A DNA stretch of 64,000 nt from Gammaproteobacteria bacterium (GCA_963422205.2 CAXMWX010000009.1:262721-326720), one strand, 5' to 3'; positions 1-64,000 are shown, numbered from the stretch's first letter. The notes: a model not told the origin generated them from the letters alone. Translations and numbers: made by a program.

Positions 1-1
1 C

Positions 2-2017
2 GTCAGCAAAGGAGTTGGTGTAGTATTCCTCGTCAAACACATTATTTATTTCAGCACGCAATGCCATATCATCTGTTACTTCGTAACTCGCCGCGATTTT
101 AACGGTGGTATACTCCGGCAATCTGAAAGCCTGATCACTAAAGAAGCCGTTTCTATCATCCACATGAAGTAAACCGCCAATGAAACTGAGTCCCCTGCCC
201 GCCAGTTGCGTTCGATGGACGACTTGAAGGCTTAATTGATTCGCAGGAATATTCAGCAGATCTGAACCGGCAGGCACGACAGTGCCAAAATTCGGATCAT
301 TGAAGTCGTTTTTGGTCTGGGCATCGACAAAGGCGTAGGACAGCCAGATGCTCGTGTTATCGGTGATGTTACCGTGGAGATCCAGCTCAATACCCCGGCT
401 GTCAGCCCTGCCTATCGCTGTGGCATTGAAAGCATCGTCGACCGTTGAAATGTTTGACTGTTCAATATCAAAGAACGCCAGGGTTCCCGCCAGCATGCCT
501 TCGTTCAAGGTAACGTTGACTCCCACTTCGGTTGATGTTGATCGGTTGGGTTTCAGGCCATTCGTCTGTGTTGCGCCAGATAGTGGGCGAAAGTTCTCGC
601 CGTACACGGCATACAGGGAAATAGAATCCGTTGCTTTGTAAACCACCCCAACCTGCGGACTGACACGGGTATCGGAGAATGCTGAAATACTGTTTGAACG
701 GCGATTAACCAACTCCTGCTCATAATCGTCAATGCGAACACCCAATCGGATATCCAGTGAATCCATTATGCTGATGTGATCCTGAATATAAAAACCCACC
801 GTCTCCTGAGTTTCAACTCTGTCGATTTGGGTCGCCAGATTAACAAGGGCTGATATGGGTATGTTTCCATATACTGGATTAAATACGTTGATGTCCTGAT
901 CAGTTGTTCTGTCTCGCAGAGCAAACTGGTCATTTTCAAATTCATCCGTATCTACACCCACGATAATGCGATGCCCTAACCCGCCGGTATTGAAACTTCC
1001 ACTCAACTCCGCTCGAAACACACGATAAATCGCATTGTAGTCACGGAAACGGCTGAAACGACCAAAATCCCCATTTGCATCTACAGCGCCAAAACCGTTT
1101 TCGGACGCATAACCTTCGAGTGAGGTCTCACGATAGTTAAAACCAAGCAGTGCGCTCCAATCATCATTAACATCATATTGGAATTCAACCTGATGGCCGA
1201 GCACCTCGGTTTCTATCGGGCCATAACCCGGTTCACCGAGGAAACGATCCTCAGGAATGAGACCCAGTTCGTTATCAATGGCGATCACGCCACGGTCAAA
1301 AGGAATTTCCTGACTGCTGTATTCCAACTCATAAGTCAGTTGGCTCTCATCGTTAAATCGATATGCAAAAGAAGGATTAACACCCAGTTTTTCAGTTTCA
1401 ACCGTATCCCGAAAACTTCTCGCATCTTCATAGAAACCCACCAAGCGAACGGCAAGGGAATCAGAGAGCGGCGATGTCCAGTCGATATCAGCCCGGTAGG
1501 TATCAAAACTCCCGCCTGATAATCTGAGGGTACCCTGCTTTTCAAACGTTGGGCGTTTTGTCACAAGATTAATGGTGCCGCCGGGTTCACCACGCCCGAA
1601 CAATGCGGCACGAGGACCTTTTAGCACTTCGACGGACTCAATACCGGAGAGATCACGTGGGCCACCAAATCCTCGTCCGGCGTTGAACCCGTTCACAAGG
1701 TAATTGCTGGGCAGGTTCTCATCACCAACAAATCCACGCAAGGCAAAGCTATTCCATAAGCCGCCAAAGTTGTTCTGACGCGCCACCGAGCCAGAGAGAT
1801 CCAATGCCTGATTGAGATCAATCGCCCCTGCATCTTGCAAAATTTCAGCGTCTATTGTCAGTTCAGACTGGGGGGTTTCCAGTGCCGTGAATTCTCCCTG
1901 ATAGGCGTTTCGTATTCCTTTAATGATAATTTCTTCGAGTTCAGACTGCGCCCGGACACAATTTATTGTAAGCACCAGGCATAGACTTGACCAGACAAGC
2001 ATGGTTTTAATATTCAT
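2..2017 (-). CDS. TonB-dependent (siderophore-receptor-family) outer membrane receptor, 3' end beyond window edge
   Basis: Not in the ORF track because no stop lies in the window. Manual translation from ATG 2017 (GAGGAA RBS): signal peptide MNIKTMLVWSSLCLVLTINCVRA, TonB-box-like LEEIIIKG, plug motif RQNNFGGLWNSFALRGF..ENLPSNYLVNG, and C-terminal NNVFDEEYY near position 2. Confidence 0.92.
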   Translation of the reverse strand, partial: MNIKTMLVWSSLCLVLTINCVRAQSELEEIIIKGIRNAYQGEFTALETPQSELTIDAEILQDAGAIDLNQALDLSGSVARQNNFGGLWNSFALRGFVGDENLPSNYLVNGFNAGRGFGGPRDLSGIESVEVLKGPRAALFGRGEPGGTINLVTKRPTFEKQGTLRLSGGSFDTYRADIDWTSPLSDSLAVRLVGFYEDARSFRDTVETEKLGVNPSFAYRFNDESQLTYELEYSSQEIPFDRGVIAIDNELGLIPEDRFLGEPGYGPIETEVLGHQVEFQYDVNDDWSALLGFNYRETSLEGYASENGFGAVDANGDFGRFSRFRDYNAIYRVFRAELSGSFNTGGLGHRIIVGVDTDEFENDQFALRDRTTDQDINVFNPVYGNIPISALVNLATQIDRVETQETVGFYIQDHISIMDSLDIRLGVRIDDYEQELVNRRSNSISAFSDTRVSPQVGVVYKATDSISLYAVYGENFRPLSGATQTNGLKPNRSTSTEVGVNVTLNEGMLAGTLAFFDIEQSNISTVDDAFNATAIGRADSRGIELDLHGNITDNTSIWLSYAFVDAQTKNDFNDPNFGTVVPAGSDLLNIPANQLSLQVVHRTQLAGRGLSFIGGLLHVDDRNGFFSDQAFRLPEYTTVKIAASYEVTDDMALRAEINNVFDEEYYTNSFAD

Positions 2018-2039
2018 GGTTTCCTCTATGATTATGACT

Positions 2040-2076
2040 AAAACGAAAAATAACCGCATCGACAGACGATGCCGTT
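2040..2076 (-). terminator. Intrinsic terminator/attenuator-like hairpin between leader ORF and TBDR
   Basis: Stem GCATCG (2056-2061)/CGATGC (2067-2072), extendable by AAC/GTT. On the minus strand it is followed by the U-rich tract AUUUUUCGUUUU. Confidence 0.45.
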
Positions 2077-2104
2077 AAAAGGTACACCTCATTTAAGGGC
2101 GCAC

Positions 2105-2461
2105 TTAAGATACTTGGAAGCGCTTACCTGGATTAGGAGGATCGCGAGGAGTACAGGATTTCCAGCTTTGCTCACCTGAGCTCGGCCGGGGGATGTCAAA
2201 AGAGATGCGTTTGTTGCGTTGGGCTTGGGAGTCGAATGGATGAAATAAGGCGACAGGATCATCGGAATCAATGGCGCCATTGTCAACATCATGTTCCTCA
2301 AGTTTGGGTGACGGTAACAGGCAAAATACGCAGGAGTGCTGCTGATGATCCTGGTCTTTATCATCATGGGCATGTACTGCAGATGTCGTTTGCAGAGGCA
2401 CAAAAGCCTGAAGCAAAAACAGGCAAATGCTGGTCAAGCATAGTTTTCTTTTGTCATTCAT
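2105..2461 (-). CDS. DUF2946/CruR/CutF-like upstream leader protein (signal-like N-terminus, His-rich, CxxC, C-terminal RxPP)
   Basis: Hydrophobic N-terminus, HAHDDKDQDHQQH-S-CVFC and late PRDPP. Lies 87 bp upstream of the TBDR on the same strand. Confidence 0.7.
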   Translation of the reverse strand: MNDKRKLCLTSICLFLLQAFVPLQTTSAVHAHDDKDQDHQQHSCVFCLLPSPKLEEHDVDNGAIDSDDPVALFHPFDSQAQRNKRISFDIPRPSSGEQSWKSCTPRDPPNPGKRFQVS

Positions 2462-2603
2462 TAGAGTATGACAGCGACTTTTATTTCTTCGCTGTTATTC
2501 AGGACGTGGTTTAAACCTGTCGTTTTTCCCGCACCAGGAAAACCGGATATGACGGTTGCAGGCAGCGTGTTTTCAATCATCGTTTTCCATTGAATCTGAA
2601 ATA

Positions 2604-2626
2604 GGATTGTTATATTATAACGTAAA
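2604..2626. promoter_or_regulatory. Zur (zinc uptake regulator)-like operator
   Basis: Perfect GTTATA-T-TATAAC (2609-2621) matches the core of the gammaproteobacterial Zur consensus GAAATGTTATA-N-TATAACATTTC. About 150 bp upstream of the leader ORF. Confidence 0.7.
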
Positions 2627-2714
2627 TTCAACGCAGATTCAATACCGCATACACCTTACCACTACGCTAAACCCGCCTGGATACATTCACGTAAATCCAG
2701 GACAGCCCCAGAAT

Positions 2715-3917
2715 TTACGTATGAGCCGTAGCTGCCACGCCATCTTCAACCAACCGTGTGATATCCGCCTCCGTGTAGCCAGCCTGCTTGAGAATATCGA
2801 CCGTATCTTCGCCGGCATGCGGGATATCATGATGCAGACCCGGGCGGCCTGCATTCATCTCCAGCGGGAGTGCGGGCAGCCTGGTATCCTTGCCACCGGG
2901 AATGGTGACAGCCAACAGACCGCCGGAGTGATTTAAGTGGGGATCATCAAACAAGTCTTCCGGCCTGCCAATGCCCGCAAACGGCAAGCCGCTGGACTCC
3001 AGCTTCTCCATCAATTCCGCCCTGGTAAATTGTCGAAACACATCCCGTACCACCGGGATAATCTCATCACGGCGCTTAACGCGATGGCTATTCGTTGCCA
3101 GACTGTCATCTTCGGCAAAGGCCGACAAGGCAAAATCGGCACAGAATTTTTGCCACTGGGTATCGCTGACGACCGCAACAAACACCTGCTCTTCGTCCCT
3201 GGTCGCAAAAATATCGTAGATCGCCCATGCGGAAATCCGCACAGGCATCGGTTTGGCCGGCTCACCTGTGACGGCATATTGCGCCATGTGCTGGCCTACC
3301 AGAAAGGCGGTGCTTTCAAACAGCGAACTGGTCAGCCTCTGACCCTTGCCGCTGCGATGGCGTTGTTCCAGCGCAGACAAAACACCAATCACGCCAAACA
3401 TGCCGCCAACGACATCAATCACAGAAGCACCAGCACGCAGGGGCCTGCCCGGCGGGCCGGTCATGTAGGCTAACCCCCCCATCATCTGGGTGACTTCGTC
3501 CAGGGCGGTGCGCTGCTCATAGGGGCCGGCCAAAAAGCCCTTGGCTGAACAGTAGATCAACCCGGGGTTATCAATCGCCAACTGCTCATAGGCAAAACCC
3601 AGCTTGTCCATGCTGCCGGGGCGGAAGTTTTCAATCAGCACATCAGCATTTGCAATCAGGCGTTTGGCGACTTCCCTGCCTTCACATGATTTCAGATCGA
3701 GGCAGATGCTTTTTTTATTGCGGTTATACATGGGGAAATAGCCCGCCCCGGAACCGCGCAGGTTACGGGTTTTATCACCGCCAATAGGCTCTACCTTGAT
3801 CACCTCAGCACCCAGATCGCCCAGTATGACACCCGCAGTCGGGCCCATCACCATGTGGGTAAACTCGATAACTTTGATGCCGGACAAGGGCAGGTTGTTC
3901 TCTTCACTCATCGCCAC
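2715..3917 (-). CDS. CaiB/BaiF family III CoA transferase
   Basis: PLSGIKVIE..GP..LGDLGAEVIKVEP, NRNKKSICLDLK, DVLIENFRPG motifs. Confidence 0.95.
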   Translation of the reverse strand: MAMSEENNLPLSGIKVIEFTHMVMGPTAGVILGDLGAEVIKVEPIGGDKTRNLRGSGAGYFPMYNRNKKSICLDLKSCEGREVAKRLIANADVLIENFRPGSMDKLGFAYEQLAIDNPGLIYCSAKGFLAGPYEQRTALDEVTQMMGGLAYMTGPPGRPLRAGASVIDVVGGMFGVIGVLSALEQRHRSGKGQRLTSSLFESTAFLVGQHMAQYAVTGEPAKPMPVRISAWAIYDIFATRDEEQVFVAVVSDTQWQKFCADFALSAFAEDDSLATNSHRVKRRDEIIPVVRDVFRQFTRAELMEKLESSGLPFAGIGRPEDLFDDPHLNHSGGLLAVTIPGGKDTRLPALPLEMNAGRPGLHHDIPHAGEDTVDILKQAGYTEADITRLVEDGVAATAHT

Positions 3918-4032
3918 GACTCTGTCCTGAAAAAATCTTAAATTACTATTATCATTATATTATTATATCATTATGGTTTGCATTGATGCGAATTTAACTC
4001 CTTGAAACAACAGACGTGCTTTTGCCGACATA

Positions 4033-4962
4033 ATGAATGAAATTGATATATTGATCAGCGAGGTAGGCCCAAGAGATGGCTTGCAAAACGTGAAATCCCT
4101 CATGCCTACCGAGGCGAAAAAACGCTGGATCAGCGCCGCTGCCGAGGCAGGCATCAGAGAGATCGAGGTCGGCTCTTTTGTCCCGCCCAGACTGCTGCCG
4201 CAGCTTGCCGATACGCCGGCAGTCATCGCCCATGCCGTGACCCTGCCAACGCTGACGGTGGCTGCCCTCATACCCAACCTCAAGGGGGCAGAGAACGCCG
4301 TGCAAACCGGCGTGCATAAATTGTCCATACCCCTGTCTGTGAGCGAGACGCACAGCCTGAAAAATGTGAAAAAAGACCATGCGGGCATGCTGGATGAGAT
4401 CAAAAAAATTACCGGCTTGCTCGCTTCCCTGCCAGCAGAGCAGCGTCCGCATCTGGAGGGCAGCCTGTCAACGGCCTTCGGCTGTACGCTGGAAGGGCCT
4501 GTGCCCGAAGATAAAGTCGTAGCCATGGCGGAGAGACTGATGCAGACAGGGTGTGATGAGGTGGGATTATCAGATACCACGGGCTATGCCAATCCGGTGC
4601 AGATAAAGCGCCTGATCAGGCAGGTCAGGGCGGCGGTTGGTGATGACAAGCTGACGGGGGTACATCTGCATAACACCCGAGGTCTGGGGCTGGCCAATGT
4701 CCTTGCTGCCCTGGAAGAAGGCATTACCACCGTTGACAGCTCTCTGGGCGGGCTTGGAGGCTGCCCCTTTGCGCCCGGTGCCAGCGGGAATATTGTGACT
4801 GAAGATCTCGCCTTTATGCTGGAAGCGATGGGATACAGAACGGGTATTGATTTAGAAAAACTGTTGCAGCTAAGGCAGATCGTCCAGGATGCCCTGCCCG
4901 AAGAAGAACTGTACGGCTTCACGGCGGATGCCGGACTTCCCAAAGGATTTGTGCAACAGTAG
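4033..4962 (+). CDS. Hydroxymethylglutaryl-CoA lyase family (HMGL-like / citramalyl-CoA lyase-like)
   Basis: EVGPRDGLQN, HLHNTRG, GGCPFAPGASGN motifs. Confidence 0.93.
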   Translation: MNEIDILISEVGPRDGLQNVKSLMPTEAKKRWISAAAEAGIREIEVGSFVPPRLLPQLADTPAVIAHAVTLPTLTVAALIPNLKGAENAVQTGVHKLSIPLSVSETHSLKNVKKDHAGMLDEIKKITGLLASLPAEQRPHLEGSLSTAFGCTLEGPVPEDKVVAMAERLMQTGCDEVGLSDTTGYANPVQIKRLIRQVRAAVGDDKLTGVHLHNTRGLGLANVLAALEEGITTVDSSLGGLGGCPFAPGASGNIVTEDLAFMLEAMGYRTGIDLEKLLQLRQIVQDALPEEELYGFTADAGLPKGFVQQ

Positions 4963-5006
4963 CCGGTGAATGTACAACGTATAATTCGCGGTTATTTTTC
5001 CGCTTA

Positions 5007-6254
5007 TCAATCTTTAACAGGCCCGATACGGGGAATAAAAAGATTGATACTCCACGCCGCCAGGATCTGCAAAAGCGGCACAAGGATAAAAACCGGGGTA
5101 TAAGACCAGTTATCGACCATCCAGCCCACCATCGGCGAGAATAACATGGCCCCGAGGCTGCCCGCCGCCCCGAACAGGCCCCAGGCCGTTGCCACCTGGC
5201 CGGGCGGATAAATGTCAGCAGGCAGGGCAAACAGGACAGCCGCTTTCACTTGAATGGCAAACATCGCCAGTGCTATCAGGCCGATGGCAGTATAAGCGGA
5301 ATCGGCCATGACCACCGGCATACTGGCCGATACCAGTAAAGCGCCCGCCCAAATTACTGTTTTTCTGGCCAGGTTCAATGAGATTCCCGCCCTCATCAGG
5401 CGCGCACTGAGCCAGCCGCCAGCCAGACTGCCCAGGTCGGCGGCCAAAAAAGGAAACCATGCCGTCATGGCGATCTGGGTGATATCAAAGCCGCGGGTGC
5501 TGGCAAGATAGGCGGGCAGCCAGAAAACAAAAAAGTAAAACGGCCCATCACCCAGAAAGCGTGACAACAACAAGCCCTGCATGTGCCGTTGCCTTATCAA
5601 GGCCGCCCAGTTGACTGTGGCAGGGCCTGACTCCTGGATGCGATTCTTGAGTATCAGTTGCCGTTCTTCCGCTTGAATCCACCGGTGTTGCTCTGGCAGA
5701 TCGTAATACCACAGCCATAAAGCCAGCCAGATGAAACCAAAGGCCCCCGGAATAATAAAAGCCCATTGCCATCCCAGCGTAACGATGATTAATCCTATCA
5801 ACGGCGGGGCGATGATGGCGCCAAGACCGGGGCCTACCATTAATATGCCAACAGCAATAGAACGGTCCTGTTCTGGAAACCACTCGGCAATCGCCTTCAG
5901 GGCCGCAGGAAAATTGGCCGCTTCCGTGAAGCCTAAAAAAATCCGGCACACAAAAAACCCGCCCACTCCTCTCGCCGCGGCATGCAGCATCCCGGCCAGG
6001 CTCCACAATACCACCGCCAGAGAAAATGCCCGCTTACTGCCAAATCGATCAATCAGCGGCCCGGACAAAAACTGACCTAAAGCATAGGCAAACAAAAAGC
6101 CGGAGGTGATCCAGCCATATTCGGTGTTGGAGATACTGAAATTCTCCATTAACAGGGGGGCTGTGACCGACAACGCCTGACGATCCACATAGTTAATCGT
6201 GGTTACCAGACAGAGGATAATGGCGATATGCCAGCGCAGATGCGGCAGTTGCAT
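5007..6254 (-). CDS. MFS transporter (ExuT/ACS-like organic anion permease)
   Basis: LRW..I..L.T.INYVDRQ, GPLIDRFGSK, EAANFPA..KAIAEWFP motifs; about 12 hydrophobic segments. Start at ATG 6254 preferred. Confidence 0.9.
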   Translation of the reverse strand: MQLPHLRWHIAIILCLVTTINYVDRQALSVTAPLLMENFSISNTEYGWITSGFLFAYALGQFLSGPLIDRFGSKRAFSLAVVLWSLAGMLHAAARGVGGFFVCRIFLGFTEAANFPAALKAIAEWFPEQDRSIAVGILMVGPGLGAIIAPPLIGLIIVTLGWQWAFIIPGAFGFIWLALWLWYYDLPEQHRWIQAEERQLILKNRIQESGPATVNWAALIRQRHMQGLLLSRFLGDGPFYFFVFWLPAYLASTRGFDITQIAMTAWFPFLAADLGSLAGGWLSARLMRAGISLNLARKTVIWAGALLVSASMPVVMADSAYTAIGLIALAMFAIQVKAAVLFALPADIYPPGQVATAWGLFGAAGSLGAMLFSPMVGWMVDNWSYTPVFILVPLLQILAAWSINLFIPRIGPVKD

Positions 6255-6364
6255 GAGAGATATTAAGAGCAATAAATGAAGACAGCTTACGTTAAAAGCC
6301 GCTACTTAAAAACCCGTTGATATAAAAGCCGCGCTGAATCCTTACGGCTGCTTCAACTTCAACC

Positions 6365-7258
6365 TCACTCGACTGGACTCACCAATAGCTCGATCAGCTC
6401 ATTCGCCGGGCCGATGAGTGTTGCAGATTGTCGTCCGGCATAAGGCATATCCCTGCAACAGATCAGCTTCTCCGCAATGGCCTGATTGATTTTTTCGATG
6501 TTCTTAATCTCAAAAGAAACCATGGCAATACCCGGCGGCAGATGGCCAGGTAAACAATGACGCCCCATCGCTTCGGGCGGCATCTGATCAACCTCGATAT
6601 AACATTGCCCGCCAAGCGGGATGACCGAGAGCGGATACAGCGTATCCTCTGGCTTGTTAAAGGCATCGGATAACACGGTAATCCTGACATCGGCGTCCGG
6701 CAAAGCGGTCACGGTAAACTGCTGCTGATAAAAAGACTTGATTGCCGTCAAAGATCGCCCCCCCAGAATCATGATAAAAGGATGACCGACAAAGGCCGTG
6801 GCCATCGGCAAATCGAAACCCGGCACCGCCGCCTTCACCTGCGTGAGATACAGCACTTCATGGCTGGGGCCAATCACCTGCATGGCACGTATATCATCTG
6901 AAAACGACAGGTTGGCCGGCTGGCCAATAATGCGAAACGGCGAATCAGATAATCGCTTCGCCAGGGCATCCACATCGGTCACGATGATCTCAATGGCATT
7001 CCAGCCATAACACTTCAACGGCCTGTATTCAGGCTGTTCCGATGCACCAACAAAACGGAGACAGGATTCATGACCACTGGCAGGTGCAAGCAACACGTAA
7101 TCATTACCGGCAACTGCTGGCGCGCGCCAGGAATCTGCCAATGCCACAGATACCTCACCCCTGCCAACCAACTGGTAGTCGAGATAGTCACAATAAGCAC
7201 GTTCACAAGCGGTTATCGATGGTGTTGTTATCGTGATTGTATTAATTCGTCCCGGCAT
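6365..7258 (-). CDS. Two-domain VOC/glyoxalase-like protein
   Basis: Repeated beta-alpha-beta-beta-beta pattern (GWNAIEIIVTDVDAL; LIGPANELIEL). Start at MPGRINT (7258) preferred over 7390. Confidence 0.65.
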   Translation of the reverse strand: MPGRINTITITTPSITACERAYCDYLDYQLVGRGEVSVALADSWRAPAVAGNDYVLLAPASGHESCLRFVGASEQPEYRPLKCYGWNAIEIIVTDVDALAKRLSDSPFRIIGQPANLSFSDDIRAMQVIGPSHEVLYLTQVKAAVPGFDLPMATAFVGHPFIMILGGRSLTAIKSFYQQQFTVTALPDADVRITVLSDAFNKPEDTLYPLSVIPLGGQCYIEVDQMPPEAMGRHCLPGHLPPGIAMVSFEIKNIEKINQAIAEKLICCRDMPYAGRQSATLIGPANELIELLVSPVE

Positions 7259-7459
7259 GTTGACTGGTTTTTCTATCGGGTAAGCGCCGTATGATATAGC
7301 CAAAAAATCTGCAGAGAAAATGAATTCTCTGGCAGACTCACACAATATTTTCTTACGATTTGTGAGGCGTCGGTAACGAGACCGCCGCAAACTAAAAATG
7401 CAATTTTGATTTCAGTAGTACATACTGCACCATCGGTGACTGACATATAAGAGAAAAAA

Positions 7460-8329
7460 ATGAACGCAGGCAAACCACTCAAGGCCATTGATGCGGTTGT
7501 CAATATCTGGACTGAGGAAGCACTTGCCCAGCGCCCCGGCTGGGGGGATGAATTTTTCGTTGGCAAAATGAAGGCCAAAGGCGGACTCATGGCTGGCCTC
7601 ACCCTGGAGCAGATGATCGAGCGCATGGAATCTGCCAACATCGAACATGCCTTTTTGATTGCAGCGAAATCAGGCCGACCCGGCCTGCCCGGCTGTTATC
7701 ACATGCCCGCTCAAGTGATCGCCAATGCGGTAGCACAACACCCGGATAAATTTTCCGGCCTGATTGGAATCGATCCCTTCATGGGGATGGAGGGTGTAAG
7801 GCAGCTTGAGGCAGCCGTAGGGGATCTGGGGTTTATCGGCGCACACGTGTATCCTCACTGGTTTGAGCTGGCGCCGGATCACGCCAGGTACTATCCCTTC
7901 TATGCAAAATGTTGTGAGCTGGATATCCCAATCCAGATGCAGGTGGGGCAATCCATGATCTACGCAAGGGATTTTCCCTGCCGCAGCGTTGGTCGGCCCA
8001 TCAGCCTGGACGCCGTTGCCTGTGACTTTCCCGAGTTAAAACTCATTGGCATTCATGTGGGGATCCCCTGGGCCGAGGAGATGATTGCCATGGCCTGGAA
8101 ACATGAACAGGTTTACATTGGTGCCGATGCCCATAGCCCAAAATACTGGCCGGAGAGTTTCGTCAAATACATCAACAGCTACGGCCAGGACAAGGTGATC
8201 TTCGGCACCGATTTCCCCGTGCTGGATTTCAAGCGTACCATGGATGAGATTATGTCGCTTAACCTTAAATCCGAGGTGTTGCCAAAATTCTTACGAGAAA
8301 ATGTGCGCCGCATCTATAACCTGAAATAG
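7460..8329 (+). CDS. Amidohydrolase_2 family protein (atypical first metal motif)
   Basis: YYPFYAKCCELDIPI, IGIHVGIPW, KVIFGTDFP, ENVRRIY motifs. N-terminal motif reads IDAVVN rather than IDxHxH. Confidence 0.88.
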   Translation: MNAGKPLKAIDAVVNIWTEEALAQRPGWGDEFFVGKMKAKGGLMAGLTLEQMIERMESANIEHAFLIAAKSGRPGLPGCYHMPAQVIANAVAQHPDKFSGLIGIDPFMGMEGVRQLEAAVGDLGFIGAHVYPHWFELAPDHARYYPFYAKCCELDIPIQMQVGQSMIYARDFPCRSVGRPISLDAVACDFPELKLIGIHVGIPWAEEMIAMAWKHEQVYIGADAHSPKYWPESFVKYINSYGQDKVIFGTDFPVLDFKRTMDEIMSLNLKSEVLPKFLRENVRRIYNLK

Positions 8330-8337
8330 TTTTTTTT

Positions 8338-9798
8338 ATGAATCTGTGCTCCATACTTGCCTGCCATGCCGTTGGCCGGGCTGACAAAACCGCGATTGAG
8401 TTTAACCAGCAGCGTATTTCCTACGCTGATCTGTGGCAACAGGTAGAAGCCTGTGCAGGTTATCTGTACACACAGGGCGTGCGGGCAGGCGATCGAATCG
8501 GGCTGGCCTTAAAGGAACACCCGGCCCACTTAATACTGCACTATGCCCTGCCTCGCCTTGGTGCTGTCATCCTGCCCATCGATCACCGCTGGACTGCCAG
8601 TGAAAAACAGGCCGCCGCAAAGGCATTCGATGCCAGGCTGCTCATCACAGAAGCCGATGCAGAGCCCCTGGATGCCGTGAAAACAATCATATTGCATGAT
8701 GACTGGCGAGACACACAGCCCCGTGAACTGCCCGACATGCCCGACATGCCGGATAAATGCAATATGCCCTTGCTGATTTCACTATCATCGGGAACCACCG
8801 GCCGACCCAAAGGTGCATTGGTCACTCACGAGCAAATGTATGCCCGTTTTATCAGCCAGTGGGTCACCATGGGTTTTCATGCCGGCGATCGATTCCTCGC
8901 AGTCACGCCTTTGTTTTTCGGTGCGGGGCGCTCTTTTGGCATGTGTTTTCTGGCGGCGGGAGCGACGGTTATTCTTGATCCTCCACCCCATAAACCGGAA
9001 CAGCTGGCAGCGGCTATCAACAACAGCCAGGCATCGGTTACGTTCCTGGTCCCCACCCTGCTGCTGCGCCTGCTGCCTCTGGCCGATAAACATACCCCCC
9101 TACTGCCGGGACTTCAGTGTCTACTGGTCAGTGGTGCCATCCTCTATCCAGCAGAAGCTAAGGAAATCCGGCAGCGGATAAGCCCGAATCTTACCGGCTA
9201 TTATGCATCGAGTGAAGGTGGCGGCATTGCCGTACTCAGCGCCGATGAGTTCAGTGACTACGCCGATACCGTCGGCCGCCCTGCATTCAGAACGGAAGTG
9301 CAGATTGTTGATGGCGATGGCAATCACGTTAAAGCAGGTGACACCGGCCGCTTGCGCTACCGCGGCCCGGCCATCGCCAGGCAGTTTCTTGACAGCGATG
9401 GTCATGAACAGGCAGCTGAAGTGGGAGGCTGGTTTTATCCAGGCGATCTTGCCTCGCTGACCTCAACTGGCCATATCATGCTGCGTGGCCGAGATAAAGA
9501 TGTGATTAATCGCGGTGGCGTTAATATTTATCCTGCGGAAATTGAAGCGGTACTTATGAGATATGATGCGGTTTCAGAGGTGGCTGTAGTAGGCAGAAAA
9601 TCCGCCGAGTTGGGAGAGGATGTGATTGCCTATGTGGCTTCAGCCGATCCTGCCATCGGCGATCTGCTAAAAGCCTATTGCCGCACCCATCTTGCACCTT
9701 ACAAGGTACCAAGCCAGTTTATATTACTTGATCAGTTGCCCAAAAAGGCATCAGGAAAGATCAACAAGCAGGCGCTTTTAGAGCAGTCACGGCCTTAA
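8338..9798 (+). CDS. Class I adenylate-forming enzyme (acyl-CoA ligase)
   Basis: SSGTTGRPKG, YASSEGG, GWFYPGDLA, GRDKDVINRGGVNIYPAEIE, C-terminal SGKINK. Confidence 0.94.
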   Translation: MNLCSILACHAVGRADKTAIEFNQQRISYADLWQQVEACAGYLYTQGVRAGDRIGLALKEHPAHLILHYALPRLGAVILPIDHRWTASEKQAAAKAFDARLLITEADAEPLDAVKTIILHDDWRDTQPRELPDMPDMPDKCNMPLLISLSSGTTGRPKGALVTHEQMYARFISQWVTMGFHAGDRFLAVTPLFFGAGRSFGMCFLAAGATVILDPPPHKPEQLAAAINNSQASVTFLVPTLLLRLLPLADKHTPLLPGLQCLLVSGAILYPAEAKEIRQRISPNLTGYYASSEGGGIAVLSADEFSDYADTVGRPAFRTEVQIVDGDGNHVKAGDTGRLRYRGPAIARQFLDSDGHEQAAEVGGWFYPGDLASLTSTGHIMLRGRDKDVINRGGVNIYPAEIEAVLMRYDAVSEVAVVGRKSAELGEDVIAYVASADPAIGDLLKAYCRTHLAPYKVPSQFILLDQLPKKASGKINKQALLEQSRP

Positions 9799-9906
9799 CA
9801 AGCCGATTTTTCTGACCAGCCCATAAGGCTCAACCGGTGTTCTCAGCACCGACCTGTCTGATTGCATTCGAACATGGCAAAGCCGTTACTGGCCTGGCAG
9901 AACATG

Positions 9907-10627
9907 CTAGAAGCCGGCGATGACCGTCACGCCACACAGCAGGATAAGCCCGCCCGCCAGGGCATGTGAATACTGATACAGACAGGGCGCCTTGATCCTG
10001 TGCGCCCCATAAAAACATACGCAGACGGCGGCTGCCATCGTGATTAAGGTGGCGAGCACAAACACCGATGTGACAAACGCCAGGGCGATGTAATTCTGCT
10101 GCCCTGCCGGATACATAAGCACTGGAATCAGCGCTTCGCAAGGACCGAAAATAAAAATAATAAACAACCACCAGATGCTCACAGGGGCCTTGTCCTCTTT
10201 GAGGTGCACGTGAGCATGTGCATGATGATGCCTGTGCGGATGGCTGATGCACTGTACCATCGGCATGGGCATGGACGTGGGTATGGGCCCGGTTTTTATA
10301 GGCGATACGCAGGCCATAGACAAAATATGCCATACCGAAAGCCAGCAGCAGGTATGAGGCGATATCGCCATGCCGGGCCTCGATCGTCTCCATTAACGCA
10401 AGGGCATGACCCAGGGCAATGCCTGTCGTGCCCAGCAACACAGAACCCACCGTGTGTCCGAGTCCGCATACCATGGTCACCGCCAGGGTGCGTCGCAGCG
10501 TCCAGCCTCTCGCCCTGGCCAGGGCAACAAAGGGAATATAGTGATCAGGGCCAATCAGGGTATGCAGCACACCGATACCCAGCGCGGTGATGGCCAGCAC
10601 CTGGATTTCAGGGGTCAACCAGTACAT
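9907..10627 (-). pseudogene. His-rich Ni/Co transporter-like (UreH/HoxN/RcnA-related) membrane protein split by a +1 frameshift (real or assembly error)
   Basis: N-half LHTLIGPDHY...GLGHTVGS...HTHVHAHADG. C-half HPHRHHHAHAHVH...IFGPCEALIP in another frame. Removing one base at about 10246 gives a 239-aa ORF. Confidence 0.8.
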
Positions 10628-10725
10628 GGATAAAACAAACGCGATCCGAAGGCGATTTGAAAGTTATCATGTTAGTATATCATCTGTCTTTTTGAGCACG
10701 TCTTGATACCTGTCCGGCCATATCC

Positions 10726-11394
10726 ATGATCGATATTCTGCTGCTGAAATTCTTCCACCTGCTGTGTTTTGTCTACTGGCTGGGTGCTGATTTGGGCGTG
10801 TTCTATTCCAGCAACTATCTGATCAAAAAAGATATTTCCGTGGAGTCCCGGCGAATTGCCGCCAGGATCATGTCCTGGCTTGATCAGGTTCCCCGTATCA
10901 GCATGGCCCTGATGCTGCCCACGGGAATCCACTTATCTGCCGCCATGGGCTACATCACGCTATCTACCACCGGCCGCATTCTGCTCTGGCTGATCTGCCT
11001 GGCCTGGCTGGCAAACATTATCATCTTATATGTACTTAACAAGCAATCGCTTAAGCACCGCATGGAGGCCATCGACTTCTGCTTCCGTATATTTTTGGTA
11101 CTCGGTCTGGGGGGGATTTCGATTTATGCTTTGCTGACAGATCGATTGATCCCGCCAGACTGGCTGGCCGTCAAGCTGCTGATATTTGCCTTGCTGGTGG
11201 CCTGTGGCCTGGCCATTCGAATCTTTATACGGCCTTTTACTGTTGCATTTGCGAACATGGTCAGGGAAGGCCGGACCGATGCGGGTGATGTTATCATGGC
11301 CAACAGCATAAGACGCTGCCGTTATGTGGTCATCGGGCTATGGCTTGGTCTGCTTGTGAATGCGGCCATCGGGATACATCTGATTAATGTTTAA
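10726..11394 (+). CDS. Conserved hypothetical integral membrane protein
   Basis: About 6 TM segments, N-terminal HLLCFVYWLGADLGVFY; first gene of a tightly packed operon. Confidence 0.8.
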   Translation: MIDILLLKFFHLLCFVYWLGADLGVFYSSNYLIKKDISVESRRIAARIMSWLDQVPRISMALMLPTGIHLSAAMGYITLSTTGRILLWLICLAWLANIIILYVLNKQSLKHRMEAIDFCFRIFLVLGLGGISIYALLTDRLIPPDWLAVKLLIFALLVACGLAIRIFIRPFTVAFANMVREGRTDAGDVIMANSIRRCRYVVIGLWLGLLVNAAIGIHLINV

Positions 11395-11427
11395 GGCCGC
11401 CATTTGAACAATATCAGGAAGCACGAT

Positions 11428-12141
11428 ATGAAACATCAGACCATACGCGGGAGAATACGCTATACCAGCAAGAAGCCGGAACGCATGGACGAGGAGCGCG
11501 GAAGAGAGTCTTTTATTATTACAAAACATGCCGATGGCAAGCGCACATTGCGCGCACATTGTGAAATTGATGACGCCCCTTGTGTGCTGCGAGATGTTAC
11601 CCTCAGCCTGGATCAGGACTGGTACCCGCTGGATTGCTTTGTGCGCCTGACCATTGATGATCAATTCGAAGGCAGTGGCTGGATGTATTTCAATGAAAAT
11701 TACGCAGAATGTGAAATGTTCAACGCACGGGATGGGCGCATTTCACAGCGTATTGATCTGCAAGCGCGAGTGCGCTGGCTGGGGGCGCATCCGATTGTCG
11801 CTGATGCCATGTGTTTTGCCGTCTTTGATCGCAGCCAGGGGCCGGGCAAGGTCTTTTATCCGAATATGGCGCTGACATCCCCTGATCATCGTGGTGCCAC
11901 CGGGCCGCTGCTGTTTAAGATGGGTTTTGGTCTTCGCTATCTTGGCGAAGAGCAGGTCTCGGTGCCTGCGGGGACTTTTGATGCGTATCATTTTCAGTAT
12001 GTGGATACCGCCGGTGAAATGCCCGAAGAACACCCCCCTTACGATGTCTGGTGTGGTGCTGATGATGATTTTTTGTTTATAAAAGGTCAGGTCGCCGGGT
12101 ATATGCAAACCTATTACGAACTCATTGAACTTGAAAGATAG
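11428..12141 (+). CDS. Hypothetical beta-rich protein (DUF3108-like C-terminal motif)
   Basis: AGGAAG RBS, ATG 11428; GEEQVSVPAGTFDA motif. Confidence 0.75.
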   Translation: MKHQTIRGRIRYTSKKPERMDEERGRESFIITKHADGKRTLRAHCEIDDAPCVLRDVTLSLDQDWYPLDCFVRLTIDDQFEGSGWMYFNENYAECEMFNARDGRISQRIDLQARVRWLGAHPIVADAMCFAVFDRSQGPGKVFYPNMALTSPDHRGATGPLLFKMGFGLRYLGEEQVSVPAGTFDAYHFQYVDTAGEMPEEHPPYDVWCGADDDFLFIKGQVAGYMQTYYELIELER

Positions 12142-12164
12142 CACCAATTTTAAGGAGATAATAC

Positions 12165-12461
12165 ATGTCAGCCCTGATGCTTATTCAATGCCGGATCACC
12201 AACGTGGAAAAATTTATGGCATACGGCAAGGCAACACCTGCTGTTGTCGAGCAATATGGTGGCCGCTATATCGCCATGCGCGGGGCAACTGAGTTGCTTG
12301 AAGGTGATTGGGATGAGCAGACCAAGGTCGTCATATCTGAATGGCCATCCATGGAAGCTGCCCGCACCTTCTGGCATTCCAGCGAGTATAGGGAAGCAAA
12401 AAAACTGCGTGAAGGGGCGGCTGAAGTCCAGGTGTTGTTGGTAGAGAAGACGGCCGAGTAA
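12165..12461 (+). CDS. DUF1330 domain protein
   Basis: YGGRY...LEGDW...VISEWPSMEAARTFWHSSEY..AK.LR; AAGGAG RBS. Confidence 0.9.
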   Translation: MSALMLIQCRITNVEKFMAYGKATPAVVEQYGGRYIAMRGATELLEGDWDEQTKVVISEWPSMEAARTFWHSSEYREAKKLREGAAEVQVLLVEKTAE

Positions 12462-12497
12462 TACCATCAGATTTTATCGATTTGAGAGACTGCCAAT

Positions 12498-13538
12498 ATG
12501 CCGGATAATTACCTTGCACTCGCCCTGCAAACCCGTTGCGATGCCATCAATTCGCTTGATAATACCAGCGCACGCCAGGCGATGCTGGCCACGATTAACA
12601 GAATCCATCAGCAGATAGCGGCTTGCAGGGCATTCATCGGTACGGATGCTCAATTATTTGTGCTGCCAGAGTATTTTTTAACGGGTTTTCCCATGGGCGA
12701 TACCATCGAAGGCTGGGCGGAGAAGGCCGGCATCTCAGCCGCTGGCCCTGAATACGATGCCCTGGGCAAAGTCAGCCAGGACAATGCGGTTTTTCTGGCC
12801 GGTAATGCGTATGAACTGGACAGCCATTTCCCCGGCTTGTATTTCCAAACCAGCTTTATCATCGATCCTTCGGGCAATGTCATCTTGCGTTACCGGCGCC
12901 TTATCTCCATGTTTGCACCCACACCCCACGATGTCTGGGATCAATACCTCGACATCTATGGCATTGACAGCGTGTTCCCGGTAGCCGATACAGCAATCGG
13001 GAAACTGGCAGCCTGTGCCTCGGAAGAAATCCTCTATCCTGAAATTACCCGTGCCCATGCCTTGCGCGGTGCCGAAGTGATTCTGCATTCCACCAGCGAA
13101 ATCGGCAGCACTGAACTGACCCCCAAAGACATAGCGAAACGCGCCCGCGCCATTGAAAACCTGGTCTATGTGGTCTCGGCAAACAGCGCAGGCATAGCTG
13201 GCACGGCCATACCCTCAGCCTCTACCGATGGTATGTCAAAGGTGCTGGACTACAAAGGGCGTATACTGGCGAGTGCGGGTTTCGGCGAGACCATGGTGGC
13301 CAACGCAGAAATCGACCTGAATGCCTTGAGAGGTTATCGCCGTCGTCCCGGCATGGCGAATATGTTAGCACGGCAACGGCTGGAACTCTTCAGCCAAAGT
13401 TACAGTGGGCATTCAATCTATCCGGCTAATTCTCTGCTGGATGAGACGGGAGCAAAACATATTATTCCACAGCGGGGGCATTTTGTTGACACCCAGCGCA
13501 AGGTCATTGAAACATTGCACAAAAAGCACGTGATCTAG
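12498..13538 (+). CDS. Nitrilase/carbon-nitrogen hydrolase superfamily protein, non-canonical triad
   Basis: VLPEYF, RYRRL, ASEEILYPE, LRGAEVILH, RARAIENLVYVVSAN motifs. Confidence 0.88.
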   Translation: MPDNYLALALQTRCDAINSLDNTSARQAMLATINRIHQQIAACRAFIGTDAQLFVLPEYFLTGFPMGDTIEGWAEKAGISAAGPEYDALGKVSQDNAVFLAGNAYELDSHFPGLYFQTSFIIDPSGNVILRYRRLISMFAPTPHDVWDQYLDIYGIDSVFPVADTAIGKLAACASEEILYPEITRAHALRGAEVILHSTSEIGSTELTPKDIAKRARAIENLVYVVSANSAGIAGTAIPSASTDGMSKVLDYKGRILASAGFGETMVANAEIDLNALRGYRRRPGMANMLARQRLELFSQSYSGHSIYPANSLLDETGAKHIIPQRGHFVDTQRKVIETLHKKHVI

Positions 13539-13540
13539 AG

Positions 13541-14974
13541 ATGGGCGATAAAAAAATTCATGTCCGAAACCCGCGTACCGGGCTAAGTGATTACACATTC
13601 ATCCAGCCAGATGCCAGGCAGGTAGCACAAAAAATCGCACAGATCAGAGACGCACAGACACAGTGGCTGAGGCTGGGAGTAGCAGGCCGTTGCACCGCAT
13701 TGCAAGCACTGAAATGTGCTATCGAAAAACATCAGCAGGCCCTGATAGATGCCTTGACCCTGGATACCGGCAGGTGCCAGGAATCCGACTTGGAGACCCA
13801 CCTGGTCATGGGCATTATCAAGCGCTGGTGTCAACAGGCCCCGGCCCTGCTGGCGGAAGGGGAAGCACATGAAACCAGTATTCCTTTTATCAAGGTAGGC
13901 AGGCAATATGTCCCTTATGCCGTTGTCGGTGCTATCACACCGTGGAATTTCCCCCTGACCCTGTCTTGCATTGATGCCATGCCAGCCCTGTTGGTAGGCT
14001 GTGCGGTTGTCGTCAAGCCCAGTGAGATCACGCCACGCTTTGCTGTACCTTTGCAAACGTGCATAGATGAGGTTGATGTGCTGAAAGATGTGTTTCACTT
14101 TGTCCCAGGGGATGGCGAGGTGGGTGCTGCCTTGATTGATGAGGTCGATACCATCTGCTTCACCGGCAGTGTTGCAACTGGCCGGAAGGTGGCTGAAGCC
14201 GCCGCCAGAAACTTCATCCCGGCACAACTGGAACTGGGCGGTAAGGATCCGGCCATTATCACTGCCAGTGCTGATCTGGATCGTGCGGCGGCGGCTATCA
14301 GTTGGGGAGGGCTGACCAATGCAGGGCAGGCCTGTCTTTCTATTGAACGGGTATACGTGGAGAGTCCTGTACACGATGAATTCGTACAATTACTTACTGA
14401 AAAAGTCGCCAGACTTCGCTGTAACATTAAAGAGATTAACGAAGGCGAAATCGGCCCGATCATCTCCGCCGCCCAGATCGATCTTATTCAATCACATCTG
14501 GACGATGCGCTGGACAATGGTGCTGTAGCTGCTTGTGGCGGCAAAATTGAACAGCATAACGGCGGCAGCTGGTGCCAGCCCACCGTATTAACCGATGTCA
14601 AGTCAGCAATGAAAGTCATACAGGAAGAGACCTTTGGCCCCATACTGCCGATCATGGGATTTGCTACCGAAGAAGAGGCGATAGCACTCGCCAATGATAC
14701 CCGATACGGTTTATCTGCTGCGGTATTCTCCAACGATAAAGCACAGGCCGATAGGATTGCAAAGGCCATACAGGCCGGTGCCATCAGTATTAATGATGCG
14801 GCTTTAACCGCCATAATGTACGAAGGCGAAAAACAGGCTTTTAAATTATCCGGGCTGGGAGGCTCTCGCATGGGCACAGAATCGATCCGCAGATTCCAGC
14901 GCACCAAGTCCCTGATTAATAATGTAGAGCAAGCCTGGGATCCATGGTGGTTTGAGAAAAAGCCGACAAATTAG
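13541..14974 (+). CDS. Aldehyde dehydrogenase family protein
   Basis: ITPWNFP, KPSE, FTGS, ELGGKDP (catalytic Glu), NAGQAC (catalytic Cys), EETFGP. Confidence 0.95.
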   Translation: MGDKKIHVRNPRTGLSDYTFIQPDARQVAQKIAQIRDAQTQWLRLGVAGRCTALQALKCAIEKHQQALIDALTLDTGRCQESDLETHLVMGIIKRWCQQAPALLAEGEAHETSIPFIKVGRQYVPYAVVGAITPWNFPLTLSCIDAMPALLVGCAVVVKPSEITPRFAVPLQTCIDEVDVLKDVFHFVPGDGEVGAALIDEVDTICFTGSVATGRKVAEAAARNFIPAQLELGGKDPAIITASADLDRAAAAISWGGLTNAGQACLSIERVYVESPVHDEFVQLLTEKVARLRCNIKEINEGEIGPIISAAQIDLIQSHLDDALDNGAVAACGGKIEQHNGGSWCQPTVLTDVKSAMKVIQEETFGPILPIMGFATEEEAIALANDTRYGLSAAVFSNDKAQADRIAKAIQAGAISINDAALTAIMYEGEKQAFKLSGLGGSRMGTESIRRFQRTKSLINNVEQAWDPWWFEKKPTN

Positions 14975-15303
14975 AAAAATCGAAAAACTTCAAGGCCGTT
15001 GGTGAATCTCGCTACCTCCGTATAGGAATGCCGTCAAGATCATATCGTATGCCAGAAGATACCAAACGCCCCCTTGCTACTGATGCCATATCAAGCCACT
15101 TTCTACTGGGACTTGATCACTATCTGAAACAAGTAGAAAAAAGGACAAAAACGGCAGGCAAAATTAAAGGCATGCAAAAGACGGCTATGCAGCGGTGTTG
15201 ATTATGTCAACAGGTTTTTTATCGTCCTGACATCAATATGTTTGTTCGCCGTGCCGGGTTTATGATTGCTGGTCGGGCATCAGCATGAATCACCAGTGCA
15301 TGA

Positions 15304-16068
15304 TCAGATCAGATAACCGCCATCGACGGTGAGGCAACTGCCGGTGACAAAGCTGGAGGCAGAAGATGCCAGATATAAAATCGCCGCTGCCATTTCACTG
15401 GGCTGGGCGGTGCGCTGTAATGGTATCTGTTGTAACCAACCATGCAGCACGTCTTCATTGGCTGTTAGCGCACGGGCAAATTTTGTATCCGTCAAGCCGG
15501 GCAGCAGCGCATTCACCCGGATGTTATCAGCCCCGCATTCAAGCGCAAACGCCCTGGTCATGTTAATAACAGCCCCTTTGGTAATGGAATAAATTCCCTG
15601 CTTGTTGCCCGGCCTGACGCCATTGACAGAGGCCACGTTGATGATCGCACCACCCCCTTGTTCACGCATCAGCTTGCAGGCATTCACCGACATATAGAAA
15701 TACCCCCGCACATTGACATCAATGGTCTTGTTGAATGCCGCCAGATCCGTCTCGACAATGTCGCCATAGTAAGGATTGGTGGCGGCATTATTCACCAGTA
15801 TGTCGAGCCTGCCATAGGTAAGGCGTATACGGTCATAGACAGCTTCAATCTGTGCCAACTCGCCAATATGACAGGCAAATGCGGACGCCTGCCCGCCCGC
15901 CGCACGGATAGCCTCGGCCACTTGTTCACAAGCCGCCTGTTTGCGGCTGGAGATAATCACATGAGCGCCCTGCTGTGCCAACAGCTTTGCCGCTTCCTGT
16001 CCTATGCCCCGGCTGGCACCCGTCACCAACGCGATTTTATTGTCCAGATCAAATAATGCTGTCGTCAT
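15304..16068 (-). CDS. Short-chain dehydrogenase/reductase
   Basis: TGASRGIG, NNAA, YSITK motifs. Confidence 0.95.
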   Translation of the reverse strand: MTTALFDLDNKIALVTGASRGIGQEAAKLLAQQGAHVIISSRKQAACEQVAEAIRAAGGQASAFACHIGELAQIEAVYDRIRLTYGRLDILVNNAATNPYYGDIVETDLAAFNKTIDVNVRGYFYMSVNACKLMREQGGGAIINVASVNGVRPGNKQGIYSITKGAVINMTRAFALECGADNIRVNALLPGLTDTKFARALTANEDVLHGWLQQIPLQRTAQPSEMAAAILYLASSASSFVTGSCLTVDGGYLI

Positions 16069-16469
16069 CTTGCTAACAAAAACACGATGCTGGATGTGGT
16101 ACGGTTGGCAAAACGCCTGTCGCTGACAATACTGTGGTCGGCGGCACCAGCCTGTTTGCTATTCTGTGGGCGAATATGTACGCAATATGGCGCATACCAA
16201 CGGCATAGAAAGTTCCTGGTCTATTCTGAAACGGGGGCATGATGGGATTTATCATAAAATGAGTAACAGGAGATGAGCAACAGGCACCTTGACCGCACGT
16301 GAGCGAGAGCTCCAGTCAACACACTATACACAATCTTGATACGATTGAACAGATGCTTCATATTGTGGTAACGAGCAGACAGGCGGCGATGGATTGCTAT
16401 TGTATGGCCTTCGGTGGTCATCGCCTTACCAATGGCAATGGCTGGGCAGTCTGGTTTATCCTGTACGGG

Positions 16470-17204
16470 TTAGAACTTTCCGAGGCTTCTCAAAAACTTG
16501 AGTTTTAGTCTTTTTAATTGCTTTTTGGGAAATCTCAGGTGTTTGGTGTGCAGATACTCCATCCCTTTACCCTCCTTCCAACTCTTGGCCCACCAGTGAA
16601 TTGCATAGGTGTTCTCGCCGATACAGTCCGGCGTATAACGCTCATCGCTGTAATAGGGATAAAAGTACTCCTTTGGGTAGACGGATATGCCATCTGCGAT
16701 TTGTTGTTTTTGCCCGTTCAGTTGCAGGGAGAATTCGTTCTGCAGTACGCTTGTGATGATCTGGGGAATGGTATAAATGTCCGTGTTCAACATCTGTTCA
16801 CGATAAAAACGCAATAACTTTTTAAACAGCAGACTCTCTGGAACCGCTGCCAATACGCTGGCGTTTACCCATGATTCATGTTCAAACCCAAGAAAGACCG
16901 GGCTTGTGCATAACCGGGATAAGTCTTTTAGGAGATACACATCGGTATCCAGATAAATCCCTCCAGATTGCTCCAGCACATACACCCGCATGTAATCGGC
17001 AACAAAGGCCCATAATTGCCGCTCATAACAGGCTTTCAGGAAGGGGCTTTTTGCAAATTCCTGCTGCAAAGGGAAGTTGGTTTCATTCCATTTGATGATT
17101 TCAAATGCAGGCATTTTTTCCCTCCAGGAAAGAATGCACACCTCTGCAAGGCTGGGTTTTGCCCCGCCACCAACCCAAACATAATGAATTTTCTTTGGTA
17201 TCAT
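16470..17204 (-). CDS. Glycosyltransferase family 32 (DxD, OCH1-like)
   Basis: MIPKKIHYVWVG, AFVADYMR, GGIYLDTDV, YAIHW motifs. Confidence 0.9.
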   Translation of the reverse strand: MIPKKIHYVWVGGGAKPSLAEVCILSWREKMPAFEIIKWNETNFPLQQEFAKSPFLKACYERQLWAFVADYMRVYVLEQSGGIYLDTDVYLLKDLSRLCTSPVFLGFEHESWVNASVLAAVPESLLFKKLLRFYREQMLNTDIYTIPQIITSVLQNEFSLQLNGQKQQIADGISVYPKEYFYPYYSDERYTPDCIGENTYAIHWWAKSWKEGKGMEYLHTKHLRFPKKQLKRLKLKFLRSLGKF

Positions 17205-17301
17205 GGGCGTTCGGTATTTTCAGTGGCCGGGAGCATTGGGATGCAAGGCAGGCCATGCCTGTTGCGCTGGCGCACAGTAACACAATGTATTGGGTATTTA
17301 C

Positions 17302-17754
17302 ATGCGATTTAACTGGACTCCGGCCAGCCTGCGGTTAGCGCTGAATCTGTATGGCCCTTATCCTGGGGCGGGTGTTAAGGTGCGTCATATCAGCCGTGAC
17401 TGGCGCATAACAGAGGTGGCGATGCGGCTTCGCTGGTATAACCGTAATGCGGTTGGTACGCATTTTGGCGGCAGCCTGTATGCCATGGTTGACCCGCATC
17501 TCATGCTGATGCTGATGCAGTTAATGGGTAAGGGCTATACAATATGGGACAAGGCGGCCGAGATTGAATTTGTGGCGCCCGGTACGGGCGAGGTGCGCGC
17601 AACGCTTGCGATCACAGATGCACAACTGGCCAGGATAGTCGCTGATACCGAAGCGGGTGCTGCCTGTTTTCCGGCCTTTGATGTGGCTGTCGTTGATAAC
17701 GATGACAACCTGATTGCCAGGATCAGAAAGACCTTGTACGTTCGGAAGAAATAA
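17302..17754 (+). CDS. DUF4442 hot-dog fold (thioesterase-like) protein
   Basis: NRNAVGTHFGGSLYAMVDP, IWDKAAEIEF, KTLYVRKK motifs. Confidence 0.85.
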   Translation: MRFNWTPASLRLALNLYGPYPGAGVKVRHISRDWRITEVAMRLRWYNRNAVGTHFGGSLYAMVDPHLMLMLMQLMGKGYTIWDKAAEIEFVAPGTGEVRATLAITDAQLARIVADTEAGAACFPAFDVAVVDNDDNLIARIRKTLYVRKK

Positions 17755-17814
17755 ACCACCGTTGTTGGCGGCAGCTGGCCGTTCACCGCCCGCTGGGATC
17801 AGCACACCATTAAT

Positions 17815-19347
17815 TTAATGATGGCTGGGGAAGGCAAACTGTGCCTGTTCCAGAGAGTCTGACGGCCAGCGTTGCGAGATGGTTTTGCGGCGGGTATAGA
17901 ACCTGACAGCATCCGGCCCGTAAGCACTCAAATCGCCAAACAGCGAACGCTTCCAACCACCGAAGCTGTGACAGGCCACCGGCACCGGCAGGGCGACATT
18001 CACCCCTACCATGCCGATCTTGATGTTGTCGGTAAAATAACGGGCAAGCCCACCATCACGGGTAAAAATACAGCTGCCATTACCGTACTCATGCTCATCA
18101 ATGAGTTGCATCGCCTGTTGCAGGCTGTCGACCCGCACGATGCACAACACCGGCCCGAAGATCTCTTCCTGACAGATACGCATCGTTGGGCTGACCCGAT
18201 CGAACAGACAGCCGCCGAGGAAAAATCCCTGCCCATGTCCCTTAACATGCAGACGGCGACCATCAACGATCAGCTCTGCGCCCTCCTCAACGCCGAGATC
18301 CACATACGCGGCGACCTTCTCCTGATGTGCTTTGGTGACGAGCGGCCCCATGTTGTTTTGCCTGTCCCTGCCGGGGCCGATCTTCAATGCCCGTATCTCA
18401 TCGGCCAGTTTGCCAACCAGCGCATCTGCTGTCTCATCGCCCACGCACACCGCCACCGAGATCGCCATACAGCGTTGACCACTGGAGCCATAAGCCGCCC
18501 CCATCAAGCTGTTTACCACGTTATCAATATCGGCATCCGGCATGATCACGGCATGATTCTTTGCACCGCCCAGGGCCTGTACCCGTTTGCCGTGTGCCGT
18601 GCCAGTCTGATAAATATACTCTGCCACCGGCGTTGAACCAACGAAGCTGACGGCCTGTATGCGCTTGTCCGCCAGCAGGATATCCACGGCCTCTTTATCG
18701 CCATTGATCACATTGAACACCCCATCTGGCAAGCCCGCCTCGGCCAGCAGCCCGGCAACGTATAAAGACGTGCTGGGGTCTCTTTCCGAGGGCTTGAGGA
18801 TGAAGGTGTTACCACAGGCCAGCGCCATCGGATACATCCACATCGGCACCATGGCGGGGAAGTTAAACGGCGTGATCCCGGCCACAACGCCCAGGGGTTG
18901 AAATTCTGACCAGCTGTCAATGTCCGGCCCGACATATTTGCTGTGCTCGCCCTTGAGCAATTCCGGCGCCCCGCAGGCATATTCAACCACCTCAACCCCC
19001 CGCATAAACTCGCCAGCGGCATCATCCAGTCCTTTGCCATGTTCCTCGGTCAACAAGGCGGTGATGGCCTCGGCATGGTGTTCCAGTAATGCCTTGAAGC
19101 GGAACATGATGCGGGCGCGCTTCATCGGCGTTGTGGCACGCCAGGCCGGAAAGGCCGCCGCGGCCGCGGCGATGGCTTGTTCTACCGTGGCGGCACTGGC
19201 CATCGCCACCTGCCGCACAAGCTGGCCGGTGGCAGGGTTGGTCACCGCCTGGGTACGGGCAGTCTCCTTGATCTGCTTGCCGTTAATGTAATGGCCGACT
19301 GTCTCGGTTGTTGTGGTGTCTGTCTTAACAGCGTGAACTGAACTCAT
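17815..19347 (-). CDS. mmsA: CoA-acylating (methyl)malonate-semialdehyde dehydrogenase
   Basis: GITPFNFPAMVP, KPSERDP, GGAKNH, GSSGQRCMA, FGGWKRSLFGD motifs. Confidence 0.93.
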   Translation of the reverse strand: MSSVHAVKTDTTTTETVGHYINGKQIKETARTQAVTNPATGQLVRQVAMASAATVEQAIAAAAAAFPAWRATTPMKRARIMFRFKALLEHHAEAITALLTEEHGKGLDDAAGEFMRGVEVVEYACGAPELLKGEHSKYVGPDIDSWSEFQPLGVVAGITPFNFPAMVPMWMYPMALACGNTFILKPSERDPSTSLYVAGLLAEAGLPDGVFNVINGDKEAVDILLADKRIQAVSFVGSTPVAEYIYQTGTAHGKRVQALGGAKNHAVIMPDADIDNVVNSLMGAAYGSSGQRCMAISVAVCVGDETADALVGKLADEIRALKIGPGRDRQNNMGPLVTKAHQEKVAAYVDLGVEEGAELIVDGRRLHVKGHGQGFFLGGCLFDRVSPTMRICQEEIFGPVLCIVRVDSLQQAMQLIDEHEYGNGSCIFTRDGGLARYFTDNIKIGMVGVNVALPVPVACHSFGGWKRSLFGDLSAYGPDAVRFYTRRKTISQRWPSDSLEQAQFAFPSHH

Positions 19348-19358
19348 CGTGCTTACTC

Positions 19359-20702
19359 CTAATCAATCCTCTCCAGTACGGAACGGACGATGCTGAATGT
19401 CTCTGCCAGGATATCCGGGGTAGAGGTGAAAAATGGGGCAAATTGCAACACATCCATGCCGTTGCGTACCATCAGGCCCTGCTCAAAACACTTGATATGC
19501 GCTTCCATACCGCGTGCGCCCGGCTTGTCCGGCCGGGGCGCCAGTTCAATCGCGCCCATCAAACCAAAGTTGCGTATATCAATCACGTGCCTGGCATCGT
19601 GGAGGGCGTGAATGGCCTGTTCAAACTCCGGCTCAATCGCCCGCACCCTGGCGGGGATGTCATCACGCCGGTAAATCTCCAGGCAGGCAAGCGCCGCGGC
19701 GCTCGGCATGGGATGGCCGGAATAGGTATAGCCGTGAAAGAATTCGATCGCATATTCCGGGCCCTGCATGAATACCTCATAAATCTGCCGACCGACCAGC
19801 ACCGCCCCCATGGGCAACACGCCGTTGGTGATGCCCTTGGCGGTGTTGATAATGTCCGGCATCACGCCCAGGCGCTCACACCCGAAGGCGGCACCAATAC
19901 GGCAGTAAGCGGTGATCACCTCATCGAAGATCAGCAGGATGCCGTGTTGTGTGCAGATTTCCCGCAGGCGCTCCAGGTAGCCGACAGGCGGCACCAGCAC
20001 GCCGGTGGAGCCGGCCACCGGCTCGATGATAACCGCAGCGATATTCTCCGCATCGTGCAGGGCAACAAGACCTTCCAACTCATCGGCCAGGTGCGCCCCC
20101 CACGCTGGCTGGCCCTTGCTGAAGGCATTGTGTTTGAGGTTATGGGTATGTGGCAGGTGATCCACATGTGGCAACAGGGCGTTGCCAAACATCTTGCGGT
20201 TTGCCGGAATTCCGCCGACCGACATGCCGCCAAAATTGGTGCCGTGATAGCCACGTTCTCGGCCAATGAACCGGGTGCGTGTGCCCTCACCCCGAAGACG
20301 ATGATAGGCCAGGGCGATCTTCAGTGACGTATCGGCGGATTCGGAGCCGGAATTGGTGAAGAAGACATGCTCAAAGCCGGCCGGGGCGAAATCCACCAGC
20401 CGGTTGGCCAGTTCAATGACCCCGGTATGGGCAACCTGGAAGGCCGCAGCATAATCCAGTTTTGCCGCCTGGTGTTGCACGGCCTCAACAATCTCCGGGT
20501 GGCAATGCCCAAGCCCGCTGGTCCACAGGCCGGAGAAGGCATCCATCACCTGCCTGCCATCGTCGGTGGTGTAGTAAAAACCCTCGGCTGAATCAATAAT
20601 GCGTGGTGCTTGCTTGAACGCCCGGTTGGCCGTGTATGGCATCCAGTAGGAATCAAGCGCCAGGTTAATGGCAGCGTGGCTGGCTGTGTTCATGTGCTTC
20701 AC
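19359..20702 (-). CDS. Omega-amino acid (beta-alanine):pyruvate aminotransferase, class III PLP enzyme
   Basis: YWMPYTANR.FK, SGLW, FDEVIT, TAKG (PLP Lys), HGYTYSGHP; adjacent to mmsA as in bauA/bauC modules. Confidence 0.9.
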   Translation of the reverse strand: MKHMNTASHAAINLALDSYWMPYTANRAFKQAPRIIDSAEGFYYTTDDGRQVMDAFSGLWTSGLGHCHPEIVEAVQHQAAKLDYAAAFQVAHTGVIELANRLVDFAPAGFEHVFFTNSGSESADTSLKIALAYHRLRGEGTRTRFIGRERGYHGTNFGGMSVGGIPANRKMFGNALLPHVDHLPHTHNLKHNAFSKGQPAWGAHLADELEGLVALHDAENIAAVIIEPVAGSTGVLVPPVGYLERLREICTQHGILLIFDEVITAYCRIGAAFGCERLGVMPDIINTAKGITNGVLPMGAVLVGRQIYEVFMQGPEYAIEFFHGYTYSGHPMPSAAALACLEIYRRDDIPARVRAIEPEFEQAIHALHDARHVIDIRNFGLMGAIELAPRPDKPGARGMEAHIKCFEQGLMVRNGMDVLQFAPFFTSTPDILAETFSIVRSVLERID

Positions 20703-20829
20703 CTGATAGACGTTTACGCCAAACTCGGCGGACGTATGATCAATGGGCTATTGTATTGAGTGGGCATGGCGTTAAACAAGGCGTTATTTTGTATTCACTA
20801 ACTGATTGATAGTCAGCGTAAAAAATAGC

Positions 20830-20855
20830 ATAATGTTTATTATAATTAACATTAT
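20830..20855. promoter_or_regulatory. Palindromic operator, probably for the adjacent PuuR-like regulator
   Basis: ATAATGTTTATTATAATTAACATTAT is a 24/26 palindrome in the divergent promoter region. Confidence 0.6.
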
Positions 20856-20866
20856 TGGGCAGGTGC

Positions 20867-21418
20867 ATGATGACTGTTGAAACAGGCGAGCGGTTAAAGC
20901 AGATCCGAACGGCATTGGGGATGTCACAACGGCAACTGGCCAGGTGCAGCGGGGTGGCGAATGCGACCATATCACAGCTTGAAGCCGGTAATCTCAACCC
21001 GACAGTGGGTATGCTGAAAAAAATTCTCGATGGTGTGCCGATCAGCATGAGTGAATTTTTTGCTGATGAGTTGGTGCTGGAAGAGAAGGTATTTTTTGCC
21101 GCCGATGAGTTGATCGATATTGGCCGGGGCGGGGTTTCCTATCGTCAGGTCGGTGCGAACTTAAATCAAAAGGCGATTCAATTACTGCATGAGAACTACA
21201 GGCCGGGTGCTTCTACCGGCAAGCACCGCCTTACCCATGAGGGAGAGGAGTGTGGCATTATCTTAAAAGGTTGCCTGGAGGTGACAGTTGGTGAGCAAAA
21301 AAAACGGCTAACGGCGGGCGATGCCTATTATTTCAAAAGCACGCAGCCGCATCACTTCAAGAACCCGGGCCGAGTGCCCTGTGAGTTGATCACGGCTTGT
21401 ACACCGCCGAGTTTTTAG
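20867..21418 (+). CDS. XRE-HTH + cupin transcriptional regulator (PuuR-like)
   Basis: GMSQRQLAR..GVANATISQLE HTH, then cupin HEGEECG...GDAYYF...PH.F.N. Confidence 0.92.
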   Translation: MMTVETGERLKQIRTALGMSQRQLARCSGVANATISQLEAGNLNPTVGMLKKILDGVPISMSEFFADELVLEEKVFFAADELIDIGRGGVSYRQVGANLNQKAIQLLHENYRPGASTGKHRLTHEGEECGIILKGCLEVTVGEQKKRLTAGDAYYFKSTQPHHFKNPGRVPCELITACTPPSF

Positions 21419-21805
21419 TCGGCTTGTGGTTATCATGCGACAGGCAATGGCTTTTGATCAGATCACTATCTCTTCTACGATGCGGGGTAAGCTATGCCAA
21501 CTCTCCCATGTAACATGGGCTGGATGAGGTTCTACAATGGGGAACGCCCTGATGATCCGATGACAGGCTGGTAATCGTTACCTGTTCTTTAAGCGATGAT
21601 CCAATCGTGTCCCGGTGCCTGTTTTCAAAAGAGCAGAATGCCTGGATTGTTGAAGAGACAAATGGTATTCGCGTTGCTATTGAAAAGAAGACGGCAGCGG
21701 CAGTCAGGCCGGAGGTAGTTAGACTGAAAACTTGAATTCATGCTGGCAATTAAGAGGTATCATTTGCTGTGGGCTATCGCAGCCAGCAGACGTTTTTATC
21801 GTACT

Positions 21806-22159
21806 TCACGGGGCCTTATCCAGCCCCTGTTCCCGAACATCAGAGCAATATACACTTGCCCTGGAGAAGATACCGCCATCAATGCACATCTGTCGGAACT
21901 GATCCTTGCAGCGTTGATAGGCCAGGTTCCAGCCAAGCCGATAGTCCTCATCTTGCTGCATGCGTGCTGCATCGTGTCTAAAGCGGTTAAACAGCGAACC
22001 ACCAGAGACATAACCACTGTGGCAACCATCAGAATAGCCGTCTTTATAGGCCGGGCTTTCGCCAATCGTCGGGCGCATATCAGGTTGCAATGCCGGGCTG
22101 ATACAGCCAGCAATGGCTGTGGTCAGGGCGAGGGTTATCAATCTTACTATCGTATTCAC
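21806..22159 (-). CDS. Hypothetical lipoprotein
   Basis: Lipobox IAGC; YKDGYSDGCHSGY motif; overlaps the cysQ stop. Confidence 0.75.
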   Translation of the reverse strand: MNTIVRLITLALTTAIAGCISPALQPDMRPTIGESPAYKDGYSDGCHSGYVSGGSLFNRFRHDAARMQQDEDYRLGWNLAYQRCKDQFRQMCIDGGIFSRASVYCSDVREQGLDKAP

Positions 22160-22956
22160 AGGCTGTTAAGATAGGGTTGCCAGTCGAAGTGCTTATCACC
22201 GATCACCATGAATTCCGGGTTCAACAAAGAGGCCGTGTCGTTATAACAAAGCGGTTGGTCGTGCATGTCAAGCACCGCCCCGCCGGCTTCATTGACGATA
22301 CAATGGGCCGCGGCGGTATCCCACTCGGACGTTAAGCCAAAACGGAGATAGACATCCGCACTGCCCTCGGCTACCAGGCAGAATTTCAATGAACTGCCGA
22401 TGGCGATCATCGTGCTTTGCTGGCCTAAAGATTTGATGAATGCCTGCTGTTTTTTATTCCCATGGGAGCGGCTGCCACACACAGCAATATGGTTCATATC
22501 GGTTTTCCGGGTTTGAATTGCTGAAGTGCTCGTCCCGGTTATTTTATAAGCCCCATGATCCCGGCTGGCGTAATAACACACATTGCCCACCGGTACATAC
22601 ACCACGCCTATGACCGGCAGATGATCTTCTATCAGGGCGATATTGACCGTAAACTCTCCATTGCGCTTGATGAACTCTCTGGTACCATCGAGCGGGTCGA
22701 TTAACCAGTATTGCCGCCAATGCTTTCTCTTATCCCACGGCGGAATGGTGGACTCTTCGGATAAAATCGGCAGGTTCGGTGTCAGTGCGGTTAAGCCTTT
22801 TGTTATGGTTTGATGGGCGATAAGATCGGCCTGTGTGAGCGGCGAGTTATCCTTTTTGTTATTTACAGTAAAATCAGACTCATAGATAGTCAGGATCGCC
22901 CTGGCCGCCGCTCTGGCGATCTCAATGACCTGGCGGGTAGTCTCCTCTGGTATCAT
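22156..22956 (-). CDS. cysQ: 3'(2'),5'-bisphosphate nucleotidase
   Basis: SPLTQAD, LSEE, WLIDPLDGTREF, SRSH, GSSLKFC, EWDTAA motifs. Confidence 0.96.
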   Translation of the reverse strand: MIPEETTRQVIEIARAAARAILTIYESDFTVNNKKDNSPLTQADLIAHQTITKGLTALTPNLPILSEESTIPPWDKRKHWRQYWLIDPLDGTREFIKRNGEFTVNIALIEDHLPVIGVVYVPVGNVCYYASRDHGAYKITGTSTSAIQTRKTDMNHIAVCGSRSHGNKKQQAFIKSLGQQSTMIAIGSSLKFCLVAEGSADVYLRFGLTSEWDTAAAHCIVNEAGGAVLDMHDQPLCYNDTASLLNPEFMVIGDKHFDWQPYLNSL

Positions 22957-22997
22957 TGTTCTGAACAGGTTATACGTATTAACAAAGCGAGCATACC

Positions 22998-23645
22998 ATG
23001 ATTGACTGGGATAACATCAACACCGTCTTGCTGGACATGGATGGTACCTTGTTGGATCTGCATTATGATAATTATTTCTGGCTGGAATATCTACCTGAAA
23101 AATGGGCTGAACAACAGGGCCTGCCTGTGATGCAGGCGAGGGCTGCTCTGCTGGCAAAGGTGAGAAGCAAGCAGGGCAGTCTGCTGTGGTATTGTGTTGA
23201 TTACTGGTCGGATGAATTGCAGCTTGACATCATGCAACTGAAGGCGGACATAGAGCACAAGATCAACCCGCGCCCACATGCTATCGGCTTCCTGCAAAAA
23301 CTATCCGCACAGGGCAAGGCTCTGGTGATGGTGACCAATGCACATCGCAAATTGATCGCTGTCAAGTTTGCGAAGGTCGGTATCGGTCGGTATTTTGACC
23401 GGGTGATCAGCGCCCATGATCTGGGCTATCCCAAAGAGGAGCAGCGCTTCTGGGAATTATTCAGCGAGCATCACCAATTCCATACAGAACATACCGTTTT
23501 CATTGATGATAATTTTGCCGTGTTGCGTTCAGCCCGGCAATTTGGCCTGAAACATCTGCTGGCGATTGCCCGGCCGGACAGCCAGGGGCCGTTATTGCAA
23601 CATGATGAGTTTCATTGTATCGATTCGTTTGATGAATTGATCTAG
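22998..23645 (+). CDS. yrfG: HAD-family GMP/IMP nucleotidase
   Basis: TVLLDMDGTLLDLHYDNYFW, WYCVDYWS, FIDDN motifs. Confidence 0.93.
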   Translation: MIDWDNINTVLLDMDGTLLDLHYDNYFWLEYLPEKWAEQQGLPVMQARAALLAKVRSKQGSLLWYCVDYWSDELQLDIMQLKADIEHKINPRPHAIGFLQKLSAQGKALVMVTNAHRKLIAVKFAKVGIGRYFDRVISAHDLGYPKEEQRFWELFSEHHQFHTEHTVFIDDNFAVLRSARQFGLKHLLAIARPDSQGPLLQHDEFHCIDSFDELI

Positions 23646-24373
23646 GTGGTTTTGCAATAGATTAACTCTCTGATGGTATGGTGCAGCCGAAGCCCGCGGC
23701 GCTCAAACCTGGTCGCCGGCCGCCAGTGTGGTCGTGGCGCATAATTCCCCTGCCCGGCCAGATTAATCAGGCCGGGTTCACGGTCACACAGCGCCTTTGT
23801 ATGCTCGGCCAGCCCGGCATCATCTGTGGCGATATAGAGCTGGCCGTGAGCGCAGAGCGTTGGCAGCAGCAGGCGCAAAAAGCCGGCGTTGAACAGGCGG
23901 CGCTTGTGATGTCTTTTTTTCGGCCAGGGATCGGGGAAGTAAACAGTCACTGCTGTGAATGTCCCCGGTGTGATCTGGTGTTGTAATACCTCAACCACAT
24001 CGTGCTGGATAATACGCAGGTTGGTTATTTTTCTTGCCTGGATTTGGTTTAGCATATTCCCGACACCGGGGGCATACACTTCAACGGCCAGAAAATCGTA
24101 ATGGGGGAAGGTCTCAGCCAGCCGGCAGGTTGCATCGCCCATCCCGGAGCCGATGTCCAGCACTTTGTCGGCAGGGCGCTTGAATGCGGCATCTAAATCA
24201 ACCGGCACGGGCGTATAGGGCAGCAGATAGCCCTCGGCATAGTTGGCGAGAGCATGGCCCTGCGCCCGTGTCAGCCGCCCGGAGCGCAAGACATAACTGC
24301 GGATGCGGCATTGCTTGTTTGTATCATTCACGGCGGCGCCAGCGGCAGGCCGGGCATCAGGGAAGTAGCGCAA
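23642..24373 (-). CDS. trmB: tRNA (guanine-N7)-methyltransferase
   Basis: IRSYVLRSGRLT, DIGSGMG, FPDPWPKKRHHKRR, TRFE motifs. Start uncertain. Confidence 0.94.
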   Translation of the reverse strand: MRYFPDARPAAGAAVNDTNKQCRIRSYVLRSGRLTRAQGHALANYAEGYLLPYTPVPVDLDAAFKRPADKVLDIGSGMGDATCRLAETFPHYDFLAVEVYAPGVGNMLNQIQARKITNLRIIQHDVVEVLQHQITPGTFTAVTVYFPDPWPKKRHHKRRLFNAGFLRLLLPTLCAHGQLYIATDDAGLAEHTKALCDREPGLINLAGQGNYAPRPHWRPATRFERRGLRLHHTIRELIYCKTT

Positions 24374-24377
24374 GCAG

Positions 24378-25286
24378 TCAGAGCTCGACTGTCAGCCCCT
24401 CTCTGGCGATATGGCACTTCATGGAGGAGCGACGATGCTGGATGATTTGTATGGCATGTTCATGGATCTGTTCAATCGCATCATCATCATAATGGGGATC
24501 ATGATGGTATAAATACAATTCCTTCACGCCCGCATCGATAGAGGTATTGACAGTATCCACATAGCAGGAATGCCCCCAGCCTTTTTTCTTTTCATAATCC
24601 TCGCTGGTGTACTGGGCATCGTGGATCAGGATGTCTGCATCTTCCAGCAGTTTTAATTCCATGCCATGTTCTTCTTTTTGCATCTCGTTATACAGCGTTC
24701 TCTCTTCGTCATTTAAGTGTGCAAATTCCTGTTGTACTGATTTTTTCAGATACAGGCATTCGTTGTCAGAGACATACAATACATCCTTGCCAGCCACCGT
24801 GATTCTGTAGCCGTAAGTCAGTCCGGGATGGTGAACATTTTTATAGCTGAGAGAGATGGGGCCATGCGTAATGCCGGTGTTTGTTGGCTCAAGGCAGTTA
24901 ATGTTGGCCAGCCATGTTTCTGTGCCAACCGGAAAATACGGCGCTCGCATTTGTGCGGATATATGCGTTTCAATGTCTTTGGCAGAATACCCCGGGCCGA
25001 AGAAACGGATATTCCAGTCAGCTGAGAATGCCGGCAAGAAAAAAGGCAGGCCGCAAATATGATCCCAGTGATAGTGCGTTAGAATGATAAGCAACTCATT
25101 GATATCCTGCTCATCCATGATAGACTCACCAAAGGGGATGATACCCGTGCCAGCATCGCATATCAGCACATGCTGCCTGTCCCTGATCTCCACACAGGAG
25201 GTATTGCCGCCCACTTTCAGGTGGGTATCAAACGGGGCGGAATGCGAACCACGCACTCCCCAGAAGCGAAGATAAGATTGACCCAT
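24378..25286 (-). CDS. MBL-fold metallo-hydrolase (RFWGVRGS family, putative phosphodiesterase)
   Basis: RFWGVRGS, GGNTSCVE, DAGTG, THYHWDH, HDAQY, WGHS, HHDP motifs. Confidence 0.9.
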   Translation of the reverse strand: MGQSYLRFWGVRGSHSAPFDTHLKVGGNTSCVEIRDRQHVLICDAGTGIIPFGESIMDEQDINELLIILTHYHWDHICGLPFFLPAFSADWNIRFFGPGYSAKDIETHISAQMRAPYFPVGTETWLANINCLEPTNTGITHGPISLSYKNVHHPGLTYGYRITVAGKDVLYVSDNECLYLKKSVQQEFAHLNDEERTLYNEMQKEEHGMELKLLEDADILIHDAQYTSEDYEKKKGWGHSCYVDTVNTSIDAGVKELYLYHHDPHYDDDAIEQIHEHAIQIIQHRRSSMKCHIAREGLTVEL

Positions 25287-25302
25287 CTGTTCAGCTTGTC
25301 AG

Positions 25303-25683
25303 TTATGATAAATATTTTTCTGCCATGTTGGTCACGGCGCTGATCGGCATCGGCATGGTCAAAAAATCCAGCGCGCCCAACTCTTTGACAATGATTTTAT
25401 CTTGAGCATAATCTTTTGAGCTTATCATAACAACAGAGGTGTCTTTATGCAGGGCTGAATCGCGTAATTCTTTAAGAAAAGTGATGCCATCTTTATCCGG
25501 CATGAGGACGCCTAAAAATAACAGGTCGGGTTGGTTGGATTGCAGGTAATCCCAGGCGCCCTCGGCCGAGTCGAACGATTTTAACTCAATATCAAGCCCC
25601 TGAGTGCCCCGCATGATCAGCGATTGCACAGAGGGGCTGTTGTCTACAATGACCACGATTTTTTTTGACTCGCCCATAAGCAT
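25303..25683 (-). CDS. Stand-alone receiver (CheY-like) domain, pseudo-receiver
   Basis: REC fold pattern, but LFLGVLMP (Asp->Gly) and FLTMP (Lys->Met). Confidence 0.85.
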   Translation of the reverse strand: MLMGESKKIVVIVDNSPSVQSLIMRGTQGLDIELKSFDSAEGAWDYLQSNQPDLLFLGVLMPDKDGITFLKELRDSALHKDTSVVMISSKDYAQDKIIVKELGALDFLTMPMPISAVTNMAEKYLS

Positions 25684-26072
25684 CTGCCATTTATTGATCT
25701 ATCGCCAGGGATTGTTATTGTTTTATTGGATATCTTATATAAGCCCGGCACTGATACCGCTTTGTTATTTCACAGCATAACCTGTTAAATTTACAGAGAA
25801 TTTCCAAATAAAATGTCAATTATAATGTAAATTGACAGTGACCGAGCACAAGCATACAGGGTACGGCATGGCTGTCAAAAAGCTCGAATTTTTCTCTGTA
25901 TGTGCTTAAAAATACTATCACCATTTGGTGATGATTAATGTGTGATACGTCTCATTAATAGGAAAATCATGGCATTTTGGGTTGTTCAAATCCATCTCGA
26001 AAATGTACACTTCCAAGCCGAATACTTAAAGGCAGTTGCTGATAAACGACAGCGTACATACGGGCAAGAATC

Positions 26073-26339
26073 ATGAGCAACATTGCCAGCATTAAGAAAA
26101 AAATTTTTCTGGTCAAGGCGTTTGACTGGTTTTTGATGTTTTTGGTATTCGGTGTCGCCCTTCCCTGCATATTTTTAACCGAGTACAAAATTACCGCTGG
26201 CATCTGCATGATGGTCGGCCTGGGGATCATCGGGCAATTCAGTGCTTATTCACTCCACAAAATTGCTGCCCTGAAGGCGGAGTTAAATAAACTGGAAAGG
26301 CAGGCAAAAGAAGCACAAAGACAAAGGCGGCGGCGGTAA
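26073..26339 (+). CDS. Small hypothetical membrane protein (2 TM + basic coiled tail)
   Basis: Two hydrophobic segments, then KAELNKLERQAKEAQRQRRRR. Confidence 0.6.
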   Translation: MSNIASIKKKIFLVKAFDWFLMFLVFGVALPCIFLTEYKITAGICMMVGLGIIGQFSAYSLHKIAALKAELNKLERQAKEAQRQRRRR

Positions 26340-26406
26340 ATCAGCACGCTGTCCGGGGGTTGAGCTGTCAATTTGTTGTCTGTCGCTGAAAACCGGCCAG
26401 GCGAGT

Positions 26407-27015
26407 TTACTCTGCCTGCTGTTTTCTCTCTATGTGTTCGTACTTGTTTTCATAGAGTATTTTGCGGGCGGCTTTCAGTGCCTGGATACTGCTATACGGG
26501 CCAAGGCGCACCCGATAACGGATGTCCCGCCCGCGGATTAAGGCTTCCTGGATTTCTGCCTGCATACCTAACAGGGCGAGATTGGCCTTGACCACCTGGG
26601 CAGATTCTGGGTTCCTGAATGATCCCACCTGCAAGATATAAATGTCATCGCCTTGTTCTTCTGTATCGGGTGCTGTCAGTTCCTGTTCGGTGACTAATTC
26701 TGAGATATTGATCTCCTTGTTGGGCAGGATTTTATAGAATTCAAACGCCGGTTCTTTTGTGACAAACTCAAAAGTCGGCGGCGGCGTGTTTGTCTCTCCC
26801 ATCACCGCTTCAGCCTCTGCTGGTGCGGGTTTTTCCGCTTCCCTGATTTCCGTTATGATCACTGGCGGCGGCCTGCCTGCATCCACAACGACATAGACAA
26901 CACCAGCAACTCCTAAGCCTATGCCAAGCCCAATGAGAAACGGCACCGTGCTGCCGGATTGTCTTTGCTCTTCGGCGGCTGTTATCTGGTTTCTGTTTTT
27001 GTAATCTCGTGCCAT
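26407..27015 (-). CDS. SPOR domain cell-division protein (FtsN-like)
   Basis: MARDYK, TM segment, FEFYKILP, YILQVGSFRN...RVRLGPY; downstream of argS. Confidence 0.9.
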   Translation of the reverse strand: MARDYKNRNQITAAEEQRQSGSTVPFLIGLGIGLGVAGVVYVVVDAGRPPPVIITEIREAEKPAPAEAEAVMGETNTPPPTFEFVTKEPAFEFYKILPNKEINISELVTEQELTAPDTEEQGDDIYILQVGSFRNPESAQVVKANLALLGMQAEIQEALIRGRDIRYRVRLGPYSSIQALKAARKILYENKYEHIERKQQAE

Positions 27016-28763
27016 TACATTTTTTCAGGGGCAGATACACCCAGTATCGCCAGGCCATTGCCGAGCACCTGTCTTGTTGCGGTGATAAGCGCCAGCCGGG
27101 CCTGGCGCAGTTCAGTGTGTTCGATGAGAAGTTTATGCATGTTGTAGTAGCTATGGAAACAGTGCGCCAGATCACGCAGGAAAAAACACAGAGTATGCGG
27201 CTCATACGCCTTGGCCGAGTTAATTATCTGTTGTTCATAGCGTGATAAATGGCTGATCAAGGCAAGCTCATGATCATTCGTCAGCAGGTGCAGGTTGTCC
27301 AGGGCGAGTTGCTGATCGTAGGTGTAATTTTTCTGCTGCATCTCTCTTAGGACACTGCAAATGCGCGCATGGGCATAGTGTATGTAGTACACCGGATTAT
27401 CGTTAGACTGCGATGTTGCAAGATCAAGATCAAAATCCAGATGTTGCTCTGACCGGCGCATGACATAAAAAAACCGGGCCGCATCCACCCCCACTTCTGT
27501 CATTAGTTCCCGCAGCGTCACGTATTGTCCTGAGCGGGTGGACATGGGTATATTCTTCCCGTCACGGTAAAGTGTAGCAAATTGAACCAGCAGGACTGTC
27601 AGTTTATCCGGGGCATCCGCCAGGGCAGCCAGGGCCGCCTTCACCCGCTGGATGTAGCCGTGGTGATCGGCCCCCCAGACATTGATGATTTTATCAAAGC
27701 CACGTTGCAGCTTATTGGCATGGTAGGCGATGTCAGCGGCGAAGTAGGTGTAGCTGCCGTTCTCTCGCTTAACTACCCGGTCTTTCTCATCACCATATTC
27801 ACGGGCAGCAAACCAGCTTGCCCCATCCTGATCATAGATCGCCTTAACAGCCCGTAGCTGTGCAATCGCCTGTGTGATCTCCCCGCTGTCGAACAGGGTG
27901 CGCTCTGAAAACCAGCGATCGAAACGGACGCCAAAATCTGCCAAATCAGCCTGTATGGTGGAGAGTATGTGATTAAGGCCAGCAGTGAGAATAGCCTGGA
28001 ATTTCTCAGTCCCCAGTCGGGCCCTGGCATGGCTTACCAGGGCATCAAGCTGTAACTCAGGGGTGAGCCTGTCCCAATCCTTGTTGATCACCTCATCCAG
28101 TGCGATGAGGTATTGTTTGCCGTCTTTTTCATGCAGCGCGGTGGCGATGTCGGTGATATAGGCTGCCTGATAGGCGGCTTCAGGATAAGGATGATCACAG
28201 CCACAGCGGGCTAAATACTTCAGCCAGATACTGATCGCCAGGATATCCATTTGCCGACCGGCATCGTTGACATAATATTCCCGGGTGACGGCAAACCCGG
28301 CGGCTTGCAGCAGGCTGGCAACCGCATCACCGTAAGCCGCCCCCCGACCATGGCCGATATGCAGCGGCCCGGTTGGGTTGGCCGAGACGAATTCGACCAG
28401 CACCCGCTGGCCCTGGCCGAAATCGCTGTGACCGAACCGCTGCCCGGCCGCCAGTATCTTCGGGATGATCTGGCTGAGCCCGCCGGTGCAGAGATAAAAA
28501 TTGATAAACCCCGGGCCGGCGATGGCAATTTTTTCAATCAACGCATGCGGGGCGAGCGCCTTGCTGATCTGCTCCGCCAGCTGCCTCGGCGCAAGTTGAA
28601 ATGCCCTGGCATTGACCAGGGCCACATTCGAGGCAAAATCGCCATGTCGGCTGTCACGGGTGGGCATGACCTGTATGTCGGCTGGTCGCCCAAGCCTGAC
28701 GCCGAGCTTCTCAGCGGTTGCCTGTAGCGCCTCATGCAAGAGGGCGTGTATGTGTTCTTTCAT
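27015..28763 (-). CDS. argS: Arginine--tRNA ligase
   Basis: HGDFASN, EFVSANPTGPLHIGHGR, WGADHHGY, MSTRSG, LGVSAPEKM. Start MKEHIH (28763). Confidence 0.97.
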   Translation of the reverse strand: MKEHIHALLHEALQATAEKLGVRLGRPADIQVMPTRDSRHGDFASNVALVNARAFQLAPRQLAEQISKALAPHALIEKIAIAGPGFINFYLCTGGLSQIIPKILAAGQRFGHSDFGQGQRVLVEFVSANPTGPLHIGHGRGAAYGDAVASLLQAAGFAVTREYYVNDAGRQMDILAISIWLKYLARCGCDHPYPEAAYQAAYITDIATALHEKDGKQYLIALDEVINKDWDRLTPELQLDALVSHARARLGTEKFQAILTAGLNHILSTIQADLADFGVRFDRWFSERTLFDSGEITQAIAQLRAVKAIYDQDGASWFAAREYGDEKDRVVKRENGSYTYFAADIAYHANKLQRGFDKIINVWGADHHGYIQRVKAALAALADAPDKLTVLLVQFATLYRDGKNIPMSTRSGQYVTLRELMTEVGVDAARFFYVMRRSEQHLDFDLDLATSQSNDNPVYYIHYAHARICSVLREMQQKNYTYDQQLALDNLHLLTNDHELALISHLSRYEQQIINSAKAYEPHTLCFFLRDLAHCFHSYYNMHKLLIEHTELRQARLALITATRQVLGNGLAILGVSAPEKM

Positions 28764-28849
28764 GGCCTGGGGCGTGCGGTATTGACAGATTATACGGACG
28801 ATTGTGCGGGCTGATTGTACCCGAACTGGCATTTATTTCAGCGCAGGCA

Positions 28850-31054
28850 TCACAGCATATCCTGAGGGTCAATATCCAGCGACCAGCGAACCCGCTGTGC
28901 CGGGGCTGAGTTTTCAAGCCGGACCAGCCAGTCCGCCAGCACCGACTTAAAGACCGCCCGGTTGTGAGTCTGTAACACGAGCTGGTAGCGGTAGCGCCCC
29001 TGTTTTTTCTCTATCGGTGCAGCATAGGGCCCGGATAGCTGTATCGTGGCCTGCTGTTCGCCCAGGCTGCGGCAGGCGAAATCAAGAAACCTGACCGCCA
29101 GTTGTTTATCTTTGGCCTCAGCCCGTAACAGGGCAATAAAGCTGTAGGGCGGCAGCAGGGCCTGTTCTCGTTCGGCCAGCAGGGACTGGGCAAAATGCGA
29201 GTAGCCTTTATGCACCAGCGCTTGCAGCAACGGATGATTCGGATAGTGCGTTTGTATGTAGACTGTGCCTTTCGTCTCCGCCCGCCCCGCCCGCCCGCTG
29301 ACCTGAATGATCAACTGTGCCATCCGCTCGGTGGCGCGAAAGTCGGCGCTCAATAAACCGCTGTCCGCATCAATGATCCCGACCAGCGTAACATTGGGAA
29401 AGTGATGACCCTTGGCGAGCATCTGTGTGCCTATCAGGATCTGTGCCTGGCCGGAGGTAATCGCTTGCAGCATGGCATCCATGCTGCCGCATCGGCGCGT
29501 GCTGTCTTTGTCTATACGCAGGATGTTGGCCTCCGGGAAATGTTCGCTGATGGTCTGGCTGATACGTTGTGTGCCATGGCCGACTTTTATCAGGTTCATG
29601 CCGCCGCACTCTCTGCACTTATCGGGCAGCGCCTGCTGTTTATCACAATGATGGCAGACCAGCTTTTGCTTTTCCTTATGCCAGGTCATGTTGATAGAGC
29701 AGCGTTCACAGCCGCACAGCCAGCCACAGTGGTGACAGAGTATCGCCGGTGAGTGGCCACGCCGGTTCAGGAACAGCAGCGTTTGCTGGCCGTTTATGAG
29801 GTTCGCCTTGATCGCCTGCAACAGGGAGGTTGAGAAGGCGCCGGTGATCTGCTGGTTCTGCAGGTTGACCAGCCTGATCTCAGGTGTACTTGAGGTGCCG
29901 ACACGTTGCGGCAGGCAGGAGGTCTTGAATTTGCCTGTCTGAACATTATGGATGCTTTCCAGTGACGGGGTGGCCGAGCCCAGCACGACCGGCACCCCCG
30001 CCATTTGCGCCCGCATGATGGCCACATCGCGTGCCGAATAGCGAAAACCCTCTTCCTGTTTGTAGGAGCTGTCATGTTCCTCATCGATGATAAACACCCC
30101 TGGATTTTTTAAGGGCGTCCAGACGGCCGAGCGCGTACCGATGATCACCTGTGCCTCGCCCTGACGTGCCGCCAGCCAGTTGTGCAGTCTTGCCGTTCTG
30201 CCCAGGCCGGAGTGCATTGACGTGATGCTGACGGGCAGGCGGGCTTGCAGCCGCTCCAGGAATTGCGGCGTCAGGCTGATTTCCGGCACCAGCACCAGCG
30301 CCTGTTTGCCCCTTGCGATGACCTTGCGGATGGCCTCAATATAGACCTCTGTCTTGCCGCTGCCCGTGATGCCCTGCAATAATCTGGCATGATAGCGGCT
30401 CATCTCTTGGGTGATGCTCTTAACGGCGGCAGACTGGTCCGGGTTAAGCGTTACCGGTGGCGGCTGATGACCGTTCGTGTCGCGGCCAGGCGGCACTTTT
30501 TTAATCAGCCGCTTCTTGAGCAGGGCCAGCAGGGGTTGGTGAATGTTGCCGTGCTGGTGGCTCAATTCAGCCTGGCTGATCCCTTTCGGCCTATCGATGA
30601 TGCTGTTAAACACCTGGCGCTGCTTTGGGGCGCGCTGCAAAGATGCAAGCGCTGTTTGTCTGTCGGTGGTGCTGACATAGACAGAGTCGCTTTTTCTCTC
30701 GGCTGGCTTGCCTTGGCGCAGCAGGCCCGGCAAGGCGGCAAATACCACCTCGCCAACCGGGTGCTGGTAGTATTGGCTGGCCCACAGCAAAAGCTCAAGC
30801 TGCTGCTTGTCAAACAGGGGCGCCGGATCGATGACGGTGTTGATGCTTTTCAGCCGGTTACGGGGCACGGCGGTTTTCTGTGTCAGGGCGAGCAGCAGGC
30901 CGACCTGCTGTTGGCGTTTGCCAAAGGGGACCGAGAGACGCATTCCCGGTGACAGCGGCATGGACGTAAATTGCGGGCCGGGAAGGTAATCAAACTGCCG
31001 CCGTAATGGCACCGGAATGGCAACGTGCAAAATGGTGTCCGGCATAAGGCTCAA
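28850..31054 (-). CDS. priA: Primosomal protein N'
   Basis: GITGSGKTE, DEEHD, Cys-rich zinc motifs, QVSGRAGR, RWSLDIDP. Confidence 0.97.
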   Translation of the reverse strand: MSLMPDTILHVAIPVPLRRQFDYLPGPQFTSMPLSPGMRLSVPFGKRQQQVGLLLALTQKTAVPRNRLKSINTVIDPAPLFDKQQLELLLWASQYYQHPVGEVVFAALPGLLRQGKPAERKSDSVYVSTTDRQTALASLQRAPKQRQVFNSIIDRPKGISQAELSHQHGNIHQPLLALLKKRLIKKVPPGRDTNGHQPPPVTLNPDQSAAVKSITQEMSRYHARLLQGITGSGKTEVYIEAIRKVIARGKQALVLVPEISLTPQFLERLQARLPVSITSMHSGLGRTARLHNWLAARQGEAQVIIGTRSAVWTPLKNPGVFIIDEEHDSSYKQEEGFRYSARDVAIMRAQMAGVPVVLGSATPSLESIHNVQTGKFKTSCLPQRVGTSSTPEIRLVNLQNQQITGAFSTSLLQAIKANLINGQQTLLFLNRRGHSPAILCHHCGWLCGCERCSINMTWHKEKQKLVCHHCDKQQALPDKCRECGGMNLIKVGHGTQRISQTISEHFPEANILRIDKDSTRRCGSMDAMLQAITSGQAQILIGTQMLAKGHHFPNVTLVGIIDADSGLLSADFRATERMAQLIIQVSGRAGRAETKGTVYIQTHYPNHPLLQALVHKGYSHFAQSLLAEREQALLPPYSFIALLRAEAKDKQLAVRFLDFACRSLGEQQATIQLSGPYAAPIEKKQGRYRYQLVLQTHNRAVFKSVLADWLVRLENSAPAQRVRWSLDIDPQDML

Positions 31055-31185
31055 GCCGTTGTGATGGGCATCTTGTCAGCCTGTTCAATCGGCGGCTGGT
31101 CAGGCAGCGTGACTATCGGGTGGGGATAAGCCCAGTAGATATAAGCCATCAGTTAGTGCTTTTTCGGCGTGATGCTGTCAGCCGA

Positions 31186-33627
31186 TCAGAACTGAAATGC
31201 CGGTGTGGATAGCTTTTCACAGGCGGGTAGACTCGCCAACTGATCCGGTTTGAATACTTCAAATTTCGCCCCGGGATAATTGGTGCTGGCCTTGCAGCCG
31301 GACTTCGGATCAATGCGTACATTCAGCAGGCCAACCGGTCGTTCCATCACGGCCTCTGGCGTATCGTCCAGGGCGATTTGCATGTACTCCGTCCACATGG
31401 GTAGCGCCGCCTTGCCGCCGACCTCGCCCCGGCCCAATGGCAGAAACTTATCAAAACCCACCCAGGCAACGGCGACCAGCTCGCTGTTAAAACCGGCAAA
31501 CCAGGCATCATGCTGATCGTTAGTCGTGCCGGTCTTGCCCGCCAGATCGTTACGTTTCAGCCTGGCATAGGCCGCCCTGCCGGTGCCGCTTCTGACAACA
31601 TCTTTTAGCAATGAGTGCATTATCCAGATCGTCCGTGCATCCACCACCCGCCGGGCATGAGATGGCTGAACCGGCCCGGTTGCTGTGGCCGTTGTGTCAG
31701 TGGTTGCCTCAACAGGCGTCTCAACGGTCATATCGGTAGCACCATCAACAGGCGTCTCAACGGTCATATCGGCCTCGGCGGCCTCCTCACATGCCGGGCA
31801 GACTGCCTCGGGCTGTGCCTTGAAGACCGCATTGCCCTGATGGTCGATAATTTGTTCGATAAAATACGGGTTGACTGCATAGCCGCCATTGGCCAGGACG
31901 GCATAGCCACGGGCTAACTGCCACGGCGTCACCTCCCCGCTGCCCAGTGCCAGTGATAAATTCTGCGGCAGCCGACCCCTCTGAAAGCCATATTTTTCAA
32001 TATGCTCCAGCGCCTTTTGGATCCCAAGCTGATCGAGCAGGCGGATGGAGACCAGGTTGCGTGATTTACGCAGGGCTTCTCGTAACAATGTCGGCCCGAA
32101 GGACTTGCCGCTGTAATTCTTTGGCCGCCATTTCTGGCCGATTCCCGGATCGTTAAATACGACCGGGGCATCGTTGATGATGCTGGCGGCAGAGAAGCCA
32201 TTGTCCAGGGCAGCAGAATAGATGAATGGCTTGAAACTCGATCCCGGCTGGCGTTTGGCCTGCACGATGCGATTAAATTTACTGCGATAAAAATCAAACC
32301 CGCCCACCAGGGCCAGGGTTGCCCCGGTATTCGGATCAAGTGACACCAGCCCGCCTTCCACCTGGGGCAGTTGCGACAGTAACCAGTTGCCTGCATCGTC
32401 CTCTGTCACTCGGATAATATCGCCGATCTTAACCACATCGGCGGCGGTTGCAGGGGCCGGGCCGCGGCGGTTCTCATCAATATAGCGGCGCGCCCAGCGT
32501 AGCCCCGACCATTCAATGGCAACGCTGCCTATCCCGGCCAGGTAAGCGGATGCGGCCTGTGCATTTACCTGTGTAACCACTGCCGGATACAGCGGCCCGA
32601 TAGATGAGTAAGGCTGAAGCCATGCCGCCCAATCGGCTTCTGTGCTGGCCCTATCCAGTGCATGGTGCTGTTCAGCCCCGCGGTAGCCATGCCGCTTATC
32701 ATACGCCAGCAGGGCACTTCGCAGGGCGTGATTAGCGGCCTGCTGGTGCGTGTCTCTGAGGGTGGTGGTGACGAGATACCCATCGGTATACGCCTTGTCG
32801 CCGTATTGTTCGGTTAATTGCTTGCGTACCATCTCGGCCACATAGGGGGCTTCAAGCTCAACATGCGGGCCGTGTAATGAGGCACTCAGCGGCGCCTGCA
32901 AGGCGGTCTCATAATCCTGCGGGCTGATAAAGCCGGCCTTTAACATACGGCCTAACACATAGGTACGCCTTTGCTTAGCCGCCTCCGGGTTGGTCACCGG
33001 GTTAGTCCTGGAGGGCGCCTTGGGCAGCCCGGCTATCATGGCGTATTGTGCCAGGTTCAGATCGGTGATGGCGGTGCCGTAGTAAACCTGTGCGGCTGCA
33101 CCGATGCCATAAGCGCGCTGGCCAAGGTAGATCTTGTTCAGGTACAACTCCAGAATCTGATCCTTCTGTAGCTGGCTTTCAATTTTAAGCGCTAGGAAGA
33201 TCTCATTCAGCTTGCGTAGATACGACTTCTCCCGACTGAGAAAAAAATTACGTGCCACCTGCATGGTGATCGTGCTGCCGCCCTGTTTTTTCTCGCCGGT
33301 TATCAGCAGGCTGATGGTCGCCCGCATCAATCCTCGCCAGTCCACGCCCGGGTGGGCATAAAAACGTTCATCCTCGGCGGCAATAAAGGCGTCAATCAAC
33401 CGCTGTGGTGTGTCTTTTATGGCCACCGGAATACGTTTTTTCTCGCCATATTCAGCGATCAGCGAGCGGTTATCCTGGCTGTAAATTCGCAGCGGAATCT
33501 GCATGCGAACATCCAGCAGGCTGTCGATGGCCGGGAGTTTGGGAACGATATACAGCGTAACGGCGGCCAGCATTATCGTGCCCAAAGCGCACAGGATGAT
33601 CAGATTTTTAAGCAGAAATCTCAACAT
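31186..33627 (-). CDS. mrcA: Penicillin-binding protein 1A
   Basis: AEDERF, GGSTITMQ, RKLNE; transpeptidase SSFK, SRN, KTG; divergent from pilM. Confidence 0.96.
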   Translation of the reverse strand: MLRFLLKNLIILCALGTIMLAAVTLYIVPKLPAIDSLLDVRMQIPLRIYSQDNRSLIAEYGEKKRIPVAIKDTPQRLIDAFIAAEDERFYAHPGVDWRGLMRATISLLITGEKKQGGSTITMQVARNFFLSREKSYLRKLNEIFLALKIESQLQKDQILELYLNKIYLGQRAYGIGAAAQVYYGTAITDLNLAQYAMIAGLPKAPSRTNPVTNPEAAKQRRTYVLGRMLKAGFISPQDYETALQAPLSASLHGPHVELEAPYVAEMVRKQLTEQYGDKAYTDGYLVTTTLRDTHQQAANHALRSALLAYDKRHGYRGAEQHHALDRASTEADWAAWLQPYSSIGPLYPAVVTQVNAQAASAYLAGIGSVAIEWSGLRWARRYIDENRRGPAPATAADVVKIGDIIRVTEDDAGNWLLSQLPQVEGGLVSLDPNTGATLALVGGFDFYRSKFNRIVQAKRQPGSSFKPFIYSAALDNGFSAASIINDAPVVFNDPGIGQKWRPKNYSGKSFGPTLLREALRKSRNLVSIRLLDQLGIQKALEHIEKYGFQRGRLPQNLSLALGSGEVTPWQLARGYAVLANGGYAVNPYFIEQIIDHQGNAVFKAQPEAVCPACEEAAEADMTVETPVDGATDMTVETPVEATTDTTATATGPVQPSHARRVVDARTIWIMHSLLKDVVRSGTGRAAYARLKRNDLAGKTGTTNDQHDAWFAGFNSELVAVAWVGFDKFLPLGRGEVGGKAALPMWTEYMQIALDDTPEAVMERPVGLLNVRIDPKSGCKASTNYPGAKFEVFKPDQLASLPACEKLSTPAFQF
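31709..31772. repeat. In-frame 36-bp-period duplication (28-bp identical core) within mrcA
   Basis: TCAACAGGCGTCTCAACGGTCATATCGG at 31709 and 31745, encoding DMTVETPV twice. Confidence 0.9.
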
Positions 33628-33816
33628 GTTGTGTAGTGTAATCCAAATTAATCCAACATCTATTGTTTTGTTACAAACGGCAAAACCTAAGCTGATTGCC
33701 CGGCAAAGTTGAAAACCGGCTTGTTTTTATATTTGTTGTTGACTAAGGTTGCGAATAAAAGTTAATGTAGTAATATATAAAGAATACATAACTTGCCATA
33801 GTAAAAGGAAAAAACA

Positions 33817-34878
33817 GTGTTGCCTTTTAAGAAAAAGACTGTCCCTGTGGTTGGTATCGACATTAGCGTAACGGCAATTAAGTTGCTTGAACTCAGTCTT
33901 GGCGGCAGTGGCTATCGGGTCGAAAGCTATGCGGTTGAGCCGTTGCCGGCCAATGCGGTCACCGATAAAAACATCACCGATATCGATGCCGTGGGCGAGG
34001 CGATTGGCCGTGCGGTGAAAAAGTCCGGCACCAAGCTCAAGACTGCCGCGGCGGCTGTGGCCGGCTCGGCGGTGATTACCAAGGTCATTGAGATGCCGGC
34101 CGGTCTGTCTGATCATGACATGGAAAGCCAGATTGAGGTGGAAGCAGATCAATACATACCCTTTCCGCTGGAAGAGGTTGTGTTGGACTTTGAAGTGCTG
34201 GGCGAGCGAGATGACAACCCGGACCGGGTTGATGTGTTGCTGGCCGCTTCACGCACTGAAAATGTGGATGATAAAGTCGCTTCGCTGGAATTGGGCGGGT
34301 TACAGGCGAAGATCATTGATGTTGAGGCCTTTGCGCTGGAGAACTCTATCAACATGATCGCCGATGACAGCCTGGGCGGTGCTTATGAGCAGGTCATCGC
34401 GGTGGTGGATGTCGGCTCGGCGGTGACCACATTCAGCGTCCTGGACAAGGGCCAGATAGTCTATTCAAGAGAGCAGCAGTTCGGTGGTGCCCAGCTAACC
34501 GAAGACATACAGCGCAAGTATGGCCTGTCATACGAAGAGGCGGGCATTGCCAAGAAGCAGGGCGGCCTGCCGGATAATTATGAATCCGAAGTGCTGGAGC
34601 CATTCAAGGACAATATGGCACAGCAGATCAGCCGTGCACAGCAGTTCTTTTTCTCATCGAGTTCCATCACCAGCATTGATCATCTGATCGTGGCCGGCGG
34701 TTGTGCTTCCATAGATGGCATCAGCGGGCTGATTGAATCCAAGGCAGGCATCCCAACCTCCATCGCCAATCCGTTTGCCTATATGTCTGTCGCTTCCCGG
34801 GTCTCTTCCAACACGCTGGCCAATGATGCCCCGGCACTGCTGGTCTCCTGCGGTCTGGCATTAAGGAGTTTTCTCTAA
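33817..34878 (+). CDS. pilM: Type IV pilus assembly protein PilM
   Basis: VGIDIS..IKLLEL actin-like ATPase fold; GLALRSF C-terminus. Confidence 0.96.
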   Translation: MLPFKKKTVPVVGIDISVTAIKLLELSLGGSGYRVESYAVEPLPANAVTDKNITDIDAVGEAIGRAVKKSGTKLKTAAAAVAGSAVITKVIEMPAGLSDHDMESQIEVEADQYIPFPLEEVVLDFEVLGERDDNPDRVDVLLAASRTENVDDKVASLELGGLQAKIIDVEAFALENSINMIADDSLGGAYEQVIAVVDVGSAVTTFSVLDKGQIVYSREQQFGGAQLTEDIQRKYGLSYEEAGIAKKQGGLPDNYESEVLEPFKDNMAQQISRAQQFFFSSSSITSIDHLIVAGGCASIDGISGLIESKAGIPTSIANPFAYMSVASRVSSNTLANDAPALLVSCGLALRSFL

Positions 34879-35450
34879 TGCCTACCATTAACTTACTGCC
34901 CTGGCGCGAAGCCGAAAGAAAACAAAAAACCCAGGAGTTTATGGTGCTGCTTGGCCTGTTTGCTGCGGTCGGCATCGCCATCTTCGGTCTGGTACACATG
35001 TTCAATGTGCAGTTGATAGACAACCAGAAAGAGCGCAACCAGTTTCTGCAAGATAAGATCGCCCAGCAGGACAAGAAGATTGAAGAGATCAAAGAGCTGG
35101 AGAAAAAACGCCAGCGCCTGCTGGATCGAATCCAGGCGATTGAACAGCTACAGGGTAATCGCCCGTTGATTGTGCGTTTTTTTGATGAACTCATCACCAG
35201 CCTGCCCGAGGGCGTCAGCATCACGGCAATCACGCAAAAGGGGCAAAATGTCACCATTAATGGCCAGGCACAGTCCAATGCCAGGGTTTCGTCTTTCCTG
35301 AGAAATCTGGAATCCTCGGCCTGGCTGGAAAGCCCCAAGCTGGATGTTATTGAAGCCTTTGATGAGAGCGGCTTGCGGGTGAGCAATTTCACCATGCAGT
35401 TTAAACAAGTCATACCAAGTGATAACGAAGAGGAAGAGGACGAAGCATGA
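34878..35450 (+). CDS. pilN: Type IV pilus assembly protein PilN
   Basis: INLLPWRE motif; operon position. Confidence 0.95.
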   Translation: MPTINLLPWREAERKQKTQEFMVLLGLFAAVGIAIFGLVHMFNVQLIDNQKERNQFLQDKIAQQDKKIEEIKELEKKRQRLLDRIQAIEQLQGNRPLIVRFFDELITSLPEGVSITAITQKGQNVTINGQAQSNARVSSFLRNLESSAWLESPKLDVIEAFDESGLRVSNFTMQFKQVIPSDNEEEEDEA

Positions 35451-36034
35451 GTCTTGCAGACGATCTGAAAAATCTGGACCCGAATAATCCCGGGTTATGG
35501 CCGGCACCTGTTCAACTGGCAGTGTGCGTTCTGGTTGTGGTGGTTATCCTGGCCGGGGGGTATTTTCTGCACTTCAAAAATCAGCGTATCACGCTGGGGC
35601 AACAGGAGCAGCAAGAGGTTTCGCTGAAAGCCGAATTTGAGAAAAAACATAAAAAAGTGGCAAACCTTGAAGCACTGAAAGAGCAGTTGGCCGAAATGGA
35701 ACAGTCGTTCGGCGATATGTTGAGGCAGTTACCCAACAAGACCGAGATCGCCGGTTTGATTGTTGATATCTCCCAGACCGGGCTAGCGGCGGGCCTGGAA
35801 TTTGATCTGTTTAAACCCGGGGCAGAGATACAAAAAGAATTCTATTCAGAATTGCCTATTAAGTTAAAAGTCAGCGGCACCTATCACCAGTTGGGCGAGT
35901 TTGTCAGTGGCGTGGCATCACTGCCTCGAATCGTGACCACGCATGACATGAAGATCACCGGCAAGGGCACAGACTTGACTGCCGAAGCAACGGCCAAGAC
36001 CTACCGTGCCAAAGAAGAACAGGAAGATTCGTGA
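35447..36034 (+). CDS. pilO: Type IV pilus assembly protein PilO
   Basis: LRQLPNKTE, FYSELPI, LPRIVT, AKTYR motifs. Confidence 0.95.
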   Translation: MSLADDLKNLDPNNPGLWPAPVQLAVCVLVVVVILAGGYFLHFKNQRITLGQQEQQEVSLKAEFEKKHKKVANLEALKEQLAEMEQSFGDMLRQLPNKTEIAGLIVDISQTGLAAGLEFDLFKPGAEIQKEFYSELPIKLKVSGTYHQLGEFVSGVASLPRIVTTHDMKITGKGTDLTAEATAKTYRAKEEQEDS

Positions 36035-36618
36035 TGTTTGCAAAGATTTCAGACAGCCATCGACAGGAAACACATTACCTTAAACCGGTGTTGGCCCTGG
36101 TGTTTGTCATCAGCCTGGGCGGTTGCGGGTCGGGTCAGTTCGATGATCTGGAAGAATGGACACAACAGGTCTCCGCCCGCAAAAGCGGTCGGGTTGAGCC
36201 GCTGCCGGAGGTCAAGCCCTATGTGGCTTATACCTATCAAGGTGCCCAGGCGGGCGCCAGAGATCCCTTCCAGCCATTTTTTGTACAGCGGGAGGCAGAG
36301 CAGACAGATGCGGCTGATACCGGCTTAACCGAAGAGATGGAGAGGGAGTTGGTAAGCAGGAATCGTGAAGAGTTGGAGCGGTTTGAACTGGACAGTTTAC
36401 GGATGGTAGGGACATTACAGAATGCCGATAATAACTGGGCAATCATTTCTGATCCGGATGGAGTAGTACATCGTGTTACCGTGGGTAATTATATTGGTCG
36501 TAATATAGGCAAGATAATTAACATTTACGAAAACAAGGTTGAAGTAAGAGAGATCGTCAAGAACAGCAATAATCGTTGGGAAGAACGTCAGGCTGCTCTT
36601 GCGCTTGTTGAAGAATAG
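36031..36618 (+). CDS. pilP: Type IV pilus assembly lipoprotein PilP
   Basis: Lipobox LGGC, RDPF, LERFELDSLRMVGT, GNYIGRN motifs. Confidence 0.94.
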   Translation: MMFAKISDSHRQETHYLKPVLALVFVISLGGCGSGQFDDLEEWTQQVSARKSGRVEPLPEVKPYVAYTYQGAQAGARDPFQPFFVQREAEQTDAADTGLTEEMERELVSRNREELERFELDSLRMVGTLQNADNNWAIISDPDGVVHRVTVGNYIGRNIGKIINIYENKVEVREIVKNSNNRWEERQAALALVEE

Positions 36619-36635
36619 ACAAACGAGGTATACCA

Positions 36636-38834
36636 ATGCTTAATTTTTGTAAACATTTTTGCAATATACGCAATATAACTGGGATGAGGTCTACAGGCGC
36701 CCCGAGTAAATCCACGGTGAGTAAATCCACGATGAATAAATCCAGCGCGGCATTCCTGGTCACCCTGCTGGTGCTTGCTGCACAAACGCCTGTCATGGCG
36801 GCCACCCTGGATGACATCAGCTTCTCATCCCTGCCCGGCGATCGGGTGCAACTGGTGATGACATTCTCTGAGCCCTTGCAGGAAGAGCCGGTCAATTTCA
36901 TGATTGACAATCCGGCGAGGATAGCTGTCGATCTGCCCGATATTGGCCTGAACCTGGAAGAGAAAAGCCAGGCCATAGGCATTGGTGCGGTACACAGCGT
37001 GGCCGCTGTCGAGGCGGCGGGCCGTACCCGTGTCGTTATCAATATGGTCAGTTCGGTTGCCTATGACATGGCTATGGACGGTGATCGATTATTGATGACC
37101 CTGGGCTCAGAGGACATCGCCACAGCCATCTCGCCCGGGCCCAGCACTTCGGCCTATACCTCATCAGCCAGCCAGGCCACAGGTTCCGGTGCGGCGATAG
37201 AGAACATTGATTTTCGGCGTGGCGATTCCGGTGAGGGCCGGATCATCGTCACCCTGTCAGATCCTTCCGTGCCGGTTAATCTTGGCAGCGAAGGCGGCCA
37301 GATCGTGGTGGATTTTATGTCCGCCGCCCTGCCTGGCGATCTGGATCGGCGGCTGGATGTGGTTGACTTTGCAACGCCGGTTAAAGAGATCGACACCTCG
37401 GCCATCGCCAGCGGTGCCCGCATGGTTATCTCAACGGTCAGCGATCAGTATGATCACTTGGCTTATCAGACTGAAAATATTTTTACCGTTGAGGTCAGGG
37501 CTTTGACCACCGAAGAGAAAGAAGAACAGGAAAAGGAGAAGTTCGGCTACACCGGGGAACGGCTATCGCTTAACTTCCAGAGCATTGAAGTGCGCGCCGT
37601 GTTGCAGCTAATCGCCGATTTTAACGGCTTTAACCTGGTGACCAGTGACACGGTGGGCGGCAACCTCACCCTGCGTTTAAAGAACGTGCCCTGGGATCAG
37701 GCGCTGGATATCATCTTAAAAGCCAAGGGCCTGGGCGTACGCCAGGAAGGCAATGTGATGACGGTAGCCCCGGCCGAGGAGATTGCTGCCCGGGAGAAGC
37801 TGGAACTGGAATCACAAAAACAGGTTGAGGAGCTGGCGCCGCTGCGTACCGAATTTATCCAGATCAACTATGCCAAGGCCAGTGAGTTGGCGGCGCTGAT
37901 TCAGGAAGGCGACTCCAGCCTCTTGTCAGAGCGGGGCAATGTCTCCATTGATGAGCGCACCAATACCCTGATCGTGCAGGATGTAGCCTCCAGCCTGGAA
38001 GCCATACGCAGCCTGATCGTCAAGCTGGATATCCAGGTGCGCCAGGTGATGATCGAGGCCCGCATCGTCAATGCTGATGAGAGCTTCACGAAAGATCTGG
38101 GCGTGCAGTTCGGGTATTCGAAAAGTTCGAATGCCTTAAGCGGAACGAATTTGTCTGCCAGAGGGGGTGGGGTCTTGCCGGGCGGTGTGGTTATCGGCGA
38201 TGGGAATGCTGAAAATATTACTGGCATTAATGCCGGTGATGATGCAGATGGCCTGCTGGTCAACCTGCCGGTGCCGGGCGCCACCTCGGCTGCCGGTCTG
38301 GTGGTTGGCAAGATCGGCTCGTATCTGTTGCAGTTGGAGTTATCCGCTTTGCTGGCCGAGGGGCGTGGCGAGGATATCTCCAGCCCACGGGTGATCACGG
38401 CCAACCAGCGAGAGGCGGTGATTGAGTCCGGCGTGGAAATTCCCTTCCAGGAGGCCTCGTCCAGCGGGGCGACTTCGGTGGCCTTCAAAAAAGCGGTGCT
38501 GGCTCTGAGGGTCACGCCACAGATCACCCCGGATGATCGGGTGTTGCTGGATTTACAGGTCAGCCAGAACACCCGTGGCTCGCCGGATGTGCTGGGTGTG
38601 CCGCCGATCAATACCCGTAATGTGGTCACGCAGGTGTTGGTGGATGATGGCGAGACCGTTGTGCTAGGTGGGATCTATAACCAGGTCGATCGTGACTCGA
38701 TTGACAAGACACCGTTCTTCGGCGACTTGCCCTACCTTGGCTTTCTGTTCAAGAAAAAGCGTACCGAGAAATCCAAGACAGAACTGCTGATCTTTGTCAC
38801 CCCAAAGATTCTCAAAGAAGAATTAAGCCTGTAA
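36636..38834 (+). CDS. pilQ: Type IV pilus secretin PilQ
   Basis: AMIN domains, YTGERLSLNFQ, VPWDQALD, ELLIFVTP. Start 36636 (GAGG RBS) or 36732. Confidence 0.96.
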   Translation: MLNFCKHFCNIRNITGMRSTGAPSKSTVSKSTMNKSSAAFLVTLLVLAAQTPVMAATLDDISFSSLPGDRVQLVMTFSEPLQEEPVNFMIDNPARIAVDLPDIGLNLEEKSQAIGIGAVHSVAAVEAAGRTRVVINMVSSVAYDMAMDGDRLLMTLGSEDIATAISPGPSTSAYTSSASQATGSGAAIENIDFRRGDSGEGRIIVTLSDPSVPVNLGSEGGQIVVDFMSAALPGDLDRRLDVVDFATPVKEIDTSAIASGARMVISTVSDQYDHLAYQTENIFTVEVRALTTEEKEEQEKEKFGYTGERLSLNFQSIEVRAVLQLIADFNGFNLVTSDTVGGNLTLRLKNVPWDQALDIILKAKGLGVRQEGNVMTVAPAEEIAAREKLELESQKQVEELAPLRTEFIQINYAKASELAALIQEGDSSLLSERGNVSIDERTNTLIVQDVASSLEAIRSLIVKLDIQVRQVMIEARIVNADESFTKDLGVQFGYSKSSNALSGTNLSARGGGVLPGGVVIGDGNAENITGINAGDDADGLLVNLPVPGATSAAGLVVGKIGSYLLQLELSALLAEGRGEDISSPRVITANQREAVIESGVEIPFQEASSSGATSVAFKKAVLALRVTPQITPDDRVLLDLQVSQNTRGSPDVLGVPPINTRNVVTQVLVDDGETVVLGGIYNQVDRDSIDKTPFFGDLPYLGFLFKKKRTEKSKTELLIFVTPKILKEELSL

Positions 38835-38946
38835 ATCATCACTGTTCACACCGGCTGGCTGGTAGAAAGATTTCTCTGCCAGCTGGCCTCATCGCCAGCA
38901 GCGGCTTTCGCTTTCATGTATGACAAGATCGATGGCATGGGTTTGC

Positions 38947-39468
38947 ATGCGGCATATTAACAATATTTATCTGGTGGGGCCGATGGGGGTGGGCAAGACA
39001 ACGATTGGCAAACACCTGGCAAAGAAGCTGCGTAAGGGATTCATGGATTCTGACAGGGAAATAGAAAAACGCACCGGTGTGACGATCAGCACCATCTTTG
39101 ATATTGAAGGCGAAGCGGGCTTCAGGAAACGGGAGACAAACATGCTGGCCGAGCTTGCAGCGCATGATGATATCGTCCTGGCGACCGGTGGCGGTGTTGT
39201 CTTGAGTGAGCGTAACCGGCAGTTGTTATCTGCACACGGTTATATCATTTATCTTAAAGGTGATGCCGATAATCTGTGGCAGAGAGCCGCAAGACACAAG
39301 CACAGGCGACCCTTGTTAAATACAGATGAGCCAAAAAAGCGCTTGCAAGCATTGCTCAGAACACGGGCCCCGCTCTATAAACAGCTTGCTGACATGATTG
39401 TCAGCACAGATGACAGACCCATCCATAAAGTGATCAATGAGATAAGCAACAAGCTGCACAGTTTATGA
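38947..39468 (+). CDS. aroK: Shikimate kinase
   Basis: GPMGVGKTT, GEAGFR, ATGGG, RPLL motifs. Confidence 0.96.
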   Translation: MRHINNIYLVGPMGVGKTTIGKHLAKKLRKGFMDSDREIEKRTGVTISTIFDIEGEAGFRKRETNMLAELAAHDDIVLATGGGVVLSERNRQLLSAHGYIIYLKGDADNLWQRAARHKHRRPLLNTDEPKKRLQALLRTRAPLYKQLADMIVSTDDRPIHKVINEISNKLHSL

Positions 39469-40559
39469 AAGCGCTGCATGTTGATCTGGCCGAGCGGAGT
39501 TATCCCATCTATATCGGCAAGGGTTTGCTGGCTGACTGTCAGCGGTTGCTGGCAGATAAGCTAAATACCCAGGTGATGATTATCAGCAACACGACCATCG
39601 CCCCGCTGTATTTGGATCAACTCAAACAGGCTCTGTCTGGCTATCACCTGCATAGCTTCATCATCGCCGATGGCGAAAAATACAAGACAGTTGACACCTA
39701 CACAGACATCATCACTGAACTGCTGCACCGACGGCTGCATCGCCAATGTACCCTGATCGCCCTGGGGGGTGGGGTGGTGGGCGACATCAGCGGTTTTGTT
39801 GCTGCAACCTACCAACGGGGGGTGGGTTATATCCAGGTGCCGACCACGCTGCTGGCACAGGTCGACTCCTCGGTCGGCGGCAAGACGGCGGTCAATCATG
39901 CCCTGGGAAAAAATATGATCGGCGCCTTCTACCAACCCCAGGCCGTGCTGGCTGATATCGGGGTGCTGGATACCTTGCCGGGGCGTGAGTTCAATGCAGG
40001 CTTGGCGGAAGTTATTAAATATGGCTGCATTAATGATGCGGATTTTTTTGCCTGGCTGATGGACAATGTGGCGGCTATGCAGCAGGGCGAGCCGGAGGCA
40101 ATCGCCGTTGCCGTAGAGCGCTCATGCCGTAACAAGGCTGAGGTGGTCGCACAGGATGAGACTGAACGTGGCGTGAGGGCGATCCTGAATCTGGGTCATA
40201 CCTTCGGCCATGCGATTGAGACGGCACAGGCATATCAGGATTGCCTGCATGGTGAGGCGGTGGCGATTGGCATGGCGATGGCGGCTGATCTGTCGGTGCG
40301 TGTCGGGCGGCTGGCAGAGGCTGACAAGGAGCGCATCCATCAGCTGTTGCGGCTGGCCGGGCTGCCGGTACAATTACCATGCAACGTGACTGCCGCAACG
40401 CTTGGAAGCCACATGGCTATGGACAAAAAAGTCAAAGATGGCCGGTTAAATCTGGTGTTGCTGGATGCGATCGGCCATGCTGTGGTGACGGCGGACGTTG
40501 CCGAGTCTCAACTGATGGCCACCATCAACGCCTTTATGCCATCACGGGCATCGGCATAA
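39465..40559 (+). CDS. aroB: 3-dehydroquinate synthase
   Basis: GGGVVGD, PTTLLAQVDSSVGGKT, LNLGHTFGHAIE motifs. Confidence 0.97.
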   Translation: MKALHVDLAERSYPIYIGKGLLADCQRLLADKLNTQVMIISNTTIAPLYLDQLKQALSGYHLHSFIIADGEKYKTVDTYTDIITELLHRRLHRQCTLIALGGGVVGDISGFVAATYQRGVGYIQVPTTLLAQVDSSVGGKTAVNHALGKNMIGAFYQPQAVLADIGVLDTLPGREFNAGLAEVIKYGCINDADFFAWLMDNVAAMQQGEPEAIAVAVERSCRNKAEVVAQDETERGVRAILNLGHTFGHAIETAQAYQDCLHGEAVAIGMAMAADLSVRVGRLAEADKERIHQLLRLAGLPVQLPCNVTAATLGSHMAMDKKVKDGRLNLVLLDAIGHAVVTADVAESQLMATINAFMPSRASA

Positions 40560-41683
40560 TGGCAGAGCTGGCCCCCTATGCCGCCCATGCCGCCTTATCC
40601 AAAGGCCGCCTCTTTGTCGAACCAGCACCCAGCTTGCGCGATCATTTTCAACGTGATCGTGATCGGATCATCCACTCCTCCGCCTTTCGTCGGCTGGAGT
40701 ATAAAACCCAGGTGTTCGTGAATCATGAGGGTGATATGTTTCGCACCCGGCTCACGCACTCCATCGAGGTCGCGCAAATCGGTCGGACAATGGCGCGCGC
40801 CCTGCGGCTGAATGAAGACCTGACCGAGGCAATCTGTCTGGCGCATGATTTGGGTCATACTCCGTTCGGTCATGCCGGGCAGCATTCCCTGAACAACTGC
40901 ATGGGTGATTATGGCGGGTTTGAGCATAATTTGCAGTCTTTGCGGGTGGTCGACCGGCTGGAAGAGAAATATGCGGCATTTCCCGGCCTGAACTTAACCT
41001 ATGAGACCCGCGAGGGCATTTTGAAGCATTGCCCCGAAGACAAGGCGCGGGAAATCGGCGCACTCGGCGAGCGTTTTTTACGTGGCACACAGCCGTCTCT
41101 GGAGGCCCAGCTCGCCAACCTGGCCGATGAGATCGCCTACAACACCCATGATGTGGATGATGGCATACGTGCCGGGATGCTGACGATTGAGCAGTTGTGC
41201 GAGTGTGCCCTGATCGCCGAGCATTACGATGCGGTGTGCGGGCAATGGCAGCAGCTATCGCCACCGCGCCTGCGCCACGAAATTATCCGCCGCCTGATCA
41301 ATGCCCTGGTAGAAGACCTGGTATCCACCACTCAACACAGCATAGAGGCGCTGGCGCCGGGCAGCATTAAGGCCATTCGTAACACAACGACAGCGCTGAT
41401 CGCCCTGAGTGATCACATGCAGACCAGGCATCAGCAGTTGAAACGTTTTCTCATGCAGCACCTGTATCGGCATGAGCGGGTGATGGAGATGGCCAATCAT
41501 GCGATGACCATCGTCACGTCTTTGTTTGATGCGTACATGAACGACAGTACCTTGTTGCCAGAGGAATTTAAGCAGAAGATAAGACAGGCGGATGAAGCCC
41601 ACAAACCCCGTGTGATCGCCGATTATATTGCCGGCATGACCGATCGGTTTGCGATAGCAGAGCAGCAGCGCATCCTGCATTAG
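40559..41683 (+). CDS. dgt: Deoxyguanosinetriphosphate triphosphohydrolase-like protein
   Basis: FQRDRDRIIHS.AFRRL..KTQV, RTRLTHS, AHDLGH, DYIAGMTD. ATG 40559 overlaps the aroB stop. Confidence 0.94.
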   Translation: MAELAPYAAHAALSKGRLFVEPAPSLRDHFQRDRDRIIHSSAFRRLEYKTQVFVNHEGDMFRTRLTHSIEVAQIGRTMARALRLNEDLTEAICLAHDLGHTPFGHAGQHSLNNCMGDYGGFEHNLQSLRVVDRLEEKYAAFPGLNLTYETREGILKHCPEDKAREIGALGERFLRGTQPSLEAQLANLADEIAYNTHDVDDGIRAGMLTIEQLCECALIAEHYDAVCGQWQQLSPPRLRHEIIRRLINALVEDLVSTTQHSIEALAPGSIKAIRNTTTALIALSDHMQTRHQQLKRFLMQHLYRHERVMEMANHAMTIVTSLFDAYMNDSTLLPEEFKQKIRQADEAHKPRVIADYIAGMTDRFAIAEQQRILH

Positions 41684-42161
41684 CCGTTCATCGTCAGCCC
41701 TTATCGTTAAGATTGAGCCGGGCTGACCGGTCAAGCAAAAGAGTCCCCCCGATATGCCGCACCCCCCAGGATAAGATAAGGATACAATCGCTGCGCTCAG
41801 GGCGTCGCCCTGCCATAGCATCAAGACACCGGCCAGTGCGGCATGTCTGCCCCGGCGGCGGCGTATCTGTCAGGGAAATCGCCAGAAACCTCATACAGCA
41901 ACAGCCCGCCACGCCGCTTTTTGGACATATCATATCTGCTTAATATCGCTTTAATGTGCTTAAAAGCAGTAAAATTCTCCTAACTTTCTTTAACATGACT
42001 CATGGAATATTTCCGCTGTGGTGACATCAATACCCTGCTTGATTATAATCACTGCCCTTTTGTTTTACGTGCATGGCTGGAAGAGAATGCTGGCACCTGC
42101 ACGTTCACTAACGAATGATGGCTGGCCTTGAGATGACCAGCGCATAAATTACGCAGAGTCT

Positions 42162-45100
42162 ATGATAAAAAATAAAAAAAATGACCGGCAGTTCCCGCCG
42201 GTCCGAAATCCTGATAAGAGGCTTAATCCTGATAAAGGGCTGTATGATTCGGCCTATGAGCACGATGCCTGTGGTGTCGGCTTTGTTGTCGACATGCAGG
42301 GGCGAAAATCGCACAAGATCGTTGCCGATGCCATCACCATATTGCAGAACCTGCTGCATCGGGGCGCCTGTGGTTGTGAAGAGAATACCGGTGATGGTGT
42401 CGGCATCCTGTTACAGAAACCGGATAAATTTTTCCGTCGGGTGTGTGCAGAGCATGGCATCAACCTGCCTGCCGATGCCGATTATGGCACTGGCCTGGTT
42501 TTTCTGCCGCACAACAGCGAGCAGGCCCGGCAATGCCAGGACATCGTTGCACGCATTGTTCACGAGGAGGGCCAGCAGTTGCTGGGCTGGCGTGCTGTGC
42601 CGACCGATGATGCGTTGCTTGGCCCGACGGCCCTGGCGAGTGAGCCGGCGTTCAGCCAGGTCTTTATCGGGCGGGCGCCTGCGCTGGGCAGTGCCGCCTT
42701 TGAGCGCAAGCTCTATGTGATCAGAAAACGAGTGGAACATGCCATCGGCGAATCGGCGATGAGTGAGCGCGCCCTGTTTTATATCCCCTCATTATCGGCG
42801 CGCACCTTCATCTACAAAGGCATGCTCACTGGCACACAGCTGGAGCCGATGTTCCCCGACATCACCGACCCGGATGTGGAGTCGGCCATGGCGCTGGTGC
42901 ATCAGCGCTTCTCCACCAACACTTTTCCCTCCTGGGAGCTGGCGCAACCGTTTCGCTATCTCGCCCATAACGGCGAGATCAACACCGTCCGGGGCAATGC
43001 CAACTGGATGCTGGCGCGCCAGGCCCTGTGCCAGTCAGCCGAATTGGGTGAAGATTTGCAGAAAATTCTGCCCATCGTGATTGAGGGCGGCAGCGATTCG
43101 GCCACCTTCGATAATGTGTTTGAATTTCTGCACATGGCCGGCAGACCGCTGGCGCATGTCATGATGATGATGATCCCGGAGGCCTGGAGCGGCCATGAGA
43201 GCATGGATGAGCGGCGCCAGGCATTTTATGAATACCACGCCTGCCTGATGGAACCCTGGGACGGACCGGCATCCATGGCCTTCACGGATGGGGAAGTGAT
43301 CGGCGCCGTGCTAGACCGGAACGGCCTGCGGCCCTCGCGTTATTACGTCACTCATGATGATATCGTGATCATGGCCTCTGAGGTCGGCGTGCTGGAAGTC
43401 CCGCCGGAGCAGGTCAAGCGCAAGGGACGCCTGCACCCTGGCCGTATCTTTCTGGTGGATACCCGGGCCGGCCGCATCATTGATGATGCTGAACTCAAGG
43501 CCGAGTTTATCAACGCACACCCCTATGGCACCTGGCTGCGGAAAAACCTCATGCCGATTGAAAACCTGCCTAACCCCAGGAGCATCCACGGCACCGACCC
43601 CGAGACCCTGCTGCAAAGGCAGCAGGTATTCGGTTATACCCATGAGGATCTGCGGGTGCTGGTGGCGCCGATGGCGGCGAGCGGCCAGGAGCCCATTGGT
43701 TCTATGGGTACCGATGCGGCGCTGGCGGTGTTATCCAATCGCCCGCGGCTGTTATACGATTATTTCAAGCAGTTATTTGCCCAGGTGACCAACCCGCCGC
43801 TGGATGGAATCCGCGAGGAATTGGTCACCCAGGTGGCCAGCACGATCGGCCCGGAAGGCAATCTGCTGGCCCCTGCCGCTGAGAATTGCCAGCGCATTCG
43901 CCTGCACTCGCCTGTGCTGACCAATGCCGAGTTAGCCCGGATTCAGGACATGAGTCTGGCCGGATTTACCTCCCGGGTGATCCCGATTCTCTATCCGGTG
44001 GCGGCGGGTGCGGCCGGGCTTGCCAGGGCGCTGGATGAGGTGTGCGCCGAGGCTGATGCGGCGATCAATGAGGGGGCAGGTTATATTATTTTGTCTGATC
44101 GTGGCGTGGATGCCCAGCGGGCGCCGATTCCCGCCCTGCTGGCGACCGCTGCTGTGCATCATCATCTGATTCGGGGCGGCAGGCGCATGCGTACTGGCTT
44201 GTTGCTGGAGTCTGGCGAGCCCAGAGAGGTGCATCATTTCGCCGTGTTGATTGGCTACGGCGTTGAAGCCGTGAACCCGTACCTGGCCTTTGAGTCGATC
44301 AGCGCCTTGATCGGGGCTGGCTTTGTGCCTGAGATGGCCTTTGATAACGCCGTGCAAAACTATATCAAGGCGGTGAACAAGGGGCTGATAAAGACCATGT
44401 CGAAGATGGGGATCTCCACGGTACAGTCTTACCGTGGCGCACAGATCTTCGAAGCGGTTGGTTTGGACAAGACGTTTATTGATACCTATTTTACCTGGAC
44501 GGCTTCACGCATCGGCGGGATTGATCTCAATGTGATTGCCGCAGAGGCGAGCGGGCGTCATCACCAGGGATTTCCGAGGCGCAAGGTAAAACCGGCTGAT
44601 CTCAACTGGGGCGGTGAGTATCAATGGCGGCGCGATGGTGAGTATCATTTATTTAACCCGGAGACCGTGTTCAAGCTGCAACATGCGACCCGCTCCGGGC
44701 AGTACCGGATTTTCAAGGAATACACCCGCCTGGTGGATGAGCAGAGCGAGCATCTGGCCACCTTGCGCGGTTTACTGGCCTTACAAACGCTGGCCGAGCC
44801 GATAGCGCTGGATGAGGTGGAGTCGGCAGCCAGCATCATGCGGCGATTCTCCACCGGCGCCATGTCTTATGGTTCGATCAGCAAGGAGGCGCACGAGACC
44901 CTGGCGATTGCCATGAATCGCATTGGCGGTAAATCCAATACCGGCGAGGGCGGCGAGGATGCAGAGCGGTTTACCCCGGATGCGAATGGTGACTTGCGGC
45001 GCAGCGCAATCAAGCAGGTGGCCTCCGGTCGCTTTGGCGTGACCAGCGATTATCTGGTCAATGCCGATGACTTGCAGATCAAGATGGCCCAGGGTGCCAA

Positions 45101-46766
45101 GCCGGGCGAGGGCGGACAGTTACCGGGCGCCAAGGTCTATCCCTGGATTGCCGAGGTGCGCCATGCCACGCCCTGGGTGGGGTTGATCTCCCCGCCGCCA
45201 CACCATGATATCTACTCGATCGAAGACCTCGCGCAGTTGATCCACGATTTGAAGAACGCCAACCCCAGGGCGCGGGTGCACGTGAAGCTGGTGGCCGAGG
45301 TGGGCGTTGGCACGGTGGCGGCGGGCGTGGCCAAGGCACATTCGGATGTGGTGTTAATCTCCGGCTATGATGGCGGCACGGGTGCATCGCCCCTGAGTTC
45401 GTTAAAACATGCCGGCCTGCCGTGGGAGCTGGGGCTGGCTGAAACCCAGCAGGTGCTGGTGCGAAACAAACTGCGTGATCGTATCATCGTACAGACCGAT
45501 GGGCAGTTGAAGACCGGGCGCGATGTGGTGATCGCCGCCCTGCTGGGGGCTGAGGAATTTGGTTTCTCTACAGCGCCGCTGGTGGTCAGCGGGTGTATCA
45601 TGATGCGAGTCTGTCATTTGAATACCTGCCCCGTTGGTGTGGCGACCCAGGATGAGCGCCTGCGGGAGAAATTCGCCGGCAAGCCGGAGTTTGTGGAAAA
45701 CTTTTTTCGCTTTATCGCCGAGGAGGTGCGCGAGTATATGGCTGACTTGGGCTTTCGCACAGTTGATGAGATGGTGGGGCGTGTGGACAGGCTCAATACA
45801 AAAACAGCCATCGATCACTGGAAGGCAGGCGGGCTGGATTTGTCCAATATATTGTACCAGCCCGAGGCCGGGGCGGAAGTCGGTATTCACTGCACCAGGG
45901 CGCAGGATCATGGCCTGGAAAAATCGCTGGATGTGACCACGCTGGTGCCGCTGTGCCAGTATGCACTGGAGGCAAAAAAGCAGGCGGACATCATCCTGCC
46001 GATTAAAAACACGCACCGTTCAGTCGGCACGATACTGGGGTATGAGATCACCCGGCGCTATGGCAGCGAGGGCCTGCCGGAGGACACGGTGAACATTCAT
46101 TTCAATGGCTCTGCCGGTATGAGTTTTGGTGCGTTTGTGCCGAAAGGCGTGACCATGACGCTGGAAGGTGATGCCAATGATTATATTGGCAAGGGGCTGT
46201 CCGGCGGCAAGATCATCGTCTATCCTCCTCGTGCTTCCACCTTCGTGGCCGAGGAGAATATTCTGGTGGGCAATGTGGTGTTATACGGTGCCACCTCGGG
46301 CGAGGCGTTTTTTCGCGGCATCGCCGGCGAGCGCTTTTGTGTGCGGAACAGCGGCGTGCGGGCAGTTGTTGAAGGCGTGGGTGATCATGGTTGCGAGTAC
46401 ATGACCGGTGGGCGGGTGATCATCATCGGCAAGACGGGCAGAAACTTTGCCGCCGGTATGTCGGGTGGTATTGCTTATGTGCTGGATGAGCAGGCTGACT
46501 TTGCGATCAACTGCAACACGGAGATGGTCACCCTTGACAGCTTGGCCGAGGAGGATGAGGTGTTGGTAGAAGCCATGCTGAGAAAACATCTGCACTACAC
46601 ACAAAGCGCAGTTGCCGGGCGTATTCTGGCTGAATGGGCGGATTACCAGCATCGCTTTGTCAAGGTGATGCCGGAGGATTACAGAAAAGTGCTGGAGGCG
46701 ATCAAGCGGGGCCGGGCGAAGGGCTTGTCTGAAGAGCAGGCGATTATGGAGGCGGCCAATGGGTAA
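42162..46766 (+). CDS. gltB: Glutamate synthase large subunit
   Basis: [38 protein letters not shown] motifs. Confidence 0.97.
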
Positions 46767-48207
46767 GATAACCGGCTTCATGGAGTTCGCGCGGGAAAAA
46801 CAGCCGTATCGCCCGGCGCAGAAACGTATGCAGGACTGGCAGCAGGTGATGGCGCCCTGGCCGGTTGAGCCGCTGAAGACCCAGGCGTCACGTTGCATGG
46901 ATTGCGGCATTCCGTTTTGTCATCAAGGCTGTCCCCTGGGCAACCTCATCCCTGAATGGAACGATCTGGTGTATCGCGATCAATGGCTGGAGGCGATGCA
47001 CCGTCTGCATGCAACCAATAATTTCCCGGAGTTTACCGGCACATTATGCCCGGCTCCCTGTGAGGGTGCCTGCGTGTTGGGGATTAACGATGATCCGGTG
47101 AGCATCAAGGCGGTGGAATTGGCCATCATTGACAAGGCGTGGGAGAACGGCTGGATCAAGCCGGAACCGGCGGCCACCCGCACGGGGAAAAAAATCGCCG
47201 TGGCCGGCTCCGGCCCGGCCGGGCTGGCGGCTGCCCAGCAACTGGTACGCGCAGGTCATGCTGTTACGGTGTTTGAGCGTGCTGATCGCCTCGGTGGTTT
47301 ATTGCGCTATGGCATTCCTGAGTTCAAGATGGAGAAGCGTGTGCTGGATCGTCGTCTTGAACAAATGCGAACAGAAGGTGTGGCGTTTGTCACACGATGC
47401 GCTGTCGGGGTGGATAAAACGGCGGCTGAATTGCAGGCGGAATTTGATGCCGTGTTACTGGCGGGCGGGGCGACACAGTGTCGTGATCTGTCGCTGCCCG
47501 GTCGTGAATTGAGCGGGATTCATCAGGCGATGGACTATCTGCCCCTGCAAAATAAACGCTGTGCGGGCGATGCGATTCCAGCGTCCGACCTCATCAGCGC
47601 CGAAGGCAGGCGGGTGGTGATTATCGGTGGCGGTGATACCGGGGCGGATTGCCTCGGCACCGCCAATCGCCAGCGGGCGAAGTCGGTTCATCAACTGGAG
47701 ATCATGCCCAGGCCGCCGACAAGCCGGGCGATAGATAATCCCTGGCCGGAGTGGCCGCGCATCTACCGTGTGGCCTCGGCCCATGAGGAGGGGGTGGAGC
47801 GGGTGTATGCGGTCTCCACCAAGCGCTTTATCGGTGATGAGAATGGCCAGGTCAGCGCGTTGGAACTGGTCAGGGTAGAGATGAGACAGGATAACGGGCG
47901 CCCCCGTTTTGTCGAGGTAGCGGGTTCTGAATACCGGCTGCCATGTGAGTTGGTTTTGCTGGCGATGGGTTTTCTCGGCCCGGAGCAGTCCGGCATGTTG
48001 GCGGCATTCGGTGTTGAGTTGACCGAGCGCGGCAATGCCAGGCGGGATGCGAACTGGATGACCAACGTTGAAGGTGTGTTTACCGCTGGCGATATGCAGC
48101 ACGGGCAATCACTGATTGTCTGGGCGATAGCCGAGGGCCGCTCTGCCGCCCGGGCGATCGATCACTACCTGATGGGCGAGTCAGACTTGCCTGCACCGCT
48201 TGCATGA
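46759..48207 (+). CDS. gltD: Glutamate synthase small subunit
   Basis: [34 protein letters not shown] motifs. Confidence 0.96.
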
Positions 48208-48255
48208 AGCCGCTCTGTAATACGTCGCCGCTCGCCCATTAATATTATTTAAGTA

Positions 48256-48612
48256 TTATTCCCCATCCCGCCCTGCTGCTTCCCTGCCAGGCGGCACAAG
48301 CCGGGGTGCTACAGTGATAGTGGTGTCAATCTCCGCCGGCGGTTCTAACTGCTGGCTATACAGAAATTCCTCGGCCTCTGCCTTGTTATCCGCTGCCAGA
48401 GAATCATCGGTGTCGGGTTGCTCAAGCACGGCGGCGGGCCTGGTCGGTCGGCCCTGCTCTGCGGGCAGTACCACGGTGTCCAATCTGAACAAGCGGGTAA
48501 AATAATCATCGTCTGCACCGCCGATGAGAAAGCGCATAAAGCTGATCAGACCAAGTGCTATCGCAACCCCAGAGGTGCTGGCAATGGCAAAGCGCTTGGC
48601 AGTATGTAGCAT
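48256..48612 (-). CDS. Hypothetical membrane-anchored Pro/acidic protein resembling a TonB N-terminal half
   Basis: RFAIA..GVAIALGLISFMRFLI anchor, then P/E/D-rich linker; no TonB C-terminal domain. Start uncertain. Confidence 0.5.
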   Translation of the reverse strand: MLHTAKRFAIASTSGVAIALGLISFMRFLIGGADDDYFTRLFRLDTVVLPAEQGRPTRPAAVLEQPDTDDSLAADNKAEAEEFLYSQQLEPPAEIDTTITVAPRLVPPGREAAGRDGE

Positions 48613-48786
48613 GGCCGGATTATCAGCCTTCATCCGGGTAAAGTCTACTGTGCTGTGATGCTGCATCTGATTAGGTGTCATGCTATCCTGGGTATTGACA
48701 GCACGCATAAAAAACAAGATAAATGGCAGGTGCAATCAGATTGATGATTTTAACTTGATAAAAATATACCGCCACTGAACTGCCCC

Positions 48787-49476
48787 ATGCCTGTTAGCAA
48801 CGCATTATCCCTGCTCTTAGTCTTGCTGTGTGTCTCAGCCGATGCGGCAGGGGCGCTGCAAAAATGTACCGCCGTCTCTTTGGATTTGCCGGACTACAGT
48901 GCTGATCCGATAGCGGGGTTTAAACCCGCTGCTGCATATCTGGCCGAGATTGATGAGCTGAAAAAACAGGGAATATACAGCCCGGCCCTGGTGCCTGTGT
49001 TGCTGGAGTTTGGCCTGCTGCAACAGCAAAATAATGCACATGATGCTGCTATTAATTATTTTACAGCCGCCATGCTGACGATGAAGGTGAACAACGGGCT
49101 TTATCATGCAGCGCAACTGTCCATTATTGATCTGTTAATAACAAGTCATATTGCGCTTGAAAACTGGCAGGCGGTGACGGATTATTATGATAAAAAATAC
49201 TGGCTGATCAACAGAAACTATCCGGATGGCAATCCGGCTATCTTGCCGATCATCAAGGAAGTCAGGCAGTGGCACAGAGATGCCTATAACAAACAGACTG
49301 GCCGATCATTGCAACAGCATTTCACCGTATCGGAAAAAATTTATCATCAGGCCATGGCTGTGATCGAACGCTGTGGTGGCACAAGGCGAGAGGCATACTG
49401 CTTCTGGCACCGGGCCTGTTGTGCTGATGCCCGCCCTGAATACGGTGTTTGCCCGCTGGACAAATTCTCTGAATAG
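48787..49476 (+). CDS. Exported TPR-like helical protein with Cys-rich tail
   Basis: Signal peptide; helical repeats (FGLLQQQ..HDAA..YF...VNNGLY); five Cys in the last ~35 aa. Confidence 0.7.
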   Translation: MPVSNALSLLLVLLCVSADAAGALQKCTAVSLDLPDYSADPIAGFKPAAAYLAEIDELKKQGIYSPALVPVLLEFGLLQQQNNAHDAAINYFTAAMLTMKVNNGLYHAAQLSIIDLLITSHIALENWQAVTDYYDKKYWLINRNYPDGNPAILPIIKEVRQWHRDAYNKQTGRSLQQHFTVSEKIYHQAMAVIERCGGTRREAYCFWHRACCADARPEYGVCPLDKFSE

Positions 49477-49492
49477 ACTTGCTGGCTACCAG

Positions 49493-50068
49493 ATGGCAAT
49501 GATGAGATATCTCCCTGGTGTATTTTTTTTATCATTGCTGTCGGGCAATTATCCCGTGCTGGCCAATCAGTCTGATATAGTGTCGGCGCGCTGGGACTCA
49601 CAACAAATACGTTTTCGCTATCAGGCATCGATGACTTTCTATACCTGTGATGCTTTGGAGAACAAGCTGAAGAATTTATTGTATGCGATCGGTGCGCGCA
49701 AAGATGCACGGGTGGAGGCGAGATGTTTCGATCCTGCACATCACGCACAACATCATGCCGATGCACTCCTGGCGTTTGCCATTCCGGTGTTTGCCGATGT
49801 CGGTATGGAAAGTGAGCTGGCCGATGATATATTTCCAGCACGCTTGCAGGAGATCATGATTAACAGGCGCAAATATCGCCATCTTGCCCCGGGTGATTGC
49901 GAGTTGTTTGCTGATTTCAGGCGTCAGGTGGTGGATAAACTTGACATCGTCATAGTGGCGAAAGACAGTCATTGCCGGTCTGGCTTTTTTGCGCCCAGCA
50001 TGAAGATACGAATATTGCAACCGCATGTATCAGAGGCAGGACACCAGCCGGAGGCAAACATTGATTAA
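49493..50068 (+). CDS. Exported hypothetical protein (4 Cys)
   Basis: Signal peptide; FYTCD, RC, GDCEL, HC. Confidence 0.7.
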   Translation: MAMMRYLPGVFFLSLLSGNYPVLANQSDIVSARWDSQQIRFRYQASMTFYTCDALENKLKNLLYAIGARKDARVEARCFDPAHHAQHHADALLAFAIPVFADVGMESELADDIFPARLQEIMINRRKYRHLAPGDCELFADFRRQVVDKLDIVIVAKDSHCRSGFFAPSMKIRILQPHVSEAGHQPEANID

Positions 50069-50660
50069 GAAAATCGTTCTATCCGCCATCGCTGTCTTGT
50101 ACATGTCGACTGCATCGGCCGATAAAAATGAAGATCAGAAAAATCAATACCAGGCATTTAATGGGATCTGGGTATTGAATGTCGAGTTAAGTGACGATAC
50201 TGACAGGCAGGTGGAGCATGCCATCAAGGCGGCGGGCGGTAAAATCACACATGCCAGGAAAAGACGTACCGGAAAAACAGGTAAATACAAGTACAAAGGC
50301 GGCCCAAAGAACCATGCGTTATATGATCATGTCTCTTATGATGAGGCGTTTACATTTTATTCTGAATACCCCAGGGTATGGCTTGGTTACCTTAATAATT
50401 ACACCAGAGAATTTTATGCTGATGGGCGGGGGCGTTCAGCCAGCGCCGCTGACGGGGAACTCAAAGACTATTCGTTTGCTTCATGGCATAATAACATGCT
50501 GTATGTTGAGGCGAGGCCACGGGATGGGGGTTTTACACAAGAGGTTTATTCCCTGATAAACAAGGGCGCACAGTTGAAAGTCATGCTTACATTAAAGCCG
50601 CTTAATTTTAGTGCACCGATAAAAATCATGAGAATATTTGATCGGCAAACCCCGGACTGA
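50061..50660 (+). CDS. Exported hypothetical protein (lipocalin-like FNGIW motif)
   Basis: GGAGG RBS + TTG 50061; signal peptide; FNGIWVLN..LSDD. Confidence 0.7.
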   Translation: MIKKIVLSAIAVLYMSTASADKNEDQKNQYQAFNGIWVLNVELSDDTDRQVEHAIKAAGGKITHARKRRTGKTGKYKYKGGPKNHALYDHVSYDEAFTFYSEYPRVWLGYLNNYTREFYADGRGRSASAADGELKDYSFASWHNNMLYVEARPRDGGFTQEVYSLINKGAQLKVMLTLKPLNFSAPIKIMRIFDRQTPD

Positions 50661-51016
50661 TGAGAAACATGAAACCCATCGTCAGCATCATCTTGTGTTG
50701 TCACCTGTTGCTGTTTGCCGAAACCCAGGCCGTTGCCAATGACGGCCATAGCCTGAAACGGCAGTGTGGTGTTGCCATCGCTGCCATGCAGGGTGAGCAG
50801 GAGGCGGATCAGAAGGCCATCACGCTGTGTGTGGGTCGATTATCCGGCATCATGAGCTTGCAGACTTTTTATTGTGTGCCTGAAGACACCTTGCTTGATG
50901 ATCTCATGATGAATCTGTACAACTGGCTGGATGCTCATCCGTCCAGGCTTGATGAGAACGCCAGTGTACTAATCATTGAAGCATTCTCAGAGACCTACCC
51001 CTGTCCTCAGCAATAA
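50660..51016 (+). CDS. Rap1a/Tai-like immunity family protein
   Basis: Signal peptide; G..L...C, C.G...G, YCVP, WL..HP..L...A...I..AF...YPC pattern. Confidence 0.75.
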   Translation: MRNMKPIVSIILCCHLLLFAETQAVANDGHSLKRQCGVAIAAMQGEQEADQKAITLCVGRLSGIMSLQTFYCVPEDTLLDDLMMNLYNWLDAHPSRLDENASVLIIEAFSETYPCPQQ

Positions 51017-51085
51017 CCGCCCGGGCTGTAACATCAAGGCAGAGTTCACCCCTTAAACCACAGCCGCCGATGAGCCTCACTGCAT

Positions 51086-52894
51086 TCATATCGTCAGCCT
51101 CTGCCCCTGTTGTTGATCATCTTCCTGCTGCTGCAATTCCCACATGCTGGCATAGATGCCGTTTTGTGCAAGTAACCGCCGATGATCTCCCTGCTCTATC
51201 AGTCTGCCATTTTCAAGTACCAGAATATTGTCTGCATCCACAATCGTGGAGAGCCGATGGGCGATAACCAGGGTGGTATGATCGCTGGCAACGTCATTAA
51301 GTGCCGTTAAGATGCTTTGTTCAGAGACAGAATCCAGCGAGGAGGTGGCCTCATCAAACACCATGATTTGCGGTTTTTTTAATAACATCCTCGCAATGGC
51401 AATGCGCTGTTTCTCACCACCGGATACCTTCAGCCCCCGCTCTCCCACCAAGGTGTCATAGCCCGTCGGCAGGCTTTGGATGAAGCTGTCAATATTTGCC
51501 AGTCGTGCTGCTGTATACACCGCCTGCTCATCGGCTTTGGGGTTGCCATAGGCAATATTATAGTAAATCGTATTGTTAAACAGCACTGTATCCTGTGGCA
51601 CCACACCAATGGCACGGCGCAGGCTGTGCTGTGTTACGTTGCGAATATCCTCGCCATCAATACAGATGCTACCGTCGTTGACATCATACAGCCGGCATAA
51701 CAGGCGGGCGATGGTAGACTTGCCAGAGCCGCTGTGTCCAACGATGGCCAGCTTGCTCATGGCTGGCAGCGTGAAACTGATGGCATTGAGGATCTGCCGC
51801 TCCGGGTGATAGGCAAAACTGACATGATCAAACTGCACTGTGCCGGTGGCGATCTGTAGATCCCTGGCGGTGCAGCTATCGGCGATCACCGGTTGGCGTT
51901 CCAACAGCGAGAACATGTGTTCAATGTCGGCCAGGGCCTTTTTTATCTCACGGTAGACAAACCCAAGAAAATTCAGGGGAATGAATAGCTGCATCATATA
52001 GGCATTGACCAGGACAATATCGCCGAGGGTCATTTTACCTGCAACCACATCCGCCGCCGCCAGCCACATGATCGCCATGACAGACAAGGCAATCACCAGC
52101 GCCTGGCCGCCGTTTAAGCCCATTAAGGATAACCTGTTCAGGGCCCGGGCCTGCTCCCAGGCGGCCAGGTGTTCATCGTATTGACGGGCTTCATAGTCTT
52201 CGTTGGTAAAGTATTTAACAGTTTCAAAATTAAGCAGGCTGTCGAGCGCACGGGTGTTGGTACGGTTATCCATCTCGTTCATGGCACGCACGAACTCGGT
52301 GCGCCATTCGGTGACCAGCACTGAAAAACCGATATAACAGCTAACGGCCAGCAGGATGATCAGGCCATACCACAGGCTGTAATTCCAGAGCAGGATCACA
52401 CTGATCAAGAGGATCTCCAGCAGGGTCGGGATGATATTAAACAGCATGAAACGCATCAGGAAGCTGATGCCATTGGTGCCCCGTTCTATGTCACGAGACA
52501 GGCCGCCGGTGCGCCGTGACAGGTGAAACTCCAGTTCCAGCGAGTGCAGGTGCTGAAAGACTCGAAGGCCGATGCGGCGCATGGCCCGCTCAGTCACACG
52601 GCCAAAGATGGTGTCGCGTATCTCTCCGAATATAATCGTGCCAAAGCGCAAGAAGCCGTACAGCAATAAAAACAGCACCGGCACAACGATGAGCTCTGAT
52701 TGGGTTGAGTCCAGGCTATCGACAATGTATTTCATGGCAAACGGGATCAGCACATTGCTGAGTTTGGATAACAGTAAAAACACCAGCGCCAGTACAATGC
52801 GCGGCTTGAATTCCATAAAATAAGGCAACAGGTCTTTGAGAATCCCCCAGTTACCCGACCATTGATTTTCGCTGATACCGCCCAGTCCGCGCAT
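51086..52894 (-). CDS. ABCB/Atm1-like ABC transporter (permease + ATPase)
   Basis: FHLSRRTGGLSRDIERG, LNFETVKYF, GHSGSGKST, SGGEKQR, DEATS motifs. Confidence 0.94.
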   Translation of the reverse strand: MRGLGGISENQWSGNWGILKDLLPYFMEFKPRIVLALVFLLLSKLSNVLIPFAMKYIVDSLDSTQSELIVVPVLFLLLYGFLRFGTIIFGEIRDTIFGRVTERAMRRIGLRVFQHLHSLELEFHLSRRTGGLSRDIERGTNGISFLMRFMLFNIIPTLLEILLISVILLWNYSLWYGLIILLAVSCYIGFSVLVTEWRTEFVRAMNEMDNRTNTRALDSLLNFETVKYFTNEDYEARQYDEHLAAWEQARALNRLSLMGLNGGQALVIALSVMAIMWLAAADVVAGKMTLGDIVLVNAYMMQLFIPLNFLGFVYREIKKALADIEHMFSLLERQPVIADSCTARDLQIATGTVQFDHVSFAYHPERQILNAISFTLPAMSKLAIVGHSGSGKSTIARLLCRLYDVNDGSICIDGEDIRNVTQHSLRRAIGVVPQDTVLFNNTIYYNIAYGNPKADEQAVYTAARLANIDSFIQSLPTGYDTLVGERGLKVSGGEKQRIAIARMLLKKPQIMVFDEATSSLDSVSEQSILTALNDVASDHTTLVIAHRLSTIVDADNILVLENGRLIEQGDHRRLLAQNGIYASMWELQQQEDDQQQGQRLTI

Positions 52895-53075
52895 AGTATT
52901 ACCTGCCGTTCCCTGCCATGCTTGTTGTGTGAGTAGTTTTTGCCAACCGGCCTATCTTAGCACTGTTACCATGAATCTGATGCGTACCGAATAACGTATT
53001 CCCCATCGGCAGGCCCTGTCAGCAGGCCGGGTTTTGCGGTATGCTTTTATCGGTTAAATTACTGGCTTGCTATCT

Positions 53076-54134
53076 ATGCCTGAAGCAAAAAATAATCGCT
53101 TGTTAAATGCCTTGAGATGCCAGCCGGTGGATCGGACGCCTGTATGGATTATGCGCCAGGCCGGTCGTTATCTGCCCGAATACCGCCGAGTGCGTGAACA
53201 GGCGGGCAGCTTTATGGCCTTGTGCAAGACGCCGGAACTCGCCTGTGAAGTTACCCTGCAACCATTACAGCGTTTTCCGCTGGATGCGGCTATCCTGTTC
53301 TCCGACATCCTCACCATCCCGGATGCGATGGGTCTGGGTTTGAGCATCGCCGAACAACAGGGCCCGCGGTTTGAGAAGACAGTGCGCTCACCCGCCGATC
53401 TCGGGCAATTAGCCAAGCCTGATCCAGGGGTTGAGCTTGCCTATGTGATCGAGGCGGTGAGATTAATCAAACAGGAACTGCATGGGCAGGTGCCGCTGAT
53501 CGGTTTTGCCGGCAGCCCCTGGACGACTGCCACTTATATGATCGAGGGCGGTATCAGCAAGGATTTTCGTCAGAGCAAAGGCATGTTGTATCGGCAGCCG
53601 GCGCTTGCCCATGGTCTGTTACACCTGTTAGCCGATTCGATCAGCGATTATCTGTCGGCCCAGATCAAGGCCGGTGTTGATGCGGTGATGGTATTCGATA
53701 CCTGGGGCGGCATCTTGTCTCACCGGGCCTATCAGGAATTTTCCCTGCACTACATGCAGCAGATTGTTACCACATTAAAGGCCCGCCATGCCAACACGCC
53801 GGTTATTTTATTTACCAAGGGCGGCGGTCTCTGGCTGGAGAAGCTGGCGGCCTCCGGTTGTGATGCGATCGGCATTGACTGGACTATTGACATAGGCGAG
53901 GCCAGAAGACGCCTTGAGGGCAGGGTCGCCATTCAGGGGAATATGGATCCGGCCATACTGTCTGCTGATCCAACGATCATTCGTGAGCATGTCGAGATGA
54001 TTCTGGCGAACTACGGCCCGGGATCCGGCCATGTGTTTAACCTGGGTCATGGTATTACCCCCGATATCCATCCTGAGCATGTGGCGGTGCTGATTGAGGC
54101 TGTTCACGAATCAAGCCTGCCTTACCATAGATGA
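53076..54134 (+). CDS. hemE: Uroporphyrinogen decarboxylase
   Basis: [30 protein letters not shown] motifs. Confidence 0.97.
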
Positions 54135-55042
54135 GACAGCGATACCAGCAGCTATCCCTCATAGTCAAAGGATTTTGCATGGGGGCGGCCGATGTGGTAC
54201 CGGGCGTCAGTGGCGGCACCATGGCATTCATCCTGGGGATCTATACGCAACTCATCGATGCCATCCGGTCTTTTGATCACATCTGGGTGAAGGCGATCAT
54301 CACGCTGGATGTTAAAACAGCGATCAGCCGGCCTCACTTTGGCTTGCTTGTCCCGCTGGGGATAGGGATATTGTCGGCGTTATTATTCTTTACCCGTGCT
54401 ATCTCATTGCCGGCCTTAATCATCCGCCATCCAGAGGCGGTATACAGCCTGTTCTTTGGACTGATCGCCGGCTCGATCATTGCCTTATACAAGCAGATGA
54501 AGGACATACACTGGCAGAATTACCTCAACCTTGGCCTCGGCCTGCTGCTTGGCCTTATCGTATTTAATCTGATCCCGACACAGACACCTGAAACCGGCTG
54601 GTTTATTTTCTTGACCGGTGCCCTGGCTGTCTGTGCCATGATTCTGCCGGGGATCTCCGGTGCTTTTATCCTGCTGCTGCTGAATAAATACAGTTATATC
54701 TTTCATGCTATCGGTCATTTTCAATGGCAGATCCTGCTGCCGTTTGTCTCAGGGGCGGTCATGAGCTTACTTTTGACCAGCCGTGTACTTTCCTACCTGC
54801 TGCACCGGTACTATAACAACAGCGTATTTTTTATTATCGGTTTGTTGCTGGCATCCTTGAGTGTTATCTGGCCCTATCAGGAGCGCCATTATGTATTTAT
54901 CAATGACCAGGCCAGGCTGATCGACTCAACCATAACCCTGCCGGTGGCAATCAATGCAGATCTGATGATCCACAGCTCACTCATGCTTCTTGGTTTTGTT
55001 GTTGTTATTCTGATTAACAGAGACACAGGAGGGCGCAGATAA
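54131..55042 (+). CDS. DUF368 membrane protein (PopT-type undecaprenyl-phosphate translocase family)
   Basis: [14 protein letters not shown] and [10 protein letters not shown] internal repeats. Confidence 0.9.
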
Positions 55043-55052
55043 TACTTGCTTT

Positions 55053-56555
55053 TTAATTTATCCTTTTTCCAAGCAGCACCAGGCCGGCCAGGACACCGAA
55101 CAGACAAAACACCAAAGGATAATTCCCCCAGCGTGAATACGGTGTATCACCGGTAAAGGTCTTGACTGTTGCTGAGTTACTCGTTGCCCTGAACTGTTCC
55201 GATTGGGATATCACCTGTCCTTTCTCATCAAAGATGGCGCTGATGCCGGTGTTGGTGGCACGCAGCATATAGCGCCCGGTCTCCATGCTACGCATACGTG
55301 CCATTTGCAGGTGCTGATGGGGTGCGGCAGAATTGCCAAACCAGGCATCGTTACTGACATTGACCAGCAGTTCAGCCTCCGGCAGCGCCCGAATGATTTC
55401 ATTACCGAAGATCCCCTCATAACAAATACTCAATCCCAGCGTGATGCTGCCTGCTTTAAGCACCGGCTTGCTATGGCTATCTCCTGGTGTGAAATTGGAG
55501 ATGGGGATCTGCATGGCGTGGAGTATCGAGTCAAGCAGAAACGGCAATGGCACATACTCACCGAAAGGCACCAGATGGCGTTTGTGGTATTGCTGCCTGG
55601 ATTGCCCTAACAACACGATGCTGTTGTAATACTCACCCGTTGCCTGATTTTGGATCGGCAGCCCGGTGAGCACGGTGCTGTTATGGTGCCTGGCAACGGC
55701 TTGCAGTTGGTCCAGGAAGGGCAATGCCTGATGATAGTAAGCCGGGATGGCCGTCTCCGGCCAGATGATAATGTCGCTGCCCCAGTGAGGCTCGGTGAGT
55801 GACAGATACCAGGCCAGGCTATCCTGGCGATATTCGGGCAGCCACTTGAGCCTTTGTGGTATCGCCCCCTGAATCAGGGCAACCTTGATATCATCATCTT
55901 TCACCGCTGTCCAGCTGTGCTGCTGTAACACCATGCCTGCCAGCAACAGCACGATGGCCGTTACCACACTGATTGCTCTCTCCCTTCCTTGCCCCTGATA
56001 CATCAGGGCAACACAGGCGGCCAGCATTAATGTCAACCATGAGACCAGAAACACGCCGCCGAGGCTGGCATAAGCGGCCAGGGGCGTATCCGTTTGTGAA
56101 TACCCTATGCTCAACCAGGGAAAGCCAGTGAAGACCCAGGAGCGCAGCCACTCAGTCAAGGCCCAGCAGGCGGGCATACTGATCAACAGCGAGATGACTC
56201 GGCCAGTCGGAAAAAAACGCTGGCTGAGATAGCCACAGAGCCCCGGATACAGTGCCAAAAACAAGACCAGCAGGATGGTGAGCAGGATCGCAATCGAAAG
56301 GCCAACCCCACCAAAGAGATGAATGCTGATATACAGCCAGCCGAGGCCGAGGCCAAAAAACCCAAGCCCAAACAGATAGGCGCTGATGAAGGCATAGCGG
56401 GGTGATTTGCCCAGCCAGTGCTGAAACAAAAATGCAAATGTCAGATAAGGGATAAAAAATACATCAAACGGCGAGAATGAGAAGGCTGTGATCGCACCTG
56501 CAAGCAGCAACAGGAACAGTGTGCTATAAGATGGCATCACTGGCTGTGAATCCAC
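55053..56555 (-). CDS. lnt: Apolipoprotein N-acyltransferase
   Basis: TGFPW, WPETA, YHKRHLVPFGE, ICYE, NDAWF motifs. Confidence 0.95.
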   Translation of the reverse strand: MDSQPVMPSYSTLFLLLLAGAITAFSFSPFDVFFIPYLTFAFLFQHWLGKSPRYAFISAYLFGLGFFGLGLGWLYISIHLFGGVGLSIAILLTILLVLFLALYPGLCGYLSQRFFPTGRVISLLISMPACWALTEWLRSWVFTGFPWLSIGYSQTDTPLAAYASLGGVFLVSWLTLMLAACVALMYQGQGRERAISVVTAIVLLLAGMVLQQHSWTAVKDDDIKVALIQGAIPQRLKWLPEYRQDSLAWYLSLTEPHWGSDIIIWPETAIPAYYHQALPFLDQLQAVARHHNSTVLTGLPIQNQATGEYYNSIVLLGQSRQQYHKRHLVPFGEYVPLPFLLDSILHAMQIPISNFTPGDSHSKPVLKAGSITLGLSICYEGIFGNEIIRALPEAELLVNVSNDAWFGNSAAPHQHLQMARMRSMETGRYMLRATNTGISAIFDEKGQVISQSEQFRATSNSATVKTFTGDTPYSRWGNYPLVFCLFGVLAGLVLLGKRIN

Positions 56556-56562
56556 ACAGCTA

Positions 56563-57420
56563 TCAGCGGTTGTCTTTGGGTTGTTTAAATCGGAGTAACT
56601 GCAATTTTCTTTTATCTGCTTTTAATATCTTGATATTGAACCCGGCAAAATCAATGACTTCACCCCGTTTCGGCAGATACCCGAAGGCATTGGTCACCAG
56701 GCCGCCGATGGTATCGTAATCATCATCCGCCAAATCGGTTTTGAAATACTTGTTAAAATCGCTGATGGCAGTCATGGCCTTGACGGTATAACGATTGCGC
56801 CCATGCTGCTCAATATTGTCCTCTTCCTCTAAGTCGTGTTCATCTTCAATTTCACCAACGATCTCCTCCATCACATCTTCAATCGTCACCAGCCCGGCGA
56901 TACCGTACTCATCGATCACAATGGCCATGTGATTGCGACTGGTTCGGAAGTCTCGCAGCAGCACATTCAGTCGTTTGCTCTCAGGAATAAACACAGCCGG
57001 ACGCATCATATCTCTGATTTTAAATGCTTCCGTTGCTGCATTGACATAATAGGCGAGCAGATCCTTGGCGAGTAATATCCCTAACACATCGTTTTGATCA
57101 TCACTGACAACCGGAAACCGGGAGTGTCCGGACTCGATCACGGTGTTGATGATATCATCAGGCTCGGCATCGTGCTCGATCACAACCATCTGCACCCGGG
57201 GCAGCATCACATCACGCACTTGCAGATCGGAGACCTGGATAGCTCCCTCAATCATGCTCAACACTTCTGAATCAAGAATGTTCCTGGCTTCGGATTCCCT
57301 TAATATATCCAGCAGCGTCTGCTTGTCTTGCGGGGCCTTGGATACGGTCGAAATCAGTTGTTTCCACCACGACTGGTTGTCTGTTTTCGATGGCGGTTTA
57401 TCTTTTTTATTTTTACTCAT
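56563..57420 (-). CDS. corC: CBS-pair/CorC-HlyC domain Mg/Co transport-associated protein
   Basis: SGHSRFPV, GILLAKDLL, HMAIVIDEYG, DTIGG motifs; ybeY-corC-lnt synteny. Confidence 0.92.
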   Translation of the reverse strand: MSKNKKDKPPSKTDNQSWWKQLISTVSKAPQDKQTLLDILRESEARNILDSEVLSMIEGAIQVSDLQVRDVMLPRVQMVVIEHDAEPDDIINTVIESGHSRFPVVSDDQNDVLGILLAKDLLAYYVNAATEAFKIRDMMRPAVFIPESKRLNVLLRDFRTSRNHMAIVIDEYGIAGLVTIEDVMEEIVGEIEDEHDLEEEDNIEQHGRNRYTVKAMTAISDFNKYFKTDLADDDYDTIGGLVTNAFGYLPKRGEVIDFAGFNIKILKADKRKLQLLRFKQPKDNR

Positions 57421-57868
57421 ATAGCAGGTAAGGGTTCGGGTAGCCGCACTGTTGCATTATGCCGGTTTCACAGCGTTGCATGAGCCGGGCCTCTTCAGCC
57501 TCTGCATGATCATAGCCTGACAGATGCAATATGCCGTGAATCAGTATATGCGCCCAATGGGCGTCCAGGGGTTTATTTTGCTCTGCCGCCTCCTGCTGGA
57601 TGAGCGCTGCACAGATCACCAAATCCCCCATTAACATCGGCACCACATCGTCCGCACGGCTGATAGGGAAAGATAATATATTGGTCGGTTTGTCAATGTG
57701 GCGCCATTTTTTGTTCAAGTCTCTGCTCTCCTCAGCATCAACCAGCCGGATGGTAATCTCAGCATCCGCCACATCGCCCAGTGCCTGCCTGGCAATGGTC
57801 TGTAGAAATTCAGCAGTCGGTATGCTTCTCTCCCTCGTTGCGGTCTGGATTGCAATATCAAGCCCCAT
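57413..57868 (-). CDS. ybeY: rRNA maturation endoribonuclease YbeY
   Basis: PTNILSFP, HGILHLSGYDH motifs. Confidence 0.95.
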   Translation of the reverse strand: MGLDIAIQTATRERSIPTAEFLQTIARQALGDVADAEITIRLVDAEESRDLNKKWRHIDKPTNILSFPISRADDVVPMLMGDLVICAALIQQEAAEQNKPLDAHWAHILIHGILHLSGYDHAEAEEARLMQRCETGIMQQCGYPNPYLLYE

Positions 57869-57890
57869 AGCAGCTATCTGTCATACCAGA

Positions 57891-58880
57891 TCATCTGTCT
57901 GTACGCTGGCGTTCATGTTTTTCATAGGCATTTAGTATTTTTGCCACCAGCGGATGCCGCACCACGTCTTTTGACTGGAAAAAAGTGAAACTGATTTGCT
58001 CTTCCTGTTGCAATATGTCAATCACGTGTTTTAATCCCGACTGCCTGTCCCGGGGCAGATCGATCTGGGTAATATCGCCAGTGATAACGGCCGTTGAACC
58101 AAAGCCAATACGGGTGAGGAACATCTTCATTTGTTCCACGGTGGTGTTTTGCGCCTCATCGAGTATCACAAAAGAAGCGTTCAAGGTACGGCCTCGCATG
58201 AAGGCCAGGGGCGCCACCTCAATGATATTTTTTTCGATAAATTTTGTTACCCGCTCAAAGCCCAGCATCTCAAATAACGCATCATAAAGCGGGCGCAGAT
58301 AAGGATCGACTTTTTGCACCAGGTCGCCGGGGAGAAAGCCGAGTCTCTCTCCCGCCTCAACCGCCGGCCTGACCAGCACGATACGGCGGGTGCGATCCTG
58401 CTCCAGCGCAGCCACGGCACAGGCCACGGCCAGGTAGGTCTTGCCCGTGCCAGCAGGGCCGATGCCGAAACTGAGATCATGATCCATAATATGGCGAAGA
58501 TAGGCCCGCTGGTTTCTGCTCTGCCCCTTGATGATCCCCCGTCTGGTCTTGATCAACACCTCATCCTGTGTCTCTCTGTCCTGCTCATCGGCAGCGGTCT
58601 TGCCCTGCAGGGCCAGGTGAATCTTTTCACTGGACAGGGTTTCGGAATGCGTGCTGGCATACAGCTCATCCAAAAGCTGGCTGGCCGTATCAACCGGTTT
58701 TGCGCTGCCGATAATTCGGAAATAATTTCCCCGGTTGTTGATCGTGACCCCCAGCCGCCTTTCTATGTGTCGCAGGTTGGCATCCAGCGAGCCGCACAGA
58801 TTGGTCAGCCTTTCATTATCGGCAGGCTCCAGATTAACCTCAGTGGTGATGACGGCAATGTTGTCTGTCGATATGTTCAA
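57891..58880 (-). CDS. ybeZ: PhoH family ATPase
   Basis: GPAGTGKTYLA, RPAVEAGE, APLAFMRGRT, DEAQN motifs. Confidence 0.94.
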   Translation of the reverse strand: MNISTDNIAVITTEVNLEPADNERLTNLCGSLDANLRHIERRLGVTINNRGNYFRIIGSAKPVDTASQLLDELYASTHSETLSSEKIHLALQGKTAADEQDRETQDEVLIKTRRGIIKGQSRNQRAYLRHIMDHDLSFGIGPAGTGKTYLAVACAVAALEQDRTRRIVLVRPAVEAGERLGFLPGDLVQKVDPYLRPLYDALFEMLGFERVTKFIEKNIIEVAPLAFMRGRTLNASFVILDEAQNTTVEQMKMFLTRIGFGSTAVITGDITQIDLPRDRQSGLKHVIDILQQEEQISFTFFQSKDVVRHPLVAKILNAYEKHERQRTDR

Positions 58881-58882
58881 TT

Positions 58883-58924
58883 CTTCTACGGCAACTCTTC
58901 TATGGCAATGCTTCTACGGCGATG
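58883..58924. repeat. 14-bp tandem repeat (3 copies) in the miaB-ybeZ spacer
   Basis: CTTCTACGGCAACT / CTTCTATGGCAATG / CTTCTACGGCGATG. Confidence 0.8.
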
Positions 58925-58925
58925 C

Positions 58926-60293
58926 TTATACGGGCAGCCCGGCTTGCTCGGAAGGGCGAATGACGGGCTTTGGCAGCCATCTGCCGCGCAGGGAATTCGG
59001 CAGGGCGGCGGTGACCCTGACCTCAGCCAGACTGCCGATTAACATCGGCTCGCCCGTGAAATTAACCACGCGGTTGTTCTCGGTACGGCCTGAAAGTTCG
59101 GTGCGGTCTTTTTTTGATAACCCATCGACCAGTATCCTCTCGGTGTTACCGACCATCGCCCGGCTGATAGCGGTGGCCTGTTGATTAATCTGATCTTGCA
59201 GGAGTTGCAGCCGCTCCTTCTTGCGTGCCATCGGCACATCATCCGGCATGTTGGCGGCCGGGGTGCCGGGGCGCTGGCTGTAGATGAAGCTGAATGACTG
59301 ATCGAAGCCAAGCTCGGTAATCAACTGCATGGTCTGCTGAAAATCCTGTTCGGTCTCGCCGGGAAAACCGACAATAAAATCGGAGGAGAGACTTATATCA
59401 GGGCGAATGCGGCGCAGGTGTTTTATCCTGGATTTATATTCCAGCACGGTATAGCCACGCTTCATTGCCGCCAGGATACGATCCGAGCCGCTTTGTACCG
59501 GCAGATGCAGGTGATTGACCAGCTTTGGCACTTTGGCATACACGTTGATCAATCGCTCGGAGAATTCCACCGGGTGTGATGTGGTGTAACGAATCCGCTC
59601 AATGCCTGCCATGGTGTTGATGTATTCAATCAGGTCGGCCAGATCCGCCACACCGCCTGCATGCGTTTTGCCCCGGTAAGCATTGACGTTTTGTCCCAGC
59701 AGGTTGATCTCCTTCACCCCCTGTTCGGCCAGCTCGGCGATTTCAGTCAGCACATCGTCCAGGGATCGACTGATCTCCTCGCCACGGGTATAGGGGACAA
59801 CACAGAACGTACAATACTTGCTGCACCCTTCCATGATGGAGACATACGCGCTTGCGCTGCTGGCCCTGGGGGCCGGCAGATGGTCGAATTTTTCTATCTC
59901 CGGAAATGAAATATCGGTAATCTGCCGCCGGCCTGATTTTGCACTGTCATAGAGTTGTGGCAGGCGGTGCAGGGTTTGCGGGCCGAAGATAATATCCACA
60001 TGGGGCGCACGTGCATAGATGGCCTCGCCTTCCTGGCTGGCAAGACAGCCGCCAACGGCGATAATGAAATCCGGCTCGGCGGCTTTTCGCTTGCGCCAGC
60101 GCCCTAATTCTGAAAATAATTTCTGTTGTGCCTTCTCGCGCACAGAGCAGGTGTTGAAGATCAACATATCGGCCAGCTCTGGCGTGCTGGCCCTGACCAT
60201 GCCATGGGAGGCGGCGAGTACGTCCCGTATCTTGTCGGAATCGTACACATTCATTTGACAGCCGAAGGTCTTTACAAAGACTTTATTTCCCAT
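58926..60293 (-). CDS. miaB: tRNA-i6A37 methylthiotransferase
   Basis: [18 protein letters not shown], radical [15 protein letters not shown] domain. Confidence 0.97.
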
Positions 60294-60643
60294 CAACAGG
60301 TTGAGATCAAAAAAGATAAATAAACTACACGTATTCAGAGGCTATTGCCAGCGCTGAATGACGGATTTGTCCATTTTAGCCTGATTTGCCAGCATGTAAC
60401 ATGGTGTGGCTCGAAAAAAAATCCCAGGGAAAATTCCGGGGAAACCCGTCCTGCGATACGGCTTTGGGGGGTGTGTATGCCATACGATGATAGCCGGCAA
60501 TCTGCTGTTTGTTGATATAATCACAACCATGCCGGACCAGGCCGTTGCCCATTAATCTGTCAGGTCAATCTGTCATGTCAGCAGGGCATGGTGGCGGGTA
60601 TATGTCTGGCCGCACACTTATGATTGATGCACGGATACGTTAA

Positions 60644-61447
60644 GTGACTAAAACAATATTGATGACCGGCGGGTTGTTATCCCTGCTTGCAACGGCTGTG
60701 GTTGCCGGGGAGCGCCTGCGGCTGGCCACGACCACCAGCACGGATAATTCGGGCTTGCTGGCGGTGCTGCATCCGCCGTTTGAGCAGCAGATGGGCGTGC
60801 AGGTGGATGTGATTGCCGCTGGCACCGGCAGGGCCTTGAAGCTGGGTGAGAACGGCGATGTGGATGTGGTGCTGGTACATGCCCCTGCGGCTGAGAGAGC
60901 ATTTGTGGCGGCGGGTTACGGGGTGAAGCGGCTGGCGGTGATGCACAATGATTTTGTCTTGCTTGGCCCGCCGGCCGACCCGGCGAGGCTCCGGCAGAGT
61001 GCATCAGTCGTTGCGGCATTGCAAGCGGTGGCCGAACATGGGGCGGTTTTTATCTCCCGCGGTGATGATTCTGGCACACACAAAAAAGAACAAGCCCTGT
61101 GGCAACAGGCCGGGATTGTGCCGGCAGGCCGGTGGTATCTGGCGGCAGGGCAGGGCATGGGGGCGGTGCTGAGAATGGCCGATGACAAGCTGGCCTATAC
61201 CCTGGCTGACCGGGGGACATATCTGGCCTTTAAGACCAAGCTCAGTTTGCAGATCGTGCGCCAGGGTGATGCGGATTTATTCAATCCCTACCATGTGATC
61301 ATGGTGAACCCGAAGAAGCATCCCCATGTGAAATACCGGCTGGCCCGGCGCTACATTGATTTTATTCGGGGTGAGGCTGGGCAGGCCATCATCCGGCAGT
61401 TTACCCGAACGGGCGAGCCGCTGTTTATTCCTGACGTGATTCCCTGA
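60644..61447 (+). CDS. tupA: Tungstate ABC transporter substrate-binding protein
   Basis: LRLATTTSTDNSGLL (TupA TTTS signature), LVHAP, SRGDDSGTH motifs. Confidence 0.92.
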   Translation: MTKTILMTGGLLSLLATAVVAGERLRLATTTSTDNSGLLAVLHPPFEQQMGVQVDVIAAGTGRALKLGENGDVDVVLVHAPAAERAFVAAGYGVKRLAVMHNDFVLLGPPADPARLRQSASVVAALQAVAEHGAVFISRGDDSGTHKKEQALWQQAGIVPAGRWYLAAGQGMGAVLRMADDKLAYTLADRGTYLAFKTKLSLQIVRQGDADLFNPYHVIMVNPKKHPHVKYRLARRYIDFIRGEAGQAIIRQFTRTGEPLFIPDVIP

Positions 61448-61461
61448 CACAGACCGGGTAA

Positions 61462-62154
61462 ATGACCTATTTCACCGAGGCATTTTATGCCGCATGGGTA
61501 TTGATCTTCAGCTTTGATGGGGAAGTCTATGCCGTTGTCTTCACTTCCCTGTACGTCTCAATCACCGCTGTTATCATCGCCGCCTTGCCCGGCATACCCC
61601 TGGGCCTGCTGGTGGTGTTGAAGGACTTTCCCGGCAAACAGGTGCTGCAACATGGTCTGAATACCCTGATGGCCTTGCCCACCGTTGTGGTTGGCTTGTT
61701 GTTATATGGCCTTCTGGCGCGCCAGGGTGTGTTGGGTGAGCTTGGGCTGCTGTATACCAGGACGGCCATTATCATCGGTGAAACACTGCTGATTCTGCCG
61801 ATTATCTGGAACCTGTCCATCGCCGCCGCCAGGGGGGCTGATCCGCGTTTATTAAATACCATCCGGGCGCTGGGCGCCTCCTTGCCGCAACAGATGGCGG
61901 TCTATCTGGGCGAGGTGAGGTATGGCCTGCTCGCTGCCCTGGCCGTGGGCTTTGGCCGGGCGGTGGGCGAGGTGGGGGTGGCCATGATGCTGGGCGGCAA
62001 TATTGCCGGCTTCACCCGCACCATGACCACGGCGATTGCGCTGGAGACCAGTAAAGGTGAATTTGAATTTGCCCTGGCCCTGGGAGTCCTGTTGCTTGCC
62101 ACGGCATTTCTCGTCAATGTCATCGTGCAGCGTCTACAGAGCGTCTCGCCGTGA
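61462..62154 (+). CDS. tupB: Tungstate ABC transporter permease
   Basis: FGRAVGEVG...GGNI...TRTMTTAIALE motifs. Confidence 0.92.
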   Translation: MTYFTEAFYAAWVLIFSFDGEVYAVVFTSLYVSITAVIIAALPGIPLGLLVVLKDFPGKQVLQHGLNTLMALPTVVVGLLLYGLLARQGVLGELGLLYTRTAIIIGETLLILPIIWNLSIAAARGADPRLLNTIRALGASLPQQMAVYLGEVRYGLLAALAVGFGRAVGEVGVAMMLGGNIAGFTRTMTTAIALETSKGEFEFALALGVLLLATAFLVNVIVQRLQSVSP

Positions 62155-63147
62155 CCGCCATCTATCAGCTAAAAAATCTGCGCTATGGGTATGCCGGACA
62201 GCCGGTGCTGAATATAAAACACCTGATGATTGCGGCCAACAAGGTGACGGCGATTGTCGGTGCTAACGGGGCGGGCAAAAGCACCTTGTTTGATATTCTT
62301 GCCTTGTTGCAACCGGCCACATCTGATGAGTTCCTGTTTTCCGGCACAGCGCTGGCCGATGCCAGGCGGGCCGAGTTTCGCCAACAGATCGGGTATGTGC
62401 AGCAGCGGCCTTATCTGATGGCTATGTCGGTGCGCGCGAATATTGGCCTGGGGCTGAAGTTCCGCCGCTGGCCCAGGGCGGCAATCGATCGGGCGGTGGA
62501 TAGCATTGCCGCTGAGTTGGGATTGCAGCCCCTGCTGGCACGCCCGGCCCGGCGGCTCTCCGGCGGTGAGGTACAAAAAGTTGCACTCGCCCGGGCGCTG
62601 GTGCTGCAACCGGCAGTGATGATTATGGATGAGCCGTTTGCCTATCTTGATGCACAGACCGAGGCCGACATGCAGCACTGGATAGCCAGGCAAAAAGTAC
62701 GCGCCGAGCGCACACTGATATTCAGCACGCATGATCAGCTAAAAGCACAGGCCATCGCCGAGCATGTCGTTGGCATCATCAATGGCGATGTCCATGCCGC
62801 TGCATGCAGTAACGTATTTCAGGGGCTACGTTGATGGCGTACGCAACCGCTTCATCAGTGATGAGATCCTGTTCGAATTACCGCAGCATATCACCGCCGG
62901 TCATACCTTATTCATCAATCCGCGGCACCTGGTGATCTCCCGGGAGCGATTGCCATCGAGTATGCGGAATCATTATGCTGGCGTGATTGTGGCGATGAAT
63001 GCGATCGGTGAGGAGATACATATCCAACTTCAGGCGGCGGCGGTATTGCATGTCATCATCACGCCCAAATCATCGCAGGAAATGGGCTTGCAGCCCGGGC
63101 AGGCGGTCTGGGCGAGTTGTAAATCCTCGGACTTGACGGTTATCTAG
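62151..63147 (+). pseudogene. tupC: Tungstate ABC ATPase with C-terminal TOBE domain, split by a +1 frameshift (probable homopolymer error)
   Basis: GANGAGKST, LSGGE, DEP in 62151-62834. TOBE part (SSMRN...ITPKS...GL.PG..V.AS.KS) in the +1 frame. GGGG at 62822-62825; removing one G gives 331 aa. Confidence 0.8.
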
Positions 63148-63263
63148 CCCTGGCCCTGGTGTTTAAGCTGCGTATATGCAGGTTGAAGCCATCTGTATCC
63201 TGTATAATTCGGGCTATGAATACCCCGCGGATTGCCCGGCCGCCCATCGATCGGTGTTAGCTC

Positions 63264-63605
63264 ATGCCTTTATATCAATACTATTGCGATGAGAATGAGC
63301 AGACGGTCGAGGTCTATCATCCCATGGATGTGGTATTAACCACCTGGCTTGAATTATGTTATGTCGCACAGCACGATGTCGGTGATATAAACCCGGCCAG
63401 CCCGGTGCGAAAAGTCGTGAAAAGCCCGCCGGGCATGGCGGTGGCCACGTTTAACAGCGAGCTTAAAAATGTCGGTTTTACCAAGCTGGTGCGGCGTGAT
63501 CATGGCGTGTATGAAAACGTGACCGCACTGGATGATGAGAAGCGCTATATGGTCAAGGGCGATAAAAATTCCATCCCCAAACTGCATAAAAAAGTGGGCG
63601 ACTGA
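63264..63605 (+). CDS. FmdB-like zinc-ribbon family protein (only 2 Cys)
   Basis: MPLYQYYC...VEV.H.M, WLELC, GFTKLVR..GVYEN. Confidence 0.75.
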   Translation: MPLYQYYCDENEQTVEVYHPMDVVLTTWLELCYVAQHDVGDINPASPVRKVVKSPPGMAVATFNSELKNVGFTKLVRRDHGVYENVTALDDEKRYMVKGDKNSIPKLHKKVGD

Positions 63606-63659
63606 TGCCATCGCAAAGCGGCATCAAAGCGGTGTGGCCTATGGCATTGCCGGGTATCT

Positions 63660-63677
63660 GCCTGCACAAGTGCAGGC
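63660..63677. terminator. Hairpin between convergent FmdB-like gene and tRNA
   Basis: GCCTGCAC-AA-GTGCAGGC inverted repeat; no clear U-tract. Confidence 0.3.
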
Positions 63678-63776
63678 TGACCGGTGACGGCCAACCCGCC
63701 CGCTGCGTTGCGCCTGCTGCGTTGTGTATGAACGGCAAGTCAATGCGAACATGAGTCGGCGGCCAACCAGGCGATG

Positions 63777-63853
63777 TGGTGGCTATGGCTGGACTTGAAC
63801 CAGCGACATCAGCATTATGAATGCTGCGCTCTAACCAACTGAGCTACATAGCC
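63777..63853 (-). tRNA. tRNA-Met (elongator, anticodon CAT)
   Basis: Reverse complement GGCTATGTAGCTCAGTTGGTTAGAGCGCAGCATTCATAATGCTGATGTCGCTGGTTCAAGTCCAGCCATAGCCACCA; G1-C72 pair, encoded CCA. Confidence 0.96.
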
Positions 63854-64000
63854 ATGAGTGTTGCGGAACGGCTGTGATCCTGATGATTAAACAAGGTGTT
63901 GTCAAGAGACAGGCAAGCCCTGGACTGTCAGGCCATGGCCTAGCGGGTGCCAAAGACCACAATGGATTTGCCGGCCACGGCTACCAGGTGATCCTCTTCC

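Follow-up and report, generated by a model that had tools for sequence, protein, structure and literature searches.

We identified a putative zinc-starvation operon that appears to be placed under two stacked controls, the zinc repressor Zur and a ribosome-stalling leader peptide, in a 64-kb stretch of gammaproteobacterial DNA (hereafter, the window). We put the probability of this reading at about 0.55. The leader gene sits between a predicted Zur operator and a receptor operon; receptor synthesis is therefore probably checked against metal twice. Taken together, the arrangement probably represents a zinc-linked form of the stalling switch known from CruR and CutF, superimposed on control by Zur. 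The analysis establishes which elements are present and in what order, to which family the leader belongs, and that this family co-occurs with Zur boxes and zinc genes.

Zur-like operator and zigA stump

The initial annotation had listed a perfect Zur-like core, a 118-aa ORF with a signal-like N-terminus, a His patch, CVFC and a late RDPP, a hairpin with a U-tract between this ORF and the next gene, and a TonB-dependent receptor. All of these elements were found on the minus strand at the places given for them, but the initial annotation had missed the stump of another gene, zigA, in the 160 nt that separate the box from the ORF. The features are as follows.

2614-2642, minus strand: sigma-70-type promoter-like site, TTGAAT (2642-2637), 17-nt spacer and TATAAT (2619-2614), 10/12 matches
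2609-2621: Zur operator core predicted by sequence, perfect palindrome GTTATAATATAAC (GTTAT-N3-ATAAC), overlapping the -10 hexamer
2461-2580, minus strand: stump of zigA (COG0523 zinc metallochaperone GTPase), 39 codons, P-loop GAGKT, PF02492 E 4.7e-8
2105-2461, minus strand: leader gene of 118 codons, supported by homologues and conserved columns, stop at 2107-2105
2461-2378, minus strand: putative export signal of the leader, residues 1-28
2374-2336, minus strand: His/acid patch of the leader, HAHDDKDQDHQQH, residues 30-42
2332-2321, minus strand: CVFC of the leader, residues 44-47
2146-2135, minus strand: RDPP of the leader, residues 106-109, followed by a 9-codon tail
2082-2104, minus strand: first hairpin, directly 3' of the leader stop, present in the minimum-free-energy and centroid structures
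2040-2077, minus strand: terminator-like hairpin (2077-2051, core GCAUCG-UCUGU-CGAUGC) followed by UUUUUCGUUUU (2050-2040)
1-2026, minus strand: TonB-dependent receptor gene, Shine-Dalgarno GAGGA at 2026-2022, ATG at 2017, Plug and barrel

The palindrome, at 2621-2609 in the direction of transcription, is the sole perfect GTTAT-N3-ATAAC match within the window, and it covers TATAAT, the -10 hexamer of the promoter-like site. Across the 2.99-Mb genome, four perfect sites were found, compared with ~1.7 expected from base composition, and zinc genes lie downstream of three of the four: zur-znuACB on contig C12, a ZnuD-like receptor gene on C7 (E 1e-135) and the present locus. The gene directly behind the C12 box encodes a Zur-like protein of the Fur family, whose best NCBIfam match is Zur (E 7e-33), and is followed by ZnuA-like and ABC genes. 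Judged by sequence, the site has the attributes of a Zur operator, in that the box overlaps a promoter, the genome encodes a Zur-like protein and similar boxes precede znu genes. In the Caulobacter crescentus Zur regulon, as described, the operator overlaps the -10 element in the same manner (PMC4176598). Promoter-like sites were more frequent between 1900 and 2800 (five) than in shuffled sequence (mean 1.7). A second such site, inside the leader ORF (2286-2258, 10/12 matches), could bypass both control layers.

The zigA stump begins at ATG 2580 and ends with TAA at 2463-2461, and this stop overlaps the leader ATG (TAATG). Its match to NF038288 spans positions 1-33 of 390 (E 8.2e-11), or 1-41 when stops are read through, which falls short of the ~390 positions, metal-binding motif and C-terminal domain of a full-length GTPase. 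No further ZigA match was found elsewhere in the genome. Both the 39 N-terminal residues, P-loop included, and the preceding Zur box correspond to intact zigA of related genomes, where the gene is preceded by the same type of Zur box at six loci; by contrast, only ~10% of the protein is left in the window, and seven substitutions fall at positions invariant across six intact ZigA proteins of relatives. The stump can apparently be of use only as a translated on-ramp for the leader. As part of the best explanation, the Zur promoter would have been acquired through a rearrangement that left just the first 39 zigA codons, either because a foreign leader-receptor island inserted into zigA or because a deletion occurred within a zigA-leader-receptor operon.

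The leader peptide and its family

The N-terminus of the leader is basic and then hydrophobic (KRK, 17 hydrophobic residues and TSA, from reading the sequence). Four His residues and an acidic run flank the CxxC, the acidic run standing after CVFC. In a structure model, a helix spanning residues 2-36 was predicted with confidence and the remainder had pLDDT values of 46-64; the N-terminal helix being the only confident element suggests a leader peptide rather than a folded protein. Two homologues were found at 50-52% identity (E ~7e-25) together with more distant ones, and by these comparisons the 118-aa frame is a real conserved ORF. The C-termini of P0001 and P0002 read WKSCTPRAPP followed by V or I, and those of P0004, P0005, P0006 and P0024-P0027 have RAPP followed by one to five residues. 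Across 18 members, C44, R106, P108 and P109 are invariant. The second Cys of the CxxC is absent from P0026 and P0027, which retain the His run.

Membership in DUF2946, for which the initial annotation had suggested an HMM search, was not borne out. PF11162 gave no match to the window ORF at E values up to 1, nor in a six-frame search of the genome, and no match to the five nearest leader relatives at E values up to 10. In profile-profile comparison (hhalign) with seven canonical DUF2946 proteins, only nine columns around the CxxC were aligned, with a probability of 2%. Among 12 more distant alphaproteobacterial members, eight gave sub-threshold PF11162 matches that reach the last position of the profile (9-18 bits; gathering score, 23.7 bits). 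The nearest Pfam-named Atlas cluster is DUF2946 at 0.93, which is a lead only, and the nearest clusters overall are unnamed. The distance from CxxC to stall motif is 58 residues in the window and 55-67 in its clade, compared with 39-47 in the seven canonical members; it is 46-47 in L014, L017 and L020. The His-rich members carry three to six His in the 22 residues preceding the CxxC, whereas canonical DUF2946 proteins carry none or one. The leader belongs to a small unnamed family of CruR/CutF build outside Pfam DUF2946, whose members begin with an export signal, continue with a patch of His and acidic residues, the CxxC and a disordered linker, and carry RAPP or RGPP one to six residues before the stop. 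No leader homologue was found in 60 relatives of the window's genome or in 399 other genomes of the class (in the latter, at most 12 candidates per genome were scored; one genome was unscored). In contig searches of genomes and metagenomes with queries A1 and P0006, no DNA loci were obtained for the closest homologues P0001, P0002 and P0007; P0023 alone gave a DNA locus, L003.

The prototype of DUF2946/PF11162, CruR (Bp2923) of Bordetella pertussis, is likewise encoded by a first gene followed by a long spacer and a TonB-dependent receptor gene, and has an exported N-terminus, as is likely for the window leader, together with a CxxC and an Arg-x-Pro-Pro near the C-terminus that both share, as described (PMC9426467). 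The operon layout is the same in the window: the leader gene comes first, and after an 87-nt spacer the genes for the receptor and the transporter follow in the same orientation. The window leader differs in that it is unrecognised by PF11162, has a spacing of 58 rather than 45 (to which DUF2946/CruR proteins adhere within one or two residues; PMC9426467), and flanks its CxxC with four His and the acidic run. It also carries RDPP rather than RAPP and a tail of nine rather than three residues, stands in a zinc context (Zur operator, zigA stump) rather than a copper context, and is followed by a spacer with a terminator-like hairpin, whereas CruR is reported to act through Rho (PMC9426467).

The RDPP deserves separate consideration. 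Among 23 family sequences compared, the window leader is the sole member with Asp in the stall motif, and its tail is the longest (one to six residues in the others); both could signal decay. The leader may accordingly be a relic, in which a switch that is real elsewhere lost its function, after the operon had come under the zigA Zur promoter, through the change from RAPP to RDPP and a stop displaced eight codons downstream, leaving a translated spacer, with the receptor under Zur alone. Among 10 loci, no other has so short a distance from stop to receptor motif (198 nt), whereas that from Arg to the same motif (240 nt) is within range, as would fit the loss of an older stop; moreover, the adjacent zigA stump is visibly decaying, and 17 of 26 orthologous receptors function without any leader. 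However, the ORF is otherwise intact, with signal, His patch, CxxC and WKSCTPR kept at 50-52% identity without a frameshift, and the arrest-core residues R106, P108 and P109 are all retained, of which the Arg is irreplaceable in RAPP-type arrest peptides. RDPP also occurs naturally in L051, which ends RDPPML-stop with the motif two residues before the stop; the remaining compared members have RAPP or RGPP. In published mutagenesis of ApdA and ApdP, which are unrelated arrest peptides, Ala-to-Asp substitution in RAPP is described as partly keeping arrest, and RDPP as strongly avoided in proteomes (PMC12992588). The TAATG overlap, finally, would maintain translation of the leader. We therefore consider loss of function unlikely and continue to favor an operative stalling leader.

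The 118-aa product may instead work mainly as a periplasmic metal-binding chaperone or buffer that passes metal or a metallophore between receptor and transporter, its proline-rich end being non-regulatory. An Ala-x-Ala-like cleavage site can be read from the alignment just before the His patch, and Zur regulons often include periplasmic proteins rich in His and Asp; an example is the presumably ZrgA-like genes beside zigA in relatives. Against such a role, what is best conserved is that Arg-x-Pro-Pro stands at a fixed place one to six residues before the stop and that the gene comes first in its operon, while the middle of the protein has a mean column identity of 26% and is predicted to be unstructured. 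RAPP and RGPP are described as being among the tetrapeptides most avoided in ordinary proteins (PMC12992588). Furthermore, for two members the next gene is zur, whose product has no need of a partner in the periplasm. A periplasmic protein is thus the least probable of the readings weighed here, and a stalling leader remains the preferred one.

The receptor operon and zinc-linked relatives

The receptor gene extends past the start of the window and ends at contig position C11:262662. The protein of 691 aa contains six His and belongs to TIGR01783, a siderophore-receptor subfamily, with a score above the cut-off (294 bits); its best equivalog, FoxA, is far under the cut-off. ZnuD-type identity was rejected on the basis of this assignment, the low His content, and the presence of the ZnuD-like gene of this genome on C7. 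The receptor is 49% identical to that behind the leader homologue in L003, and no close orthologue was found in 40 relatives of the window's genome (best identity, 31%). Beyond the window, the genes downstream of the receptor encode an ABC ATPase, two DUF3526 ABC-2 permeases and an exported AstE/AspA-like hydrolase. Among 14 control genomes, DUF3526 matches were found in Caulobacter only. A receptor and ABC-2 module is described as Zur-repressed in that organism: the znuK receptor and the znuGHI ABC-2 transporter form a zinc-starvation module that resembles the window's operon (PMC4176598). In that description, znuK has no leader, and a leader-peptide mechanism is not considered. A DUF2946 gene, CC2720, is listed behind a Zur site in the 2014 table of the same paper; unlike the window leader, it heads a Zur-activated efflux operon, czrCBA-zntA (PMC4176598).

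Leaders of the His-rich type are linked to zinc more widely. With a threshold of at least 8 of 10 positions, a Zur-like 13-mer was found just upstream of 12 of 13 His-rich leaders, all from one alphaproteobacterial order, and of none of seven canonical DUF2946 genes. The genes downstream of the His-rich leaders encode the window's receptor type (four loci), ZnuD-like receptors (four), other receptors (three) and Zur (two; E 2e-20 and 3e-11). Two of the four ZnuD-like receptors were scanned, and ZnuD was the best match of both (~E 1e-82). In the converse survey, boxes at the same threshold, within -700 to +100, were found for 21 of 26 orthologous receptors but for only 4 of 86 control windows; by this count, the window's receptor type is itself Zur-linked. 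Only 9 of the 26 have a leader, and the other 17 lack any upstream ORF ending in RxPP; the leader is thus an optional layer. The co-conservation of box, leader and receptor, suggested as a check in the initial annotation, is therefore supported from the side of the leader, and more weakly by this unbiased converse from the side of the receptor.

These linkages bear on whether the same switch responds to a metal other than zinc, such as copper (as for CruR and CutF), nickel or cobalt, in which case the leader would act as a cross-check against import of the wrong metal by a zinc-starvation receptor. In CruR, the CxxC has been proven to sense copper (PMC9426467), the nearest known family is copper-linked, and patches of His and Cys lack zinc specificity, so that CxxC with His would also bind Cu, Ni and Co. 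However, Zur-like boxes accompany the His-rich and not the canonical clade, members stand before ZnuD-like receptors and zur genes, and P0026 and P0027 have kept the His run without the second Cys. No copper genes were seen at any His-rich locus; at the canonical locus L008, a PCuAC-like gene was identified by sequence reading alone. Sensing of a metal other than zinc is thus quite unlikely, less probable than loss of function, and zinc is preferred as the ligand.

Spacer RNA and the proposed switch

The spacer between leader and receptor is 87 nt long, and its fold is not unusual (z = -1.4). By a simple scan, the terminator-like site (one, compared with a shuffle mean of 1.1 per 900 nt) is notable by position only. 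The sole Rfam match, to ncS54 over the terminator-like hairpin, is sub-threshold (23.3 bits; gathering score, 43). A ribosome at either the stall or the stop site is, by coordinates, short of this hairpin; when stalled at 2140-2135 it ends ~45 nt before it, and would therefore not block it directly. Classical attenuation is disfavored, since no anti-terminator or alternative pairing was seen on reading the sequence. Unmasking of the Shine-Dalgarno site in the manner of CutF was not adopted either: the predicted unpaired probability of the site is 0.58 whether the RNA is free or occupied by a ribosome, stalled or at the stop codon. In the minimum-free-energy fold, UCCUC (codons 104-105) pairs with GAGGA of the receptor; this fold has an ensemble frequency of 0.02, and the pairing is absent from the centroid. 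Across 12 loci, where some receptor starts are uncertain, the predicted effect of a stall on receptor Shine-Dalgarno accessibility went in both directions. A conserved distance from stall to receptor, which had seemed on first impression to be 102-123 nt, was discarded as well, since the distance from Arg to receptor motif spans 237-302 nt in 10 loci. No clear output mechanism is apparent from the spacer.

To these parts the two-layer reading adds an inferred course of events, which comprises binding by Zur, coupled restart, RDPP-dependent arrest, zinc as the sensed ligand, and both the direction in which the switch acts and its output step. In the first layer, Zn-loaded Zur would bind the palindrome covering the -10 hexamer and shut the promoter off. 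In the second, ribosomes would enter at the former zigA initiation codon, translate the 39 codons of the decayed stump up to TAA and reinitiate at the leader ATG that overlaps this stop; the leader itself lacks a Shine-Dalgarno sequence. The N-terminus of the leader would then target the Sec translocon, and the ribosome would pause once Pro108 occupies the P site and Pro109 the A site. At this point, the HxH/His-Asp patch and the CxxC would be 59-77 residues behind the peptidyl-transferase center, so we propose that they are outside the ribosome, at or beyond the translocon. Binding of metal, most likely zinc, at the patch and CxxC would alter the duration of the stall. Since CruR-like control of an uptake receptor is envisaged, an off state in the presence of metal is expected. 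By analogy with CruR, a lasting stall at low metal would keep the receptor and the ABC-2/DUF3526 transporter expressed, and release of the stall at high metal would leave the 87-nt spacer and its terminator-like hairpin unprotected, so that expression is cut.

Other known systems share parts of this scheme. In CutF of Rhodobacter capsulatus, an exported nascent chain is described as sensing periplasmic metal while the ribosome stalls on a C-terminal proline motif, and the mRNA between CutF and its target carries a stem-loop, as does the window spacer (bioRxiv 10.1101/2025.02.05.636593). There, the copper-induced stall melts a ribosome-binding-site stem-loop and turns on a detoxifying oxidase (bioRxiv 10.1101/2025.02.05.636593), whereas the target in the window is an importer, and predicted accessibility of its ribosome-binding site is unchanged by a stall. 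ApdA, ApdP and SecM have an Arg-x-Pro-Pro core near the stop of a small exported upstream protein, much as in the putatively exported window leader, but monitor the Sec/YidC machinery (PMC12992588, PMC10951233). The survey of upstream ORFs with RAPP or RGPP already lists TonB-dependent receptors downstream; the word zinc is absent from its main text, which describes no such metal-binding patch for receptor leaders (PMC12992588, PMC10951233). Copper-responsive leaders and receptor-linked RAPP ORFs have thus been described (PMC9426467, PMC12992588). A zinc- or Zur-linked uptake leader was not found in the literature searched, mainly open-access papers and preprints, and may be described elsewhere.

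Textbook accounts of zinc uptake in Gram-negative bacteria have a single sensor, Zur, which reads the cytoplasm. If the proposed switch is correct, a leader sensing metal beyond the cytoplasm would supply a second check on zinc uptake, and a faster one, and the CruR/CutF principle would extend from copper to zinc. As compared here, the leader family is invisible to Pfam and tied to Zur boxes, ZnuD-like receptors and even zur genes. More tentatively, and at less than even odds, the His-rich RxPP leaders may form a distinct, unnamed zinc-sensing branch in which the exported nascent peptide reads periplasmic and Zur cytoplasmic zinc, the two forming an AND gate on zinc-starvation receptors; the leader may also gate the synthesis of Zur itself in some alphaproteobacteria (L015 and L020), and the module may be movable between lineages and re-pluggable into a resident Zur promoter via a coupled gene stump. 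The family would in addition offer natural variants with which to test how a metal site acts on a stalled ribosome, differing in the Cys motif (CxxC or one Cys only), in the stall motif (RAPP, RGPP or RDPP) and in the spacing (46-67 residues).

Locus layout and the zigA remnant

All of the elements listed in the initial annotation (Zur box, leader, hairpin and receptor) were present on the minus strand, and a remnant of zigA, a zinc chaperone gene, was additionally found between the box and the leader.

Features of the leader locus in the window
2642-2637 and 2619-2614, minus strand: promoter-like site, TTGAAT-17 nt-TATAAT, 10 of 12 positions matching
2621-2609, minus strand: perfect Zur-like palindrome, GTTATAATATAAC, which encloses the -10 hexamer (sequence)
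From ATG 2580, minus strand: zigA stump, 39 codons then TAA (PF02492, E = 4.7e-8; NF038288 positions 1-33 of 390, E = 8.2e-11)
ATG 2461 to stop 2107-2105, minus strand: leader, 118 codons (sequence)
2104-2082, minus strand: first hairpin of the 87-nt spacer (RNA fold)
2077-2051, minus strand: terminator-like hairpin in the same spacer, then UUUUUCGUUUU (RNA fold and scan)
GAGGA and ATG 2017, continuing past the window edge, minus strand: TonB-dependent receptor, Plug and barrel (TIGR01783, 294 bits)

The final A of the stump TAA is the first base of the leader ATG (2461). Since this ATG has no upstream Shine-Dalgarno sequence, translation of the leader would depend on restart after the stump. 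In the contig, the receptor is 691 aa long with only six His residues, and the genes on its 3' side encode an ABC ATPase, two ABC-2 permeases of the DUF3526 type and an exported, AstE/AspA-like hydrolase. A further promoter-like site, TTGACA-17-GATGAT (10/12), lies within the leader ORF at 2258-2286 (minus strand); if active, it would allow the receptor to be transcribed without Zur control or a complete leader. The Rfam model ncS54 (a Burkholderia sRNA) gave a sub-threshold match over both spacer hairpins (2046-2115, minus strand; 23.3 bits against a gathering score of 43, E = 0.04), probably a mere hairpin likeness.

Four perfect GTTAT-N3-ATAAC sites were found in the genome, with ~1.7 expected. 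One precedes a Fur-family gene with Zur as best NCBIfam match (E = 7e-33), 3' of which lie genes for a ZnuA-like protein, an ABC ATPase and a permease; another precedes a receptor with ZnuD as best match (E = 1e-135), and a third is the palindrome of the window itself. The fourth (G000:C4:10259) falls within a methyltransferase-like ORF (10061-11002, minus strand) and is probably a chance match. On sequence grounds, we regard the window box as a real operator site, to which binding is predicted.

ZigA matches at E ≤ 1e-30 were obtained in 6 of 40 related genomes, five of them above the family cut-off. A Zur box precedes zigA at all six loci (L035-L039 and L041), with a ATGTTATnnnATAACAT-like box 30-60 nt 5' of the full-length gene. 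Because these intact loci carry the same kind of box, the window has the operator-promoter-start layout of a zigA gene. At five of the six, the next genes after intact zigA encode a protein of ~220-233 aa and an exported His-rich protein of ~190-219 aa, the latter of which we take to be ZrgA-like; L041 lacks both following genes. The genome of the window has lost this zigA-linked gene set at the stump, and no other ZigA match turned up in this genome (98% complete) when all of it was searched in six frames. Compared with six intact ZigA proteins, the stump has seven changes at positions invariant among the six, and one stump change is Leu to Pro inside GFLGAGKT. We interpret the stump as a relic of the N-terminal P-loop piece of ZigA (COG0523).

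The G+C content was 0.45 in the stump, a value that rests on 117 nt and is too short a sample to settle origin, 0.48 in both leader and receptor, 0.56 in the flanking CoA-transferase gene and ~0.55 in the genome. Members of the leader family were found neither in 60 relatives nor in 399 further genomes from the same class, and no close receptor orthologue was found in 40 relatives; the leader-receptor module was therefore very likely acquired. Either it landed in a resident zigA, or it came as an operon running from zigA to leader and receptor that later lost the zigA body. At L053, a locus from another genome, the region upstream of a receptor orthologue (64% identity) contains no leader; it has a perfect 10/10 Zur-like site and an open frame resembling an integrase, which hints that such receptor modules move.

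The leader family, its possible relation to CruR and its putative stall motif

The leader ORF had no match in Pfam or NCBIfam. Two relatives (50-52% identity), ending in ...WKSCTPRAPPV and ...RAPPI, were found in large protein collections, and profile searches added P0004, P0005, P0006, P0023 (from a Hyphomonadaceae MAG) and P0024-P0027. These homologues share a common build, consisting of a basic and hydrophobic start, a small-residue site (TSA, ASA or TAA) with HxH directly after it, a His/Asp/Glu-rich run, CxxC, an acidic run, a variable stretch and RAPP 1-5 residues before the stop. In P0026 and P0027, CAYF replaces CxxC, an extra Cys lies 13 residues upstream and HDHEHEHE is kept, which suggests that the metal-binding element that stays constant is the His run and not the pair of Cys. 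In the order of the Hyphomonadaceae MAG, 11 of 301 genomes had matches, and reading of the loci gave 13 His-rich leaders.

In an 18-member alignment, C44, R106, P108 and P109 were invariant. AlphaFold2 run on this alignment was confident only for a helix at residues 2-36; residues 37-118 showed no secondary structure (pLDDT 46-64), which is weak evidence for disorder because the alignment is shallow. In P0003 (1798 aa), 15 separate stretches matched positions 13-39 of the leader profile (the hydrophobic and His region), probably a repeat or low-complexity likeness. Genome G061, which also has L003, carries a second leader (L010:1471-1776, plus strand) with a single Cys and the ending GRAPPPRGPPVSCI; it precedes a ZnuD-like receptor (from ~1913) with very long His/Glu-rich loops.

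DUF2946/CruR proteins have an export signal, a CXXC motif and RAPP ~3 residues from the end, with 45 residues (within one or two) between the two motifs, and their genes come first in operons, often ahead of a TonB-dependent receptor (PMC9426467). The window leader resembles them in its signal-like N-terminus, CxxC and operon position. It differs in its RDPP motif with a 9-residue tail and in its CxxC-to-stall spacing, which is 58 residues (55-67 in its clade) compared with 39-47 in seven canonical members of the same genomes. DUF2946 membership of the 118-aa ORF was not upheld: in addition to this spacing, the PF11162 profile gave no match in an ORF scan or a six-frame genome search, and a profile-profile comparison of 22 His-rich and seven canonical sequences aligned only the CxxC neighbourhood, at a probability of 2%. 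Intermediates occur at L014, L017 and L020, which combine a His-rich patch with a spacing of 46-47 and gave the top scores against PF11162; 8 of 12 alphaproteobacterial members had sub-threshold scores of 9-18 bits (cut-off 23.7). Because of the shared build, the failed profile, spacing and motif tests and the intermediates, we treat the family as one that probably works like CruR and CutF and is perhaps remotely related, not as a demonstrated member of DUF2946.

Among 23 family sequences compared, only the window member has a residue other than Ala or Gly at the second motif position, and none of the others has so long a tail. In systematic mutagenesis of ApdA/ApdP, arrest was partly kept when this position held Asp, Ser or Pro, and the Arg could not be replaced; RDPP ranks with the tetrapeptides that bacterial proteomes avoid most (PMC12992588). 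A second natural RDPP was observed at L051 (G223:C34), upstream of a receptor orthologue, in ...SSTRDPPML-stop with the usual 2-residue tail. Given the published partial arrest and this natural case, RDPP is best read as a putative weaker yet usable stall motif. Over 10 loci, tail length ranged from 1 to 9 residues; the stop-to-receptor distance was shortest in the window and its Arg-to-receptor distance was within range, a pattern consistent with, but not proof of, the loss of an older stop codon.

Association of His-rich leaders with Zur boxes and zinc genes

A Zur-like box, defined as at least 8 of 10 positions of GTTAT-N3-ATAAC within -250 to +60 of the leader start, was present at 12 of the 13 His-rich loci (at least 9 of 10 positions in seven) and at none of seven canonical DUF2946 loci. 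The downstream gene encodes a receptor of the window's type at L009, L012, L013 and L021, a ZnuD-like receptor, as judged from N-terminal sequence, at L010, L016, L018 and L019, and another receptor at L011, L014 and L017. The two ZnuD-like receptors scanned (L010 and L016) had ZnuD as best match at ~E 1e-82. At two alphaproteobacterial loci, His-rich leaders with RAPP (L015:1495-1944, minus strand; L020:1423-1764, plus strand) are followed after 12-25 nt by a gene with Zur as its sole NCBIfam match (E = 2e-20 and 3e-11, respectively). Over the 22 residues that precede CxxC, His-rich members have 3-6 His and canonical members 0-1; after CxxC, the His-rich members have more acidic residues.

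As an unbiased converse, we started from the receptor, orthologues of which were found in 26 of 301 genomes (48-100% identity to the L003 receptor). A box of at least 8/10 within -700 to +100 was detected for 21 of the 26, and of at least 9/10 for 14. For comparison with the leader boxes, random 310-nt windows from the leader loci scored 8 in 11% of the draws, and a score of 9 came up in 4%. For the receptor boxes, 86 control windows, each 800 nt long and taken from coding or downstream stretches of the receptor loci, included four at 8 or more and none at 9 or more, with the caveat that intergenic DNA is more A+T-rich than coding DNA. An upstream ORF ending in RxPP accompanied only nine of the orthologues, all at 56% identity or more; it was absent from L047 and L053 (64-68%) and from thirteen at 48-53%, and L058 and L070 were broken or partial. 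We therefore consider the receptor type a general member of Zur regulons and the leader an add-on in one branch.

In Caulobacter, Zur repression is strongest for the receptor gene znuK and the ABC-2 transporter genes znuGHI, and the Zur-activated czrCBA-zntA operon begins with CC2720, a DUF2946 gene that has a predicted Zur site (PMC4176598). The DUF3526 profile matched in Caulobacter alone among 14 control genomes, which fits, without proving, that znuHI are of the DUF3526 type.

Proposed control of receptor synthesis

For copper, the principle has been published: a nascent chain senses the metal and carries a RAPP stall ahead of a receptor. In CruR, the stall protects the transcript from Rho, and copper frees the stall and turns the uptake receptor off (PMC9426467). 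In CutF, periplasmic copper lengthens the stall, and the stall in turn melts a stem-loop covering the following gene's ribosome-binding site (bioRxiv 10.1101/2025.02.05.636593). At the window locus, the transcriptional layer would be conventional Zur control, and binding of metal by the His/Cys patch on the exported nascent chain would set the lifetime of the stall and, through it, receptor output. By analogy, CruR-type logic is most likely for the leader layer: the stall would keep the receptor on, metal would release it and turn the receptor off, and ribosome loss would leave the spacer exposed to termination or decay. The putative two-layer zinc switch first proposed is partly supported, with a positive result for co-conservation and a negative one for family membership.

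The model is weakest at its output step. The P site of the stalled ribosome would lie at 2140-2138, and direct occlusion of the terminator-like hairpin is impossible because this site is ~45 nt upstream of it. No alternative RNA pairing was found at the window locus. CutF-like unmasking was also rejected; codons 104-105 pair with the receptor GAGGA in the minimum-free-energy fold, without ensemble weight, and the predicted accessibility of the receptor Shine-Dalgarno sequence was 0.58 in every state. GC-rich hairpins without U-tracts occur soon after the stop in most family loci.

A 2025 survey reported that RAPP/RGPP upstream ORFs precede TonB-dependent receptors, and its main text does not mention zinc (PMC12992588). 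Neither zinc nor Zur appears in the CruR paper (PMC9426467), nor zinc in the CutF preprint (bioRxiv 10.1101/2025.02.05.636593), and a full-text search of mainly open-access papers and preprints yielded none in which an uptake system has a leader linked to zinc or Zur. As read from the sequences, the new elements would be a longer-spaced clade that lies outside PF11162, RDPP as a motif variant, the tie to a receptor/ABC-2/DUF3526 module, promoter capture via a translationally coupled zigA stump, and leaders before zur. At L015 and L020, a stalling leader may act as a gate on production of the zinc repressor itself.
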